This document shows positions 1 to 64,000 of a DNA stretch of 64,000 nt, piece after piece. The notes under the pieces are model-generated. The model saw only the letters and a program-made list of their open reading frames with translations. It made no database searches and was not told the origin of the DNA. Source of the stretch: Escherichia phage T2; sequence record NC_054931.1. One strand, 5' to 3'. The stretch's first letter is position 1. The number at the start of each line of letters is the position of its first letter. The position numbers and the translations under genes are program-made.

Positions 1-1
1 G

Positions 2-514
2 TCTCCAGCTGGTTATAATCGTGGCCAGATTCTTAACGTTATTAAACTTGCTATTGAAACTCGCCAGGCTCAGCGCGACCGTTTATACCAAGAAGCTATC
101 AACCCAGTAACTGGTACAGGTGGCGATGGTTACGTATTGTATGGTGATAAAACAGCTACTTCTGTTCCTTCTCCATTTGATCGTATTAACGTTCGTCGTC
201 TGTTTAATATGTTGAAAACGAATATCGGACGTAGTTCAAAATATCGTTTGTTCGAATTAAACAACGCGTTTACTCGTTCATCATTCCGCACAGAAACTGC
301 CCAGTACTTGCAGGGAATTAAAGCTCTCGGTGGAATTTATGAATATCGTGTAGTTTGCGATACAACAAATAACACTCCGTCAGTAATTGATAGAAATGAG
401 TTTGTTGCAACATTCTACATCCAACCTGCGCGCAGTATAAATTATATTACTTTGAATTTCGTCGCAACGGCTACTGGTGCAGATTTCGATGAGTTAACTG
501 GTCTTGCAGGTTAA
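2..514 (+). CDS. 18: tail sheath protein, C-terminal fragment (5' end outside window)
   Basis: Frame of ORF 137..514 stays open back to the window start; sequence matches the T4 gp18 C-terminus and lies directly upstream of gene 19. Confidence 0.85.
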   Translation, partial: SPAGYNRGQILNVIKLAIETRQAQRDRLYQEAINPVTGTGGDGYVLYGDKTATSVPSPFDRINVRRLFNMLKTNIGRSSKYRLFELNNAFTRSSFRTETAQYLQGIKALGGIYEYRVVCDTTNNTPSVIDRNEFVATFYIQPARSINYITLNFVATATGADFDELTGLAG

Positions 515-549
515 TACGGTGCATTCTAAAGGCCTGTTTCGGCAGGCCA

Positions 550-557
550 TATAAATA
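550..557 (+). promoter_or_regulatory. T4-type late promoter motif TATAAATA (upstream of 19)
   Basis: Exact TATAAATA about 75 nt before the ATG. Confidence 0.55.
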
Positions 558-630
558 CACTATATCCTTAATTCTTTAATTCTATATGCCCTAGGTTAAA
601 CATAGGGATATAAATACTACAGAGGCTAAT

Positions 631-1122
631 ATGTTTGTAGATGATGTAACACGCGCGTTTGAATCAGGTGATTTTGCGCGACCTAACTTATTCCAAGTAG
701 AAATTTCTTATCTTGGACAAAATTTTACGTTTCAATGTAAAGCCACTGCTTTACCAGCTGGTATTGTAGAAAAAATTCCAGTCGGATTTATGAACCGTAA
801 AATTAACGTAGCAGGCGATCGTACATTCGATGACTGGACTGTTACAGTAATGAACGATGAAGCTCATGATGCTCGCCAGAAGTTCGTTGATTGGCAAAGC
901 ATTGCTGCGGGGCAAGGAAACGAAATTACTGGTGGAAAACCTGCAGAGTATAAAAAGAGCGCTATCGTTCGTCAATATGCTCGTGACGCTAAAACAGTAA
1001 CAAAAGAAATTGAAATTAAAGGTCTGTGGCCTACTAACGTGGGTGAACTTCAATTAGATTGGGATTCAAACAATGAAATCCAAACATTTGAAGTAACTCT
1101 TGCTCTCGATTATTGGGAATAA
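631..1122 (+). CDS. 19: tail tube protein
   Basis: 163 aa ORF, length and sequence as T4 gp19; TATAAATA late promoter motif upstream. Confidence 0.93.
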   Translation: MFVDDVTRAFESGDFARPNLFQVEISYLGQNFTFQCKATALPAGIVEKIPVGFMNRKINVAGDRTFDDWTVTVMNDEAHDARQKFVDWQSIAAGQGNEITGGKPAEYKKSAIVRQYARDAKTVTKEIEIKGLWPTNVGELQLDWDSNNEIQTFEVTLALDYWE

Positions 1123-1154
1123 AATGAATGGGGAGAAATCCCCATCCTGCTTAA

Positions 1155-2779
<1,625 letters not shown>

Positions 2780-2780
<1 letters not shown>

Positions 2781-3013
2781 TGGAAGGTTTAATTGAAGCT
2801 ATTAAATCAAACGACCTCGTAGCCGCTCGTAAATTATTTGCTGAAGCCATGGCTGCAAGAACGATTGATTTAATTAAAGAAGAAAAAATCGCTATCGCTC
2901 GTAATTTCTTAATCGAAGGTGAAGAACCTGAAGACGAGGATGAAGATGAAGATGATGACGAAGATAGCGATGATAAAGACGAAGACTCTGACGAAGACGA
3001 GGATGATGAATAA
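2780..3013 (+). CDS. 67: prohead core protein with acidic Asp/Glu-rich C-terminal tract
   Basis: 77 aa ORF overlapping the gene 20 stop; N-terminus as T4 gp67; acidic tail [14 protein letters not shown]. Confidence 0.85.
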
Positions 3014-3438
3014 TGCTTCTGATCCCTGAAACTCATGAATTAGTTCTCGAAAGTGTCGAAGCACTTATTACTGAAGCACAGGGTCGCTTTGACGAATTGT
3101 CTTCTGCTTTAAATAAAGACGATATAAATACAATTGTCGAGAATATGCTTGATGATGAAACTGATTTAGCGGTTGCATTAGCTTCTATTAATGAAAATAT
3201 GCCGTTAAATGAATTTATCGTTAAACATGTTTCCGCCCGTGGTGAAATTACTCGCACTAAAGATCGCAAAACCCGCGAACGAAATGCATTTCAAACCACT
3301 GGGCTGTCTAAAGCAAAACGTAGACAAATTGCTCGTAAAGCTACCAAAACGAAGATTGCCAATCCAGCAGGTCAATCTCGTGCTCAGCGTAAGCGTAAAA
3401 AAGCTCTTAAACGCCGTAAAGCATTAGGATTAAGCTAA
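3013..3438 (+). CDS. 68: prohead core protein
   Basis: 141 aa ORF, position and size as T4 gp68. Confidence 0.85.
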
Positions 3439-4076
3439 TGAATGAACCCCAATTACTAATTGAAACTTGGGGTCAACCTGGCGAAATTATTGATGGCGTG
3501 CCAATGCTTGAATCTCATGATGGAAAAGACTTAGGTTTAAAACCGGGTTTATACATCGAAGGAATATTCATGCAAGCGGAAGTCGTCAATAGAAATAAAC
3601 GTCTTTATCCAAAACGTATATTAGAAAAAGCGGTAAAAGACTATATTAATGAGCAAGTTTTAACTAAACAAGCTCTCGGAGAATTAAATCATCCTCCACG
3701 CGCTAATGTTGACCCGATGCAAGCCGCTATCATTATAGAAGATATGTGGTGGAAAGGAAATGACGTATACGGACGAGCTCGTGTTATTGAAGGTGACCAT
3801 GGTCCTGGAGATAAATTAGCAGCTAATATTCGTGCCGGATGGATTCCAGGAGTTTCTTCTCGTGGATTAGGTTCATTGACTGACACAAATAAAGGTTATC
3901 GTATCGTAAACGAAGGATTCAAATTAACTGTAGGTGTTGATGCAGTATGGGGTCCAAGTGCTCCAGATGCATGGGTAACTCCTAAGGAAATTACCGAATC
4001 ACAGACGGCGGAAGCCGATACAAGTGCCGATGACGCCTATATGGCTCTCGCAGAGGCCATGAAAAAAGCGTTATAA
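3438..4076 (+). CDS. 21: prohead core scaffold protein and protease
   Basis: 212 aa ORF, size, position and sequence as T4 gp21. Confidence 0.93.
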   Translation: MNEPQLLIETWGQPGEIIDGVPMLESHDGKDLGLKPGLYIEGIFMQAEVVNRNKRLYPKRILEKAVKDYINEQVLTKQALGELNHPPRANVDPMQAAIIIEDMWWKGNDVYGRARVIEGDHGPGDKLAANIRAGWIPGVSSRGLGSLTDTNKGYRIVNEGFKLTVGVDAVWGPSAPDAWVTPKEITESQTAEADTSADDAYMALAEAMKKAL

Positions 4077-4079
4077 ATA
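4072..4079 (+). promoter_or_regulatory. T4-type late promoter motif TATAAATA (upstream of 22)
   Basis: Exact motif at the 21/22 junction. Confidence 0.5.
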
Positions 4080-4106
4080 TTATTATCTAAACAACAGGAC
4101 TACAAA

Positions 4107-4916
4107 ATGCTTAAAGAACAACTGATTGCCGAAGCGCAGAAAATTGATGCTTCCGTTGCTCTTGATAGTATTTTCGAATCAGTTAATATTTCTCCGGAAG
4201 CAAAAGAAACTTTCGGCACTGTATTCGAAGCTACCGTCAAGCAGCACGCCGTTAAATTAGCTGAATCTCATATCGCTAAAATTGCTGAAAAAGCAGAAGA
4301 AGAAGTAGAAAAAAATAAAGAAGAAGCCGAAGAAAAAGCTGAGAAGAAAATCGCTGAGCAAGCTTCTAAATTCATTGACCATCTTGCAAAAGAATGGCTC
4401 GCTGAAAATAAATTAGCAGTTGATAAAGGCATCAAAGCCGAACTGTTTGAATCCATGCTTGGTGGATTAAAAGAGCTCTTTGTTGAACACAACGTTGTTG
4501 TTCCAGAAGAATCAGTTGATATTGTAGCTGAAATGGAAGAAGAGCTGCAAGAACATAAAGAAGAATCAGCTCGTCTGTTCGAAGAACTCAATATGCGCGA
4601 CGCATATATCAATTATGTGCAGCGTGAAGTGGCATTGAGCGAAAGTACTAAAGATCTGACTGAGTCTCAAAAAGAAAAAGTCTCTGCTCTGGTCGAAGGT
4701 ATGGATTATTCAGATGCATTCTCAAGTAAATTGAGTGCCATCGTAGAAATGGTGAAGAAGTCTAATAAAGATGAAAGCACTATTACTGATGGTATAAATA
4801 CTCCTGATACTGAAGCAGCCGGACTGAATTTCGTCACTGAAGCTGTAGAAGATAAAGCTGCACATGGTGCAGAAGATATTGTAAGTGTATATGCGAAAGT
4901 CGCATCTCGTTTCTAA
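4107..4916 (+). CDS. 22: prohead core scaffold protein
   Basis: 269 aa ORF, acidic coiled-coil-like sequence as T4 gp22. Confidence 0.9.
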   Translation: MLKEQLIAEAQKIDASVALDSIFESVNISPEAKETFGTVFEATVKQHAVKLAESHIAKIAEKAEEEVEKNKEEAEEKAEKKIAEQASKFIDHLAKEWLAENKLAVDKGIKAELFESMLGGLKELFVEHNVVVPEESVDIVAEMEEELQEHKEESARLFEELNMRDAYINYVQREVALSESTKDLTESQKEKVSALVEGMDYSDAFSSKLSAIVEMVKKSNKDESTITDGINTPDTEAAGLNFVTEAVEDKAAHGAEDIVSVYAKVASRF

Positions 4917-4934
4917 TTTTAAAGGTTAACACAA

Positions 4935-6500
4935 ATGACTATCAAAACTAAAGCTGAACTTTTGAACAAATGGAAGCCATTACTGGAAGGTGAAGGTTTA
5001 CCGGAAATTGCTAATAGCAAACAAGCGATTATCGCTAAAATCTTTGAAAACCAGGAAAAAGATTTCCAGACAGCTCCGGAATATAAAGACGAAAAAATTG
5101 CTCAGGCATTCGGTTCTTTCTTAACAGAAGCTGAAATCGGTGGTGACCACGGTTACAATGCTACCAACATCGCTGCAGGTCAGACTTCTGGCGCAGTAAC
5201 TCAGATTGGCCCAGCTGTTATGGGTATGGTACGTCGTGCTATTCCTAACCTGATTGCTTTCGATATTTGTGGTGTTCAGCCGATGAACAGCCCGACTGGC
5301 CAGGTATTCGCACTGCGCGCAGTATACGGTAAAGACCCGGTCGCTTCTGGTGCTAAAGAAGCATTCCACCCAATGTATGGTCCAGATGCAATGTTCTCTG
5401 GTCAGGGTGCTGCTAAGAAATTCGCTGCTTTGAAAGCAAGTGATACTCTTGAAGTCGGAACTATTTACACTCACTTCTTCCAGGAAACTGGTACTGTATA
5501 TCTGCAAGCTACAGAAGTTAAACAAATCGATGTCGGTGCTAGTGATGCAGCTAAATTAGATGCTGAAATTAAGAAACAAATGGAAGCTGGTGTACTGGTA
5601 GAAATCGCTGAAGGTATGGCTACTTCTATCGCTGAACTTCAGGAAGGTTTCAATGGTTCTACCGATAACCCATGGAATGAAATGGGCTTCCGTATCGATA
5701 AGCAAGTTATCGAAGCTAAATCTCGCCAGCTGAAAGCTGCTTACTCTATTGAATTAGCACAAGACCTCCGCGCTGTTCACGGTATGGATGCTGATGCTGA
5801 ACTGTCTGGTATTCTGGCTACAGAAATTATGCTGGAAATCAACCGTGAAGTTGTTGATTGGATTAACTACTCAGCTCAGGTTGGTAAATCTGGTATGACC
5901 CTGACTCCAGGTTCTAAAGCTGGTGTATTTGACTTCCAGGACCCAATCGATATTCGTGGTGCTCGCTGGGCGGGTGAATCCTTTAAAGCTCTGTTGTTCC
6001 AGATTGACAAAGAAGCAGTTGAAATTGCTCGTCAGACCGGTCGTGGTGAAGGTAACTTCATTATCGCTTCCCGTAACGTAGTTAACGTTCTGGCTTCAGT
6101 TGATACCGGCATTTCTTATGCTGCACAGGGTCTGGCTACCGGCTTCAACACTGATACTACCAAGTCAGTATTTGCTGGTGTTCTGGGTGGTAAATACCGC
6201 GTATATATCGACCAGTATGCTAAACAGGATTATTTCACTGTAGGTTATAAAGGTCCGAACGAAATGGATGCTGGTATTTACTATGCTCCATATGTAGCTC
6301 TGACTCCGCTGCGTGGTTCCGATCCGAAGAACTTCCAACCGGTAATGGGATTCAAAACTCGTTACGGTATCGGTATCAACCCATTTGCAGAATCCGCTGC
6401 TCAGGCTCCGGCTTCTCGCATCCAGAGCGGTATGCCTTCTATTCTGAATAGCCTTGGTAAAAACGCTTACTTTAGACGTGTATATGTTAAAGGTATCTAA
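4935..6500 (+). CDS. 23: major capsid protein
   Basis: 521 aa ORF; N-terminus MTIKTKAELLNKWKPLLEGEGLPEIANSKQ recognisable as T4 gp23. Confidence 0.98.
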   Translation: MTIKTKAELLNKWKPLLEGEGLPEIANSKQAIIAKIFENQEKDFQTAPEYKDEKIAQAFGSFLTEAEIGGDHGYNATNIAAGQTSGAVTQIGPAVMGMVRRAIPNLIAFDICGVQPMNSPTGQVFALRAVYGKDPVASGAKEAFHPMYGPDAMFSGQGAAKKFAALKASDTLEVGTIYTHFFQETGTVYLQATEVKQIDVGASDAAKLDAEIKKQMEAGVLVEIAEGMATSIAELQEGFNGSTDNPWNEMGFRIDKQVIEAKSRQLKAAYSIELAQDLRAVHGMDADAELSGILATEIMLEINREVVDWINYSAQVGKSGMTLTPGSKAGVFDFQDPIDIRGARWAGESFKALLFQIDKEAVEIARQTGRGEGNFIIASRNVVNVLASVDTGISYAAQGLATGFNTDTTKSVFAGVLGGKYRVYIDQYAKQDYFTVGYKGPNEMDAGIYYAPYVALTPLRGSDPKNFQPVMGFKTRYGIGINPFAESAAQAPASRIQSGMPSILNSLGKNAYFRRVYVKGI

Positions 6501-6511
6501 TCTTTGACGAT

Positions 6512-6545
6512 TTAAGGGACCTTCGGGTCCCTTTAGTTGTTTTTA
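6512..6545 (+). terminator. rho-independent terminator after gene 23
   Basis: Hairpin GGGACC-TTCG-GGTCCC followed by a T-rich run. Confidence 0.65.
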
Positions 6546-6548
6546 TGG

Positions 6549-6556
6549 TATAAATA
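6549..6556 (+). promoter_or_regulatory. T4-type late promoter motif TATAAATA (upstream of 24)
   Basis: Exact motif in the 23-24 intergenic region after the gene 23 terminator. Confidence 0.55.
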
Positions 6557-6583
6557 AATCATATAAACCAAAAGGAAAGCGCA

Positions 6584-7867
6584 ATGGCTAAAATCAACGA
6601 ACTTCTGCGCGAATCAACCACAACGAATAGCAACTCAATCGGTCGCCCAAATCTCGTTGCTTTGACTCGCGCTACCACTAAATTAATATATTCTGACATT
6701 GTAGCAACGCAAAGAACTAATCAACCTGTTGCTGCTTTTTATGGTATCAAATACCTTAACCCAGACAACGAATTTACATTTAAAACTGGTGCTACTTATG
6801 CTGGCGAAGCTGGATATGTAGACCGAGAACAAATCACAGAATTAACAGAAGAGTCTAAATTAACTCTCAATAAAGGCGATTTATTCAAATATAATAATAT
6901 CGTTTATAAAGTATTAGAAGATACACCATTTGCTGATATTGAAGAAAGCGACTTAGAGCTGGCTCTTCAGATTGCAATTGTTCTTTTAAAGGTTCGTCTA
7001 TTTTCTGACGCAGCGTCAACAAGCAAATTTGAAAGCTCTGATAGTGAAATTGCGGATGCTAGATTCCAGATTAATAAATGGCAAACCGCGGTTAAATCTC
7101 GTAAACTTAAAACTGGCATCACAGTTGAATTAGCGCAAGATTTAGAAGCAAATGGATTCGATGCTCCTAATTTCTTGGAAGATTTGCTTGCAACTGAAAT
7201 GGCAGATGAAATCAATAAAGATATTCTGCAATCTTTGATTACAGTGTCAAAACGCTATAAAGTTACAGGAATTACTGATAGTGGATTCATCGATTTGAGT
7301 TATGCGTCTGCACCTGAAGCTGGTCGTTCATTATACCGAATGGTATGTGAAATTGTTTCGCATATCCAAAAAGAATCAACTTATACAGCAACGTTCTGTG
7401 TTGCTTCTGCTCGTGCCGCTGCGATTCTTGCTGCATCAGGTTGGTTAAAACATAAACCAGAAGATGACAAATATCTTTCACAAAATGCCTACGGGTTATT
7501 AGCTAATGGTTTACCGCTTTATTGCGATACTAACAGCCCATTAGATTATGTAATCGTTGGTGTAGTAGAAAATATCGGTGAAAAAGAAATTGTTGGATCA
7601 ATTTTCTATGCTCCGTATACAGAAGGTCTCGACTTAGATGACCCTGAACATGTAGGCGCATTTAAAGTTGTTGTTGATCCAGAAAGCTTACAACCGTCTA
7701 TCAGTTTATTAGTTAGATATGCTTTATCAGCAAATCCTTATACCGTAGCAAAAGATGAAAAAGAAGCAAGAGTAATTGATGGTGGAGACATGGATAAAAT
7801 GGCGGGTCGTTCAGATTTGTCTGTTTTATTAGGTGTTAAATTACCAAAAATTATTATTGATGAATAA
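6584..7867 (+). CDS. 24: capsid vertex protein
   Basis: 427 aa ORF, gp23 paralog in the expected position; late promoter motif upstream. Confidence 0.95.
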   Translation: MAKINELLRESTTTNSNSIGRPNLVALTRATTKLIYSDIVATQRTNQPVAAFYGIKYLNPDNEFTFKTGATYAGEAGYVDREQITELTEESKLTLNKGDLFKYNNIVYKVLEDTPFADIEESDLELALQIAIVLLKVRLFSDAASTSKFESSDSEIADARFQINKWQTAVKSRKLKTGITVELAQDLEANGFDAPNFLEDLLATEMADEINKDILQSLITVSKRYKVTGITDSGFIDLSYASAPEAGRSLYRMVCEIVSHIQKESTYTATFCVASARAAAILAASGWLKHKPEDDKYLSQNAYGLLANGLPLYCDTNSPLDYVIVGVVENIGEKEIVGSIFYAPYTEGLDLDDPEHVGAFKVVVDPESLQPSISLLVRYALSANPYTVAKDEKEARVIDGGDMDKMAGRSDLSVLLGVKLPKIIIDE

Positions 7868-7897
7868 AACAAAGGGACCGAAAGGTCCCTTTTTATT
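7868..7897. terminator. bidirectional hairpin terminator between 24 and rnlB
   Basis: AAAGGGACC-GAAA-GGTCCCTTTTT, flanked by A-run and T-run. Confidence 0.6.
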
Positions 7898-8897
7898 TAG
7901 CTCACCAACTCAATCCAAGCTGGACGAAGTACATCTTACCATTTTAACTAATTCCTTTTTAATCAAAGAAGGATTATCTGCTTGAGTTAGAGTAATACCT
8001 TCACGAGAAGTTTCTTCCAAAATATCTTGAACAGTTAGCCCCATCACCTTTCCAAAATCCTTTGGACCAATTTCGCCAATTTTAGAAATAACGTTATTTA
8101 CACGGTTCAGTGTAACGTAACAAGCTAAAATTCCCACCAATTTGTTATCAGCTTCTGATAGTTCAACTTTAGCTTTAATAGGCTTATCAGACTTTTTCTT
8201 TTCACTAAATTTGGAATTCTTGCATTTAATTGCTACACGATTTCCATTATGAAGCCAAGAAGGATAACAAGGTTTCAATACATATCCTTCAGCAGTAAAT
8301 ACTTCGCCTTTTGCTTCGGCATTCCAAACGCATTTATTTGCATCAACTAATCCAGCATGGTCTACTGTAAAATTATAATCTTGGACGACAGAATCTAAAT
8401 CATTTGGCAATTTAATAAGCTCTTCAAATTTACCGCGACCTAAAAGTGGAGCAATTTTAAATTTAAATGTATTACAGAATGATTCCATCATATAATCATC
8501 AACATAAGTCACATCACCACTTTCTGTAGTGACAATAATGTCAAATACATAAAAATCTTTATCGCCATAATCAACATTCTTCTGAATGCCAGGTCCAGCG
8601 AATTCGCCAAAGACTTGATAAGATACAACCGCTGAGGTTTCCATAATATCTTGTACTGCTTTAATGGAATCAGCGTAATTCTTTAGAATAATTTCATACC
8701 CAAAGAAATCTTCAGCAGGAAGAATCGGTCCAGTACGTTTAGCACAAGTTACTTTATCACGCTCAATAATCAATGAGAAATTTGTGCCGTGAATCTTTTC
8801 ACGAGCTACCCATTCGCCGCCAGTCAATCCCAAGCTGTAAAGTTTTTCAATAAATTTAGAGTTGTAATGATTTTCAAGACTGCTACTTTTTAAACAT
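7897..8897 (-). pseudogene. rnlB: RNA ligase 2, interrupted by two apparent frameshifts
   Basis: ORF 7910..8833 carries the ligase core (EKIHGTN lysine motif) but opens at TTG; the ATG with a good RBS at about 8897 reads MFKK then stops; the C-terminal [12 protein letters not shown] is in another frame ending about 7897. Confidence 0.7.
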
Positions 8898-8906
8898 AAT
8901 TAATCC

Positions 8907-9182
8907 TCAAAATGTAATTTCTAACCAATCACCATCACGCTGATCACTATTGACTTTAAAATTAAATCCTTCTTTTCTCAGCCAATCACCAATTTCTTCA
9001 GTAATCAATTTATCGCGAGCAGTATAATAACTAAAATATGTTTTACCTTGTTCAGCTGCTTTATTAGCAAGTTCCGAAAAATCTTTAATAAAACACTCTA
9101 GCTTAAACTGTTTACTTTTTAATGCTTTTTCGCGTAATTGATTAGCAAAAGATTCATTTTCATAAAGTTCATACTGTTCCAT
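8907..9182 (-). CDS. hypothetical protein (T4 24.2/24.3 region)
   Basis: 91 aa ORF with AAGGTGA RBS; overlaps the upstream ORF by 14 nt. Confidence 0.6.
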   Translation of the reverse strand: MEQYELYENESFANQLREKALKSKQFKLECFIKDFSELANKAAEQGKTYFSYYTARDKLITEEIGDWLRKEGFNFKVNSDQRDGDWLEITF

Positions 9183-9384
9183 TTTTCACCTTTTTATTGA
9201 TATGTCTTTTTCTATAGACAACTTTTTCTCGAGTTTCAAATTTATTCTTAGCAGTCATAGCTCGAGCCCATAATACAGCCACTTCTTTTGCATGTAAGTT
9301 TAATTCACGAGCAATTTCAATGAATGACTTTCCAGACTCATGAAGAGTAAACACCACAACCTCAGTTCTCATATTCAATCTCAT
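9169..9384 (-). CDS. hypothetical small protein, possible helix-turn-helix
   Basis: 71 aa ORF; segment SFIEIARELNLHAKEVAVLWAR resembles an HTH; weak RBS. Confidence 0.5.
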   Translation of the reverse strand: MRLNMRTEVVVFTLHESGKSFIEIARELNLHAKEVAVLWARAMTAKNKFETREKVVYRKRHINKKVKNGTV

Positions 9385-9473
9385 GTTATCGAGTTGGTGC
9401 CATTATATACATCATTTTCTGATTGTGTTTTGTGTGCTTTCAAAATGAAGAAAGGGGCCGAAGCCCCTTATGA

Positions 9474-10590
9474 TTATGGATAGGTATAGATGATACCAGT
9501 TTCTAAAGCAGTTTTATGAATGATGTATCCATTACGCGATTCTTGGACATCAACTTCTGGATAGTCTTTCATCATCTTCTGAAGAGTGTAACGATGCAGG
9601 TAGTATTTACTCTGGATCTTCAGTTTTCCAATCTTTACCTTCTTCAGTCATTTTTTGGATTTCATCCATAACCCACCAACCGCACCAGATGTAAGCTGAA
9701 GTACGATGTGGAAGAGGATGAACATAAGGTAATTCACCTTCTGGTTCTGGAGCAACTTTATCAGTTACCTGAACTTGACCTGTTGTTTTAACTGTTTTGC
9801 TATCATAATCAGTAGCAGTAACGACGGCAGTCACTTCAATAGTTTGACTTCCAACAGATGAAGTATCAACGGTATATACATTAGTTGACCCTTCTACAGG
9901 AGAAGAATCTTTCTTCCATGAATAAGTAATTTGCGCTTCTTCTGGAGCATCAGTAACATTAGCAGTAAATGTAGCCGAAGCATCTTGTTGAACGTTAATA
10001 GAAGGAGGAGTCAATGTAACCTGTGGATTCATTGTCTTCTTATTAACCGTTAATGACACTTCATTAGAAGTAACGCTTAGTGCATCATAATCTGTCGCGG
10101 TTACTTGAGCTACACACTTGATTTTTTAACTCCACTTGTAGTTGGAGTATAGCTAAATGTAGAGTTAGTTTCTCCACCAACTTGTGAATCATCTACATAC
10201 CACTGATACGTAGCAGATGCTCCATCAGGTTGAGAAGCTAAGGCAGCAGTAAATTGAACTGGGGTTCCGATTACTCCAGCGTCAGGGCTATTAGGAGTTA
10301 CAGCTAAGGTGGTCGTTTGTGTCTTATTTTGAACTGTGATAGTTGTAGTAGCTTCTGCTGTTTCAGCTTCAGCTTCTGGAATTGTATTTGTTGCAACTAC
10401 TTTAATAGTCTTTTGACCGGCAGGTATAACTAAAAGTTGCTTCAGCTCCATCTTGTGGAACATTATCTACGCTCCAAGCATAGGTAATAGTTCCACCTTC
10501 AGTTTGACCACTGGGTGCAGCAGTAAACTGCTTGGTTTCATCAATAACCCCTGTCGGTGTTTTAGGAGTTATATCAACTGTAAAAGTCAT
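9474..10590 (-). pseudogene. hoc: outer capsid protein Hoc, interrupted by at least three frameshifts
   Basis: Three track ORFs (10402..10590, 10110..10463, 9607..10059) in different frames together encode the Ig-like Hoc domains; the capsid-binding C-terminus (YYLHRYTLQKMMKDYPEVDVQESRNGYIIHKTALETGIIYTYP) is in a further frame below 9607. Confidence 0.75.
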
Positions 10591-10599
10591 AAGTTATCC

Positions 10600-11280
10600 T
10601 TATTTTAATGTTACGAAAGAAGAATTGCGTGTTTCACGAATTAAAACTGATCCGTCGCGGTTAATGTAATAAATTAAGCTAAATAAAGTTTGGTGTGCTG
10701 ACGCATGTTCAAAACTAGTTGGGTGAGATTTCCAATCCGGAGTTTCAGCAATCCATTGATAAATCCACCAAGGAACAGTGCAGAATCCTGGATTTTTTCC
10801 AATCAGCTGAAGATTCGGACTAAAGTTTTCCGGAAGAGTAAATACAGACGGCTTTTCAGATTCAATAATCTCAGCTACAGCTTGTTCAAACTTTTCTTCA
10901 ACAAAAGGAGTATCTTCAATCAAAACATCGGTATTTTCAGGAATTTTATCCGTTTCTACTACTTCAATTTTAATGTCAGATTTAACCGGAGAATCAATCA
11001 GAAGTGCTGCTTCTGGATTGACTTCTTCATCGTCATATTTTAATCCCTCTGCGGCATCAGCAGCATCAATTAAGTCTTTAATAGATAACCCATCAGTCTC
11101 TGGCATAGGTTCACTAGCGAGCTTCTGGAGGGCTTCTTCAATATCAACAACGATATTATCAAAAGATTTATTCTTTTTGACCTTTATACCAAACTGTTCA
11201 GCATATTCAGCTAATTTAGCTTTAGCTTCTTTGTTATCATCAAGAGCCTTCAGCTCTGCAATATAATCTTTATCTATCAT
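10600..11280 (-). CDS. inh: inhibitor of prohead protease
   Basis: 226 aa ORF, size and position as T4 inh, next to hoc. Confidence 0.8.
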   Translation of the reverse strand: MIDKDYIAELKALDDNKEAKAKLAEYAEQFGIKVKKNKSFDNIVVDIEEALQKLASEPMPETDGLSIKDLIDAADAAEGLKYDDEEVNPEAALLIDSPVKSDIKIEVVETDKIPENTDVLIEDTPFVEEKFEQAVAEIIESEKPSVFTLPENFSPNLQLIGKNPGFCTVPWWIYQWIAETPDWKSHPTSFEHASAHQTLFSLIYYINRDGSVLIRETRNSSFVTLK

Positions 11281-11330
11281 AATATTTCCTCAGTATAAAT
11301 ATAGATATATTTATTACATGGTATTTAGAC

Positions 11331-12842
11331 ATGACTGACATTAAAGTACATTTTTATGATTTTAGTCACGTGAGAATTGATTGTGAAGAAAGTACATTTC
11401 ATGAACTCCGTGATTTCTTTAGCTTTGAAGCTGATGGGTATCGTTTTAATCCGAAATACAAATATGGCCACTGGGATGGACGAATCCGTCTTTTAGATTA
11501 TAATCGTCTTCTTCCATTCGGCTTAGTCGGGCAAATTAAAAAGTTCTGTGATAATTTTGGCTATAAAGCCTGGATTGACCCACAAATTAACGAAAAAGAA
11601 GAATTATCAAGAAAAGATTTTGATGAATGGCTTTCTAAATTAGAAATCTATTCAGGAAATAAAAGAATCGAACCACACTGGTATCAAAAAGATGCAGTGT
11701 TCGAAGGATTAGTTAATCGTCGTAGAATTCTTAATCTTCCAACATCTGCAGGTAAATCTTTAATTCAAGCTTTGCTTGCGCGATATTATTTGGAAAATTA
11801 TGAAGGTAAAATTCTTATCATTGTTCCAACAACTGCTTTAACAACTCAGATGGCTGATGACTTTGTTGACTATCGTTTATTCAGTCATGCAATGATAAAG
11901 AAAATTGGTGGCGGAGCATCAAAAGATGATAAATATAAAAATGATGCACCAGTCGTTGTTGGTACATGGCAAACTGTAGTTAAACAACCGAAAGAATGGT
12001 TCTCACAGTTTGGAATGATGATGAATGATGAATGCCATCTTGCTACAGGAAAAAGTATTTCATCTATCATATCAGGTTTAAATAACTGCATGTTCAAATT
12101 CGGTTTGTCTGGTTCATTACGTGATGGCAAAGCTAATATCATGCAGTATGTTGGAATGTTTGGTGAAATATTTAAGCCAGTAACGACTTCTAAATTAATG
12201 GAAGATGGACAAGTAACTGAGCTAAAAATTAATAGTATTTTTCTTCGCTATCCAGATGAGTTCACTACTAAATTAAAGGGAAAAACTTACCAAGAAGAAA
12301 TAAAAATTATTACTGGGCTCAGTAAAAGAAATAAATGGATCGCTAAATTAGCTATTAAGCTTGCGCAAAAAGATGAAAACGCTTTTGTCATGTTTAAACA
12401 TGTATCGCATGGTAAAGCTATTTTCGATTTAATTAAAAATGAATACGATAAAGTTTATTACGTATCAGGGGAAGTTGATACCGAAACCCGCAATATAATG
12501 AAAACCTTAGCTGAAAATGGTAAAGGAATAATTATAGTAGCTAGTTATGGTGTATTTTCTACTGGTATTTCAGTTAAAAATCTGCATCACGTTGTTTTAG
12601 CGCACGGTGTTAAATCAAAAATCATTGTATTACAAACAATCGGTCGTGTATTACGTAAGCATGGTTCTAAGACAATAGCAACCGTCTGGGACCTCATAGA
12701 TGATTGTGGTGTTAAGCCAAAATCTGCTAATACGAAAAAGAAATATGTTCATTTGAACTATCTTTTAAAACACGGCATTGATCGTATTCAGCGCTACGCA
12801 GATGAAAAATTTAATTACGTAATGAAAACAGTTAATTTATAA
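11331..12842 (+). CDS. uvsW: UvsW SF2 DNA helicase
   Basis: 503 aa ORF; Walker A LPTSAGKS and DECH box; size as T4 UvsW. Confidence 0.95.
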   Translation: MTDIKVHFYDFSHVRIDCEESTFHELRDFFSFEADGYRFNPKYKYGHWDGRIRLLDYNRLLPFGLVGQIKKFCDNFGYKAWIDPQINEKEELSRKDFDEWLSKLEIYSGNKRIEPHWYQKDAVFEGLVNRRRILNLPTSAGKSLIQALLARYYLENYEGKILIIVPTTALTTQMADDFVDYRLFSHAMIKKIGGGASKDDKYKNDAPVVVGTWQTVVKQPKEWFSQFGMMMNDECHLATGKSISSIISGLNNCMFKFGLSGSLRDGKANIMQYVGMFGEIFKPVTTSKLMEDGQVTELKINSIFLRYPDEFTTKLKGKTYQEEIKIITGLSKRNKWIAKLAIKLAQKDENAFVMFKHVSHGKAIFDLIKNEYDKVYYVSGEVDTETRNIMKTLAENGKGIIIVASYGVFSTGISVKNLHHVVLAHGVKSKIIVLQTIGRVLRKHGSKTIATVWDLIDDCGVKPKSANTKKKYVHLNYLLKHGIDRIQRYADEKFNYVMKTVNL

Positions 12843-12862
12843 GGGCTTCGGCCCTTTGGAGA
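12843..12862 (+). terminator. hairpin after uvsW
   Basis: GGGCTTCGGCCC hairpin. Confidence 0.4.
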
Positions 12863-13098
12863 AAAAGATGTTACTAGGATTTAAACAATTTCTTTATGAA
12901 GCTTCTATTGATGAATTTATGGGTAAAATTGCCTCTTGTCAAACATTAGAAGGTTTAGAAGAACTTGAAGCTTATTATAAGAAAAGAGTCAAAGAAACTG
13001 AATTAAAAGATACTGATGACATCTCTGTAAGAGATGCTTTGGCAGGAAAAAGAGCTGAATTAGAAGATTCAGACGATGAAGTAGAAGAAAGCTTTTAA
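12856..13098 (+). CDS. uvsW.1: small acidic protein
   Basis: 80 aa ORF immediately after uvsW, followed by a hairpin terminator. Confidence 0.6.
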   Translation: MEKKMLLGFKQFLYEASIDEFMGKIASCQTLEGLEELEAYYKKRVKETELKDTDDISVRDALAGKRAELEDSDDEVEESF

Positions 13099-13106
13099 AT
13101 TAAAAA

Positions 13107-13138
13107 AGGCCCAACCAAAAAGGAAGGGCCAAAACTAT
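13107..13138. terminator. bidirectional hairpin between uvsW.1 and the uvsY-side genes
   Basis: AAAAAAGGCCC...GGGCC hairpin with A-run and T-run context. Confidence 0.45.
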
Positions 13139-13153
13139 AGACTAAAGGTCACA

Positions 13154-13321
13154 CTATAGCAAAAGTTGTGTTTCATTTAATTGTTCTTCCGAACTTTCTG
13201 AAACTGGTAGTTCTTTAATGTAATTATAGCAAGGCCCAGGATGTACAGGACCTTTGTCTGTTTCAACAACCAATGCAGAATCGATTGGAGTTTTACAGAC
13301 AACACAAATCTTATCTGACAT
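13154..13321 (-). CDS. small Cys-containing protein (about 55 aa)
   Basis: Hand-translated: MSDKICVVCKTPIDSALVVETDKGPVHPGPCYNY...; strong GAGGAGA RBS; not in track because under 60 aa; coordinates approximate. Confidence 0.45.
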   Translation of the reverse strand: MSDKICVVCKTPIDSALVVETDKGPVHPGPCYNYIKELPVSESSEEQLNETQLLL

Positions 13322-13347
13322 GATTGTCTCCTCTGAATTATATCTAT

Positions 13348-13572
13348 TTATACAACTCTCATATGCATATCAATGCCCATATCTTTAGAATAAAAATATT
13401 CATCAAGATATCCGGCAAATTTTCCTTTAATATAAAGGACATCTTCACCACACGGGTGATCGGCCAGGATACGAATATCCTGACGCTTAAGATTATGCTT
13501 TTTCATTAAGAATTGAATCTCAGTTTCAAATTCTTCTTCATAATTAAAAGCATCATCAATGCTATATCTCAT
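13348..13572 (-). CDS. hypothetical protein
   Basis: 74 aa ORF abutting the uvsY stop. Confidence 0.55.
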   Translation of the reverse strand: MRYSIDDAFNYEEEFETEIQFLMKKHNLKRQDIRILADHPCGEDVLYIKGKFAGYLDEYFYSKDMGIDMHMRVV

Positions 13573-13985
13573 TATTTTCCAGCCTCAAATGCCCGCATGT
13601 CTTGAATATGCTTAATAGCAAATCCGCGTGATTTGATAGCATCAAGAGCTCCGCTACAGAAATCTAATAAAATCCCCCAATACTGTAACGAGGTATCAAC
13701 CTTTAAAACATCCTTATCCGCTGATAGAACTGTCTTCATTTCTGATTTCTCGTAACGATCCATACTAAATTCATCACCATCTCCTCGTCCCGAGTAGTAG
13801 TCTAATTTAGCTTTAAGAGCAACTTTTTTCTGTGCGTCAATTCTAAGCATTTCCTTTTTAATACTTGAATGCTTATTAAGCCATTTACTGTATAACATCA
13901 CATTATTAGCTGCTTCATACTGTAATTTAGTTGAATCTATAAACACATCTTTCTTCAATTCTTCTTGAAGATCTTCTAATCTCAT
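13572..13985 (-). CDS. uvsY: recombination mediator UvsY
   Basis: 137 aa ORF, size and sequence as T4 UvsY. Confidence 0.95.
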   Translation of the reverse strand: MRLEDLQEELKKDVFIDSTKLQYEAANNVMLYSKWLNKHSSIKKEMLRIDAQKKVALKAKLDYYSGRGDGDEFSMDRYEKSEMKTVLSADKDVLKVDTSLQYWGILLDFCSGALDAIKSRGFAIKHIQDMRAFEAGK

Positions 13986-14051
13986 ATTGTTCTCTATTCA
14001 ATTGTTATTGGATGGACTTAGATTCATTATACCACGTTTTAACGTGAAGCA

Positions 14052-14450
14052 TTATACCCTATTACTCGAAGCCAGTTGCAGTTTTATCTGCTCAATATCA
14101 TCAGGGTTATCGATGACCGAAAAGCGTATTTCTACTATCAGAGTATAATCATCATAAACTGGTATCACATTAACTGATAATTTATCAATACGTGGCTCAT
14201 AGTTTCTTACTGCGCTTTCGATATTGCGCTCAACCGTGTCAGCAGTAAGAGGAGTCATATTTTCAAAAAGCTGATCTGATAAATCACATCCAAATTCAGG
14301 GTCAAACGGTCTTGAACCTTTTCTTGTTGTAATAATTCCCAAAAGACTGTTTTTAATTGACCTTAATCCAAGTGATCTGGAAACATCTTTGTTCCAATCC
14401 ATTTTCATTTCCGGGTCAATGTCAGAATAAAGCTTATTAATATTTGCCAT
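14052..14450 (-). CDS. 25: baseplate wedge protein
   Basis: 132 aa ORF, size and position as T4 gp25. Confidence 0.9.
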   Translation of the reverse strand: MANINKLYSDIDPEMKMDWNKDVSRSLGLRSIKNSLLGIITTRKGSRPFDPEFGCDLSDQLFENMTPLTADTVERNIESAVRNYEPRIDKLSVNVIPVYDDYTLIVEIRFSVIDNPDDIEQIKLQLASSNRV

Positions 14451-15076
14451 TATAGTAACTCAAAGAACTCTTTGAGGCCTCTTATTACATGAGCATGGGT
14501 TTTTCCACACTCTGGACATTTAATTGGAACAGCCAAATAAACGGTAGGCTTTAAAAGCATATCTTTTATAGCTACAATATCTGACTCTGTGATGATAGAA
14601 TATAAATCTTCTAGTTCTTTTTCATTTAAGTCTTCAACTGGAATGCTTTCACCGTTAGCATGAATCGTTTCTATGCATGATACTATCATGTGGGCTATAT
14701 TTTTATCATCAAAAATTTTAGGGTATCGGAATTTAATTTTAATGTCACCCAGTGTATACCAGAGGTCTTCTGGTGCATCTATTTGTGTATGTAATAGATT
14801 TATATGGGTTGGTATTTCAGTTCCACAGGTGCACTTCCAGGAGTTTTCGTGATTAACTTCTCCAAGAGAATGCGCCCATAAATGAATCAGCAATAGTTCT
14901 GATTCTTGGCGGTTTAAATCTTTTGCATTTGTGCAGTCTTTGATTAGCTTTTTAACAATTACTTCTACGGAACCATTATTTTTGGCAGTAATAAGTTCTA
15001 GATATTCTTTAAGCGTGAATGCGCGACAATTGATTATTTTAGAACCAACTCTCACATCAAATTTGTATTCATACAT
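14450..15076 (-). CDS. 26: baseplate hub protein
   Basis: 208 aa ORF, size and position as T4 gp26. Confidence 0.9.
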
Positions 15077-15097
15077 ATTTAGCTCCTTTATTTATCA

Positions 15098-15109
15098 TAT
15101 TTATAAATA
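15098..15109. promoter_or_regulatory. divergent late promoter motifs for 51 (+) and 26/25 (-)
   Basis: TATTTATAAATA reads as TATAAATA on both strands in the 26-51 intergenic region. Confidence 0.5.
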
Positions 15110-15126
15110 GAATAAAAGGAGCATCT

Positions 15127-15876
15127 ATGGCAAACATTATTCGTTGTAAATTACCAGATGGTGTTCATCGTTTTAAACCATTTACGGTAGAAGATTATCG
15201 AGATTTTTTGTTAGTTCGAAACGATATAGAACATCGGTCACCACAAGAACAAAAAGAAATAATTACTGATTTAATTGATGATTATTTTGGAGACTATCCG
15301 AAGACTTGGCAACCATTTATATTTTTGCAGGTATTTGTAGGGTCAATAGGTAAAACTAAAGTACCGGTCACATTTGTATGTCCAAAATGTAAAAAAGAAA
15401 AGACAGTTCCATTTGAAATATATCAAAAAGAATTAAAGGAACCTGTTTTTGATGTAGCTAATGTTAAAATTAAATTAAAGTTTCCTTCTGAGTTTTATGA
15501 AAATAAAGCAAAGATGATTACTGAAAATATTCATTCTGTTCAAGTAGATGAAATATGGTATGATTGGAAGGAAATTAGTGAATCAAGCCAAATAGAACTT
15601 GTTGATGCCATCGAGATAGAAACATTAGAAAAAATTCTCGATGCAATGAATCCTATTAATTTAACTCTACATATGTCATGCTGTAATAAGTACATTAAAA
15701 AATACACTGATATAGTAGACGTGTTTAAGCTGTTAGTTAACCCAGATGAGATATTTACTTTTTATCAAATTAATCACACACTCGTAAAAAGTAATTATAG
15801 CTTAAATTCAATAATGAAAATGATTCCTGCCGAGCGCGGATTCGTATTAAAACTGATTGAGAAGGATAAACAATAA
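15127..15876 (+). CDS. 51: baseplate hub assembly protein
   Basis: 249 aa ORF divergent from 26; late promoter motif in the shared intergenic region. Confidence 0.9.
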
Positions 15877-17051
15877 TGAGTATGTTGCAACGCCCCGGAT
15901 ATCCAAATCTCAGCGTTAAATTATTTGATAGCTACGACGCTTGGAGTAATAATAGATTTGTTGAATTAGCTGCTACTATTACCACATTAACTATGCGGGA
16001 TTCTCTTTATGGACGAAATGAAGGAATGCTGCAGTTTTATGATTCTAAAAACATCCATACAAAAATGGATGGAAATGAAATAATTCAGATTTCTGTAGCT
16101 AATGCAAATGATATTAATAATGTTAAAACACGAATTTATGGATGTAAGCATTTTTCCGTGTCAGTAGATTCAAAAGGTGATAACATCATTGCTATTGAAT
16201 TGGGAACTATTCATTCTATAGAAAATCTTAAATTTGGTAGACAATTTTTCCCTGATGCAGGTGAATCTATAAAAGAAATGCTTGGTGTCATTTATCAGGA
16301 TCGCACATTATTAACTCCAGCAATAAATGCTATAAATGCTTATGTTCCTGATATTCCATGGACTAGCACATTTGAAAACTATTTGTCATATGTAAGAGAA
16401 GTTGCTCTAGCTGTAGGAAGCGACAAATTTGTATTTGTATGGCAAGACATCATGGGAGTTAACATGATGGACTATGATATGATGATAAATCAAGAACCAT
16501 ATCCAATGATTGTCGGTGAGCCATCTTTAATAGGTCAATTCATCCAAGAATTAAAATATCCATTAGCATATGATTTCGTTTGGTTGACTAAATCGAATCC
16601 TTACAAACGTGATCCAATGAAAAATGCTACTATCTATGCTCATTCATTTTTAGATTCTTCACTGCCAATGATTACTACAGGAAAGGGTGAAAACTCTATT
16701 GTAGTGTCAAGATCAGGTGCTTATTCTGAAATGACTTATAGGAATGGATATGAAGAAGCTATTCGTCTTCAAACTATGGCACAATATGACGGTTATGCTA
16801 AATGTTCTACTGTCGGTAATTTTAACTTGACTCCTGGTGTTAAAATTATTTTTAATGATAGTAAAAACCAATTTAAAACAGAATTTTACGTTGATGAAGT
16901 TATCCATGAATTATCCAATAATAATTCAGTAACTCATCTATATATGTTCACTAATGCAACGAAACTGGAAACAATAGACCCAGTTAAGGTTAAAAATGAA
17001 TTTAAATCTGATACTACCACTGAAGAAAGTAGTTCTTCCAATAAGCAATAA
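15876..17051 (+). CDS. 27: baseplate hub protein
   Basis: 391 aa ORF, size as T4 gp27. Confidence 0.9.
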
Positions 17052-17529
17052 AGAAGTTTCTATTCCTAAAATGGGTCTTAAACATTATAACATTTTAAAG
17101 GATGTTAAAGGTCCTGATGAAAATTTAAAACTTCTTATTGATTCTATTTGTCCGAATTTATCACCGGCAGAAGTTGATTTCGTTTCTATTCATTTATTGG
17201 AATTTAATGGAAAGATTAAATCTCGTAAAGAAATAGATGGCTATACTTATGACATTAATGATGTTTATGTATGCCAAAGATTAGAATTTCAATACCAAGG
17301 AAATACATTTTATTTTAGACCTCCTGGAAAATTTGAACAATTTTTAACGGTGAGCGATATGTTATCTAAATGCTTGCTTAAGGTCAACGATGAAGTTAAA
17401 GAAATTAATTTTCTTGAGATGCCAGCATTCGTTTTAAAATGGGCAAATGATATTTTTACAACTTTAGCAATTCCTGGCCCTAATGGTCCAATAACCGGAA
17501 TTGGCAATATTATTGGATTATTTGAATGA
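16996..17529 (+). CDS. 28: baseplate hub distal protein
   Basis: 177 aa ORF overlapping the end of 27, size as T4 gp28. Confidence 0.85.
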
Positions 17530-19298
17530 AAAAGCCACAAGAAATGCAAACGATGCGTAGAAAAGTTATTTCAGATAATAAACCAACACAGGAAGCGGCT
17601 AAATCCGCTTCTAACACTTTATCTGGACTTAATGATATATCTACGAAATTGGATGATGCTCAAGCTGCTTCTGAATTAATAGCTCAAACTGTCGAAGAAA
17701 AATCGAATGAAATAGTTGGAGCAATTGGTAACGTAGAAAACGCAGTGAGTGATACTACTGCCGGTTCTGAGTTAATTGCTGAAACTGTCGAAATTGGCAA
17801 CAATATTAATAAAGAAATCGGTGAATCACTCGGAAGCAAATTAGATAAATTAACAAGTTTACTAGAGCAAAAAATTCAGACAGCTGGAATTCAACAGACT
17901 GGAACTAGTTTAGCCACAGTTGAAAGCGCTATTCCTGTTAAAGTCGTTGAGGATGATACTGCTGAATCTGTGGGTCCTTTATTACCGGCTCCCGAAGCAG
18001 TTAATAATGATCCTGACGCTGATTTTTTCCCTACCCCTCAGCCAGTTGAACCCAAACAAGAATCGCCAGAAGAAAAACAGAAAAAAGAAGCATTTAACTT
18101 AAAATTATCTCAAGCTTTAGATAAATTAACAAAGACTGTTGATTTTGGATTTAAGAAATCCATTTCAATTAGTGATAAAATATCAAGCATGTTATTTAAG
18201 TACACCATCAGTGCTGCTATTGAAGCTGCTAAAATGACTGCAATGATATTGGCTGTTGTTGTTGGAATAGACCTGTTGATGGTTCACTTTAAATATTGGT
18301 CAGATAAATTTTCAAAAGCCTGGGATTTATTTAATACTGACTTTACTAAATTCTCTAGCGAAACCGGAACTTGGGGTCCTTTATTACAGAGCATCTTTGA
18401 TTCTATTGATAAAATTAAACAACTTTGGGAAGCGGGAGATTGGGGTGGATTGACAGTAGCTATTGTTGAAGGGCTTGGAAAGGTTCTTTATAATTTAGGA
18501 GAACTTATTCAGCTTGGAATGGCTAAATTATCTGCGGCAATTCTTCGAGTCATTCCTGGCATGAAGGATACTGCTGATGAAGTAGAAGGAAGAGCACTAG
18601 AAAATTTCCAAAATTCTACTGGAGCATCTCTCAATAAAGAAGACCAAGAAAAAGTAGCAAATTATCAAGATAAACGAATGAATGGAGACCTTGGCCCAAT
18701 AGCAGAAGGACTAGACAAAATCTCTAACTGGAAAACTCGTGCATCTAACTGGATTCGTGGTGTAGATAATAAAGAAGCACTGACTACTGACGAAGAACGT
18801 GCAGCAGAAGAAGAAAAATTAAAGCAGCTTTCACCTGAAGAAAGAAAAAATGCTTTAATGAAGGCCAATGAAGCTCGTGCCGCGATGATTCGTTTTGAAA
18901 AATATGCTGATTCAGCTGATATGAGTAAAGACTCAACGGTTAAATCAGTTGAAGCTGCCTATGAAGACCTTAAACAGCGGATGGATGACCCGGATTTAAA
19001 TAATTCGCCGGCAGTTAAAAAAGAACTTGCTTCTAGATTTGCTAAAATTGATGCTACTTATCAAGAGCTCAAGAAAAATCAGCCTAATGCCAAACCTGAA
19101 ACTTCTGCTAAATCACCAGAAGCGAAACAGGTCCAGGTTATTGAAAAGAACAAAGCACAACAAGCTCCTGTTCAACAAGCATCTCCTTCAATCAATAATA
19201 CTAATAATGTTATTAAGAAAAATACTGTCGTTCATAATATGACACCTGTTACGAGCACAACTGCTCCTGGTGTATTTGGCGCGACTGGAGTTAATTAA
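17526..19298 (+). CDS. 29: tail tape measure / baseplate hub protein
   Basis: 590 aa ORF, size as T4 gp29. Confidence 0.9.
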   Translation: MKKPQEMQTMRRKVISDNKPTQEAAKSASNTLSGLNDISTKLDDAQAASELIAQTVEEKSNEIVGAIGNVENAVSDTTAGSELIAETVEIGNNINKEIGESLGSKLDKLTSLLEQKIQTAGIQQTGTSLATVESAIPVKVVEDDTAESVGPLLPAPEAVNNDPDADFFPTPQPVEPKQESPEEKQKKEAFNLKLSQALDKLTKTVDFGFKKSISISDKISSMLFKYTISAAIEAAKMTAMILAVVVGIDLLMVHFKYWSDKFSKAWDLFNTDFTKFSSETGTWGPLLQSIFDSIDKIKQLWEAGDWGGLTVAIVEGLGKVLYNLGELIQLGMAKLSAAILRVIPGMKDTADEVEGRALENFQNSTGASLNKEDQEKVANYQDKRMNGDLGPIAEGLDKISNWKTRASNWIRGVDNKEALTTDEERAAEEEKLKQLSPEERKNALMKANEARAAMIRFEKYADSADMSKDSTVKSVEAAYEDLKQRMDDPDLNNSPAVKKELASRFAKIDATYQELKKNQPNAKPETSAKSPEAKQVQVIEKNKAQQAPVQQASPSINNTNNVIKKNTVVHNMTPVTSTTAPGVFGATGVN

Positions 19299-19306
19299 GG
19301 AATAAT

Positions 19307-20401
19307 ATGGCAATTGTTAAAGAAATAACTGCTGATTTAATTAAAAAGTCCGGTGAGACAATTTCAGCCGGACAGAGCACTAAATCAGAAGTAGGAATTA
19401 AAACATACACAGCCCAGTTTCCAACTGGGCGTGCTAGTGGTAATGACACTACAGGGGACTTCCAGGTAACAGATCTATATAAGAATGGATTATTATTTAC
19501 TGCATACAATATGTCATCTAGGGATTCTGGAAGTCTTAGATCGATGAGATCTAACTACTCTTCTTCATCTTCGAGTATTTTACGTACAGCCAGAAACACT
19601 ATTAGTAGTACAGTATCAAAACTATCAAATGGATTAATATCAAATAATAATTCAGGAACAATAAGTAAAGCTCCTGTCGCAAACATTCTTTTACCGAGAT
19701 CTAAATCTGATGTTGATACATCATCACATAGATTTAATGATGTTCAAGAAAGCCTTATCAGTAGAGGCGGAGGTACTGCTACTGGAGTGCTAAGTAATAT
19801 TGCTTCAACCGCAGTATTTGGGGCGTTGGAAAGTATAACACAAGGTATAATGGCTGATAATAATGAACAGATTTATACGACAGCCAGAAGTATGTATGGT
19901 GGTGCTGAAAATAGAACTAAAGTGTTTACATGGGATTTAACTCCACGTTCAACAGAAGATTTAATGGCTATTATTAATATCTATCAATATTTTAACTATT
20001 TTTCTTATGGTGAAACGGGTAAATCTCAATATGCTGCTGAAATAAAGGGGTATTTAGATGATTGGTATCGTTCTACGTTAATTGAACCTTTATCTCCGGA
20101 AGACGCAGCTAAAAATAAAACACTATTTGAGAAAATGACATCGAGTTTAACTAACGTTCTAGTAGTTTCAAACCCGACGGTTTGGATGGTGAAAAACTTT
20201 GGTGCAACATCTAAGTTTGATGGAAAAACGGAAATATTTGGTCCATGCCAAATACAGAGCATCAGATTTGATAAAACACCTAACGGTAACTTTAACGGAT
20301 TAGCTATTGCTCCAAATCTCCCTAGTACATTTACTCTCGAGATTACTATGAGAGAAATTATCACGTTAAACCGTGCTTCTTTATATGCGGGGACTTTTTA
20401 A
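19307..20401 (+). CDS. 48: baseplate-tail tube junction protein
   Basis: 364 aa ORF, size and position as T4 gp48. Confidence 0.9.
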   Translation: MAIVKEITADLIKKSGETISAGQSTKSEVGIKTYTAQFPTGRASGNDTTGDFQVTDLYKNGLLFTAYNMSSRDSGSLRSMRSNYSSSSSSILRTARNTISSTVSKLSNGLISNNNSGTISKAPVANILLPRSKSDVDTSSHRFNDVQESLISRGGGTATGVLSNIASTAVFGALESITQGIMADNNEQIYTTARSMYGGAENRTKVFTWDLTPRSTEDLMAIINIYQYFNYFSYGETGKSQYAAEIKGYLDDWYRSTLIEPLSPEDAAKNKTLFEKMTSSLTNVLVVSNPTVWMVKNFGATSKFDGKTEIFGPCQIQSIRFDKTPNGNFNGLAIAPNLPSTFTLEITMREIITLNRASLYAGTF

Positions 20402-21366
20402 TGTATTCTTTAGAGGAATTTAATAATCAAGCAATAAACGCAGATTTCCAACGTAATAATATGTTTAGCTGCGTTTTTGCAACAACTCCATCAACTAAAA
20501 GCTCTTCGTTGATAAGTTCAATTAGCAACTTTTCTTATAATAACTTGGGCCTAAATTCAGATTGGTTAGGATTAACTCAAGGTGATATTAATCAGGGAAT
20601 TACAACGCTAATTACAGCTGGCACACAAAAACTAATAAGAAAATCGGGGGTTAGTAAATATCTTATTGGTGCCATGAGTCAACGTACAGTTCAAAGTTTA
20701 TTAGGCTCATTTACAGTTGGTACATATTTAATTGACTTCTTTAACATGGCATATAACTCATCTGGATTGATGATATACTCTGTAAAAATGCCAGAGAATA
20801 GATTATCCTATGAAACTGATTGGAACTACAACTCTCCTAATATTCGTATAACTGGGAGAGAATTAGACCCTTTGGTTATTTCATTTAGAATGGATTCAGA
20901 ATCGTGTAATTACCGTGCAATGCAAGACTGGGTTAATGCTGTTCAAGACCCAGTAACTGGATTACGTGCTCTGCCACAAGATGTCGAGGCAGATATCCAG
21001 GTTAATCTTCATTCTCGTAATGGATTGCCTCATACTGCGGTGATGTTCACCGGATGTATTCCAGTGTCAGTGAGCGCTCCTGAGTTATCATATGATGGAG
21101 ATAACCAAATAACTACATTTGATGTTACTTTTGCGTATAGAGTCATGCAGGCTGGAGCAGTTGATAGGCAAGCTGCGCTTGAATGGCTTGAATCTGCTGC
21201 TATAAATGGTATTCAAAGCTCTTCTGGAAATAATGGAGGTGTTACTGAACTATCTAGTTCGCTTTCACGACTTAGTAGATTAGGAGGAACTGCAGGAAGC
21301 ATTTCAAACATTAATACTATGACAGGGATTGTCAATTCGCAGAGTAAAATATTAGGAGCAATATAA
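20401..21366 (+). CDS. 54: baseplate-tail tube initiator
   Basis: 321 aa ORF, size and position as T4 gp54; hairpin terminator downstream. Confidence 0.9.
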   Translation: MYSLEEFNNQAINADFQRNNMFSCVFATTPSTKSSSLISSISNFSYNNLGLNSDWLGLTQGDINQGITTLITAGTQKLIRKSGVSKYLIGAMSQRTVQSLLGSFTVGTYLIDFFNMAYNSSGLMIYSVKMPENRLSYETDWNYNSPNIRITGRELDPLVISFRMDSESCNYRAMQDWVNAVQDPVTGLRALPQDVEADIQVNLHSRNGLPHTAVMFTGCIPVSVSAPELSYDGDNQITTFDVTFAYRVMQAGAVDRQAALEWLESAAINGIQSSSGNNGGVTELSSSLSRLSRLGGTAGSISNINTMTGIVNSQSKILGAI

Positions 21367-21367
21367 C

Positions 21368-21400
21368 AATGGGGACCTTTCGGTCCCCATATTTTTATTT
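21368..21400 (+). terminator. rho-independent terminator after gene 54
   Basis: GGGGACC-TTTC-GGTCCCC hairpin followed by ATATTTTTATTT. Confidence 0.65.
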
Positions 21401-21685
21401 ACGGAATGAAATGAAAGCAGAAACTGAAGCAACTAAACTGTCTTCAATATAAACTTCAATTTTTACCGGAGCTTCTGACTCAAATTTACCTGTTACTACA
21501 CCCTGGAAAATGCTTTCAGTCTGTTCTGGCTTTGAAAAATTTTCAGAAGGAAAAATTCCGAACTTTTTATCTGTTCCAAAAATTTTAATAAATTCATCGT
21601 AAACCGCTTCGTTAAAAGCATTATCAGCAGGAATAACGCCTTCAACTACAAGTTCTTGACCTAAAAAGCGCAAAGAAGATTTCAT
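21395..21685 (-). CDS. hypothetical protein (T4 alt.-3 position)
   Basis: 96 aa ORF with GAGGAA RBS and an early-type promoter upstream. Confidence 0.6.
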   Translation of the reverse strand: MKSSLRFLGQELVVEGVIPADNAFNEAVYDEFIKIFGTDKKFGIFPSENFSKPEQTESIFQGVVTGKFESEAPVKIEVYIEDSLVASVSAFISFRK

Positions 21686-21689
21686 TTTG

Positions 21690-21745
21690 TGTTCCTCATG
21701 TTATGTCAGTAAGATTATTATAACACAACATAAGGAACTTGTAAA
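21690..21745 (-). promoter_or_regulatory. early promoter and conserved leader upstream of ORF 21395..21685
   Basis: GTTTACA, 17 nt, TATAAT, same leader as the alc copy. Confidence 0.5.
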
Positions 21746-23803
21746 CTACATTTTGAACTTTTTAGACATTCCGTTGATGTTAACCAAAGAAGCTAATATT
21801 TGAGAAACTTCGTTTTCCTCTTCTTTTGATTCTTCTACAAGGAATTGATTAAATCCAGCCATTGGACGAACTTCACCAGTTTCCATTAAATGGTCTCCAT
21901 CATATACTGATTCTTCTAATTGTTCAGAAGGAGGAACGATTGTACCTTCGATTAGATACTTGTTATAAGCAGTTTCTTTCATAAAGTACGTACTTACTTT
22001 ATTAATCTTCAGTAAAATTCCACGCGGTAGAATAACTTCAGCTTCTGATGGAAATCCTGATAAATGACCTGGAACGATAACTTTGATTCGCTCAGCTCCT
22101 TTAATTACCATACCCACGCTAGTTTCAGCATCTTCATTAGCATATGTAGAATGACTACCCATATGCATCAAATCTTCTGCATCAACGGAACCTTCTCCTT
22201 CTCCAGAAAATACTGCACCGGAATCATCTAGAGCCATATAGTTTTTACCATGCTCGCCAAAGATATTTGGTTTAAGTGATGTCGATACGAAGTTCTTGAA
22301 ATAGAACATTTTGTTTTCAATGTTGTGACGCAAAGTTTTAAAGGTAACTTCTTGTCCGCGATAAAGCGTAGTTCCTGGAGGAAGAACTGAACCTTTAGCG
22401 AATGCAGAATCCAACGTCTCGATGTGCTTAATAGCACGTTCCATATATTCTTCACGGGTAGAATCTGGTTTACCCAAAAGGAACGAGTTCATTTCAACAT
22501 ATGAATCTGCACAATAATCTTCAATTACATCAGACTCAGCCTGAGTCAGTCCTTTTGGAGTTACTTCAGTGCTTGCATATTCATATGCCTGGGCAGCAGA
22601 TTCATTAATCAATTTATAAATGCCATTCATGACAAATTGAATAATAACTGTCTTTTCATCTGGCGTAGCTTTAGAACCTTTAACCAAATCATTGATAATT
22701 TTCTTAATAACATCAAAGCTATTAGAAATATTAATATCAGCAAGATCACTTAAAATTTTATCAGTTTTATAATCAAAGAATTCTTTATTCTTTAAATATT
22801 CTTGAGAACCTTGATATGTTATATCGCTCTGTAACTTGATAGATGGATCACGTAAACGTGCATGGGCTAATGCAATATGATTTCGGAAGTTTTCTAGTTC
22901 ATAATCGCTAGATTTAAAACGAGAAGCACTTCTCATACCACCGATAGCTCCTTTGCTGAAGTTTGAACCAATCTGAATAACGCCAGAGTTCATTGGTCCT
23001 TCTGCTTTATATACCGGAACTTTAGATTCAAACTCTTGATATTTCTTGGCAGCGAAGCTATCACCCTGAAGTGAAGCATCGACAGTAGAATATTGAGCTT
23101 GTGCTGCTAATCGACGACTAATTTTAGTTTTCTGAATAACCGCTTGGTCAGTACGTTTATCATTTTCTAAAGCAATAGAAGCAGCAACAGCGACAGCTTT
23201 AGGAACAGCATCACCTGTTTTAACATCTACATAAACATCACCGACCTTCGATTCAACTTTTGCGAATAACTCAGTTGAAATAGGAGGTACACCTGGAATG
23301 TCTTCTAAATTGGCATTTTTACGGTAAACCATAATATATGCATACTTTTTATCATAGTCCCAGATTTCCTTTAAAAGAACATATCGACCTGCTCCTTTAG
23401 TACGTACTAAACGGTCAGCAATAACTTGCATTTGACGAGCTGCGCCATTTGTTTTACTTTTTAGTACGCGGAATAAGCATGCGTCGATTTTATACTGTTT
23501 CATTGTTTGAAGAGCAGTATCAAAAACAGCATTAATGACGCCAATTGGATTTCCACCCAAGTTTCTAAGCTTAACCAGCGATAATTTCTCGTTGACACCT
23601 ATCATTACGATATGCATCATTTTATCGCCTGGCTTAACGTTTTTATTTGTATCACCACCAGAGGTGTATGTACAAAATCTAAATCCAGGAAGCACGCTTT
23701 CTTCGCCGGCTTGAATAGCAAAAATTTGTGGTATTTTATGCTTAGGATTTAAGTTAACAACCGGCGCCGAAGCGCCGTCAAATAATTCTGTAATAAGTTC
23801 CAT
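21746..23803 (-). CDS. Alt-family mono-ADP-ribosyltransferase paralog
   Basis: 685 aa ORF; N-terminus MELITELFD...NLNPK shared with the neighbouring gene; C-terminal R / STS / EAEVILPRG motifs typical of R-S-E ADP-ribosyltransferases. Confidence 0.8.
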   Translation of the reverse strand: MELITELFDGASAPVVNLNPKHKIPQIFAIQAGEESVLPGFRFCTYTSGGDTNKNVKPGDKMMHIVMIGVNEKLSLVKLRNLGGNPIGVINAVFDTALQTMKQYKIDACLFRVLKSKTNGAARQMQVIADRLVRTKGAGRYVLLKEIWDYDKKYAYIMVYRKNANLEDIPGVPPISTELFAKVESKVGDVYVDVKTGDAVPKAVAVAASIALENDKRTDQAVIQKTKISRRLAAQAQYSTVDASLQGDSFAAKKYQEFESKVPVYKAEGPMNSGVIQIGSNFSKGAIGGMRSASRFKSSDYELENFRNHIALAHARLRDPSIKLQSDITYQGSQEYLKNKEFFDYKTDKILSDLADINISNSFDVIKKIINDLVKGSKATPDEKTVIIQFVMNGIYKLINESAAQAYEYASTEVTPKGLTQAESDVIEDYCADSYVEMNSFLLGKPDSTREEYMERAIKHIETLDSAFAKGSVLPPGTTLYRGQEVTFKTLRHNIENKMFYFKNFVSTSLKPNIFGEHGKNYMALDDSGAVFSGEGEGSVDAEDLMHMGSHSTYANEDAETSVGMVIKGAERIKVIVPGHLSGFPSEAEVILPRGILLKINKVSTYFMKETAYNKYLIEGTIVPPSEQLEESVYDGDHLMETGEVRPMAGFNQFLVEESKEEENEVSQILASLVNINGMSKKFKM

Positions 23804-23806
23804 GAT

Positions 23807-25903
23807 TTATCCTTGAACGAACTTGTAAGGCATGTTTGTAATATCTATGCAAGACGCAATAATTCCGAGAGATGATTCTACTTTCTGTTTAACATTTGAT
23901 GAAACAAATGATGCAAAGTCAACTCTGTCTTCTATTTCAATATCACCTGTCATTGCAACTACTTCGCCGGTTTCCATTAAACGGTCTCCGTCATAGATTA
24001 CCGATTCGGTGAGTTCTTCTGTGGTCATAACTTCAGCTTGAATGAGTTTTGTATTATTAGACGTGGTTCCGTCATTATTAGAAGCATCAGTTATTTTATT
24101 AACTTTGACCATCAATCCGCGCGGTAGAATAACTTCAGCTTCTGTTGCTATTCCGAGACTTCCTGGATATACAACATTAACTTTATGAGCTCCATCAATT
24201 GCCCATCCTATTTGAACTTTAACGTATTCAGGATTTTCTTTATACGCTCTTATTTCGTTTGGATTAATAGTTATTCCTTCTTCATTTTTATCAACTGTTA
24301 ATTCATTGCGAGCTTCTGGTTCTAAAAGACCAATACCAGCATGTGTAATTCCAAAACGTCCAAAAATGATAGGAGTTAAAGAAGTAGATACAAAATTTCT
24401 GAAATAGAACACTTTATTTTTAACTAGCGCTTCGTATATAGGAGCAGTCATACTTTGAGCACGATAAACTGTAATGCCTTCCGGTATGCGGTCACCATTT
24501 TCAAAAGCTGAATCTAAATTATTTATAGCAGATTCAATTTCTTTTTCACTCATTACATCATATCGTTCTGGATTGTAACGACCTAAAAGAAGATTATTAA
24601 TGTCTGTATATCCTGAACCACAATACTCTCTAATACCGCGCTTTTGTGATGGTGTATATTTAGAACCATCACAAGCAATAGTAATATCAATCATTGGACC
24701 AGCACCAATTCCAGAAAAACTATAAATCATTCGTTTGAGGAATTTAGTTTTTGCTGCATTCCAGGCATTTTTAGTTATTTCTCCCCAGACTTCATCTGGC
24801 TGCCCTTTACGAGTTTTATTATGTTTATCAAGCCAATTATCTTTATATTCTTCAAAGAATTGATTGACAGCTGCCGCGTATTTCTCTAAACATTTTATTG
24901 AAGTAGTTGGTTCATTTTTAATCGCGTTAAAAATTACATCTTTAATTTTTTCAGAAACTTCATCAACCTCACTTTTTGAAAAGAATTTATAGTCATAGTG
25001 AAGTTCATTCGCAGTTCCTTCGGCAATAATTTTTGCTGCCTTTGTTTTAGAAGCTAATGAATTAATTCCAATTTTCATTTCTTCTGCTTCGGGAATTAAA
25101 GGAGCGGTAGCAGGCTTATTGAAATTAGCTGCGGTAGATTCATACTTCTGGAATAATTCACTTTCAAATCTAGAAGATTCCAATGATTGACTTTGCGCAA
25201 TTGCTCTACGGGAAATTTTAACTTTAACGATTACAGCTTGGTCAGTACGTTTATCATTTTCTTGTGCAATAGATGCTGCAATTGCCTCGTTTTTAGTTAC
25301 TTGAGCTCCAGTATCTTTATTGATATAAACATCACCGACCTTCGATTCAACTTTAGTAAAGAGCTCGGTACTAATTTCCGGAACTCCTGGAATGTCTTCT
25401 AGTGATACATTTTTGCGATGTATAAGAATATATGCATACTTTTTATCATAATCCCAGAGTTCCTTAAGAAGGACGTATCTGCCACCTGAACGACTACGGA
25501 TAAGTCTATCAGCAATAACTTGAATTTGTCGAGCTTGACCAGCAGTTTTAGACTTAAGAATACGAAGCATACAAGCATCAATTTTATACTGACGCATTGT
25601 TTGCATTGCAACAGTAAAAACTGAATTGATATAATTAATTGGGCTTGGACCAAGACCTTTTAATTTAGCAATTGAACCTTTAGCAGTTAATGTAAAAGGA
25701 ACAATATGCATCATTTTATCGCCCATTTTTAAATCGCGATTAGTATCACCTCCAGATGTATAGGTACATAAACGAAAGCCTGGTTGTTCAATTGCATCAT
25801 CAACATGAACTGAAAAAATTTGTGGTATTTTCTTCTTTGGATTTAAGTTTGTAATCGGAAGAGTAGTATCTTCGTCAAATAATTCTGTAATGAGTTCCAT
25901 CAT
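23807..25903 (-). CDS. alt: Alt mono-ADP-ribosyltransferase (packaged internal head protein in T4)
   Basis: 698 aa ORF next to ligase gene 30; ART motifs YRAQ, FVSTSL, TEAEVILPRG; N-terminal MELITE consistent with prohead-protease processing. Confidence 0.8.
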   Translation of the reverse strand: MMELITELFDEDTTLPITNLNPKKKIPQIFSVHVDDAIEQPGFRLCTYTSGGDTNRDLKMGDKMMHIVPFTLTAKGSIAKLKGLGPSPINYINSVFTVAMQTMRQYKIDACMLRILKSKTAGQARQIQVIADRLIRSRSGGRYVLLKELWDYDKKYAYILIHRKNVSLEDIPGVPEISTELFTKVESKVGDVYINKDTGAQVTKNEAIAASIAQENDKRTDQAVIVKVKISRRAIAQSQSLESSRFESELFQKYESTAANFNKPATAPLIPEAEEMKIGINSLASKTKAAKIIAEGTANELHYDYKFFSKSEVDEVSEKIKDVIFNAIKNEPTTSIKCLEKYAAAVNQFFEEYKDNWLDKHNKTRKGQPDEVWGEITKNAWNAAKTKFLKRMIYSFSGIGAGPMIDITIACDGSKYTPSQKRGIREYCGSGYTDINNLLLGRYNPERYDVMSEKEIESAINNLDSAFENGDRIPEGITVYRAQSMTAPIYEALVKNKVFYFRNFVSTSLTPIIFGRFGITHAGIGLLEPEARNELTVDKNEEGITINPNEIRAYKENPEYVKVQIGWAIDGAHKVNVVYPGSLGIATEAEVILPRGLMVKVNKITDASNNDGTTSNNTKLIQAEVMTTEELTESVIYDGDRLMETGEVVAMTGDIEIEDRVDFASFVSSNVKQKVESSLGIIASCIDITNMPYKFVQG

Positions 25904-25952
25904 ATCCTCTCTAGTGTTTATTCTATTTATAAAATTAAAGGCCCGAAGGCCT

Positions 25953-26141
25953 TTAATAATCTATAGGTAAGAGAGTACGATATATTTCAAACTTTGGACC
26001 TTTTTCATAAGCATCAAAAGTTTCTGTGAATTTATTATAAGCATATGCATCTATAAATTCAATCATGATTTGTGATACAGAAGTAGAAACATCTCCACCT
26101 TCTTTTTGAGCTACAACAATTGTTTCTAAGTAAGCTTTCAT
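25953..26141 (-). CDS. hypothetical small protein (alt.1 position)
   Basis: 62 aa ORF overlapping the gene 30 stop by 4 nt. Confidence 0.5.
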   Translation of the reverse strand: MKAYLETIVVAQKEGGDVSTSVSQIMIEFIDAYAYNKFTETFDAYEKGPKFEIYRTLLPIDY

Positions 26142-27601
26142 AGACCAGTTACCTCATGAAAATCGCCAAATACATCTTCGAACGTATTAGCTTTAGTTTT
26201 ATCTTCGCGTAAACGAATCGCAATCGGAAGAAATAATTTAACGTAATCAGTGCGGCCATCAGATTTTAACCAACCGTTGCATTCGCACTCTAGAATTTTT
26301 CCAATATAATAATTTTGGTTTTCCATAATGCGAGTACGGTCAAGTTCATGCGATTTTACACCGGCTTTATCTTTTAAGCCTGAACCAGCATTTACCTTAA
26401 TTTTTCCGCACTCTGACTCAAGAATAAATCCACCTGCTTTAGTAGGGTCTTTACGGTGAGGATAAATTCCTACAATTTTTAAATCAACATCAATTACTTC
26501 TTTAAATTTATAGAGATTTTTTGAACGAGCATTTTCCCATAATCCATCGATATTTTTGAGAATAATACCTTCAAGACCTTGGTCAATATACTTTTTATAA
26601 ATTACCTTAGCTTCATCTAGGTTATTTACTACCTGGTTTTCAATTAAAATTACTTTATCATATCCCGATGTCATTTGTTCTAGTTTAGAAAAACGTACAT
26701 CATACTTCAAACGAAATGCAGGAAGACCGTATATTTCTACCAACGGGACATAATCCCAGACCTGAAACTTCATGCATTGAGCTTCTTTTTCAGAAATGGT
26801 TCCCTTTAAAGATTTATTGGCGATGCCATTAGATGCAGTACGTGATTCAGCTACTTCTGTGAAGTCTTTAACTTTACTGTTTTCAGGATGAGCATCAAAA
26901 AGAAAATCTAGGCCTTCTGGCTCCTTTTTAACTTGCTCATGGTATACCAATTCGCCATCAATTAACACGCCTTCTGGATGAATCTGGCGGGCTTCAGCGG
27001 TCATTTTGATTAATTCTTCCTTAAGAAGATCTAATCCTAGATATTCATTACCGGCTCGTGATAAAAGACGAACATCATCTAATTCATCACCTCTGACTTC
27101 GGCAAAGCACCGAGCCCCATCAGCTTTTAACTGGGCAAAAGCTGGAAATTTGATATTCTTATTAATGCCTTTTTCATCATAAGAACTTGCAAGCATTTGA
27201 GGTTGTTCAGGAATTAAACCTGGCCAAACTTTGTTTGCAATAGATACTGAAGCACCACATTCAAGGTCTCGCATCATCACTCGACGCAAAACTTCAACAT
27301 CATCTTTTTTACCATCGGTGATATATCCAGTTAATTCCTCAATTGCTGCATTTCCAGTCAATTTCCGAGTAGCTAATGTGAATTCAATGAAGTCAAGCAT
27401 ATCGATAAGAGTCAACATTCCAAAACTCTGGGTAGCAATACCAGGTTTAGGCCATTTCTTGATATAATACTGCAACCCACGAGAATAAGTCAGACGATAT
27501 ACTCGTTTAAGCAATTCATTATCTTTATTCTTTTCAAGAATTGCTTGCTTCTGCTTAGTTGAACCAATAGATGCTATTTCGTTCAGAATTTTAAGAATCA
27601 T
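26138..27601 (-). CDS. 30: ATP-dependent DNA ligase
   Basis: 487 aa ORF; adenylation motif KADGAR; size as T4 DNA ligase. Confidence 0.97.
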   Translation of the reverse strand: MILKILNEIASIGSTKQKQAILEKNKDNELLKRVYRLTYSRGLQYYIKKWPKPGIATQSFGMLTLIDMLDFIEFTLATRKLTGNAAIEELTGYITDGKKDDVEVLRRVMMRDLECGASVSIANKVWPGLIPEQPQMLASSYDEKGINKNIKFPAFAQLKADGARCFAEVRGDELDDVRLLSRAGNEYLGLDLLKEELIKMTAEARQIHPEGVLIDGELVYHEQVKKEPEGLDFLFDAHPENSKVKDFTEVAESRTASNGIANKSLKGTISEKEAQCMKFQVWDYVPLVEIYGLPAFRLKYDVRFSKLEQMTSGYDKVILIENQVVNNLDEAKVIYKKYIDQGLEGIILKNIDGLWENARSKNLYKFKEVIDVDLKIVGIYPHRKDPTKAGGFILESECGKIKVNAGSGLKDKAGVKSHELDRTRIMENQNYYIGKILECECNGWLKSDGRTDYVKLFLPIAIRLREDKTKANTFEDVFGDFHEVTGL

Positions 27602-27867
27602 TATTCATCCTTCAGAGTTTGGTTTACAGCTCTATTATAAATCAATTCATCATTAAGCTCAGTCAAAGACCTATGATATGTGGTTCTAACTTTATTTCCT
27701 TGCATCCAGTGCTTGACGTAAATGAAACCTTGCTCTACACATTTTTTAAAAATTCGTTCGTCTTTTTGAGCTCGGAATTCTGGATTGCATCTAAAAAATT
27801 GATTTACGTGACCGTAATCACGTGTAGTATTACCTTCATTTTCATAAATAGTGTGAACAACAAACAT
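27601..27867 (-). CDS. hypothetical protein (30.1 position)
   Basis: 88 aa ORF contiguous with gene 30. Confidence 0.6.
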   Translation of the reverse strand: MFVVHTIYENEGNTTRDYGHVNQFFRCNPEFRAQKDERIFKKCVEQGFIYVKHWMQGNKVRTTYHRSLTELNDELIYNRAVNQTLKDE

Positions 27868-28709
27868 TAGAATGCTCCTTGGAAAATATTATCACCACTA
27901 CCACTAGTAAGTCTATTAAAATACCCTGCGTCGCCAGGCTTAAAACTCCATGTATGGAATGGATGCATCTGGTGTGAGTGTGTATAATATGGATTATAAG
28001 GATTAAATCCAGGAGTTCTCCAGGTAGTGTTCCAAGGAAAAGAATCGTTTTTAATCATCTTCTCGATTGTATCTTTTATGGCTTTTTCACTATCAAAACT
28101 TTCTTTATTTTCCTTCGGCGAAAAAAGCTTATTTTCTACATCATTCCATGTATAAACCCGCTGAGCAGTTTTTGGAATATTGTCACGCTCTCCTCGAGCC
28201 ATCCAATAAACAGGAACACGTAATATTTCACTCGCATGGTCGCAGTGGTGAGCGAGATCGTCAATATAACAAATTACGTTATATTTCTCTTTTGCCTTTT
28301 TGAACAGCTCTTCTTTTGAAGAATCATGACCACACATCAATACTTCTGAGAAGGCACCAGGAAAAAGAGCATTCAAATTAAATTGACGATTCAGCAGAGC
28401 GTCAATAGAATCGCCCAATGCTGTAACAGCTACAAAATTATAATCTTCCTTTAATTTGTTAATTACACACAGAGCATCTTTATATGGAGACAAGTAACGA
28501 ATAAAATCTGAACGATTGTATTTTTCAATTAACTTGACACCAAGTTCTTCATCACAGTTAAAGAGTTTACCAGGTGAAATAAATTTCTCATCTTGGATCA
28601 TTTTTAAAATATGTTCTAACGGAAGATTATATTTCTGAGCAAAATAAGGAAGGCCTGATTGCCAGCTTAAACATACTCCATCAATATCAGTTAAAATAGT
28701 AGGCTTCAT
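27867..28709 (-). CDS. HAD-superfamily-like hydrolase (30.2 position)
   Basis: 280 aa ORF; N-terminal ILTDIDGV resembles HAD motif I (DxDG). Confidence 0.65.
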   Translation of the reverse strand: MKPTILTDIDGVCLSWQSGLPYFAQKYNLPLEHILKMIQDEKFISPGKLFNCDEELGVKLIEKYNRSDFIRYLSPYKDALCVINKLKEDYNFVAVTALGDSIDALLNRQFNLNALFPGAFSEVLMCGHDSSKEELFKKAKEKYNVICYIDDLAHHCDHASEILRVPVYWMARGERDNIPKTAQRVYTWNDVENKLFSPKENKESFDSEKAIKDTIEKMIKNDSFPWNTTWRTPGFNPYNPYYTHSHQMHPFHTWSFKPGDAGYFNRLTSGSGDNIFQGAF

Positions 28710-29164
28710 AGAGAGTCTCTTAATAGGTTTAACACATCAATAAATTCAGCTTCGGTTAGTATTGTATCATCTTTTGTTAGACCACTAGCCATGCTGTGCT
28801 TCAAAACTTTTCCTTTCGAGGCTAGTAATGCATCACGAAAGCCCTTGTTTTGAATCGCTGCTTCAAAATATGCATTTGTATATAATTCTTTCCACGCTGG
28901 GGAGTATCTTGAAAACGGAACTCCGAGCCAGAAGAGGGTCCCACGGTCCTGAGCTCTAGCATAAGACCTTCCAGCTTGTTGGGCGGCAAGCCCGGATAAC
29001 CCAAATATACGACGTTGTTGTTCAACATTTTTCACCTTGCATCCTTGGAGGAATCCTTCAAGACCTCCGAATTGAATACCATCCATGACGAAAGGCCATT
29101 GGGCGAAATTACTTAATGCGCATGATGGCCATCTAAAATTGCTTCTAATCTCTAACTCAGACAT
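28706..29164 (-). CDS. NADAR/YbiA-like domain protein (30.3 position)
   Basis: 152 aa ORF; SNFAQWPFVMDG, EGFLQGCK and later blocks align with conserved YbiA/NADAR blocks as I recall them. Confidence 0.7.
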   Translation of the reverse strand: MSELEIRSNFRWPSCALSNFAQWPFVMDGIQFGGLEGFLQGCKVKNVEQQRRIFGLSGLAAQQAGRSYARAQDRGTLFWLGVPFSRYSPAWKELYTNAYFEAAIQNKGFRDALLASKGKVLKHSMASGLTKDDTILTEAEFIDVLNLLRDSL

Positions 29165-29375
29165 CTTTAATACTTTATAATTTCAACATCCGCCCAATGA
29201 CCATAACTTGGCAGACGGTCTTCAATAGATAATCCACCATCATATTTAAGCATTTTAATTGTCATAATATGGCTCTAAATGGTCTTCTGTGAGCGTAGAA
29301 ACGTCAGTCACACGATAAGTAACTTCAACCATTTCCGTACCTAATAATTTCTGAATTAATTTCTTAAACATATTA

Positions 29376-29663
29376 TCAGAACCTCATCTGAAAACCGTGT
29401 GATTTAACATTACCGCCGCCAATATCAGAAATATTAATTTCACGCGCAATTGAAGGGTCAATGTCAATTTCGCGATTGAGTTTAGTGATAGCTAAAGTAT
29501 CACGCCCATTTACTGTACGGAATTCTAAAGGGCAGACTACATTAACGTAATTTTTAATCGATTCACTGGTAGGTTGCAAATGAGCAGGAAGGTCTTTAGG
29601 CGCCTTAGAGAAAACCACTTCACAAAAATTTTTGCGGGTATCAAAATAAGTAGTCATAAACAT
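29376..29663 (-). CDS. hypothetical protein
   Basis: Track ORF 29376..29687; start moved to the ATG preceded by GAGGAAA. Confidence 0.5.
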   Translation of the reverse strand: MFMTTYFDTRKNFCEVVFSKAPKDLPAHLQPTSESIKNYVNVVCPLEFRTVNGRDTLAITKLNREIDIDPSIAREINISDIGGGNVKSHGFQMRF

Positions 29664-29702
29664 AACATTTTCCTCAATAGGGGCCAAAGCCCCTCATTTA
29701 TT

Positions 29703-30068
29703 TTAAATATCAAATTCGTTAAGAACTACATCAAAGATTGCTTCAAGATGCTCAGGTTTAGCTCTGTTACTCAGAATATGACGAATCCAAGTTTTAACCA
29801 AAAGCTTGCGATTAGCACCATTCCAGCAAGGATGAGTCCCTAAATCGCGTTGACGAAAATCATCATCCAGAGCGATTTTAAAGTTGGAACCTTCCATTGT
29901 GATTGAAACCGTGATGCCATTTTCAAATCGCATATAAACATAGTTAGGAGTCATATACTGTTCAATTTCGCATACTGATCCATTTTGATGTTTCCAAAGG
30001 CAGATAGTATCAATAGAACCTGCAATACCATTAGAAACATATTTACGTTCAAAGTTGATGTAGTTCAT
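29703..30068 (-). CDS. hypothetical protein
   Basis: Track ORF 29703..30128; start moved to MNYINF, preceded by AAAGGAGAA RBS and an early promoter. Confidence 0.55.
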   Translation of the reverse strand: MNYINFERKYVSNGIAGSIDTICLWKHQNGSVCEIEQYMTPNYVYMRFENGITVSITMEGSNFKIALDDDFRQRDLGTHPCWNGANRKLLVKTWIRHILSNRAKPEHLEAIFDVVLNEFDI

Positions 30069-30074
30069 TTTTAT

Positions 30075-30130
30075 TCTCCTTTGTTTGTGTAAGATAATAC
30101 TATCACAAAGGAACCATACTGTAAACAACT
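30075..30130 (-). promoter_or_regulatory. early promoter upstream of ORF 29703..30068
   Basis: GTTTACA, 17 nt, TAGTAT/TATTAT, directly after a hairpin terminator. Confidence 0.45.
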
Positions 30131-30149
30131 TTATGCAATCTTTGGAAAA

Positions 30150-30178
30150 TAAAAAAGGACTCCCGAAGGAGTCCTCAA
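30150..30178 (-). terminator. hairpin terminator downstream of ORF 30180..30356
   Basis: GGACTCC-TTCG-GGAGTCC followed by a T-run on the minus strand. Confidence 0.55.
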
Positions 30179-30179
30179 C

Positions 30180-30356
30180 TTATGCTTTCTGCTTACCAAA
30201 ACGAGAAGCATCATCTCGAAGAACCGCACGTGCTCGGCGCATGATCTTCTCAACAGTTTGATTGATACGAGAGTTCGACCCACGCTTGTAGCCAGCGCGT
30301 TTAGAATCACCAACTTTCTTTTCAACTGCTTTCTTTGCTTTAGCTTGTTTTGCCAT
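30180..30356 (-). CDS. small basic protein (Lys/Arg-rich, 58 aa)
   Basis: Track ORF 30180..30398; probable start at MAKQAKAKK; hairpin terminator downstream. Confidence 0.5.
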   Translation of the reverse strand: MAKQAKAKKAVEKKVGDSKRAGYKRGSNSRINQTVEKIMRRARAVLRDDASRFGKQKA

Positions 30357-30644
30357 TATAAATTCTCTTTTAAACGAAAATGCAGGACTTATTGGCATTG
30401 CCTGCGAAAGCCCTCAAAGGGGTACTTAGGTTTTGAATATTTACCGACAGGATAACCATAAACCCGTCATCATACCACCAAGACTTACACAGATAACACT
30501 TTTCTGACGCATGATAGTAACATTCAAGAGGTACACCGTAAAACTGCCGGGGTCTTAAAACTATAATGATTCGCAAATCATTAATCAGACAGTTCGACGG
30601 CTCCTCGATTTTAGCTCACACTAAGGCAGTGAATCTCCAATAAA

Positions 30645-30893
30645 TTACTTCAATGTTACCACAAAGTGACGAACTGCTTTTCGCGCGGCAGAAGCCAGAG
30701 GCTTAGCATATTTAAGTTCATCTTTTTCCTGAAGCTCGGCAGCTAATGCAGTTTGAGCAGGATTCAGATGTTTGAAATAACGCAGGATTTCAAGAGCTTC
30801 GGCTTCAACATCAATAGATGCGCCATAGTTTTCGTGACCATTATTCCATGCGTTTCGTTGCAGTTCAAGAGCGTGTTGTAATTGTTTAATCAT
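30645..30893 (-). CDS. rIII: lysis inhibition accessory protein rIII
   Basis: 82 aa ORF, size and sequence as T4 rIII. Confidence 0.9.
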   Translation of the reverse strand: MIKQLQHALELQRNAWNNGHENYGASIDVEAEALEILRYFKHLNPAQTALAAELQEKDELKYAKPLASAARKAVRHFVVTLK

Positions 30894-31029
30894 TTAAAAA
30901 TTCTCGTTAGAGATTAAAACTCGGTAGTCACGTTCTTCTGAATTTCATCTTCTTTCGACAGATCTCTCAGTTGTAGACTACCACATAGAATTGTTCGGTT
31001 AACTTATTATTCCGACACCCAATTCATAT

Positions 31030-31037
31030 TATTTATA
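31030..31037 (-). promoter_or_regulatory. late promoter motif TATAAATA upstream of rIII
   Basis: Exact motif on the minus strand about 137 nt before the rIII ATG. Confidence 0.45.
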
Positions 31038-31373
31038 TCACTTATAAAGACACGGAATAGCTTTATAATGACAGGTAACGAATTTTTGTTTAATTTCTTT
31101 TGGCTGCTTAAGACCCAGAGCTACAAAAGGATGCGGAACGTTTCGAATTTGACCAACTGGAAGAGAAGTCAAATCACCAACTTCACAAAAACCTTCAGGA
31201 ACATCAGGACCGACAGAGTGAATTACACACAGTTCAGGAACTTCACCTTGAACACGTTTACCGATAATAAGTCCTGATTCTGTAACTTCTTCATCGCCGG
31301 CTTGTGCAGGTTCAGAAACTAAAATAACATATTCACCGACAGCACGAATTGGTAGCTGTTGTACTTCAGACAT
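31038..31373 (-). CDS. 31: GroES-like co-chaperonin for capsid folding
   Basis: 111 aa ORF, size and position as T4 gp31. Confidence 0.93.
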
Positions 31374-31429
31374 CGTTTTTCCTTTTTGCTAACAGATGAA
31401 TTAATAATAACAAATAATTCTTAAAGCAT

Positions 31430-31738
31430 TTATTTACCAATAAATTGAAGCAAATGCTCAACTTTCATACCATTAACAGAAATCAATTTGTCAATAGAAA
31501 AACCTCGCCAAGCGCCAAGTTCAACATCAAATACTGGAATCATATCCGTAGATTCTTTCCGAGTAGATTCAGTCAATTTACCGGTTTGCATGGTTGGCAT
31601 AAAGTCTGCATCACGAGTACCTTTCATAGTACGAATAGTACCATCAGACTTTTCAAAAACTACGTTTGAAACACCCATGGACAATTTAGTTTTCAAAATT
31701 TCACGAATTGCTACTTTCTGCTCAGTTGTCAGTTTCAT
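31430..31738 (-). CDS. hypothetical protein (31.1 position)
   Basis: 102 aa ORF. Confidence 0.6.
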   Translation of the reverse strand: MKLTTEQKVAIREILKTKLSMGVSNVVFEKSDGTIRTMKGTRDADFMPTMQTGKLTESTRKESTDMIPVFDVELGAWRGFSIDKLISVNGMKVEHLLQFIGK

Positions 31739-31975
31739 TTATTTACCTATTACAGTTTTAATATGAGTTGTTCCACGTTCTTTAAGGGTGGAAAGTAATT
31801 TTTGGAATTTTTCTAAATCAGATTTCCAACTATATGGTTTATCAATACAAACCCAATTTGTCTTATAATACTGTTTCCATTTAGAGAAAAAATATTTCTT
31901 ATACTCTACAGCAAACGAGATGTTCTCATTAGAATAAGAACTAATTGCTGTGAGCTTTACCAAACGAAATTTCAT
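31739..31975 (-). CDS. hypothetical protein (31.2 position)
   Basis: 78 aa ORF abutting the cd start. Confidence 0.55.
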   Translation of the reverse strand: MKFRLVKLTAISSYSNENISFAVEYKKYFFSKWKQYYKTNWVCIDKPYSWKSDLEKFQKLLSTLKERGTTHIKTVIGK

Positions 31976-32556
31976 TATTCACCGCAGAATTCGTTGATAT
32001 TTTCCCAGTTTAACTTATTCAAGTTTTTCTTAGGAACATTAAACACTTCAATACCTGCATTTCGCAGAATATCATCCCAGCCAGGTTTATTTTTATCATA
32101 TGTTTCGCAATAAACCAGCTTTTTAATACCAGATTGAGCTATCGCTTTTGCACAATCTGGACAAGGAGAAAGTGTTACATACATAGTAGCACCTTCAATA
32201 GAAGAACCATTTCGTGCAGCAAACAAAATTGCATTTAGCTCAGCATGAATTTCATTTTTAGACGACCATTCAGAGTGAGCACTACGATGTTCTTTCGCCA
32301 AGACAAAACGATCAGTTGAACCAAATGATACGCATTCAGGCTTATGGCCTTGAATGATAGTATGTTTAGGCTTATTCAGCAACCAACCTTGCTCAGCAGC
32401 ATAATCACAACAGTTCACACCCCCTGCGGGTGAACCATTATACCCAGTAGAAATAATACGTCCATTCTTTTCAATTACTGCTCCTACCTTCCAGGAGCAA
32501 CATTTTGATTCCTGCGATACTAAATATGCAATTTGAAGTACTGTACTCGCTTTCAT
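31975..32556 (-). CDS. cd: dCMP deaminase
   Basis: 193 aa ORF; zinc motifs HAE and PCxxC. Confidence 0.95.
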   Translation of the reverse strand: MKASTVLQIAYLVSQESKCCSWKVGAVIEKNGRIISTGYNGSPAGGVNCCDYAAEQGWLLNKPKHTIIQGHKPECVSFGSTDRFVLAKEHRSAHSEWSSKNEIHAELNAILFAARNGSSIEGATMYVTLSPCPDCAKAIAQSGIKKLVYCETYDKNKPGWDDILRNAGIEVFNVPKKNLNKLNWENINEFCGE

Positions 32557-32891
32557 TTCATAATCACCAGATAAGCAGATTTAGCAGTTTCAACACGATA
32601 AATTTCGTGACGAAGTTTAGTTATACTTTTAATAACAGAACTAATTATATTCTGCCCATCTTTAAAGCGGTTTTTCTTATCAATAAAAACTGCGCCAGTC
32701 ATCTTTTTATGAAGCTCAACTGGATACTTCGTCACAATAATAGCATCATACACAGAAGGATGAATACTATTCACCAGAGTATCATTCATTAAAGTTATTC
32801 TAATGAACTTTGCTGTTTCAGAGTCAAGCGCTCTATGATCGCCAGTATCATTTTCAAGACAATTATCAATTATATCAGTTAAATTCATCAT
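32553..32891 (-). CDS. hypothetical protein
   Basis: 112 aa ORF overlapping the cd stop. Confidence 0.55.
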   Translation of the reverse strand: MMNLTDIIDNCLENDTGDHRALDSETAKFIRITLMNDTLVNSIHPSVYDAIIVTKYPVELHKKMTGAVFIDKKNRFKDGQNIISSVIKSITKLRHEIYRVETAKSAYLVIMK

Positions 32892-33127
32892 AGTACGCCA
32901 TACACCCTTTGTGCTTCAACTAATCCATCAAAATCCAGTTTAAGATGCGATATTTGATCGCCATCACCTGGATTCACAATTACTAATACTGAACGAGGAG
33001 TTTCGGTAATAACACGAACCGATGTTTCAGGAAATCGTTCAGAAACCTTATTTACCAATTCCTGCGCAAATAGCTTAACTTTTTCTTGGAATTCTTTAAC
33101 AGTAATCGGTTTTTCACTTAGCAGCAT
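32888..33127 (-). CDS. hypothetical protein
   Basis: 79 aa ORF. Confidence 0.55.
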   Translation of the reverse strand: MLLSEKPITVKEFQEKVKLFAQELVNKVSERFPETSVRVITETPRSVLVIVNPGDGDQISHLKLDFDGLVEAQRVYGVL

Positions 33128-33186
33128 TTTGTTTTCCTCATTTGTTTGGTAGAGCTAATATCACAACTCTACCGTAAAGTAAACTA

Positions 33187-33462
33187 TTAAATTGCTTTGA
33201 ATTCTGCTGTCTGCGATTCAAAACGAATATCGCCTTTGATGACTAGCTCAGCATCAAGACCGAATACAACAATGATATGCGCGGAACCTGGATACAGCGT
33301 AATGGCAACAGAATCCACCTGGTCTGGAAGCAAAGTGTTCAATACATGAGTCACTTGAGCATGGATTCGAAGCTCGGCTGCGTTATCAAGTTTTTCAAAC
33401 ATATTATTAGCGATAATTTGGCTAAACACTACTTCTACGATTTTAGAATAAGTAGGAAACAT
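33187..33462 (-). CDS. hypothetical protein
   Basis: 91 aa ORF. Confidence 0.55.
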   Translation of the reverse strand: MFPTYSKIVEVVFSQIIANNMFEKLDNAAELRIHAQVTHVLNTLLPDQVDSVAITLYPGSAHIIVVFGLDAELVIKGDIRFESQTAEFKAI

Positions 33463-33526
33463 ATTTACCTCACATAATTTTCTTCAAGCCAATTAATAAT
33501 ATCCCAAGTTTCATGGTGCAAAGCCA

Positions 33527-34677
<1,151 letters not shown>

Positions 34678-34743
34678 GTATACTGCACCATGACATGCAT
34701 CAATGTAACGGTCTGAGCATTCAATATAGCATTAGCAGAGTTT

Positions 34744-34974
34744 TCATTTATTTTTCTCAACCAATGATTGAATATAATCATGCAGGTCTTTAGATGCTTT
34801 GCCCCACTTATTTTGATATTCATTTTTGAGATTAGCACGTGATTGAGCTAACAAAACATCATTAGTCGGAGGTAAAGATTCTAACCGCTGAATCTGGCGT
34901 CCATAAATCATTGCAGCCATCTCGGATTCATAAATCAATTCTTTGAGATGTTCAAATTGATGCCATGAAATCAT
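34744..34974 (-). CDS. hypothetical protein
   Basis: 76 aa ORF. Confidence 0.5.
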   Translation of the reverse strand: MISWHQFEHLKELIYESEMAAMIYGRQIQRLESLPPTNDVLLAQSRANLKNEYQNKWGKASKDLHDYIQSLVEKNK

Positions 34975-35270
34975 TTACATTTATCCTCTTTTAACTCTTG
35001 ACGATAATAACATATCATAGTTTTCTGGTCATGTACATATCGTTTTACATCATTAAGCCAAATACGAAATTCCTGGGAATCTTCAAATGGCATACCGACC
35101 CAAGCTTTACCATCGATAACTTTAACTTGCCAAGATAGTTTAGCTTCATCATATGACTTTATTTGTACAGGCCAATTAGGATGAACTGTTTCTTTCTTTA
35201 CTTCTAGAGGCTTTGTCGAACAACCAACTAGAAGACCAATAGATAATATTACTGCTGATAGTTTAATCAT
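34971..35270 (-). CDS. outer-membrane spanin (lipoprotein), T4 pseT.2-like
   Basis: 99 aa ORF; signal peptide with lipobox LLVGC; directly downstream of the i-spanin-like gene. Confidence 0.7.
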   Translation of the reverse strand: MIKLSAVILSIGLLVGCSTKPLEVKKETVHPNWPVQIKSYDEAKLSWQVKVIDGKAWVGMPFEDSQEFRIWLNDVKRYVHDQKTMICYYRQELKEDKCK

Positions 35271-35620
35271 TTAGAAAGGTCCTGGATGTCTTCTGCGAAC
35301 TTGTTGAAGGAGTTGTTGATTTGTTTTTCAACCAATCCTGGCTTATGAGCCACCACATCCGCCTTCTTTGCGTCTTTGCGCAGTTTTTCATTTTCACGCT
35401 CAATAGCAGAAATTGCCTCACGATTTTTAGTATTCATCGCATCAATATAATTATACTGAATTCGCAAATTATTTAATGCTAAAGCGTTTTCATTGGCCGT
35501 TTTTGTAATTTCTACAACAGACGTTTCTAATCTTTCAATTTTATTTTTTAAAATTAAAGAAGTTCCGCCTAATGCAATTACAATTAATAGCAAACCTGCT
35601 GTCGTATTACTTAATTGCAT
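35267..35620 (-). CDS. inner-membrane spanin, T4 pseT.3-like
   Basis: 117 aa ORF; N-terminal transmembrane helix then coiled-coil-like periplasmic region. Confidence 0.7.
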   Translation of the reverse strand: MQLSNTTAGLLLIVIALGGTSLILKNKIERLETSVVEITKTANENALALNNLRIQYNYIDAMNTKNREAISAIERENEKLRKDAKKADVVAHKPGLVEKQINNSFNKFAEDIQDLSK

Positions 35621-36114
35621 AAAGTTTTAATAACCTCTATAATATCGTCTTGAGAAAGACCGTTAATTAAAATATGATGTTCAGCTGGAGATTTAGAAAT
35701 TTTAAAGCATGCCTCAACATCTTCTGCCATATCCGATGCACTACGATTTGGATTACTAATCCCAAGGCGGTGTTTTCCCGTCAAAGGATTAACGATGATG
35801 TAGCATTTACAACTATTGATATGAACATTAGGCTGAGTCTGATTAATGAATACTTCGCACTCATACTTAGCGAGTTGATTTTCTAAAAAGACTTTCATCT
35901 CTTCAACCGCATCAGGAAGCATATCACGGGCTTGCTCAAGACGACGATTTCGATATTCTTTAATGGTCGTTTTCCGCTTGACTTGCTTAGCTAAATCTTT
36001 CTTAAGATCAGTGATATATCCAACTCGACGATTTCCTTTGAATACAGAAATCCCATCTGTAGTATCACCGTATGCTTCAACGACCATTTCAGTAGTAATA
36101 AGCTGCAAATCCAT
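35611..36114 (-). CDS. alc: Alc, inhibitor of host transcription
   Basis: Track ORF 35611..36117 (MMDLQ...); 167 aa from the second Met as in T4 Alc; early promoter upstream. Confidence 0.8.
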   Translation of the reverse strand: MDLQLITTEMVVEAYGDTTDGISVFKGNRRVGYITDLKKDLAKQVKRKTTIKEYRNRRLEQARDMLPDAVEEMKVFLENQLAKYECEVFINQTQPNVHINSCKCYIIVNPLTGKHRLGISNPNRSASDMAEDVEACFKISKSPAEHHILINGLSQDDIIEVIKTLCN

Positions 36115-36119
36115 CATAA

Positions 36120-36178
36120 AGTCCTCATGTTATGTCAGTAAGATTACTATAACACAACACGAAGGACTTGTAAACAGC
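36120..36178 (-). promoter_or_regulatory. early promoter and conserved leader upstream of alc
   Basis: GTTTACA, 17 nt, TATAGT, then leader CTTACTGACATAACATGAGGA; an almost identical copy lies at 21690..21745. Confidence 0.5.
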
Positions 36179-37766
<1,588 letters not shown>

Positions 37767-37793
37767 AATAAAATGGGCCTTGCGGCCCACTCC

Positions 37794-38972
37794 TTAAAAA
37801 TATTTTTTAAAACTCATCATAACTTTATCATCAACATCATTATCAATCTGTGCAACAAGGTAAGATGACAGTTCTACTTCTTGTGGCGCGGATTGAACAT
37901 TATCAGAATTAAGATATTCACGAATCCAAGGATATGGATGTTTAACCGGAGCATCGGTAATTGGGCATGGAAGACCGCACTGTTTCATACGAGATACAGT
38001 TAAGTAATCAATAAAGCTCCACATGCTATTTGTATTTAGTCCGGGAACGTCTCCATCTTTAAATAAATGAACCGCCCAATCTTTTTCTTGGCGGTTAACT
38101 TCCATGAAAATATCAACTGCTTCTTGTTCACACTCTTTGGCAATTTTAACCCATTCATCACCATCAGTGCCAAGTTGAAGTTGACGAATAATATATTGTG
38201 TACCTTTAAGATGAAGCTGCTCATCACGTGCAATGAACTTCATAATCTTGGCATTACCTTCCATGATTTCCATGTTCTTATGGAAGTTAAAGGTACATGC
38301 AAAAGATACATAAAAACGAATAGCTTCCAATGCGTTGATTACGTGCAGGCAGAGGTAAAGAGAGCGCATTAGTTCACGTTTCCAATACATTTCATGCTCT
38401 ATGGCATCTTTAATATCATCTTCGTCTGCGTTAATTTCTTTTTTGTACTCAATATCAGCTTTAGCATTCTGCCAATATCTAGTTTTCTCAATAACATCAT
38501 CATAATAACGACCAATAGATTCAGCACGTTTCATGATAGCTTTATCTAATACAATCTCATCAAATACCTTTGATGGATCAGTATAAAGATTTCGCATAAT
38601 ATGAGTGTATGAACGACTGTGAATAGTTTCACTAAAAGTCCATGTAGCAACCCATGTATCAAGACTTGGGTCTGAAATTAACGACATAAGTACAGCAGAC
38701 GGTGCACGACCCTGAATGCTATCTAGAAGTGATTGATACTTCAGGTTATTAGTAAAAATATCTTGCTGATATTGAGGAAGCTTGTTAAATTGCGCAGCAT
38801 CCATCATTAAGTTTACTTCTTCAGGACGCCAGAAAAATGACAACTGCTTTTCGGTTAAATCTTCAAAAACTTTATGACGTTGAATATCATAACGCGCAAT
38901 ACCAAGACCTGAACCAAAAAACATAGGTTCTTTTAAAACATCAACTGGATTTGTATTAAAAACTGTGCTCAT
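37794..38972 (-). CDS. nrdB: ribonucleotide reductase small subunit, uninterrupted
   Basis: 392 aa continuous ORF, N-terminus as T4 NrdB; no intron. Confidence 0.95.
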   Translation of the reverse strand: MSTVFNTNPVDVLKEPMFFGSGLGIARYDIQRHKVFEDLTEKQLSFFWRPEEVNLMMDAAQFNKLPQYQQDIFTNNLKYQSLLDSIQGRAPSAVLMSLISDPSLDTWVATWTFSETIHSRSYTHIMRNLYTDPSKVFDEIVLDKAIMKRAESIGRYYDDVIEKTRYWQNAKADIEYKKEINADEDDIKDAIEHEMYWKRELMRSLYLCLHVINALEAIRFYVSFACTFNFHKNMEIMEGNAKIMKFIARDEQLHLKGTQYIIRQLQLGTDGDEWVKIAKECEQEAVDIFMEVNRQEKDWAVHLFKDGDVPGLNTNSMWSFIDYLTVSRMKQCGLPCPITDAPVKHPYPWIREYLNSDNVQSAPQEVELSSYLVAQIDNDVDDKVMMSFKKYF

Positions 38973-39023
38973 AAATTTTCCACTTAGTTAATAGATAGTG
39001 ACTCGTCCATGAGTCAAATTATA

Positions 39024-41288
39024 TCATAATTTACAGGATGAACAATCTTCAGCTTTTGGAGTTTCTATTTCATAATCATCAGTACCAGAACCATCGCGGG
39101 TATTATGATAATAGAAATTTTTAATGCCATAATACCATCCGTATAACATGTCATCAATCATTATTGACATTGGAACCTTTCCTTTTGGAAAAATCTGCGG
39201 GTCATAATATGTATTCGCTGAAGCTGATTGACATACCCATTTCAGCATAATAGCTACCTGCGTAAGATAAGGTTTATTACCTTTCTTAGCTAATTTCCAT
39301 GTATAATCATATAGGTCTATGTTATGTTCAATATTGGGCACGACTTGATTAAAGGAACCCTCTTTTGATTCTTTAACAGAGACTGGTCCACGTGGAGGCT
39401 CGATACCGTTTGTACTGTTAGAAACTTGGGAAGATGACTCACATGGCATAAGTGCTGATAATGTGCTATTACGGATGCCAAAGAGCTTAAGGTCTTCCCG
39501 CAGCGACGACCAGTCACAAACGTATTTTGGAGCTGCGATTTGGTCAATCTTTTTATTGTACCAGTCGATAGGTAATTCGCCTCGAGACCAACGAGTGTCT
39601 GAATAATATTCACAAGGTCCTTTTTCTTTGGCGAGCTTAATGGATGCTTTAATGAGTCCATACTGTAATCTCTCAAATAGTTCATGTGTTAAATCGTTAG
39701 CATCTTCATAAGAAGCAAAGTTACTTGCCAGCCAAGCTGCATAGTTAGTAACACCTACACCAAGGTTACGACGCTTTTTAGCTTTTTCTGCTTCAGGAAC
39801 TGGATATCCTTGGTAATCCAACAGATTATCAAGAGCACGAACTTGAACTTCTGCCAATTCATTAATTTTATCTTGGTCTTGCCAGTCAAAATTATCTAGT
39901 ACGAATGCAGAGAGAGTACACAATCCAATTTCAGCATCAGGACTATTCACATCATTTGTTGGAATAGCAATTTCACAGCACAAGTTACTCTGACGAATAG
40001 GTGCCTTTTCACGAATAAACGGAGTATAGTTATTCGTATTATCAATGAACTGCACATAAATCCTTGCTGTTCCTGAACGTTCAGTCATGAGCAATTCAAA
40101 TAGTTCACGGGCTTTAATACGCTTTTTACGAATATTAGGGTCTTTTTCTGCTGCTTCGTATAATTCACGGAAACGGTCTTGGTCTTTAAAATAAGAATAA
40201 TACAGCTCTCCACCCATTTCATGCGGACTGAACAAAGTAATGTAATCGTTCTTTCCGAATCGTTCCATCATCAAATCATTCAGTTGAACACCATAATCCA
40301 TATGACGGATGCGGTTTTCTTCTACGCCTTTGTTATTTTTCAAAACGAGAAGATTTTCAACTTCCAAATGCCAAATAGGATAATAAGCAGTAGCAGCGCC
40401 GCCACGAATTCCACCCTGTGAACATGATTTAACAGCAGTCTGAAAATGTTTCCAAAAAGGAATAACACCAGTATGGCGTACTTCACCCATGCCAATCTTA
40501 GAACCTTCGGCACGAATCATACCAACGTTAATTCCAATTCCAGCGCGTTTAGAAATATATTCAACAATTGAAGCAGAAGCTTTATTAATTGACTTTAATG
40601 AATCACCAGCTTCAATAACAACGCATGAACTAAACTGCCGAGTTGGAGTACGGCAACCAGCCATAATAGGAGTTGGCAGTGAAATCTGTCGAGTAGATAC
40701 TGCTTCATAAAAACGAATAACATGTTTTAATCTGTCAACAGGTTCATCTTGATGCAATGCCATTCCAATAGTCATAAATGCAAACTGTGGAGTTTCATAA
40801 ATTTGACCAGTGGTTTTATCTTTAACGAGATATTTTTCTTTTAATTGCATCGCCCCGGAATAAGTAAATTCCATATCCCGCTCGTGCTTAATTTTTGATT
40901 CTAAAAATGTAATTTCTTCTGCAGAATATTTTGACAACAATTCAGGGTCGTATTTACCTTCATTTACACAGTAAGAAATATGGTCAATAAATGAACGCGG
41001 TTCATACTGCCCATAAACATGTTTACGAAGAGCAAACATTAAACAGCGTGCAGCTACATATTGATAATCAGGTTCTTCAACCGAAATAGAATTCGCAGCA
41101 GCCTTAATGACAATAGTCTGAATGTCATCAGTGGTCATTCCATCACGGAGATATGATTTAATATTTTCATATAATTCATAAGGATCTACAGATGTTCCTT
41201 CAGCTGCCCAAGATAAAACTTTAATAATTTTTTGCGGGTCAAAGCTCTGAGAAACACCACTACTTTTGATAACATTAATTAATTGCAT
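39024..41288 (-). CDS. nrdA: ribonucleotide reductase large subunit
   Basis: 754 aa ORF, size as T4 NrdA; C-terminal CSSC thiol motif. Confidence 0.97.
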   Translation of the reverse strand: MQLINVIKSSGVSQSFDPQKIIKVLSWAAEGTSVDPYELYENIKSYLRDGMTTDDIQTIVIKAAANSISVEEPDYQYVAARCLMFALRKHVYGQYEPRSFIDHISYCVNEGKYDPELLSKYSAEEITFLESKIKHERDMEFTYSGAMQLKEKYLVKDKTTGQIYETPQFAFMTIGMALHQDEPVDRLKHVIRFYEAVSTRQISLPTPIMAGCRTPTRQFSSCVVIEAGDSLKSINKASASIVEYISKRAGIGINVGMIRAEGSKIGMGEVRHTGVIPFWKHFQTAVKSCSQGGIRGGAATAYYPIWHLEVENLLVLKNNKGVEENRIRHMDYGVQLNDLMMERFGKNDYITLFSPHEMGGELYYSYFKDQDRFRELYEAAEKDPNIRKKRIKARELFELLMTERSGTARIYVQFIDNTNNYTPFIREKAPIRQSNLCCEIAIPTNDVNSPDAEIGLCTLSAFVLDNFDWQDQDKINELAEVQVRALDNLLDYQGYPVPEAEKAKKRRNLGVGVTNYAAWLASNFASYEDANDLTHELFERLQYGLIKASIKLAKEKGPCEYYSDTRWSRGELPIDWYNKKIDQIAAPKYVCDWSSLREDLKLFGIRNSTLSALMPCESSSQVSNSTNGIEPPRGPVSVKESKEGSFNQVVPNIEHNIDLYDYTWKLAKKGNKPYLTQVAIMLKWVCQSASANTYYDPQIFPKGKVPMSIMIDDMLYGWYYGIKNFYYHNTRDGSGTDDYEIETPKAEDCSSCKL

Positions 41289-41605
41289 AAGTCCTCAACT
41301 TGAAAATCGTCTTTAAACAATCGGTTAACTATATGAGCTATTATATCACCATGACACGGCTTTGGTTTACATGTGCATCCTAGCCTCATTCCACGTAAAG
41401 GCTCTAAATGTTCTTTAGTTATTTCTCCGGATTTAATTCGACGTATAAAATCTTTTTTGAATAATTCAATGGCAGCCTCCCGGCTGCCAGCATCTTTACC
41501 GACGTAATTTCCCCAAAATGTACCACGGTGAATATTAACATCAAAGTCGGATTTATATTTATTCACTACCTGGCATAGACGGCCCGCGCGGCGATAATTC
41601 GTCAT
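41279..41605 (-). CDS. hypothetical Cys/His-motif protein (nrdA.1 position)
   Basis: 108 aa ORF; motif [12 protein letters not shown]. Confidence 0.6.
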
Positions 41606-41834
41606 ATTGTTTTTCCGTTAAAACAGTAATATCATAGTAACAATCTGAAGAAGTTTTAACTGTAGAAATTTTATTATCAAAATACTCACGAGTCATTTTA
41701 TGAGTATAATATTTTTTGCCATAAATGATAATAGGCTGATTTGGTCCTGGAACTTCTAACTCGCTTGGATTAGGAAGTGTAAAAAGAACGACACCAGAAG
41801 TATCTTTAAATCGTAAAATCATATATCCTCGCAA
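41559..41834 (-). CDS. hypothetical protein (nrdA.2 position)
   Basis: 91 aa ORF overlapping the next gene. Confidence 0.5.
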
Positions 41835-41845
41835 TTAAATTAAAA

Positions 41846-42706
41846 TTATACCGCCATCTTTCCTTTAATTGGCGGGTGAGATACATAGTTGTTAAGAACG
41901 AAATCTTTAGGCCTAAGTTTAAGAACATATTTTAATTGTTCTTTAGTAGAAAGATATCGGAATTTATAAGGTAGACCACTTATTACCAGCTCACAAAGCT
42001 CTTTAGGTTCACGACGCAAAATTTCTTTACATTGTTCTACGTGATTCATATAGATATGAGTATTACCGCCAGAAAATATCAAATCTCCAGGAATAAGATT
42101 ACACATCTTAGCTACAATATGAACTAACGCAGCATATGATGCAATATTAAATGGAAGACCAAGAAAAACATCTACTGATCGTTGATACCACTGCAAATCC
42201 AAATAGCCATTACGCACATTAAACTGATAGAACATATGACAAGGCGGTAATGCCATATATTTAAGTTCAGCTGGATTCCACGCAGAAACAATTTGTCGCC
42301 TATCATTCGGCAGTTTTTTAATACGATCAATAACTTCTACAATTTGGTCTACACCGCCAAAATCACGCCACTGTTTTCCATAAATTGGACCAAGTTCACC
42401 GCTATGGTATCCTAAATCTTTTGCTTGATTTTCGTAATTTTCATCCCAGACTGTTTTGCCTTGAATTAATGAATCATGCTGAATTAATCGTAAATCATTG
42501 ACATTTGTGCTTCCTGATAAAAACCAAAGTAGCTCAGCAATGCAAGCTTTCCAGGCGAGCTTTTTAGTTGTTACTGCAGGAAAACCTTTACTTAAATCCC
42601 AGCGTAATTTAGTACCGAACAAAGCAATTGTTCCTGTGCCTGTTCGATCATCGGTTTCATAGCCATTTTCAAAAATGTCTTTAATTAAATCTTGGTATTG
42701 TTTCAT
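41846..42706 (-). CDS. td: thymidylate synthase, uninterrupted
   Basis: 286 aa continuous ORF, size as T4 Td; no intron. Confidence 0.97.
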   Translation of the reverse strand: MKQYQDLIKDIFENGYETDDRTGTGTIALFGTKLRWDLSKGFPAVTTKKLAWKACIAELLWFLSGSTNVNDLRLIQHDSLIQGKTVWDENYENQAKDLGYHSGELGPIYGKQWRDFGGVDQIVEVIDRIKKLPNDRRQIVSAWNPAELKYMALPPCHMFYQFNVRNGYLDLQWYQRSVDVFLGLPFNIASYAALVHIVAKMCNLIPGDLIFSGGNTHIYMNHVEQCKEILRREPKELCELVISGLPYKFRYLSTKEQLKYVLKLRPKDFVLNNYVSHPPIKGKMAV

Positions 42707-42751
42707 TTAGTACCTTATATAAATTATAATACATTTTATGAAGCTAAATAA

Positions 42752-43099
42752 TCAATACGGTTTAGCATCAAATTTTCTTTCGATTTCAGGAGTGAAATAT
42801 AATTCTTTACCGCGTTTAGAAAAGCGACCAATAATATGATAATTATTCTCATCAAACGTAATATTGCCAATATCCATGGCTTTCAACCAAATATCGATAT
42901 TTCTATCCAGTTTTATATCAAAATTCCAATACGGAGAACTATTACCGAAAATACTGCAAGCGGATTCAGTGAAACAACTGCTATAAATCTTGTCTTTAGG
43001 AACTACTAATTGATAGACGCCTTTAATAAACTGAGGACCCTGCCATTTTGGTTGTTTCGCGTCTTTTTCTAATAGAATAGGGTAATAATTAAAGTTCAT
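42752..43099 (-). CDS. hypothetical protein inserted between frd and td
   Basis: Track ORF 42752..43111 (GTG); probable ATG start at MNFNYY (115 aa); no recognisable motif. Confidence 0.55.
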   Translation of the reverse strand: MNFNYYPILLEKDAKQPKWQGPQFIKGVYQLVVPKDKIYSSCFTESACSIFGNSSPYWNFDIKLDRNIDIWLKAMDIGNITFDENNYHIIGRFSKRGKELYFTPEIERKFDAKPY

Positions 43100-43119
43100 A
43101 TTTTCCGCCACGCGTTATT

Positions 43120-43946
<827 letters not shown>

Positions 43947-43956
43947 ATCATCTCCT

Positions 43957-44199
43957 TCAAACAGACTTTTTCACAATTTTCCAATCAGTTTTAAACTGCT
44001 CGACGTCAGAATGGTAAATCCAGAATCCTGCGCTTTCTCCGTCTTCATAAAGAGGACATCCATCGCATTCATCTTCCCATCCCATATCACGTAAAAGATG
44101 TTCAGCTTTTTCAACAAGTTCAGAATCTTTACCGATGATATTAAAATACCATTTACCTCTAACTTCTGAATCTTTGATGCTTTGGCGTTGTAATCTCAT
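43957..44199 (-). CDS. hypothetical protein
   Basis: 80 aa ORF. Confidence 0.55.
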   Translation of the reverse strand: MRLQRQSIKDSEVRGKWYFNIIGKDSELVEKAEHLLRDMGWEDECDGCPLYEDGESAGFWIYHSDVEQFKTDWKIVKKSV

Positions 44200-44253
44200 T
44201 TTATTCTCCTTAGTTGATAGGGTAATAGTATCACACTACTACCCTTCTGTAAA

Positions 44254-44619
44254 CTACTTTTTGAAAGTTTTTCGCAAAAGTTCAATGATTTCATCTACAT
44301 TGTTTTCGTCTACAATGCAGTGAATTTTTGTTACGCCAGAAACCTTGTCTTCGATTTCATCTTCTTCAGAAGTCTGTTCTTTATACTCACGAAAACAATG
44401 AAATTCATCTTCACAAATGTTAAAGTAAAAATGCTTTCCATTTGCGCATTCAATGTGTTTTATTGCTCTAAATCCATCAACAAAGAAAGTTTCTTTAACT
44501 TCAAACCACCCGCCATTTTCTTCAATAATTTTAACTATTGATGAATTAGAACGTGGGCGATAATTAATAAATGTATCAATAAGTCTTGGAACAAGTTCAT
44601 ACTTTTTGCCAATATACAT
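44254..44619 (-). CDS. hypothetical protein
   Basis: 121 aa ORF. Confidence 0.55.
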   Translation of the reverse strand: MYIGKKYELVPRLIDTFINYRPRSNSSIVKIIEENGGWFEVKETFFVDGFRAIKHIECANGKHFYFNICEDEFHCFREYKEQTSEEDEIEDKVSGVTKIHCIVDENNVDEIIELLRKTFKK

Positions 44620-44663
44620 TACGTTTTCCTCATTTTAACGGGGCTGTAATAGCCCCTTGATAA

Positions 44664-44891
44664 TTATTGTTCAATCAGTCCCATGTAAAATTCTGCGTCT
44701 TCAGAATCCATACCATCGCAATATTCATTAGCCATAAAGCGGGTGAGGTCTTCAAGAGGACCTTCAATAACGATTTGAATACTCCAAAACTTAGAATCTT
44801 GCACGCTTGTGATACTAAGTTCAGGATAACGATTACGAATAATTTCTTCAATATATTCAAAATCAACGATGTCAATATCAACTTTAGCCAT
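44664..44891 (-). CDS. hypothetical acidic protein
   Basis: Track ORF 44664..44954; start moved to MAKVDIDIV after AGAGGAAAA RBS; early promoter upstream. Confidence 0.5.
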
Positions 44892-44929
44892 ATTATTTTC
44901 CTCTTTAATCATCAGCAGTATTGCCGATA

Positions 44930-44995
44930 GTTGTATAGTACCATGGAAGGACAAGGATGTAAACCGTTTTGTGAAAAATTTTTGAAATAAAAAAG
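44930..44995 (-). promoter_or_regulatory. early promoter with UP element (upstream of ORF 44664..44891)
   Basis: Minus strand AAAAATTTTTCACAAAACGGTTTACA then TACTAT; near-identical to the motA promoter element. Confidence 0.55.
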
Positions 44996-45016
44996 GGGAC
45001 CCTAGAGGTCCCCAAT
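44988..45016 (-). terminator. hairpin terminator after gene 32
   Basis: GGGGACC-TCTA-GGGTCCCC followed by a T-run on the minus strand. Confidence 0.6.
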
Positions 45017-45035
45017 TAATTAGTAATATAATCTA

Positions 45036-45944
45036 TTAAAGGTCATTCAAAAGGTCATCCAGGTCCGTGTCATCAGCACTAGATGAACTGCCAGAGCTTG
45101 AGCTCATAAAATCATCTTCAGTTTTTGTATTGAAGTCATCAACATTGAATGCATCCAAATCATCAGCAACTTTATCAGCTTTCTTAGCAGCAGTCGCTGC
45201 GGCACCACCCATAGCAGCAGTTCCCATAACTTGACTAAACTTAGTGCTCAGTTCTTCGAACGATTTGAATTTATCTTTAGAAGTCATTTCAGAAAGGTCA
45301 ACCATTTGTTCGAACAGTTCTTTCTGGAAAGATTCATCGTCAATGTTTGGAATCGCAGATTGATTCAGGAATTTAGATTCGTCGTAGTTACTAAATCCGG
45401 AAACTTGTTTAACTTTCAGTACAAAGTTAGCACCTTCCCACGGACAAGTTACATCAACCGGAGTTTCACCCATTTCAACATCAACTGCAATCATTGCATT
45501 GATTTTATCCCAGATTTTCTTACCGAAACGGTATTTAAATACTTTACCTTCGTTTTCTGGAGCAGCTGGATCTTTTACTACAAGAATGTTAGCCCAGTAA
45601 GAAGTTTTACGTTTAACAAGACCGTACTCTTTATTGTCAGTGTTGTACAAATCATTTTTACTGATGTACTGACATACTGGACAAGAATCGTAATCACCGT
45701 GGGTAGATGAGCAATTTTCGATATACCATTTACCGTTTTTCTTGAAACCGTGATTTACAAGAATTGCAAATGGTGCTTGTTCATCATTTTTAGACGGAAG
45801 AAAACGAATTACTGCTTGACCGTTACCCGCATTATCGAGTTTCAGTTTCCACTCGCCTTTATCTTCAGAAGAAAAACCACCTTTATTTCCAGCCAGTTTA
45901 GCCATTTGTGCAGCGAGTTCAGCAGTAGATTTACGTTTAAACAT
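45036..45944 (-). CDS. 32: single-stranded DNA-binding protein
   Basis: 302 aa ORF, sequence as T4 gp32; autoregulatory pseudoknot in the 5' leader. Confidence 0.97.
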
Positions 45945-46010
45945 TTTTATTTCCTTTTTAATTTAATTAACAGTTGGTGCTATGACGATGTATGACCTCA
46001 TAGCTGGTCA
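45945..46010 (-). promoter_or_regulatory. gene 32 translational operator (pseudoknot plus A/U-rich tract)
   Basis: Leader reads UGACC-AGCUAUGA-GGUCA-UACAUCG-UCAUAGC, then an A/U-rich unstructured stretch up to the ATG. Confidence 0.7.
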
Positions 46011-46043
46011 GTGAGATAATTATAATCTATTTATAATAAGCAA

Positions 46044-46697
46044 TTAATACTTGCAAGATTTCACAGTTTCAATGAAAACATTTTTAGCTTTCTGTGAATC
46101 AATATTTAAAATTTTTCTATAAGCCTTTAACTTTATAGAATAATTATTCCAGACTAAATTATCAGTCTGTTCATCGTGTTTATCAATTATATTTAAAAAC
46201 GAATCAAGCAAGATAAACGTTTCAAACGAAATTATATTCGACTGAAGCAGTTTAAAAATATAACTTGATTGAACCTTTGGATTATATTCAAAGATTTCTT
46301 TAAAAGCAGAAACTTCAACTTTTTTACTAAAATAATAAATGTTGCGAATATCTTCTTCAAACTTAAATTTAATTTGCTTTAAGCGTCCGATATATTCACG
46401 ATAAAACACAAGTGCATCAGCGTCAGAGATGTCACCAATCCAAGCATCTTGGTTAGCAACCAAATTACTTATAAAAATTAAAGCAAGTTCCTTTAATTTA
46501 TATTTTTCTGATAACTTCTGGAAAAAATACTTATCCCTTCGCTTTTGATAAGCGGCATCAGACACCCGCATGCACCAATTATACTTAATAACATCATACT
46601 TTCCATTCATATGCTGTTTTATCATTAAGTATAATTTATAAACTGATTTACCATCAATGTATCTTTCACCACCAGCAGGCATGCGGAATTTAATCAT
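46044..46697 (-). CDS. 59: helicase loader
   Basis: 217 aa ORF, size and position as T4 gp59. Confidence 0.93.
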   Translation of the reverse strand: MIKFRMPAGGERYIDGKSVYKLYLMIKQHMNGKYDVIKYNWCMRVSDAAYQKRRDKYFFQKLSEKYKLKELALIFISNLVANQDAWIGDISDADALVFYREYIGRLKQIKFKFEEDIRNIYYFSKKVEVSAFKEIFEYNPKVQSSYIFKLLQSNIISFETFILLDSFLNIIDKHDEQTDNLVWNNYSIKLKAYRKILNIDSQKAKNVFIETVKSCKY

Positions 46698-47032
46698 AGT
46701 AGAAAATCTAATGTATTAGTTTTTTCACAGCGAACAACAGAAGGACGTAAAAGATTTTCGTCAATAGCTTCTGACTGAATTTTTTCAATTATACCCGAAG
46801 GAATAAATTTAGCAAATTGAGTTTCAGGAATAGAATTTTCTTCTAAGAATGCTGTTGTAGCTTCAAGATAACTCATTCCAAACTCTTCTACCATTTTTTC
46901 AATAATAAATCCATTTTCTTGACGATCAAGAAGCTTTGCTATTTCATCCTTTTCTTTCTTGATTGAAAGTTCTTTTTCTGAAAGACCGGTCTCATCGACC
47001 GGACGAATATCATTTAGAGAAAACTGTGTCAT
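46694..47032 (-). CDS. 33: late transcription co-activator
   Basis: Track ORF 46694..47041; start at MTQFSLNDIRP gives 112 aa. Confidence 0.9.
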   Translation of the reverse strand: MTQFSLNDIRPVDETGLSEKELSIKKEKDEIAKLLDRQENGFIIEKMVEEFGMSYLEATTAFLEENSIPETQFAKFIPSGIIEKIQSEAIDENLLRPSVVRCEKTNTLDFLL

Positions 47033-47279
47033 AAAGTTCAACTACCTCTTCAGTTTCAGCTTCAAACACATCACGGTTATCTTTATGATACAAAGCTAAT
47101 AGACGATTAAACATCTTACCATCAACGCCAAGTTCATCTTTAGCACGAATTCGAATATCTTTAATCAGTTCATTATAACCGGAAATTTTCAGTTTATGAT
47201 CAGATGCTTCTTTAATAAATTTAGCCAAGTCTTCGCCATGGATAGCTTCATCAAATTCAACCATTTCTTTTTTAGCCAT
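47010..47279 (-). CDS. dsbA: double-stranded DNA binding protein
   Basis: 89 aa ORF, size and position as T4 DsbA. Confidence 0.88.
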   Translation of the reverse strand: MAKKEMVEFDEAIHGEDLAKFIKEASDHKLKISGYNELIKDIRIRAKDELGVDGKMFNRLLALYHKDNRDVFEAETEEVVELYDTVFSK

Positions 47280-47287
47280 TATTCACC

Positions 47288-48205
47288 TCAAAATTCATTA
47301 ATGCTATTAGTTAATTTAGAAAGACCCGCTTTTACAAAATATGAATAAATTTTGCCACGCGGTGGTAATTTATATGAATTATAGTAATTCACAATGTTTG
47401 AAGCAATATTATCAGGAATATAATCAAAATCAATTAGAACTAAATTTTCTTTATAACGATTATATTCAGATTCTGTGAGAAGCACCTTAGCTTGCTCACG
47501 GTCATTAGCAATGGCTTCAACGATTGAAGTTTTCATTGAAGGAGTTCGTTCACCTTCAACTCTGGTAAACCAGAAGTCAGATCGTACTTTAACTGAAGCA
47601 ACGTTATCCTTTTTGTCGCCTTTAAGGATTTTAGTCATACAGTCAATTTCAGCAGAACCGCTTTTAATTTTAACCCATTTCTTATGCATTGGAGACCATT
47701 GCTTAACATTTGGATATTTGTGAAGCTGTGTAAAGTCACCATCCGACGAAATGATTAAAATCTTATGTCCTTCTAAAGAGAACTTTTTAACAAGAACAGC
47801 AATATGGTCATCCGCTTCATACTTATCAATATCCATAACAATGTATGGCATATAAGCTTTCAATTCATCTATAACTTTATGGCTGGATTCAAAATAACCT
47901 TCCCAGTCCCAAGTAGATTCTTCTCGTGCTTTTCCACGGTTTTTCTTATAATAATAAGCAAAATCACGACGCCAATATCCAGATTTCGCGTTATCAATAC
48001 ACAACACGATTTTAGTGTATCCAAGCGTTTTTGCTTTTTTGACATTAAACTTAATTGAGTTCAATATCAAATGACGAACCATTGATAAATTAATTTTTTC
48101 TTTATCTGGGAAGTTTACTAAAGCAGTTGAAAGCGCAATTTGACTAAAGTCAATAAAGCAAATTCCCTCTTTGTAATCTTCATCCAGCATCATTTCTAAA
48201 TCCAT
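47288..48205 (-). CDS. rnh: RNase H / 5'-3' flap exonuclease
   Basis: Track ORF 47288..48220; start at MDLEMM gives 305 aa. Confidence 0.95.
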   Translation of the reverse strand: MDLEMMLDEDYKEGICFIDFSQIALSTALVNFPDKEKINLSMVRHLILNSIKFNVKKAKTLGYTKIVLCIDNAKSGYWRRDFAYYYKKNRGKAREESTWDWEGYFESSHKVIDELKAYMPYIVMDIDKYEADDHIAVLVKKFSLEGHKILIISSDGDFTQLHKYPNVKQWSPMHKKWVKIKSGSAEIDCMTKILKGDKKDNVASVKVRSDFWFTRVEGERTPSMKTSIVEAIANDREQAKVLLTESEYNRYKENLVLIDFDYIPDNIASNIVNYYNSYKLPPRGKIYSYFVKAGLSKLTNSINEF

Positions 48206-48266
48206 ATGAACCCCGTTCAATTAGTGAGATTTCTATTATATACCATCCAAATCTTAAAGTAAACAA

Positions 48267-48274
48267 GTATAAAT
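48267..48274 (+). promoter_or_regulatory. T4-type late promoter motif TATAAATA (upstream of 34)
   Basis: Exact motif about 36 nt before the ATG. Confidence 0.55.
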
Positions 48275-48309
48275 ACTTATTATTGAAAACACAATAGGAG
48301 CCCGGGAGA

Positions 48310-51300
48310 ATGGCCGAGATTAAAAGAAAGTTCAGAGCAGAAGATGGTCTGGACGCAGGTGGTGATAAAATAATCAACGTAGCTTTAGCTGATCGTGCCG
48401 TAGGAACTGACGGTGTTAACGTTGATTACTTAATTCAAGAAAATACAGTTCAACAATATGATCCAACTCGTGGATATTTAAAAGATTTTGTAATCATTTA
48501 TGATAACCGCTTTTGGGCTGCTATAAATGATATTCCAAAACCAGCAGGAGCTTTTAATAGCGGACGCTGGAGAGCATTACGTACCGATGCAAACTGGATT
48601 ACGGTTTCATCCGGTTCATATCAATTAAAATCCGGTGAAGCAATTTCGGTTAATACTGCAGCTGGAAATGACATCACGTTTACTTTACCATCTTCTCCAA
48701 TTGATGGTGATACTATCGTTCTCCAAGATATTGGAGGAAAACCCGGAGTTAACCAAGTTTTAATTGTAGCTCCAGTGCAAAGTATTGTAAACTTTAGAGG
48801 TGAACAAGTACGTTCAGTACTAATGACTCATCCAAAGTCACAGCTAGTTTTAATTTTTAGTAATCGTCTGTGGCAAATGTATGTTGCTGATTATAGTAGA
48901 GAAGCTGTAATTGTAACACCAGCGAATACTTATCAAGCACAATCAAACGATTTTATCGTGCATAGATTTACTTCTGCCGCACCGATAAATATTAAACTTC
49001 CGAGATTTGCTAATCACGGAGATATTATTAATTTCGTTGATTTAGATAAACTAAATCCACTTTATCATACAATTGTTACTACATACGATGAAACTACTTC
49101 AATACAAGAAGATGGAACTCATTCTATTGAAGACCGTACATCAATCGACGGTTTCTTGATGTTTGATGATAATGAGAAATTGTGGAGATTGTTTGACGGG
49201 GACAGTAAAGCACGTTTACGTATCATAACGACTAATTCAAACATTCTTCCAAATGAAGAAGTTATGGTATTTGGTGCGAATAACGGAACAACTCAAACAA
49301 TTGAGCTTCAGCTTCCAACTAATATTTCTGTTGGTGATACTGTTAAAATTTCCATGAATTACATGAGAAAAGGACAAACAGTTAAAATCAAAGCTGCTGA
49401 TGAAGATAAAATTGCTTCTTCAGTTCAATTACTGCAATTCCCAAAACGCTCAGAATATCCGCCTGAAGCTGAATGGGTAACTGTCCAAGAATTAGTTTTT
49501 AACGGTGAAACTAATTATGTTCCAGTTTTGGAGCTTGCTTATATTGAAGATTCTGATGGAAAATACTGGGTTGTACAGCAAAACGTTCCAACCGTAGAAA
49601 GAGTAGATTCTTTAAATGATTCTACTAGAGCAAGATTAGGCGTAATTGCTTTAGCTACACAAGCTCAAGCTAACGTCGATTTAGAAAATTCTCCACAAAA
49701 AGAATTAGCAATTACTCCAGAAACGTTAGCTAATCGCACTGCTACTGAAACTCGCAGAGGTATTGCAAGAATAGCAACTACTGCTCAAGTGAATCAGAAC
49801 ACCACATTCTCTTTTGCTGACGATATTATCATCACTCCTAAAAAGCTGAATGAAAGAACTGCTACTGAAACTCGCAGAGGTGTTGCTGAAATTGCTACGC
49901 AGCAAGAAACTAATACAGGTACTGATGATACTACAATCATCACTCCTAAAAAGCTTCAAGCCCGTCAAGGTTCTGAATCATTATCTGGTATTGTAACTTT
50001 TGTATCTACTGCAGGTGCTACTCCAGCTTCTAGCCGTGAATTAAATGGTACGAATGTTTATAATAAAAACACTAATAATTTAGTTGTTTCACCTAAAGCT
50101 TTGGATCAGTATAAAGCTACTCCAACGCAGCAAGGTGCAGTAATTTTAGCAGTTGAAAGTGAAGTAATTGCTGGAAAAAGTCAGGAAGGATGGGCGAATG
50201 CTGTTGTAACGCCAGAAACGTTACATAAAAAGACATCAACTGATGGAAGAATTGGTTTAATTGAAATTGCTACGCAAAGTGAAGTTAATACAGGAACTGA
50301 TTATACTCGTGCAGTCACTCCTAAAACTTTAAATGACCGTAGAGCAACTGAAAGTTTAAGTGGTATAGCTGAAATTGCTACACAAGTTGAATTCGACGCA
50401 GGCGTCGACGATACTCGTATCTCTACACCATTAAAAATTAAAACCAGATTTAATAGTACTGATCGTACTTCTGTTGTTGCTCTATCTGGATTAATTGAAT
50501 CAGGAACTCTCTGGGACCATTATACCCTTAATATTCTTGAAGCAAATGAGACACAACGTGGTACACTTCGTGTAGCTACACAAGTTGAAGCTGCTGCAGG
50601 AAAATTAGATAATGTTTTAATAACTCCTAAAAAGCTTTTAGGTACTAAATCTACCGAATCGCAAGAGGGTGTTATTAAAGTTGCAACTCAGTCTGAAGCT
50701 GTGGCTGGAACGTCAGCAAATACTGCTATATCTCCAAAAAATTTAAAATGGATTGTGCAGAGTGAACCTTCTTGGAGAGCAACTACTACGGTAAGAGGGT
50801 TTGTTAAAACTTCGTCTGGTTCAATTACATTCGTTGGTAATGATACAGTCGGTTCTACCCAAGATTTAGAACTTTATGAGAAAAATAATTATGCAGTATC
50901 ACCATATGAATTAAACCGTGTATTAGCAAATTATTTGCCGTTAAAAGCAAAAGCTGTAGATAGTAATTTATTGGATGGTCTAGATTCATCCCAGTTCATT
51001 CGTAGGGATATTGCACAGACGGTTAATGGTTCACTAACCTTAACCCAACAAACGAATCTGAGTGCCCCTCTTGTATCATCTAGTACTGCTACGTTTGGTG
51101 GTTCAGTTTCGGCAAATAGTACATTAACTATTTCTAATACTGGTACGACTTCTTCTCGATTTACATTTGAGAAAGGTCCTGCTTCTGGTAGTAATGCTGA
51201 TTCTGCATTGTATGTTCGTGTATGGGGTAATAAGTACAGCGGCGGTTCTGATGTAACTCGTGCAACGATTATAGAATTCTCTGATGCTACCGGCTCTCAT

Positions 51301-52182
51301 TTCTATTCTCAAAGAGATACGTCAAATAATGTGTTGTTCAACATTTCAGGTACGATGCAATCAGTCAACGCTAGCGTTCGTGGTGTTCTGAACGTTACAG
51401 GTGTCTCAACGTTTAATAGTTCAGTTACAGCCAATGGTGAATTCATCAGTAAATCACCAAATGCTTTTAGAGCAATAAATGGAAATTACGGATTCTTTAT
51501 TCGTAATGCTGGTAATGACACCTATTTTATGCTCACTGCAGCAGGTGATCAGAGCGGTGGATTTAATGGATTACGTCCATTATCAATTAATAATCAATCC
51601 GGTCAGGTTACGATTGGTGAAAGCTTAATCATTGCCAAAGGTGCTACTATAAATTCAGGTGGTTTGACTGTTAACTCGAGAATTCGTTCTCAGGGTACTA
51701 AAACATCTGATTTATATACCCGTGCGCCAACATCTGATACTGTAGGATTCTGGTCAATCGATATTAATGATTCAGCCACTTATAACCAGTTCCCGGGTTA
51801 TTTTAAAATGGTTGAAAAAACTAATGAAGTGACTGGGCTTCCATACTTAGAACGTGGCGAAGAAGTTAAATCTCCTGGTACACTGACTCAGTTTGGTAAT
51901 ACACTTGATTCGCTTTACCAAGATTGGATTACTTATCCAACGACGCCAGAAGCGCGTACCACTCGCTGGACACGTACATGGCAGAAAACCAAAAACTCTT
52001 GGTCAAGTTTTGTTCAGGTATTTGATGGTGGAAACCCTCCTCAACCTTCTGATATTGGTGCTTTACCTTCTGATAATGCAACAATCGGAAACTTGACAAT
52101 AAGGGATTTCTTAAGGATTGGTAATGTCCGCATTATTCCAGACCCTGTGAATAAATCTGTTAAATTCGAGTGGATTGAATAA
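48310..52182 (+). CDS. 34: long tail fibre proximal subunit
   Basis: 1290 aa ORF with internal sequence repeats; late promoter motif upstream. Confidence 0.95.
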   Translation: MAEIKRKFRAEDGLDAGGDKIINVALADRAVGTDGVNVDYLIQENTVQQYDPTRGYLKDFVIIYDNRFWAAINDIPKPAGAFNSGRWRALRTDANWITVSSGSYQLKSGEAISVNTAAGNDITFTLPSSPIDGDTIVLQDIGGKPGVNQVLIVAPVQSIVNFRGEQVRSVLMTHPKSQLVLIFSNRLWQMYVADYSREAVIVTPANTYQAQSNDFIVHRFTSAAPINIKLPRFANHGDIINFVDLDKLNPLYHTIVTTYDETTSIQEDGTHSIEDRTSIDGFLMFDDNEKLWRLFDGDSKARLRIITTNSNILPNEEVMVFGANNGTTQTIELQLPTNISVGDTVKISMNYMRKGQTVKIKAADEDKIASSVQLLQFPKRSEYPPEAEWVTVQELVFNGETNYVPVLELAYIEDSDGKYWVVQQNVPTVERVDSLNDSTRARLGVIALATQAQANVDLENSPQKELAITPETLANRTATETRRGIARIATTAQVNQNTTFSFADDIIITPKKLNERTATETRRGVAEIATQQETNTGTDDTTIITPKKLQARQGSESLSGIVTFVSTAGATPASSRELNGTNVYNKNTNNLVVSPKALDQYKATPTQQGAVILAVESEVIAGKSQEGWANAVVTPETLHKKTSTDGRIGLIEIATQSEVNTGTDYTRAVTPKTLNDRRATESLSGIAEIATQVEFDAGVDDTRISTPLKIKTRFNSTDRTSVVALSGLIESGTLWDHYTLNILEANETQRGTLRVATQVEAAAGKLDNVLITPKKLLGTKSTESQEGVIKVATQSEAVAGTSANTAISPKNLKWIVQSEPSWRATTTVRGFVKTSSGSITFVGNDTVGSTQDLELYEKNNYAVSPYELNRVLANYLPLKAKAVDSNLLDGLDSSQFIRRDIAQTVNGSLTLTQQTNLSAPLVSSSTATFGGSVSANSTLTISNTGTTSSRFTFEKGPASGSNADSALYVRVWGNKYSGGSDVTRATIIEFSDATGSHFYSQRDTSNNVLFNISGTMQSVNASVRGVLNVTGVSTFNSSVTANGEFISKSPNAFRAINGNYGFFIRNAGNDTYFMLTAAGDQSGGFNGLRPLSINNQSGQVTIGESLIIAKGATINSGGLTVNSRIRSQGTKTSDLYTRAPTSDTVGFWSIDINDSATYNQFPGYFKMVEKTNEVTGLPYLERGEEVKSPGTLTQFGNTLDSLYQDWITYPTTPEARTTRWTRTWQKTKNSWSSFVQVFDGGNPPQPSDIGALPSDNATIGNLTIRDFLRIGNVRIIPDPVNKSVKFEWIE
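49690..50720 (+). repeat. internal tandem sequence repeats within gene 34
   Basis: Repeated coding unit seen at nucleotide level (ACTGCTACTGAAACTCGCAGAGGT... twice about 120 nt apart) and at protein level (recurrent TPKKL ... IATQ.E...GTD motif). Confidence 0.6.
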
Positions 52183-52190
52183 GAGGTATT

Positions 52191-53306
52191 ATGGAAAAAT
52201 TTATGGCTAAGTTTGGACAAGGATACGTCCAAACGCCATTTTTATCGGAAAGCAATTCAGTACGATTTAAATTAAGCATAGCGGGATCTTGCCCGCTTTC
52301 TACAGCAGGACCATACGTTAAATTTCAAGATAATCCTGTAGGAAGTCAAACATTTAGCGCAGGTCTTCATTTAAGAGTTTTTGACCCTTCCACCGGAGCA
52401 TTAGTTGATAGTAAGTCATATGCTTTTTCGACTTCAAATGATACTACATCAGCTGCTTTTGTTAGCTTCATGAATTCTTTGACAAATAATAGAATTGTTG
52501 CTATATTAACTAACGGAAAGGTTAATTTTCCTCCTGAAGTAGTATCTTGGTTAAGAACTGCAGGAACGTCTGCTTTTCCATCTGATTCTATATTGTCAAG
52601 ATTCGACGTATCATATGCTGCTTTTTATACTTCTTCTAAAAGAGCTATTGCATTAGAGCATGTTAAACTGAGTAATAGAAAAAGCACAGATGATTATCAA
52701 ACTATTTTAGATGTCGTATTTGACAGTTTAGAAGATGTTGGAGCTACCGGGTTTCCAAGAAGAACGTATGAAAGCGTTGAGCAATTTATGTCAGCGGTTG
52801 GTGGAACTAATAACGAAATCGCGCGTTTACCAACTTCGGCTGCTATAAGTAAATTATCTGATTATAATTTAATTCCTGGTGATGTTCTTTATCTTAAAAC
52901 ACAGCTATACGCCGATGCCGATTTACTTGCTCTTGGAACTACGAATATATCCATTCGATTTTATAATGCATCAAATGGATATATTTCCTCGACACAAGCT
53001 GAATTTACCGGGCAAGCTGGTGTTTGGGAATTAAAAGAAGATTATGTAGTTGTTCCAGAAAATGCAGTAGGATTTACGATATATGCACAAAGAACTGCAC
53101 AAGCTGGTCAAGGTGGAATGAGGAACTTAAGCTTTTCTGAGGTATCAAGAAATGGTAGTATTTCGAAACCCGCTGAATTTGGTGTCAATGGTATTCGAGT
53201 TAATTATGTCTGTGAATCTGCTTCACCTCCGGATATAATGGTACTTCCTACACAAGCATCGTCTAAAACTGGTAAAGTGTTTGGGCAAGAATTTAGAGAA
53301 GTATAA
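52191..53306 (+). CDS. 35: long tail fibre hinge connector
   Basis: 371 aa ORF, size and position as T4 gp35. Confidence 0.9.
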   Translation: MEKFMAKFGQGYVQTPFLSESNSVRFKLSIAGSCPLSTAGPYVKFQDNPVGSQTFSAGLHLRVFDPSTGALVDSKSYAFSTSNDTTSAAFVSFMNSLTNNRIVAILTNGKVNFPPEVVSWLRTAGTSAFPSDSILSRFDVSYAAFYTSSKRAIALEHVKLSNRKSTDDYQTILDVVFDSLEDVGATGFPRRTYESVEQFMSAVGGTNNEIARLPTSAAISKLSDYNLIPGDVLYLKTQLYADADLLALGTTNISIRFYNASNGYISSTQAEFTGQAGVWELKEDYVVVPENAVGFTIYAQRTAQAGQGGMRNLSFSEVSRNGSISKPAEFGVNGIRVNYVCESASPPDIMVLPTQASSKTGKVFGQEFREV

Positions 53307-53307
53307 A

Positions 53308-53340
53308 TTGAGGGAGCCTTCGGGTTCCCTTTTTCTTTAT
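53308..53340 (+). terminator. rho-independent terminator after gene 35
   Basis: GGGAGCC-TTCG-GGTTCCC then TTTTTCTTT. Confidence 0.6.
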
Positions 53341-53345
53341 AAATA
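53338..53345 (+). promoter_or_regulatory. T4-type late promoter motif TATAAATA (upstream of 36)
   Basis: Exact motif just after the gene 35 terminator. Confidence 0.5.
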
Positions 53346-53368
53346 CTATTAAAATAAAGGGGCATACA

Positions 53369-54028
53369 ATGGCTGATTTAAAAGTAGGTTCAACAACTGG
53401 AGGCTCTGTCATTTGGCATCAAGGAAATTTTCCATTGAATCCAGCCGGTGACGATGTACTCTATAAATCATTTAAAATATATTCAGAATACAATAAACCA
53501 CAAGCTGCTGATAACGATTTCGTTTCTAAAGCTAATGGCGGTACTTATCTAAACCGAGTTATCTTTAACCGGGGTATTCAAGTCCCGGGAGCCGGCAATG
53601 GTCTGACCGGGATGTTTGTTGGGCCAGGTGATGGAGCAACTTATGATAATGTTAACCTTGATATAATATCTTGGTATGGTATCGGATTTAAATCATCTCA
53701 AGGAACAGGACCCAGGACAATTGTTTTTAACGTTCGTGACGGTGAAATTTCGGCCCGTGGTAATATAAATTCACAGCGTCAGGTGCGAGCCGAAGCCGCA
53801 GCGCCCATTGCCGCGAATGACCTTACTAGAAAGGACTATGTTGATGGAGCAATAAATACTGTTACAGCAAATGCGAACTCTAGAGTGTTGCGTTCTGGCG
53901 ATACTATGACAGGTAATTTAACCGCGCCAAACTTTTTCTCGCAGAATCCCGCATCTCAACCTTCACATGTTCCACGATTTGACCAAATCGTAATTAAGGA
54001 TTCTGTTCAAGATTTCGGCTATTATTAA
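53369..54028 (+). CDS. 36: long tail fibre distal connector
   Basis: 219 aa ORF; late promoter motif upstream. Confidence 0.9.
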
Positions 54029-54036
54029 GAGGACTT

Positions 54037-57000
54037 ATGGCTACTTTAAAACAAATACAATTTAAAAGAAGCAAAACCGCAGGTGCACGTCCTGCTGCTT
54101 CAGTATTAGCCGAAGGTGAATTGGCTATAAACTTAAAAGATAGAACAATTTTTACTAAAGATGATTCAGGAAATATCATTGATTTAAGCATTTCTGCTGG
54201 TGGTAATATCAGTGGAAATATCACTCAAACTGGTGATTATACACAGACTGGAAAATTTAATTTAATTGGTCCGCAAATTGTAGCAAGCGGTGGATATATT
54301 GAGTTTAATTATCGTACTACTGGAAGTGGGGCTTGGTCCGGTCAACATACTGCGAAAGCTCCAATTTTTGTAGATTTAAGCTCAGCTACTTCCACATCTG
54401 AATATAATCCTATAATTAAACAGCGCTTTAAAGATGGAACTTTTTCATTAGGTACTTTAGTTTCTGAAGGTTCGTTGAAGATTCATTATATCAATGAATC
54501 TGGCGATTCGAAATATTGGACGTTTCGACGTGACGGCGGATTTACTGTTGACGGTGGAGGTTTAGGAGTATCAGGAGGTAGTATAACTACATCTGGAAAT
54601 ATTGCAGCTCTCGGAAATATTACTTCGCCTCAGATTAATACTAAAAATATTATTTTAGATACAAAAGCATTTGGACAATACGATTCGCAATCATTAGTTC
54701 AATATGTTTATCCTGGAACAGGTGAAGAAAATGGTATAAACTATCTTCGTAAAGTTCGAGCTAAATCAGGCGGAACCATTTACCATGAAATCGCTTCAGC
54801 TCAAACCGGTAAAAATGATGAAATTTCTTGGTGGACCGGAAATACACTTACTACTAAATTAATGGGTCTTCGTAATGATGGCGCAATGGTATTACGTCGT
54901 TCACTTGCTATTGGCACAATTACTGCTGACGAAAATACCAATAACTACGGCTCTCCTACTCCAATGGGAGAAAGATATATTGCTTTGGGCGATGCTGCCA
55001 CTGGTTTAAAATACATTAAGCAGGGCGTTTATGATTTAGTAGGTAATTGGAATTCTGTTGCTTCTATTACTCCTGATAGTTTCCGTAGTACTCGTAAAGC
55101 ATTATTTGGACGTTCAGAAGACCAAGGCGGAACCTGGACAATGCCTGGAACGAACGCTGCTCTCTTGTCTGTTCAAACTCAGGCAGATGTGAATAACGCA
55201 GGTGATGGACAAACTCATATCGGTTATAACTCCGGCGGGAAAATGTCCCACTATTTCCGCGGTAAAGGCCAAACTAATATTAATACTCAAAAAGGCATGG
55301 AAGTTAACCCTGGTATTTTAAAATTGGTAACTGACTCTAATAACGTACAGTTTTATGCTAATGGAACAGTATCTTCAATACAAAGAATTAAATTTGATAA
55401 CGGATTAGTTCTTACTGGTGCTAGACCCGACGGTATTCAACTTGACGCTCCTACAGCAGCAGATGGCACTAAAACTATACTGTGGGCTGGTGGTACTCGC
55501 GCAGGTCAGAATAAAAGTTATGTATCTATTAAAGCGTGGGGTAATTCATTTAACGCATCTGGCGATCGTGCTCGTGAAACGGTTTTTGAGGTAGGTGATG
55601 GGCAAGGTTTCCATTTTTATTCTCAACGTGTAGCTCCTGCGCCTGGTTCGACTGTCGGGCCTATTCAACTCCGAGTTAATGGTGGTTTATTAACTGCAGG
55701 TAGTATTGTTGCTTCTGGTTCTATTACAACTGAATCTTCTTTAAATGTTAATAATGGATTGTCTGTAAATGGACAAGCTAAATTTGGTGGAACAGCAAAC
55801 GCACTGAGAATTTGGAACGCTGAATACGGTGTTATTTTCCGTCGTTCTGAAAGTAACTTTTATATTATTCCAACCAATCAAAATGAAGGCGAAAGTGGAG
55901 ACATTCACAGCTCTTTAAGACCCGTGAGAATAGGATTAAACGATGGTGCGGTTGGATTAGGAAGAGATTCTTTTATAGTAGATCAAAATAATGCTTTAAC
56001 TACGATAAACAGTAACTCTCGCATTAATGCCAACTTTAGAATGCAATTGGGGCAGTCGACATATATTGATGCAGAATGTACTGATACTGTTCGACCAGCT
56101 GGTGCAGGTTCATTTGTCTCGCAAAATAATGAAAACGTTCGTGCTCCATTCTATATGAATATTAATCGTACAGATACAAGTACTTACGTTCCTATTTTAA
56201 AACAACGTTATGTTCAAGGAAATAGCTGTTATTCTTTAGGTACATTAATTAGTACGGGTGATTTTAGAATTCATTATCATGAAGGTGGTGATAATGGTTC
56301 AACAGGTCCACAAAAGGCGGATTTAGCATGGCAATTTAGACGTGATGGCTCGTTCCGTTCACCTAATAAAATTGAAATTAATGCCGTTACAATTGGTACT
56401 GATGGCAACATCACAGGTGGTACTGGTAATTTTGCCAACTTAAATACCACGTTAAATCGTAAAACGACTGTGGGAGGTTGGGCTGGTAGTTCCGTTGTTG
56501 GATGGTACAAATTTGCTACAGTAACAATTCCTCAGAGTACTGGCACAGTAACTTTTAAAATTTCCGGTGGAGCTGGTTTTAATTTTAAAAGCTATAACCA
56601 AGCTTCTATTGCTGAGATAGTTCTTCGCACAGGTAATAATCCTAAAGGCATAAACGCTGTACTATGGAACAGGTCAGACCTGAGTTTTAATCAGATAGCT
56701 ACTATGAATACATCTGATGATACTTATGATGTATACGTATTCTGTGAAGGTTATACAAACGCATTGATAGTTGAATATTCATGTAGTGAAAACTCTTCAG
56801 TAACTGTAGTCGGTCTTAACGGAGGCATTCAACCAGTTGTTGATGCATTGCCTGAGGGACATGTTGTAGGTAAAACAGTTCGTCTGTTAAATAATATTGG
56901 CGGAACTTTCGCAGCTGGCGAATCTGACATTGTTACTCGTGGTGAATACGTTGCTGATAATCAAAAAGGCATGCGTATTAAATCTAACGGTAATAATATC

Positions 57001-58062
57001 GGTTCTAATGCTGCTATACTTCGAAATGACGGCGGAAGTTTTTATATTTTAGCTACAGATAAAAATACAGCAGAAAAATCCGATGCAGCTAATGGTGATT
57101 GGAATGGCTTAAGACCTTTCGCCATTAATATGGCTGATGGTCGCGTTGGTATGAACCATGGTCTAAATATTACCGGCGGTGGCTTGAATGTTACTGGTGG
57201 CTTGAATGTTACTAGTGGTAATACTAGTTTAGGTAATATTTCGTCTCGTGTGGTGGCTCGTTGGCGAGGAGCGTCCGGTTGGGCTGATAACTCGGATACA
57301 ATGAAATCTAAAATCACCTTTATGGCAGACCATGGGGATTTATCTAATTCAGACAGTTATTATCCTATTGTAGGCGCATACAGCAACTATGGTTCAGCGG
57401 GTTATCGTCAAACCTTTGAGTTCGGATGGGTCGGTTCCGGCACTACAGCGGGTTGGCGCGATGGTATTATTCGTATTCGCGGAGATAATGCTAATGGCCA
57501 GCAAGCAAGATGGCGCTTTACAATGGACGGTACTTTAGATTGCCCTGGTAAAGTACTGCTACCACAAACAGGTGCCTTTGGTGTCAATACATCAAATGGT
57601 CTCGGTGGAAATAGTATAACATTTGGTGATAGCGATACTGGTATTAAGCAAAATGGCGATGGATTATTAGACATATATGCGAACAGCGTACAAGTATTCC
57701 GTTTCCAAAACGGTGATTTGTACTCATACAAAAATATAAATGCTCCAAACGTTTATATTCGTTCTGATATTCGTTTAAAATCCAACTTCAAACCTATCGA
57801 AAATGCGCTTGATAAAGTTGAAAAACTTAACGGTGTCATTTACGATAAAGCTGAATACATCGGTGGAGAGGCAATTGAAACTGAAGCGGGTATTGTGGCT
57901 CAAACGTTACAAGACGTTTTACCAGAAGCTGTCCGTGAAACAGAAGACAGCAAGGGTAATAAAATACTCACTGTTTCTTCTCAAGCCCAGATTGCTCTTC
58001 TAGTTGAAGCTGTGAAAACACTTTCTGCTCGTGTAAAAGAACTTGAATCTAAACTTATGTAA
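54037..58062 (+). CDS. 37: long tail fibre distal subunit with C-terminal chaperone/autoprotease-like domain
   Basis: 1341 aa ORF; C-terminus has SDIRLK and GIVAQTL motifs followed by a coiled-coil-like tail. Confidence 0.9.
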
Positions 58063-58090
58063 AAGAGGGCTTCGGCCCTCTAAGGATTTT
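58063..58090 (+). terminator. hairpin after gene 37
   Basis: GAGGGC-TTCG-GCCCTC hairpin. Confidence 0.45.
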
Positions 58091-58092
58091 TA

Positions 58093-58881
58093 ATGGCAAT
58101 TGTAGGTGTTCCTGGCTGGATTGGAGAATCTGCCGTGAATGAAACTGGACAACGCTGGATGGATGCTGCGATGAGAGCTGTTCATGTTTCAGTTCCCGGC
58201 TGGATGAGCTCAATGGCAGGACAATCAAAAGAAATTTATCTATCTATAGGGGCTAACCATAATTATGATAGAAACTCCCTTATTAACTGGATGAGGGCTC
58301 AAGGTGGTGCGCCCGTGGTTATTACAATCACTGGTGACTTAGTATCAAACAGCACAGGTAACGCTTGTTTGGAATTTCCTAGTGACCTTCCTAACGCGTA
58401 TATTCAACTTATCATTAATAGCGGTGTGACTGTTTATGGCCGAGGAGGTAATGGTTCTACTAATAGTTCGGCAGGTGGAAACGGTGGTACAGCTATCCAT
58501 AATGCAGCCGGAACTAAACTCCGTATTCGTAATAACGGCGCTATTGCCGGTGGTGGCGGTGGTGGCGGTGCCGCATCATTGAAAAATAGCTATCCAACTA
58601 ATGGTAGCTGCGGTGGTGGCGGCGGTAGACCATTTGGCGTAGGTGGCAAAATAGGCTCTGACTCTATATTGTCCGGTTCGAATGCGTCTTTAACAGATGC
58701 CGGTACAGGTGGTACTACATTCCAATACGGCGCAGGTAACGGCGGTAACGTTGGAGCTGGCGGTGGACGAGGATGGGGCAAAAATGTTTATACTTCAGAG
58801 GGTGGCGCAGCTGGTGCTGCTGTCACAGGCAATGCTCCTAACTGGCAAAACGTAGGAACTATTTACGGCTCAAGAGTCTAA
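58093..58881 (+). CDS. 38: receptor-recognising adhesin, T2-type gp38 with glycine-rich motifs
   Basis: 262 aa ORF; Gly-rich blocks (GGGGGGAASL, CGGGGGRPFGVGGK, GAGNGGNVGAGGGRGWG) separated by variable segments. Confidence 0.85.
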   Translation: MAIVGVPGWIGESAVNETGQRWMDAAMRAVHVSVPGWMSSMAGQSKEIYLSIGANHNYDRNSLINWMRAQGGAPVVITITGDLVSNSTGNACLEFPSDLPNAYIQLIINSGVTVYGRGGNGSTNSSAGGNGGTAIHNAAGTKLRIRNNGAIAGGGGGGGAASLKNSYPTNGSCGGGGGRPFGVGGKIGSDSILSGSNASLTDAGTGGTTFQYGAGNGGNVGAGGGRGWGKNVYTSEGGAAGAAVTGNAPNWQNVGTIYGSRV

Positions 58882-58912
58882 TTTTTGAATAAATATCTTA
58901 AAAGGAGGGTCT

Positions 58913-59569
58913 ATGGCAGCACCTAGAATATCATTTTCGCCCTCTGATATTCTGTTTGGTGTTCTAGATCGCTTGTTCAAAGATAACGCTACCGGGAAGG
59001 TTCTTGCTTCCCGGGTAGCTGTCGTAATTCTTTTGTTTATAATGGCGATTGTTTGGTATAGGGGAGATAGTTTCTTTGAGTACTATAAGCAATCAAAGTA
59101 TGAAACATACAGTGAAATTATTGAAAAGGAAAGAACTGCACGCTTTGAATCTGTCATCCTGGAACAACTCCAGATAGTTCATATATCATCTGAGGCAGAC
59201 TTTAGTGCGGTGTATTCTTTCCGCCCTAAAAACTTAAACTATTTTGTTGATATTATAGCATACGAAGGAAAATTACCTTCAACGATAAGTGAAAAATCAC
59301 TTGGAGGATATCCTGTTGATAAAACTATGGATGAATATGCAGTTCATTTAAATGGACGTCATTATTATTCCAGCTCAAAATTTGCTTTTTTGCCAACTAA
59401 AAAGCCTACTCCCGAAATAAACTACATGTACAGTTGTCCATATTTTAATTTGGATAATATCTATGCTGGAACAATAACCATGTACTGGTATAGAAATGAT
59501 CATATAAGTAATGACCGCCTTGAATCAATATGTTCTCAGGCGGCCAGAATATTAGGAAGGGCTAAATAA
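58913..59569 (+). CDS. t: holin
   Basis: 218 aa ORF; N-terminal transmembrane segment and large C-terminal domain as in T4 T. Confidence 0.95.
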   Translation: MAAPRISFSPSDILFGVLDRLFKDNATGKVLASRVAVVILLFIMAIVWYRGDSFFEYYKQSKYETYSEIIEKERTARFESVILEQLQIVHISSEADFSAVYSFRPKNLNYFVDIIAYEGKLPSTISEKSLGGYPVDKTMDEYAVHLNGRHYYSSSKFAFLPTKKPTPEINYMYSCPYFNLDNIYAGTITMYWYRNDHISNDRLESICSQAARILGRAK

Positions 59570-59842
59570 TTATTTGTTTGTATACATCTCTAGATATCGA
59601 TATACACCCTCAAAACCCTCGTTGAATTCGTCGATGAGGGTTTTCTTATCTTCTTGAGTTAATTCAGAAACAATTTTACGGAATGAATTCTGATTTAACT
59701 TTCTACCTTCATGCGTTACTCCAATCTCATTCAGAAATGCAATAAAATTAGCACGATTCTCAACAATATCTTCTCTGGAAAATTTAATCAAAATAGACGC
59801 AACAGTAATAATTTCACGAACTGTATCAATATTTTTATTCAT
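59570..59842 (-). CDS. asiA: anti-sigma-70 factor
   Basis: 90 aa ORF, sequence as T4 AsiA. Confidence 0.95.
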   Translation of the reverse strand: MNKNIDTVREIITVASILIKFSREDIVENRANFIAFLNEIGVTHEGRKLNQNSFRKIVSELTQEDKKTLIDEFNEGFEGVYRYLEMYTNK

Positions 59843-59858
59843 TAACTATACCACTCAA

Positions 59859-60005
59859 TTAGTTGACTTTGTTAATATCATCAGACGCTTGATTTGTAAA
59901 CTGGTCTGTGTTATTTTCTTCAAAAATTTTTTCTACGAATTCCTTGAACGACTCACGTTCCTGAGCTACATTGTGCTCGATTACATTTTCAAGATTATGA
60001 CTCAT
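59859..60005 (-). CDS. small acidic protein (about 48 aa)
   Basis: Hand-translated ORF whose ATG overlaps the arn stop (ATGA); coordinates approximate. Confidence 0.35.
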   Translation of the reverse strand: MSHNLENVIEHNVAQERESFKEFVEKIFEENNTDQFTNQASDDINKVN

Positions 60006-60280
60006 TCGAAATAATCTTCAATTTCGTAATCATGGACATAAAACATTATAGTTTTTAATACATCATCAATACTTTTTCCTGGAGCTGGAATTACGTAAAA
60101 ATACCCTGCTTTTGAGAGGTCTTTATAAGTTCCAATCAAGAAATCATTATTCTCAAGATGTAACTCTTCAACTAATTCATTAACAATTGAGTGGTATAAA
60201 TTTGGTAGAAACTTATATAGCTTTTCTAGAATATCAATTTTGATTGTGTATTGAACCACAGATTGAGAATCAATAATCAT
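60002..60280 (-). CDS. arn: anti-restriction nuclease (McrBC inhibitor in T4)
   Basis: 92 aa acidic ORF, size and position as T4 Arn. Confidence 0.75.
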   Translation of the reverse strand: MIIDSQSVVQYTIKIDILEKLYKFLPNLYHSIVNELVEELHLENNDFLIGTYKDLSKAGYFYVIPAPGKSIDDVLKTIMFYVHDYEIEDYFE

Positions 60281-60363
60281 AGACCTTCCCCTTATGTTTC
60301 TGTTTGCGATTAGATTCTTTAAACGCTTTCTTCTTATCCTTATGAACAGAAGCTTTATTAAAA

Positions 60364-60582
60364 TTATGTTTTGCGACTAAATTGTTCATAGTGCTGAATT
60401 ACCTCTCTCAAACATTTGCATGTGAATGAAAACTTTTTAGCTACACCACATTCAAATATATGTTCTCTTAAATCACGTGTATCGGTATATCCCATCTCAA
60501 CGATAAAATGCCGTATTAGATTTTTATCTTTATCATTGAGAGAATTAAAATAATCGGATTTTGAATTAATTTCCCTGGCCAA
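60364..60582 (-). CDS. hypothetical protein
   Basis: 72 aa ORF. Confidence 0.5.
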   Translation of the reverse strand: MAREINSKSDYFNSLNDKDKNLIRHFIVEMGYTDTRDLREHIFECGVAKKFSFTCKCLREVIQHYEQFSRKT

Positions 60583-60862
60583 ATTGAATCACCTTCAGTT
60601 GACGTTTTAATTCTTTTATCATCTCTTCGTTCATCGCAATATAAAGATCGCGTAAAGCAGGTTTTAACATTCCATTTACTGGAGAACTAAATGGACATAC
60701 ATAATCTTTTCCTACGAGCTTTTTAGTGAATTCAATATTACAGAACTGAAATGCCGGCTCATTGGTATAAATTCCCCAATTAGTTGACATCATTTTATTG
60801 GCATATTCCAGTGCCTGGATTTGATTCATAATTCCATCAATTTGAAACTGTTTAATATTCAT
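60566..60862 (-). CDS. hypothetical protein
   Basis: 98 aa ORF. Confidence 0.5.
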   Translation of the reverse strand: MNIKQFQIDGIMNQIQALEYANKMMSTNWGIYTNEPAFQFCNIEFTKKLVGKDYVCPFSSPVNGMLKPALRDLYIAMNEEMIKELKRQLKVIQFGQGN

Positions 60863-61323
60863 TAGTAAAGGTCCTCAGAGTAAAGTTCTTTTTCACTACC
60901 ACCACGTTCAATACGTACTTGTCCAGCGTAAGTTGCAATAATCATTGCTTCTTCACGTGTCCAATAATTACTATATTGGTCAATAAACCCTTGGTCATCA
61001 TCACAAACTTGTTGAGTAACTAATTGAGGTTTAACTACATCTAAAACTTCTGCCATATCTTTAGAATAATGACGAGCACCTGGAATAATAAGAGTTCGTC
61101 CATCTTTTAATTTAAAACGATTAGCTGCACAGACAATTCGTCGTTGATACTTTTGGTTTTCATCCCAATATGCAGTCTGCCAACAGATTTCAGGAACTTC
61201 TTTCAGAATATCTTCTTCTGTGCATTTATAACCATGCGCTTTAAATTTTTCAACAAGACTTTCTGGAGTTTCACGAGATAAAGGAACATTCAGCATTTTT
61301 AAACGATTAATAAATGGGTTCAT
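60862..61323 (-). CDS. hypothetical protein
   Basis: 153 aa ORF. Confidence 0.55.
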
Positions 61324-61631
61324 TTAAACCATCCTTTAATACGTTGCCACAAAGTTTTCTGCTGAGCTTTGTTGACACCAATTGAACGAATAACTGGTTG
61401 AGATTCCTGGAATTCTTTATAATCGGCAAGGTAAATTTCGTAAGCTGCATCCGTAAATGAACTTATCGCTGCCATAAAATTATTGCGAATACCTACTGGA
61501 GCATCTTTACTTTCACGAATAATCATGTATTTACCAGTCTTAATCTTTACAATAGTTCCAAGATAAGCTATGGTACCAAATATCCCAACCCTCTTGAGTA
61601 GGTTCTGCACAACGACGAAGTTCATTAACAA
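61320..61631 (-). CDS. hypothetical protein (start uncertain, possible frame break)
   Basis: 103 aa track ORF with a non-ATG start; a 35 aa ORF with a strong RBS overlaps its 5' end in another frame. Confidence 0.4.
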
Positions 61632-61657
61632 TTTCTAACTTGTTCATTATTTATTCC

Positions 61658-62293
61658 TCACAGTTCAGATGCTACAGTGATTACAGCTTCAATGTTTTCT
61701 GCCGAGCGTTTAATGTCAAGATACACATTACCGTTTTTAGCGATTTTACATGACATTCCGATGTCAGTAAATTTCTGAATATGATGTTCCATCATTTTAT
61801 ATCCAAAAATTCGCATATTTCCATTGTTGTTAATTTCAAAATTACGAATTCCGTGAGTGCGTTTTTCTAAAATAGCGAGATAGTTACTGCGATAAGTTTC
61901 AACCTTTTTAAGAACAAATCCATTTTCATCTAAAAGTTTTAACATGAGGTCTTTATCTTCTTCCATATCGGAAGTAATCTCACGAGCTTTACGAGTTGCT
62001 CGTTTTTTCAGCAGTTCCGGAGCATTTTCTTGTGCGTATAAAGTTGCTGCATTTGAAATAATATCCTGAGCTTCACCAGTAATGATTAATCCATCACCAG
62101 ATTTCTCCACCAGGCCTTTTTTAATCAATACCCCAATATTACTATTAACTACTGCGTTACCTAAATCTGGATGCACCTCACGAACTTCTGCAGCTGTAAT
62201 GAAATCTTTCTTAGCAATGGTAATTAAAATCGCAGCAGTTTTTTCATTCAGAACATCGTTAGAAGCTTTGATGATGTAAGTTACTTTAGACAT
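61658..62293 (-). CDS. motA: middle-transcription activator
   Basis: 211 aa ORF, size and sequence as T4 MotA; early promoter upstream. Confidence 0.95.
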   Translation of the reverse strand: MSKVTYIIKASNDVLNEKTAAILITIAKKDFITAAEVREVHPDLGNAVVNSNIGVLIKKGLVEKSGDGLIITGEAQDIISNAATLYAQENAPELLKKRATRKAREITSDMEEDKDLMLKLLDENGFVLKKVETYRSNYLAILEKRTHGIRNFEINNNGNMRIFGYKMMEHHIQKFTDIGMSCKIAKNGNVYLDIKRSAENIEAVITVASEL

Positions 62294-62329
62294 TTTCTAA
62301 TCTCCGTAATTCTGTATCAGTAGTTGATA

Positions 62330-62395
62330 GTTGTATAATACCACAGTATGCTTTGGTTGTAAACCGTTTTGTGAAAAAAATTTTAAAATAAAAAA
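62330..62395 (-). promoter_or_regulatory. early promoter with A/T-rich UP element (upstream of motA)
   Basis: Minus strand reads AAAATTTTTTTCACAAAACGGTTTACA, 17 nt spacer, TATTAT; matches the T4 early promoter consensus. Confidence 0.6.
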
Positions 62396-62418
62396 AGGGA
62401 GAGCCTCGGCTCTCCCTA
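62388..62418 (-). terminator. hairpin terminator after the small membrane ORF, before the motA promoter
   Basis: GGGAGAGCC-TCGG-CTCTCCC followed by a T-run on the minus strand. Confidence 0.6.
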
Positions 62419-62421
62419 AAA

Positions 62422-62571
62422 TTACTGCATGACTGTGATAACTGTCATGATAACACGTTGAATTCCGAACGCAAGAAGACCTCCTGCTACGGCTGGAACA
62501 ACGCCTAAACCCGCCAGTAAAATGCTACCGGATACTAATGCAGCGCTTGTAATACCTATGAATGGACTCAT
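62422..62571 (-). CDS. small hydrophobic membrane protein (about 49 aa)
   Basis: Hand-translated MSPFIGITSAALVSGSILLAGLGVVPAVAGGLLAFGIQRVIMTVITVMQ; ATG overlaps the gene 52 stop; coordinates approximate. Confidence 0.4.
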   Translation of the reverse strand: MSPFIGITSAALVSGSILLAGLGVVPAVAGGLLAFGIQRVIMTVITVMQ

Positions 62572-63896
62572 TTGATTTCCTCTAAATCTTTGGTGTATTC
62601 GGTAACTACATCAGTAGTTTTCCAATATTCGTTTTCTTCTTTTTTAGCTTTAGCTTCTTCAGCAAGTTTCTTCGCTTCATCGGAAGTCATATGAAAAATA
62701 TTCATTCCAACTAGTTTATCAACATAAGAAGAATACATATCGATTTTCGAAAGTTCTTCGGTCAGTTCTTTACGAGTTTTACCCTGTACAACAATTTCAC
62801 CTGAAATTACTTTCTTAATGAAATGTGCTTTGGCAAAGGCTAAACGAAAAGCTGACTCAGTTTCTTTAATTTTGTTATCAATTCGTTTTTGGACATAAGT
62901 TTTACGAACTTCAACAAAGTCTTTAATTAAATCAACTACGTTATCGTAAACTTGCAGCTTTCCTTTCTCATTAATAACCGTAATATTCTGGGAACGACGT
63001 TCAATCAGTCCGAAGTCTTTCATAATTTTTGCATGGCGTTCTTCTTCGTTATCGCTCAAAGAATATTCTTTACGGAATTTAACTTTGAATCCAAAACCAT
63101 GCTCACCACAAGCATCATCCCATGTAATGAAGCCTTTATCTTCAAGTGGGTCTAAAATTTTACTCACGTAAGTTTCACGATCATACTTATACGGAATCTC
63201 AGTGATATGCATTTGAGTTCGTGAAGTAAACTTATATGTTCCGCGAATTTCATATTGACCATCAATCTCAACGACTTCACCACGAAATTCTGGGAATTCT
63301 ACCTTCGGTTTAGTTACTTTCTTTCCTTGAAGAGCTTGCAGTACAGCTTTCTTGACAGAAGAAACACTATGAGGAAGAATGTAAGTTGCATAACCAGTTG
63401 CAATACCGGAAACGCCATTAAGAAGAACAGTAGGAATAATAGGCAAATAGAAAGCAGGCGGAATGTGTTCTTTATCTTGATGTACCGGAGCATATTCAGT
63501 ATCTTTATATACGTTATAGAAATTTTTACTTACACGAGCAAAAATATAACGACTTGCCGCTGCTTTTTGAACGGTACGAGAACCGAAGTTTCCTTGACCA
63601 TCTAACAGAGGAAAGTTATTATTCCAAGTGTTAGCCATCAAAGCTCCCGCATCTTGCGCAGAGTTTTCTCCATGGTGATATCCAAGGTCCGCTACACCAC
63701 CTGCAATAGAAGCGAGTTTGTGAAACTTATCTTTATTCCCTCGTGCCAAATCAAGAGCTCGAGCAATAACAAATCGTTGAACCGGCTTAAATCCATCAAT
63801 CATATTTGGGATAGCACGATTTTCAACCGTGTACATAGCATAAGCCAATGCTTCATTATCAATGATACTTTTTAAATCGCGATTATTCAGTTGCAT
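62568..63896 (-). CDS. 52: DNA topoisomerase II medium subunit
   Basis: 442 aa ORF, size and position as T4 gp52. Confidence 0.95.
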   Translation of the reverse strand: MQLNNRDLKSIIDNEALAYAMYTVENRAIPNMIDGFKPVQRFVIARALDLARGNKDKFHKLASIAGGVADLGYHHGENSAQDAGALMANTWNNNFPLLDGQGNFGSRTVQKAAASRYIFARVSKNFYNVYKDTEYAPVHQDKEHIPPAFYLPIIPTVLLNGVSGIATGYATYILPHSVSSVKKAVLQALQGKKVTKPKVEFPEFRGEVVEIDGQYEIRGTYKFTSRTQMHITEIPYKYDRETYVSKILDPLEDKGFITWDDACGEHGFGFKVKFRKEYSLSDNEEERHAKIMKDFGLIERRSQNITVINEKGKLQVYDNVVDLIKDFVEVRKTYVQKRIDNKIKETESAFRLAFAKAHFIKKVISGEIVVQGKTRKELTEELSKIDMYSSYVDKLVGMNIFHMTSDEAKKLAEEAKAKKEENEYWKTTDVVTEYTKDLEEIK

Positions 63897-63904
63897 AAAT
63901 TTAC

Positions 63905-64000
63905 CATACTAGTGAATGTAGTGCCATAATAACATCAGAAATGAAAAGCACGACTTGAATTAATCCGAACATTATTCCGTAATATAACGCTATCAATAAA
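63905..64000 (-). CDS. partial ORF, hydrophobic C-terminus (5' end outside window)
   Basis: Open frame from the window end encoding ...GIMFGLIQVVLFISDVIMALHSLVW; frame choice uncertain. Confidence 0.25.

What the first reader, a model, noticed from the sequence alone, without database searches (positions are those of the whole stretch)
42752..43111. Extra ORF inserted at the frd-td junction
In T4 the frd stop and td start overlap, as I recall the published sequence. Here a 115-119 aa ORF (MAENMNFNYYPILLEKDAKQPKWQGPQFIKGVYQLVVPKDKIY...) sits between them, 8 nt after frd and 45 nt before td, co-oriented with both. It shows no motif I recognise (not GIY-YIG, HNH or LAGLIDADG) and is the clearest candidate accessory cargo in an otherwise conserved operon.
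Basis: partly seen in the sequence, partly recalled or inferred. Interest (0 to 1): 0.55.

Follow-up and report, generated by a model that had tools for sequence, protein, structure and literature searches.

The report
Small accessory gene between frd and td
Phage T2 carries a real but uncharacterised 115-residue gene wedged between its dihydrofolate reductase and thymidylate synthase genes, which phage T4 lacks; hundreds of sequenced relatives already carry and annotate it, so it is a tidy example of gene insertion rather than a discovery.

Summary
The window is phage T2 (100% identity to T2 records). The ORF is real. It lies on the minus strand at 42752-43111, 8 nt after frd and 45 nt before td. 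The conserved start is ATG 43099, giving 115 aa, not GTG 43111. T4 has a 4-nt frd/td overlap and no family member anywhere in its genome. The gene is under strong purifying selection (dN/dS 0.03-0.15). GenBank already annotates it as a hypothetical protein (RB32ORF229c; PHROG 1928), and about 360 Tequatrovirus records carry it. Diverged homologues, in one to three tandem copies, sit directly after frd and before td in 30 of 31 loci from at least eight T4-like genera. RB69, Bp7 and VR7 share T4's overlapped junction. In T2 the 408-bp insert is bracketed by a 9-bp duplication (TAAATGAAA) of that junction. No homing-endonuclease or other Pfam, NCBIfam, PADLOC or PDB-sequence match exists. A confident AlphaFold model (pLDDT 88) shows an OB-like small beta-barrel with no significant structural neighbour. 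Function is unknown; most likely it is a dispensable, non-enzymatic binding protein. Interest is low to moderate.

The parts
42752..43099 (-). Coding sequence of the accessory gene (115 aa plus stop), equal to RB32ORF229c / PHROG 1928. It is the 'short' subfamily of the frd-td spacer family.
   Evidence: ORF listing. T2 GenBank annotation. Homologues align from this Met. dN/dS 0.03-0.15. PHROG 1928, E 9.5e-36.
43100..43111 (-). Leader containing the non-conserved in-frame GTG (43109-43111) and the SD-like GGCGG (43105-43109), which lies 5 nt before the ATG.
   Evidence: Sequence. Comparison of six Tequatrovirus orthologues. Weak resemblance to the frd 3' end of the L020/L021 lineage.
43118..43126 (-). 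Left copy of the 9-bp direct repeat TAAATGAAA. It holds the last frd codon, the TGA stop and AA, leaving a fossil 'ATGAAA' td-type start.
   Evidence: T2/T4 alignment. Repeat positions 417 bp apart. Junction comparison.
42701..42709 (-). Right copy of the 9-bp direct repeat TAAATGAAA: TAA, then the td ATG and AAA.
42710..43117 (-). The 408-bp segment present in T2-type phages and absent from T4, RB69, Bp7 and VR7. With one repeat copy the indel is 417 bp.
   Evidence: (two-piece hits span 716-720 nt against 300 nt for T4-type).
42707..42751 (-). 45-nt spacer between the ORF and td, 15.6% G+C. It has the td SD (AAGG) and promoter-like hexamers: TTGATT, 18 nt, TATTAT.
   Evidence: There is no significant RNA structure. 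F2 lacks 32 nt of it.
43120..43701 (-). frd (dihydrofolate reductase), the upstream neighbour in the same transcription unit.
   Evidence: Pfam DHFR_1. Annotation.
41846..42706 (-). td (thymidylate synthase, intronless in T2), the downstream neighbour.
   Evidence: Pfam Thymidylat_synt, E 4.8e-96. Annotation.

Best explanation
SHOWN: This is a genuine protein-coding gene of phage T2, 115 aa from ATG 43099. It belongs to a small family found only in T4-like phages (Straboviridae). The family's normal place is the slot between frd and td, where it occurs in one to three tandem, strongly diverged copies. There is no terminator between frd, this gene and td. The gene is dispensable: T4 and the genera represented by RB69, Bp7 and VR7 lack it.

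INFERRED (evolution): In the E. coli T-even clade the ancestral state is the ATGA-overlapped frd/td junction. A Tequatrovirus ancestor then gained one copy by illegitimate recombination with another T4-like phage. The closest known copies, 63-66% identical, are in metagenomic contigs with a frd / short copy / long copy gene order, followed in the one contig that extends far enough (L020) by a 69-aa ORF and td. Because the frd stop and the td start overlap, only an event that duplicated the overlap could keep both genes. That explains the 9-bp TAAATGAAA repeat on both sides of the insert. T4-type phages either never received the insert or lost it again by deletion between the repeats.

INFERRED (mechanism, low confidence): The gene is co-transcribed with frd and td as a pre-replicative gene. 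The product is a soluble, mildly basic, aromatic-rich single-domain beta-barrel with OB-like strand order and no catalytic motif. The conserved residues (Q16, W19, G27, Y29, G91-R92-F93-x-K95-x-G97) lie in the beta1-beta2 loop, beta2 and the beta4-beta5 hairpin. That is the face OB folds use to bind ligands. So it most likely acts by binding a macromolecule (a nucleic acid or a protein). I think it is most likely a condition-specific accessory factor, for host takeover or counter-defence, rather than an enzyme of thymidylate synthesis.
For: Identity and reality: 100% match to T2; annotation as a hypothetical protein; dN/dS 0.03-0.15; 579 phage records with homologues.

Family and synteny: an exhaustive HMM search of 1.84 billion representative proteins gives only 44 hits. 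The roughly 40 genuine ones are stand-alone proteins of 95-139 aa. The three long hits are PEGA and YadA repeat proteins, so they are spurious. Family members lie directly after frd and before td in 30 of 31 loci, with 1-3 tandem copies. None were found in 185,579 bacterial and archaeal species genomes.

Insertion: T4, RB69, Bp7 and VR7 share the junction GT(A/G)TA(T/C)AAATGAAA. T2 has TAAATGAAA twice, 417 bp apart, in register with that junction. Five of the six Tequatrovirus orthologues checked have the full 9-mer on both sides; F2 keeps 8 of 9 nt on the left. The T2 protein is 63% identical to the L020 copy although Frd is only 47% identical. In the other genera the ORF (28-45%) is less conserved than Frd (44-55%).

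Dispensability: the whole T4 genome has no family member.

Operon: the only terminator-like site in 41700-45100 is downstream of gene 32. In other genera the start overlaps the frd stop.

Against: The direction of the indel is inferred by parsimony plus the repeat footprint, not proven. Another 9-bp repeat occurs by chance in the same 531 nt. 'TAA' before ATG occurs at 6 of 57 long-ORF starts. I estimate about 1% for the in-register repeat arising without a duplication, and that figure is rough. Recurrent precise deletion between the repeats could mimic the pattern.

The donor lineage is only suggested: 63-66% identity is not a recent transfer, and the leader similarity is weak.

Confidence: 0.55

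Rival explanations
1. Ancestral retention. The frd-ORF-td arrangement is ancestral for the E. coli T-even clade too. T4-type phages, Mosigvirus, Dhakavirus and Gaprivervirus each lost the gene by deletion between short repeats at the two start-codon contexts.
For: The family occupies this slot in many distant genera, so presence is ancestral at the subfamily level. In phage Moon, frd overlaps the ORF start with the same AAATGA motif. A deletion from the ORF ATG to the td ATG would therefore produce a T4-like junction directly. From my own knowledge, deletions between short direct repeats are classical in T4. The 9-bp repeats in T2 would promote recurrent identical deletions.
Against: It needs at least four independent losses that all give the same in-register junction, against one gain. 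It does not explain why T2 carries a fossil 'ATGAAA' after the frd stop and 'TAA' before the td ATG. It does not explain why the T2 copy is closer to the L020 lineage (63%) than Frd is (47%). T2-type phages carry one short copy, while the closest relatives carry a short copy, a long copy and (in L020 and CIP9) a 68-69 aa ORF.
Confidence: 0.2
2. Functional partner of the DHFR-TS pair. The protein is a non-enzymatic adaptor or regulator of the phage dNTP-synthesis machinery. For example, it might tether or modulate Frd and/or Td, or bind frd-td mRNA. Its position would reflect function rather than a permissive slot.
For: The position immediately after frd holds in 30 of 31 loci, across genera where Frd is only 44-55% identical. 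The start overlaps the frd stop in most genera, which suggests translational coupling and matched dosage. Purifying selection is strong. The model is a small OB-like binding module.
Against: T4, RB69, Bp7 and VR7 run the same pathway without it. Copy number varies from 0 to 3, and paralogues are only 20-30% identical, which is unusual for a stoichiometric subunit. T4-like genomes are syntenic in general, and other small ORFs of unknown role are equally syntenic here. In some lineages the slot also holds unrelated small ORFs.
Confidence: 0.25
3. Mobile-element cargo. The ORF would be, or would be a remnant of, a free-standing homing endonuclease or transposable cassette, and the 9-bp repeat would be a target-site duplication.
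For: A direct 9-bp repeat flanks the insert. The region is rich in homing endonucleases in T-even phages: I-TevI, SegG and MobE in T4.
Against: No nuclease or transposase domain appears in Pfam, NCBIfam or PHROGs. The 115-aa beta-barrel has no catalytic motif. The family is never found elsewhere in genomes, only in the frd-td slot, and there is one copy per 64-kb window. The gene's presence is independent of the td intron and I-TevI: PST and RB3 have both, T2 has only the ORF.
Confidence: 0.02
4. A spurious ORF, meaning a non-coding spacer that happens to be open.
For: AT-rich phage DNA throws up many short ORFs. The 2003 T2 record AY310907 left the 413-nt gap unannotated.
Against: dN/dS is 0.03-0.15 with dS up to 0.97. 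Homologues down to 20-30% identity have invariant W19, G91, K95 and G97. The AF2 fold is confident. An SD-like sequence lies upstream of the ATG and is nearly invariant among the orthologues.
Confidence: 0.01

Closest known systems
RB32ORF229c-type hypothetical proteins of Tequatrovirus (PHROG 1928)
   Same: It is the same gene. The T2 records are 100% identical at the DNA level. About 360 Tequatrovirus records carry a copy at 90-100% amino-acid identity in the same position. The HMM match to PHROG 1928 has E 9.5e-36.
   Different: Nothing differs. The family has no assigned function. A few records label it 'glucose-1-phosphate adenylyltransferase', which no profile supports.
The 'long' paralogue: the second ORF between frd and td in Winklervirus, Kagamiyamavirus, Gelderlandvirus, Moonvirus, Kanagawavirus and metagenomic T4-likes
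   Same: It is the same family by HMM (E 1e-17 to 1e-26). It shares the conserved W, G-[IV]-Y and G-R-F-x-K-x-G motifs, the same slot and the same strand.
   Different: In its most diverged members (P0028-P0049) it carries an insert of roughly 15-25 residues (P-[TS]-I-x-E-Y-x-x-N-P) after the conserved Trp. It is only about 20-30% identical to the T2 protein. T2 has no copy of it.
T4 frd/td overlapping junction (ATGA). From my own knowledge this was described by Purohit & Mathews, J Biol Chem 1984; that citation was not checked here.
   Same: The flanking sequence is 98% identical right up to the 9-bp repeat, and the frd C-terminus (VYK*) and td N-terminus (MKQY) are the same.
   Different: T2-type phages have 417 extra bp, made of the 408-bp insert and one duplicated copy of the 9-bp junction.
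OB-fold binding domains (HIN, RPA14/32, Teb1, RecO N-domain, S1, Stn1/Ten1)
Other small syntenic ORFs of the T-even nucleotide-metabolism cluster (frd.1/DUF5417, frd.2, frd.3, nrdA.1/DUF4326, nrdA.2/DUF5496)
   Same: They are short genes of unknown function, co-oriented in the same operon and variably present among T4-like phages.
   Different: They are unrelated in sequence: the family HMM hits only one ORF in the 64-kb window. Unlike those genes, this one is absent from T4 itself.

Membership tests
PHROG 1928 / RB32ORF229c family (frd-td spacer protein) | Significant full-length match to the family profile | tested here: met
   phrog_1928: E 9.5e-36, residues 8-115 against profile positions 2-125 of 126. 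My own family HMM: E 5e-32.
PHROG 1928 / RB32ORF229c family (frd-td spacer protein) | Location directly downstream of frd and upstream of td on the same strand | tested here: met
   Window coordinates. 30 of 31 related loci show the same arrangement.
Homing endonucleases (GIY-YIG, HNH, LAGLIDADG) | Presence of the catalytic motif or domain | tested here: not met
   No Pfam, NCBIfam or PHROG nuclease hit at E up to 1. The conserved 'G-[IV]-Y' is not followed by a YIG, Arg or Glu pattern. The model is an all-beta barrel with one helix.
OB-fold nucleic-acid-binding superfamily | Five-stranded barrel with beta1-beta2-beta3-alpha-beta4-beta5 order | tested here: inconclusive
   The DSSP element order fits. 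I could not inspect barrel closure in coordinates.
OB-fold nucleic-acid-binding superfamily | Significant structural similarity to solved OB domains | tested here: not met
OB-fold nucleic-acid-binding superfamily | Binding of ssDNA, RNA or oligonucleotide | not testable with these tools
   Needs EMSA or fluorescence anisotropy with purified protein.
Cold-shock domain (CSD) | Profile similarity, including the RNP1 and RNP2 motifs | tested here: not met
   hhalign of the 40-sequence family profile against E. coli CspA: probability 0.3%, 8 aligned columns. No Pfam CSD hit.
T4-type dNTP synthetase complex component | Physical association with Frd, Td, NrdAB, gp42 or gp32 | not testable with these tools
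   Only genomic linkage is available.
Known anti-phage defence system proteins (PADLOC) | Match to a defence-system profile | tested here: not met
   No PADLOC hits for the T2 protein or three diverged homologues at E up to 1.
Known anti-defence proteins | Homology to a characterised anti-defence family, or a counter-defence phenotype | not tested
   No anti-defence library was available. Literature searches found no mention of this gene.

The most novel reading that the evidence does not exclude
The frd-td spacer family (0-3 tandem copies, confident OB-like fold with no significant PDB neighbour, restricted to T4-like phages) would be a new class of small binding protein with a defined role. 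One possibility is a dedicated non-enzymatic partner or regulator of the phage DHFR-thymidylate synthase pair. The other is a counter-defence or host-takeover factor whose gain, loss and duplication track host range. The T2/T4 difference would then give a natural knockout/knock-in pair to test it.
Probability: 0.25. Interest if true: 0.55.

Novelty: already known. Interest (0 to 1): 0.3.

Why it matters
The gene is already in the databases as a hypothetical protein, so the value is modest and of two kinds.

First, the locus records clearly how a gene can be inserted between two overlapping genes. The overlap (frd stop and td start, TAAATGAAA) had to be duplicated, and the duplicate is still there. 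Comparison with RB69, Bp7, VR7 and T4 polarises the event. This shows exchange of accessory genes between T4-like genera at the same slot.

Second, the family is conserved and under purifying selection, yet it is dispensable and variable in copy number. It has a confidently predicted fold with no significant structural neighbour. T2 (present) and T4 (absent) are otherwise 95-98% identical here. That makes a ready experimental pair to ask what the protein does.

Tried and rejected
- **Known domains.** Pfam, NCBIfam and PADLOC scans of the T2 protein and diverged homologues found nothing.
- **PDB by sequence profile.** Only noise, E at least 0.065.
- **Cold-shock-domain idea.** I raised it from the K-W...K-G-x-Y pattern; hhalign rejected it.
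- **Domain fusions.** The three long HMM hits are PEGA and YadA repeat proteins, so they are spurious.
- **Bacterial or prophage homologues.** None were found in genome contigs, though that search is pattern-limited. The full 40-sequence alignment was too diverged for the search for related loci.
- **Literature.** No paper mentions RB32ORF229c, ORF229c or phrog_1928. The accessory-gene screen paper I could search does not mention frd, td or this gene; the look-up in the second was rejected. General searches gave nothing relevant.
- **RNA element in the region.** There is only a sub-threshold chance hit to a Drosophila lncRNA model. The spacer fold is not unusual, z -1.2.
- **Promoter scan.** Promoter-like sites are not enriched over shuffles (18 found against 14.9 +/- 4.6), so the spacer 'promoter' is only a consensus match.
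- **My first reading.** I first read T4 as simply having deleted an ancestral gene. I revised this after RB69, Bp7 and VR7 proved to share T4's junction.

Full report

The 1.95-kb stretch around the finding is 100% identical to several complete phage T2 genomes, so the window is T2. All genes here run on the minus strand:

| Gene | Window coordinates |
|---|---|
| gene 32 | 45036-45944 |
| frd.3, frd.2, frd.1 | between gene 32 and the 81-aa ORF |
| 81-aa ORF | 43701-43946 |
| frd | 43120-43701 |
| the ORF in question | 42752-43111 |
| td (intronless) | 41846-42706 |
| nrdA.2, nrdA.1, nrdA | downstream of td |

The one correction concerns the start codon. All homologues align from the internal Met. 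The upstream GTG is CTG in phage F2 and out of frame in SfPhi01. Every T2-like GenBank record annotates 115 aa from ATG 43099. An SD-like GGCGG lies 5 nt before that ATG and is conserved in 5 of the 6 orthologues (GCCGG in RB33).

**Is it a real gene?**

Yes. Nei-Gojobori dN/dS among five equal-length Tequatrovirus orthologues (T2, F2, RB33, SfPhi01, PhiZZ6) is 0.03-0.15, with dS up to 0.97. tblastn finds homologues in 579 phage records. Of these, 361 are at least 90% identical (Tequatrovirus) and 218 are below 60% (other genera).

An exhaustive HMMER search of 1.84 billion representative proteins finds only 44 hits. The genuine ones are all stand-alone proteins of 95-139 aa. W19, G91, K95 and G97 are invariant, and Q16, G27, Y29, F93 and F102 are nearly so. 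The three long hits are PEGA or YadA repeat proteins and are spurious.

The gene is already annotated as a hypothetical protein ('RB32ORF229c') and belongs to PHROG 1928, function unknown. The 2003 partial T2 record left the gap unannotated. I found no paper that mentions the gene.

In T4, frd (145109-145690) and td (starting at 145112) overlap by 4 nt, with nothing between them. I also translated a complete T4 genome in six frames, giving 1438 segments, and searched it with the family HMM. The best E-value is 0.39, so T4 has no member anywhere.

**Where the family lives**

In seven other Tevenvirinae genera the homologue lies immediately after frd and before td: Kanagawavirus (CIP9), Jiaodavirus (Mineola), Gelderlandvirus (CGG4-1), Moonvirus (Moon), Winklervirus (CHI14), Kagamiyamavirus (EcS1) and a Yersinia MHG19-like contig. 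The same holds in diverged metagenomic T4-like contigs. The start usually overlaps the frd stop.

A second ORF in that slot is a diverged paralogue. Its most diverged members carry an insert of roughly 15-25 residues. Some contigs carry three tandem copies.

Across all the loci I fetched, 30 of 31 show frd, then 1-3 family members, then td, all on one strand. The exception ends at the contig edge. A pattern-limited scan of 185,579 bacterial and archaeal species genomes found no relative. So the slot between DHFR and thymidylate synthase is this family's normal home.

**Insertion or deletion?**

Aligning T2 with T4 shows identical flanks up to a 9-bp direct repeat, TAAATGAAA, present on both sides of the T2 segment and 417 bp apart.
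- The left copy is the end of frd (T AAA TGA) plus AA.
- The right copy is TAA plus the td ATG AAA.
- T4 has exactly one copy.

I first read this as a T4 deletion. But RB69 (Mosigvirus), Bp7 (Dhakavirus) and VR7 (Gaprivervirus) are the genera closest to Tequatrovirus, and all have the same 4-nt overlap. Their junction is GT(A/G)TA(T/C)AAATGAAA.

One gain in a Tequatrovirus ancestor is more parsimonious than four or more identical losses. A gain also explains the repeat. The frd stop and the td start overlap, so an insertion keeps both genes only if the overlap is duplicated.

Five of the six Tequatrovirus orthologues examined carry the full repeat. The most divergent, F2 (dS about 0.9 against T2), keeps 8 of 9 nt in the left copy. 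The event is therefore old.

Two further observations fit a foreign origin.
- The T2 protein is 63% identical to a metagenomic lineage (L020) whose Frd is only 47% identical. In every other genus the ORF (28-45%) is less conserved than Frd (44-55%).
- The leader upstream of the ATG weakly resembles the frd 3' end of that lineage.

There are caveats. A second 9-bp repeat occurs by chance in the same 531 nt. 'TAA' before ATG is seen at 6 of 57 gene starts. My estimate of about 1% for a chance in-register repeat is rough. Recurrent deletion between the repeats remains possible. I give insertion about 0.7 and retention about 0.2.

About 361 of roughly 510 Tequatrovirus-level records carry the gene. 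Its presence is independent of the td intron and I-TevI.

**What the protein is**

There is no Pfam, NCBIfam or PADLOC domain and no PDB sequence relative. In particular there is no GIY-YIG, HNH or LAGLIDADG motif.

AlphaFold2 with a 40-sequence alignment gives a confident model, with pLDDT 88.0 and pTM 0.81. The elements are:

| Element | Residues |
|---|---|
| beta | 6-12 |
| beta | 27-34 |
| beta | 62-64 |
| helix | 68-77 |
| beta | 80-82 |
| beta | 86-96 |
| beta | 99-104 |

The family is mildly basic (median pI 8.6) and the T2 protein is 17% aromatic. The conserved residues fall in the beta1-beta2 loop, beta2 and the beta4-beta5 hairpin. In OB folds these form the ligand-binding face. This placement is inferred from the order of elements, not from coordinates.

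**How it most likely works**

Shown: there is no terminator-like site between frd, the ORF and td. In other genera the ORF start overlaps the frd stop.

From established knowledge of T4, frd and td are pre-replicative genes. I therefore infer that the ORF is made early, together with them.

The absence of catalytic motifs and the small barrel point to a binding protein. Several features resemble phage accessory, host-interaction genes more than a stoichiometric metabolic subunit:
- it is dispensable;
- it shows presence/absence polymorphism within a genus;
- copy number ranges from 0 to 3;
- the paralogues are deeply diverged.

I therefore rank 'condition-specific accessory binder' (about 0.4) above 'adaptor or regulator of the DHFR/TS arm of dNTP synthesis' (about 0.25). 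The tight linkage to frd keeps the second reading alive. Neither can be tested with these tools.

**Verdict**

The gene is an already annotated, widespread hypothetical protein, and its slot is its family's usual home. The useful additions are four:
- the corrected start codon;
- the 9-bp duplication footprint, with outgroup polarity that supports insertion;
- the tandem-paralogue family structure;
- a confident OB-like model with no significant structural neighbour.

Interest is low to moderate, at 0.3.

Noticed in passing
window 43701-43946 (-): An 81-aa ORF (RB32ORF231c) between frd.1 and frd is a second T2-versus-T4 difference flanking frd. T4 has only a 71-nt gap there, while Gaprivervirus VR7 has a homologue, VR7ORF250c. 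It has no Pfam or NCBIfam match.
   Followed up: partly
window 42707-42751 (-): The 45-nt ORF-td spacer is 15.6% G+C. It holds sigma-70-like hexamers (TTGATT, 18 nt, TATTAT) and a TTAGCTTCA that resembles a MotA box. Phage F2 lacks 32 nt of it. Promoter-like sites are not enriched over shuffles, and the RNA fold is unremarkable.
   Followed up: partly
window 41846-42706 (-), and L001 compared with L002: T2 td is intronless (no I-TevI). T2 also lacks mobE and nrdB.1 between nrdA and nrdB, and segG next to gene 32, all of which T4 has. These are the classical T2/T4 homing-endonuclease differences.
   Followed up: no
L010 (phage F2) 106-723 and 713-1060: In F2 a 2-nt difference at the junction extends frd by 12 codons, so it overlaps the ORF start by 11 nt. 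The fossil 'ATGAAA' is read through as coding sequence.
   Followed up: partly
L015 3579-4402; L016 3541-4602: Metagenomic T4-like contigs carry two or three tandem family copies after frd, plus further unrelated small ORFs before td (up to five ORFs in the slot). This marks the frd-td junction as a hyperplastic spot.
   Followed up: partly
GenBank MN580668 (pSe_SNUABM_01) and OR125554 (BW-1), hits H42 and H53: These records label the orthologue 'putative glucose-1-phosphate adenylyltransferase'. No profile library supports that name, so it looks like an annotation error.
   Followed up: partly
L017 4001-4420: One long-subfamily member (P0034) lies after NadR-like and PnuC-like (NMN transporter) genes, with no frd in the 4 kb upstream. 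The contig ends right after it, so it is unclear whether this is a true exception to the frd-td rule.
   Followed up: no
window 41279-41834 (-): nrdA.1 (DUF4326) and nrdA.2 (DUF5496) lie between td and nrdA, as in T4. Both are conserved domains of unknown function.
   Followed up: no
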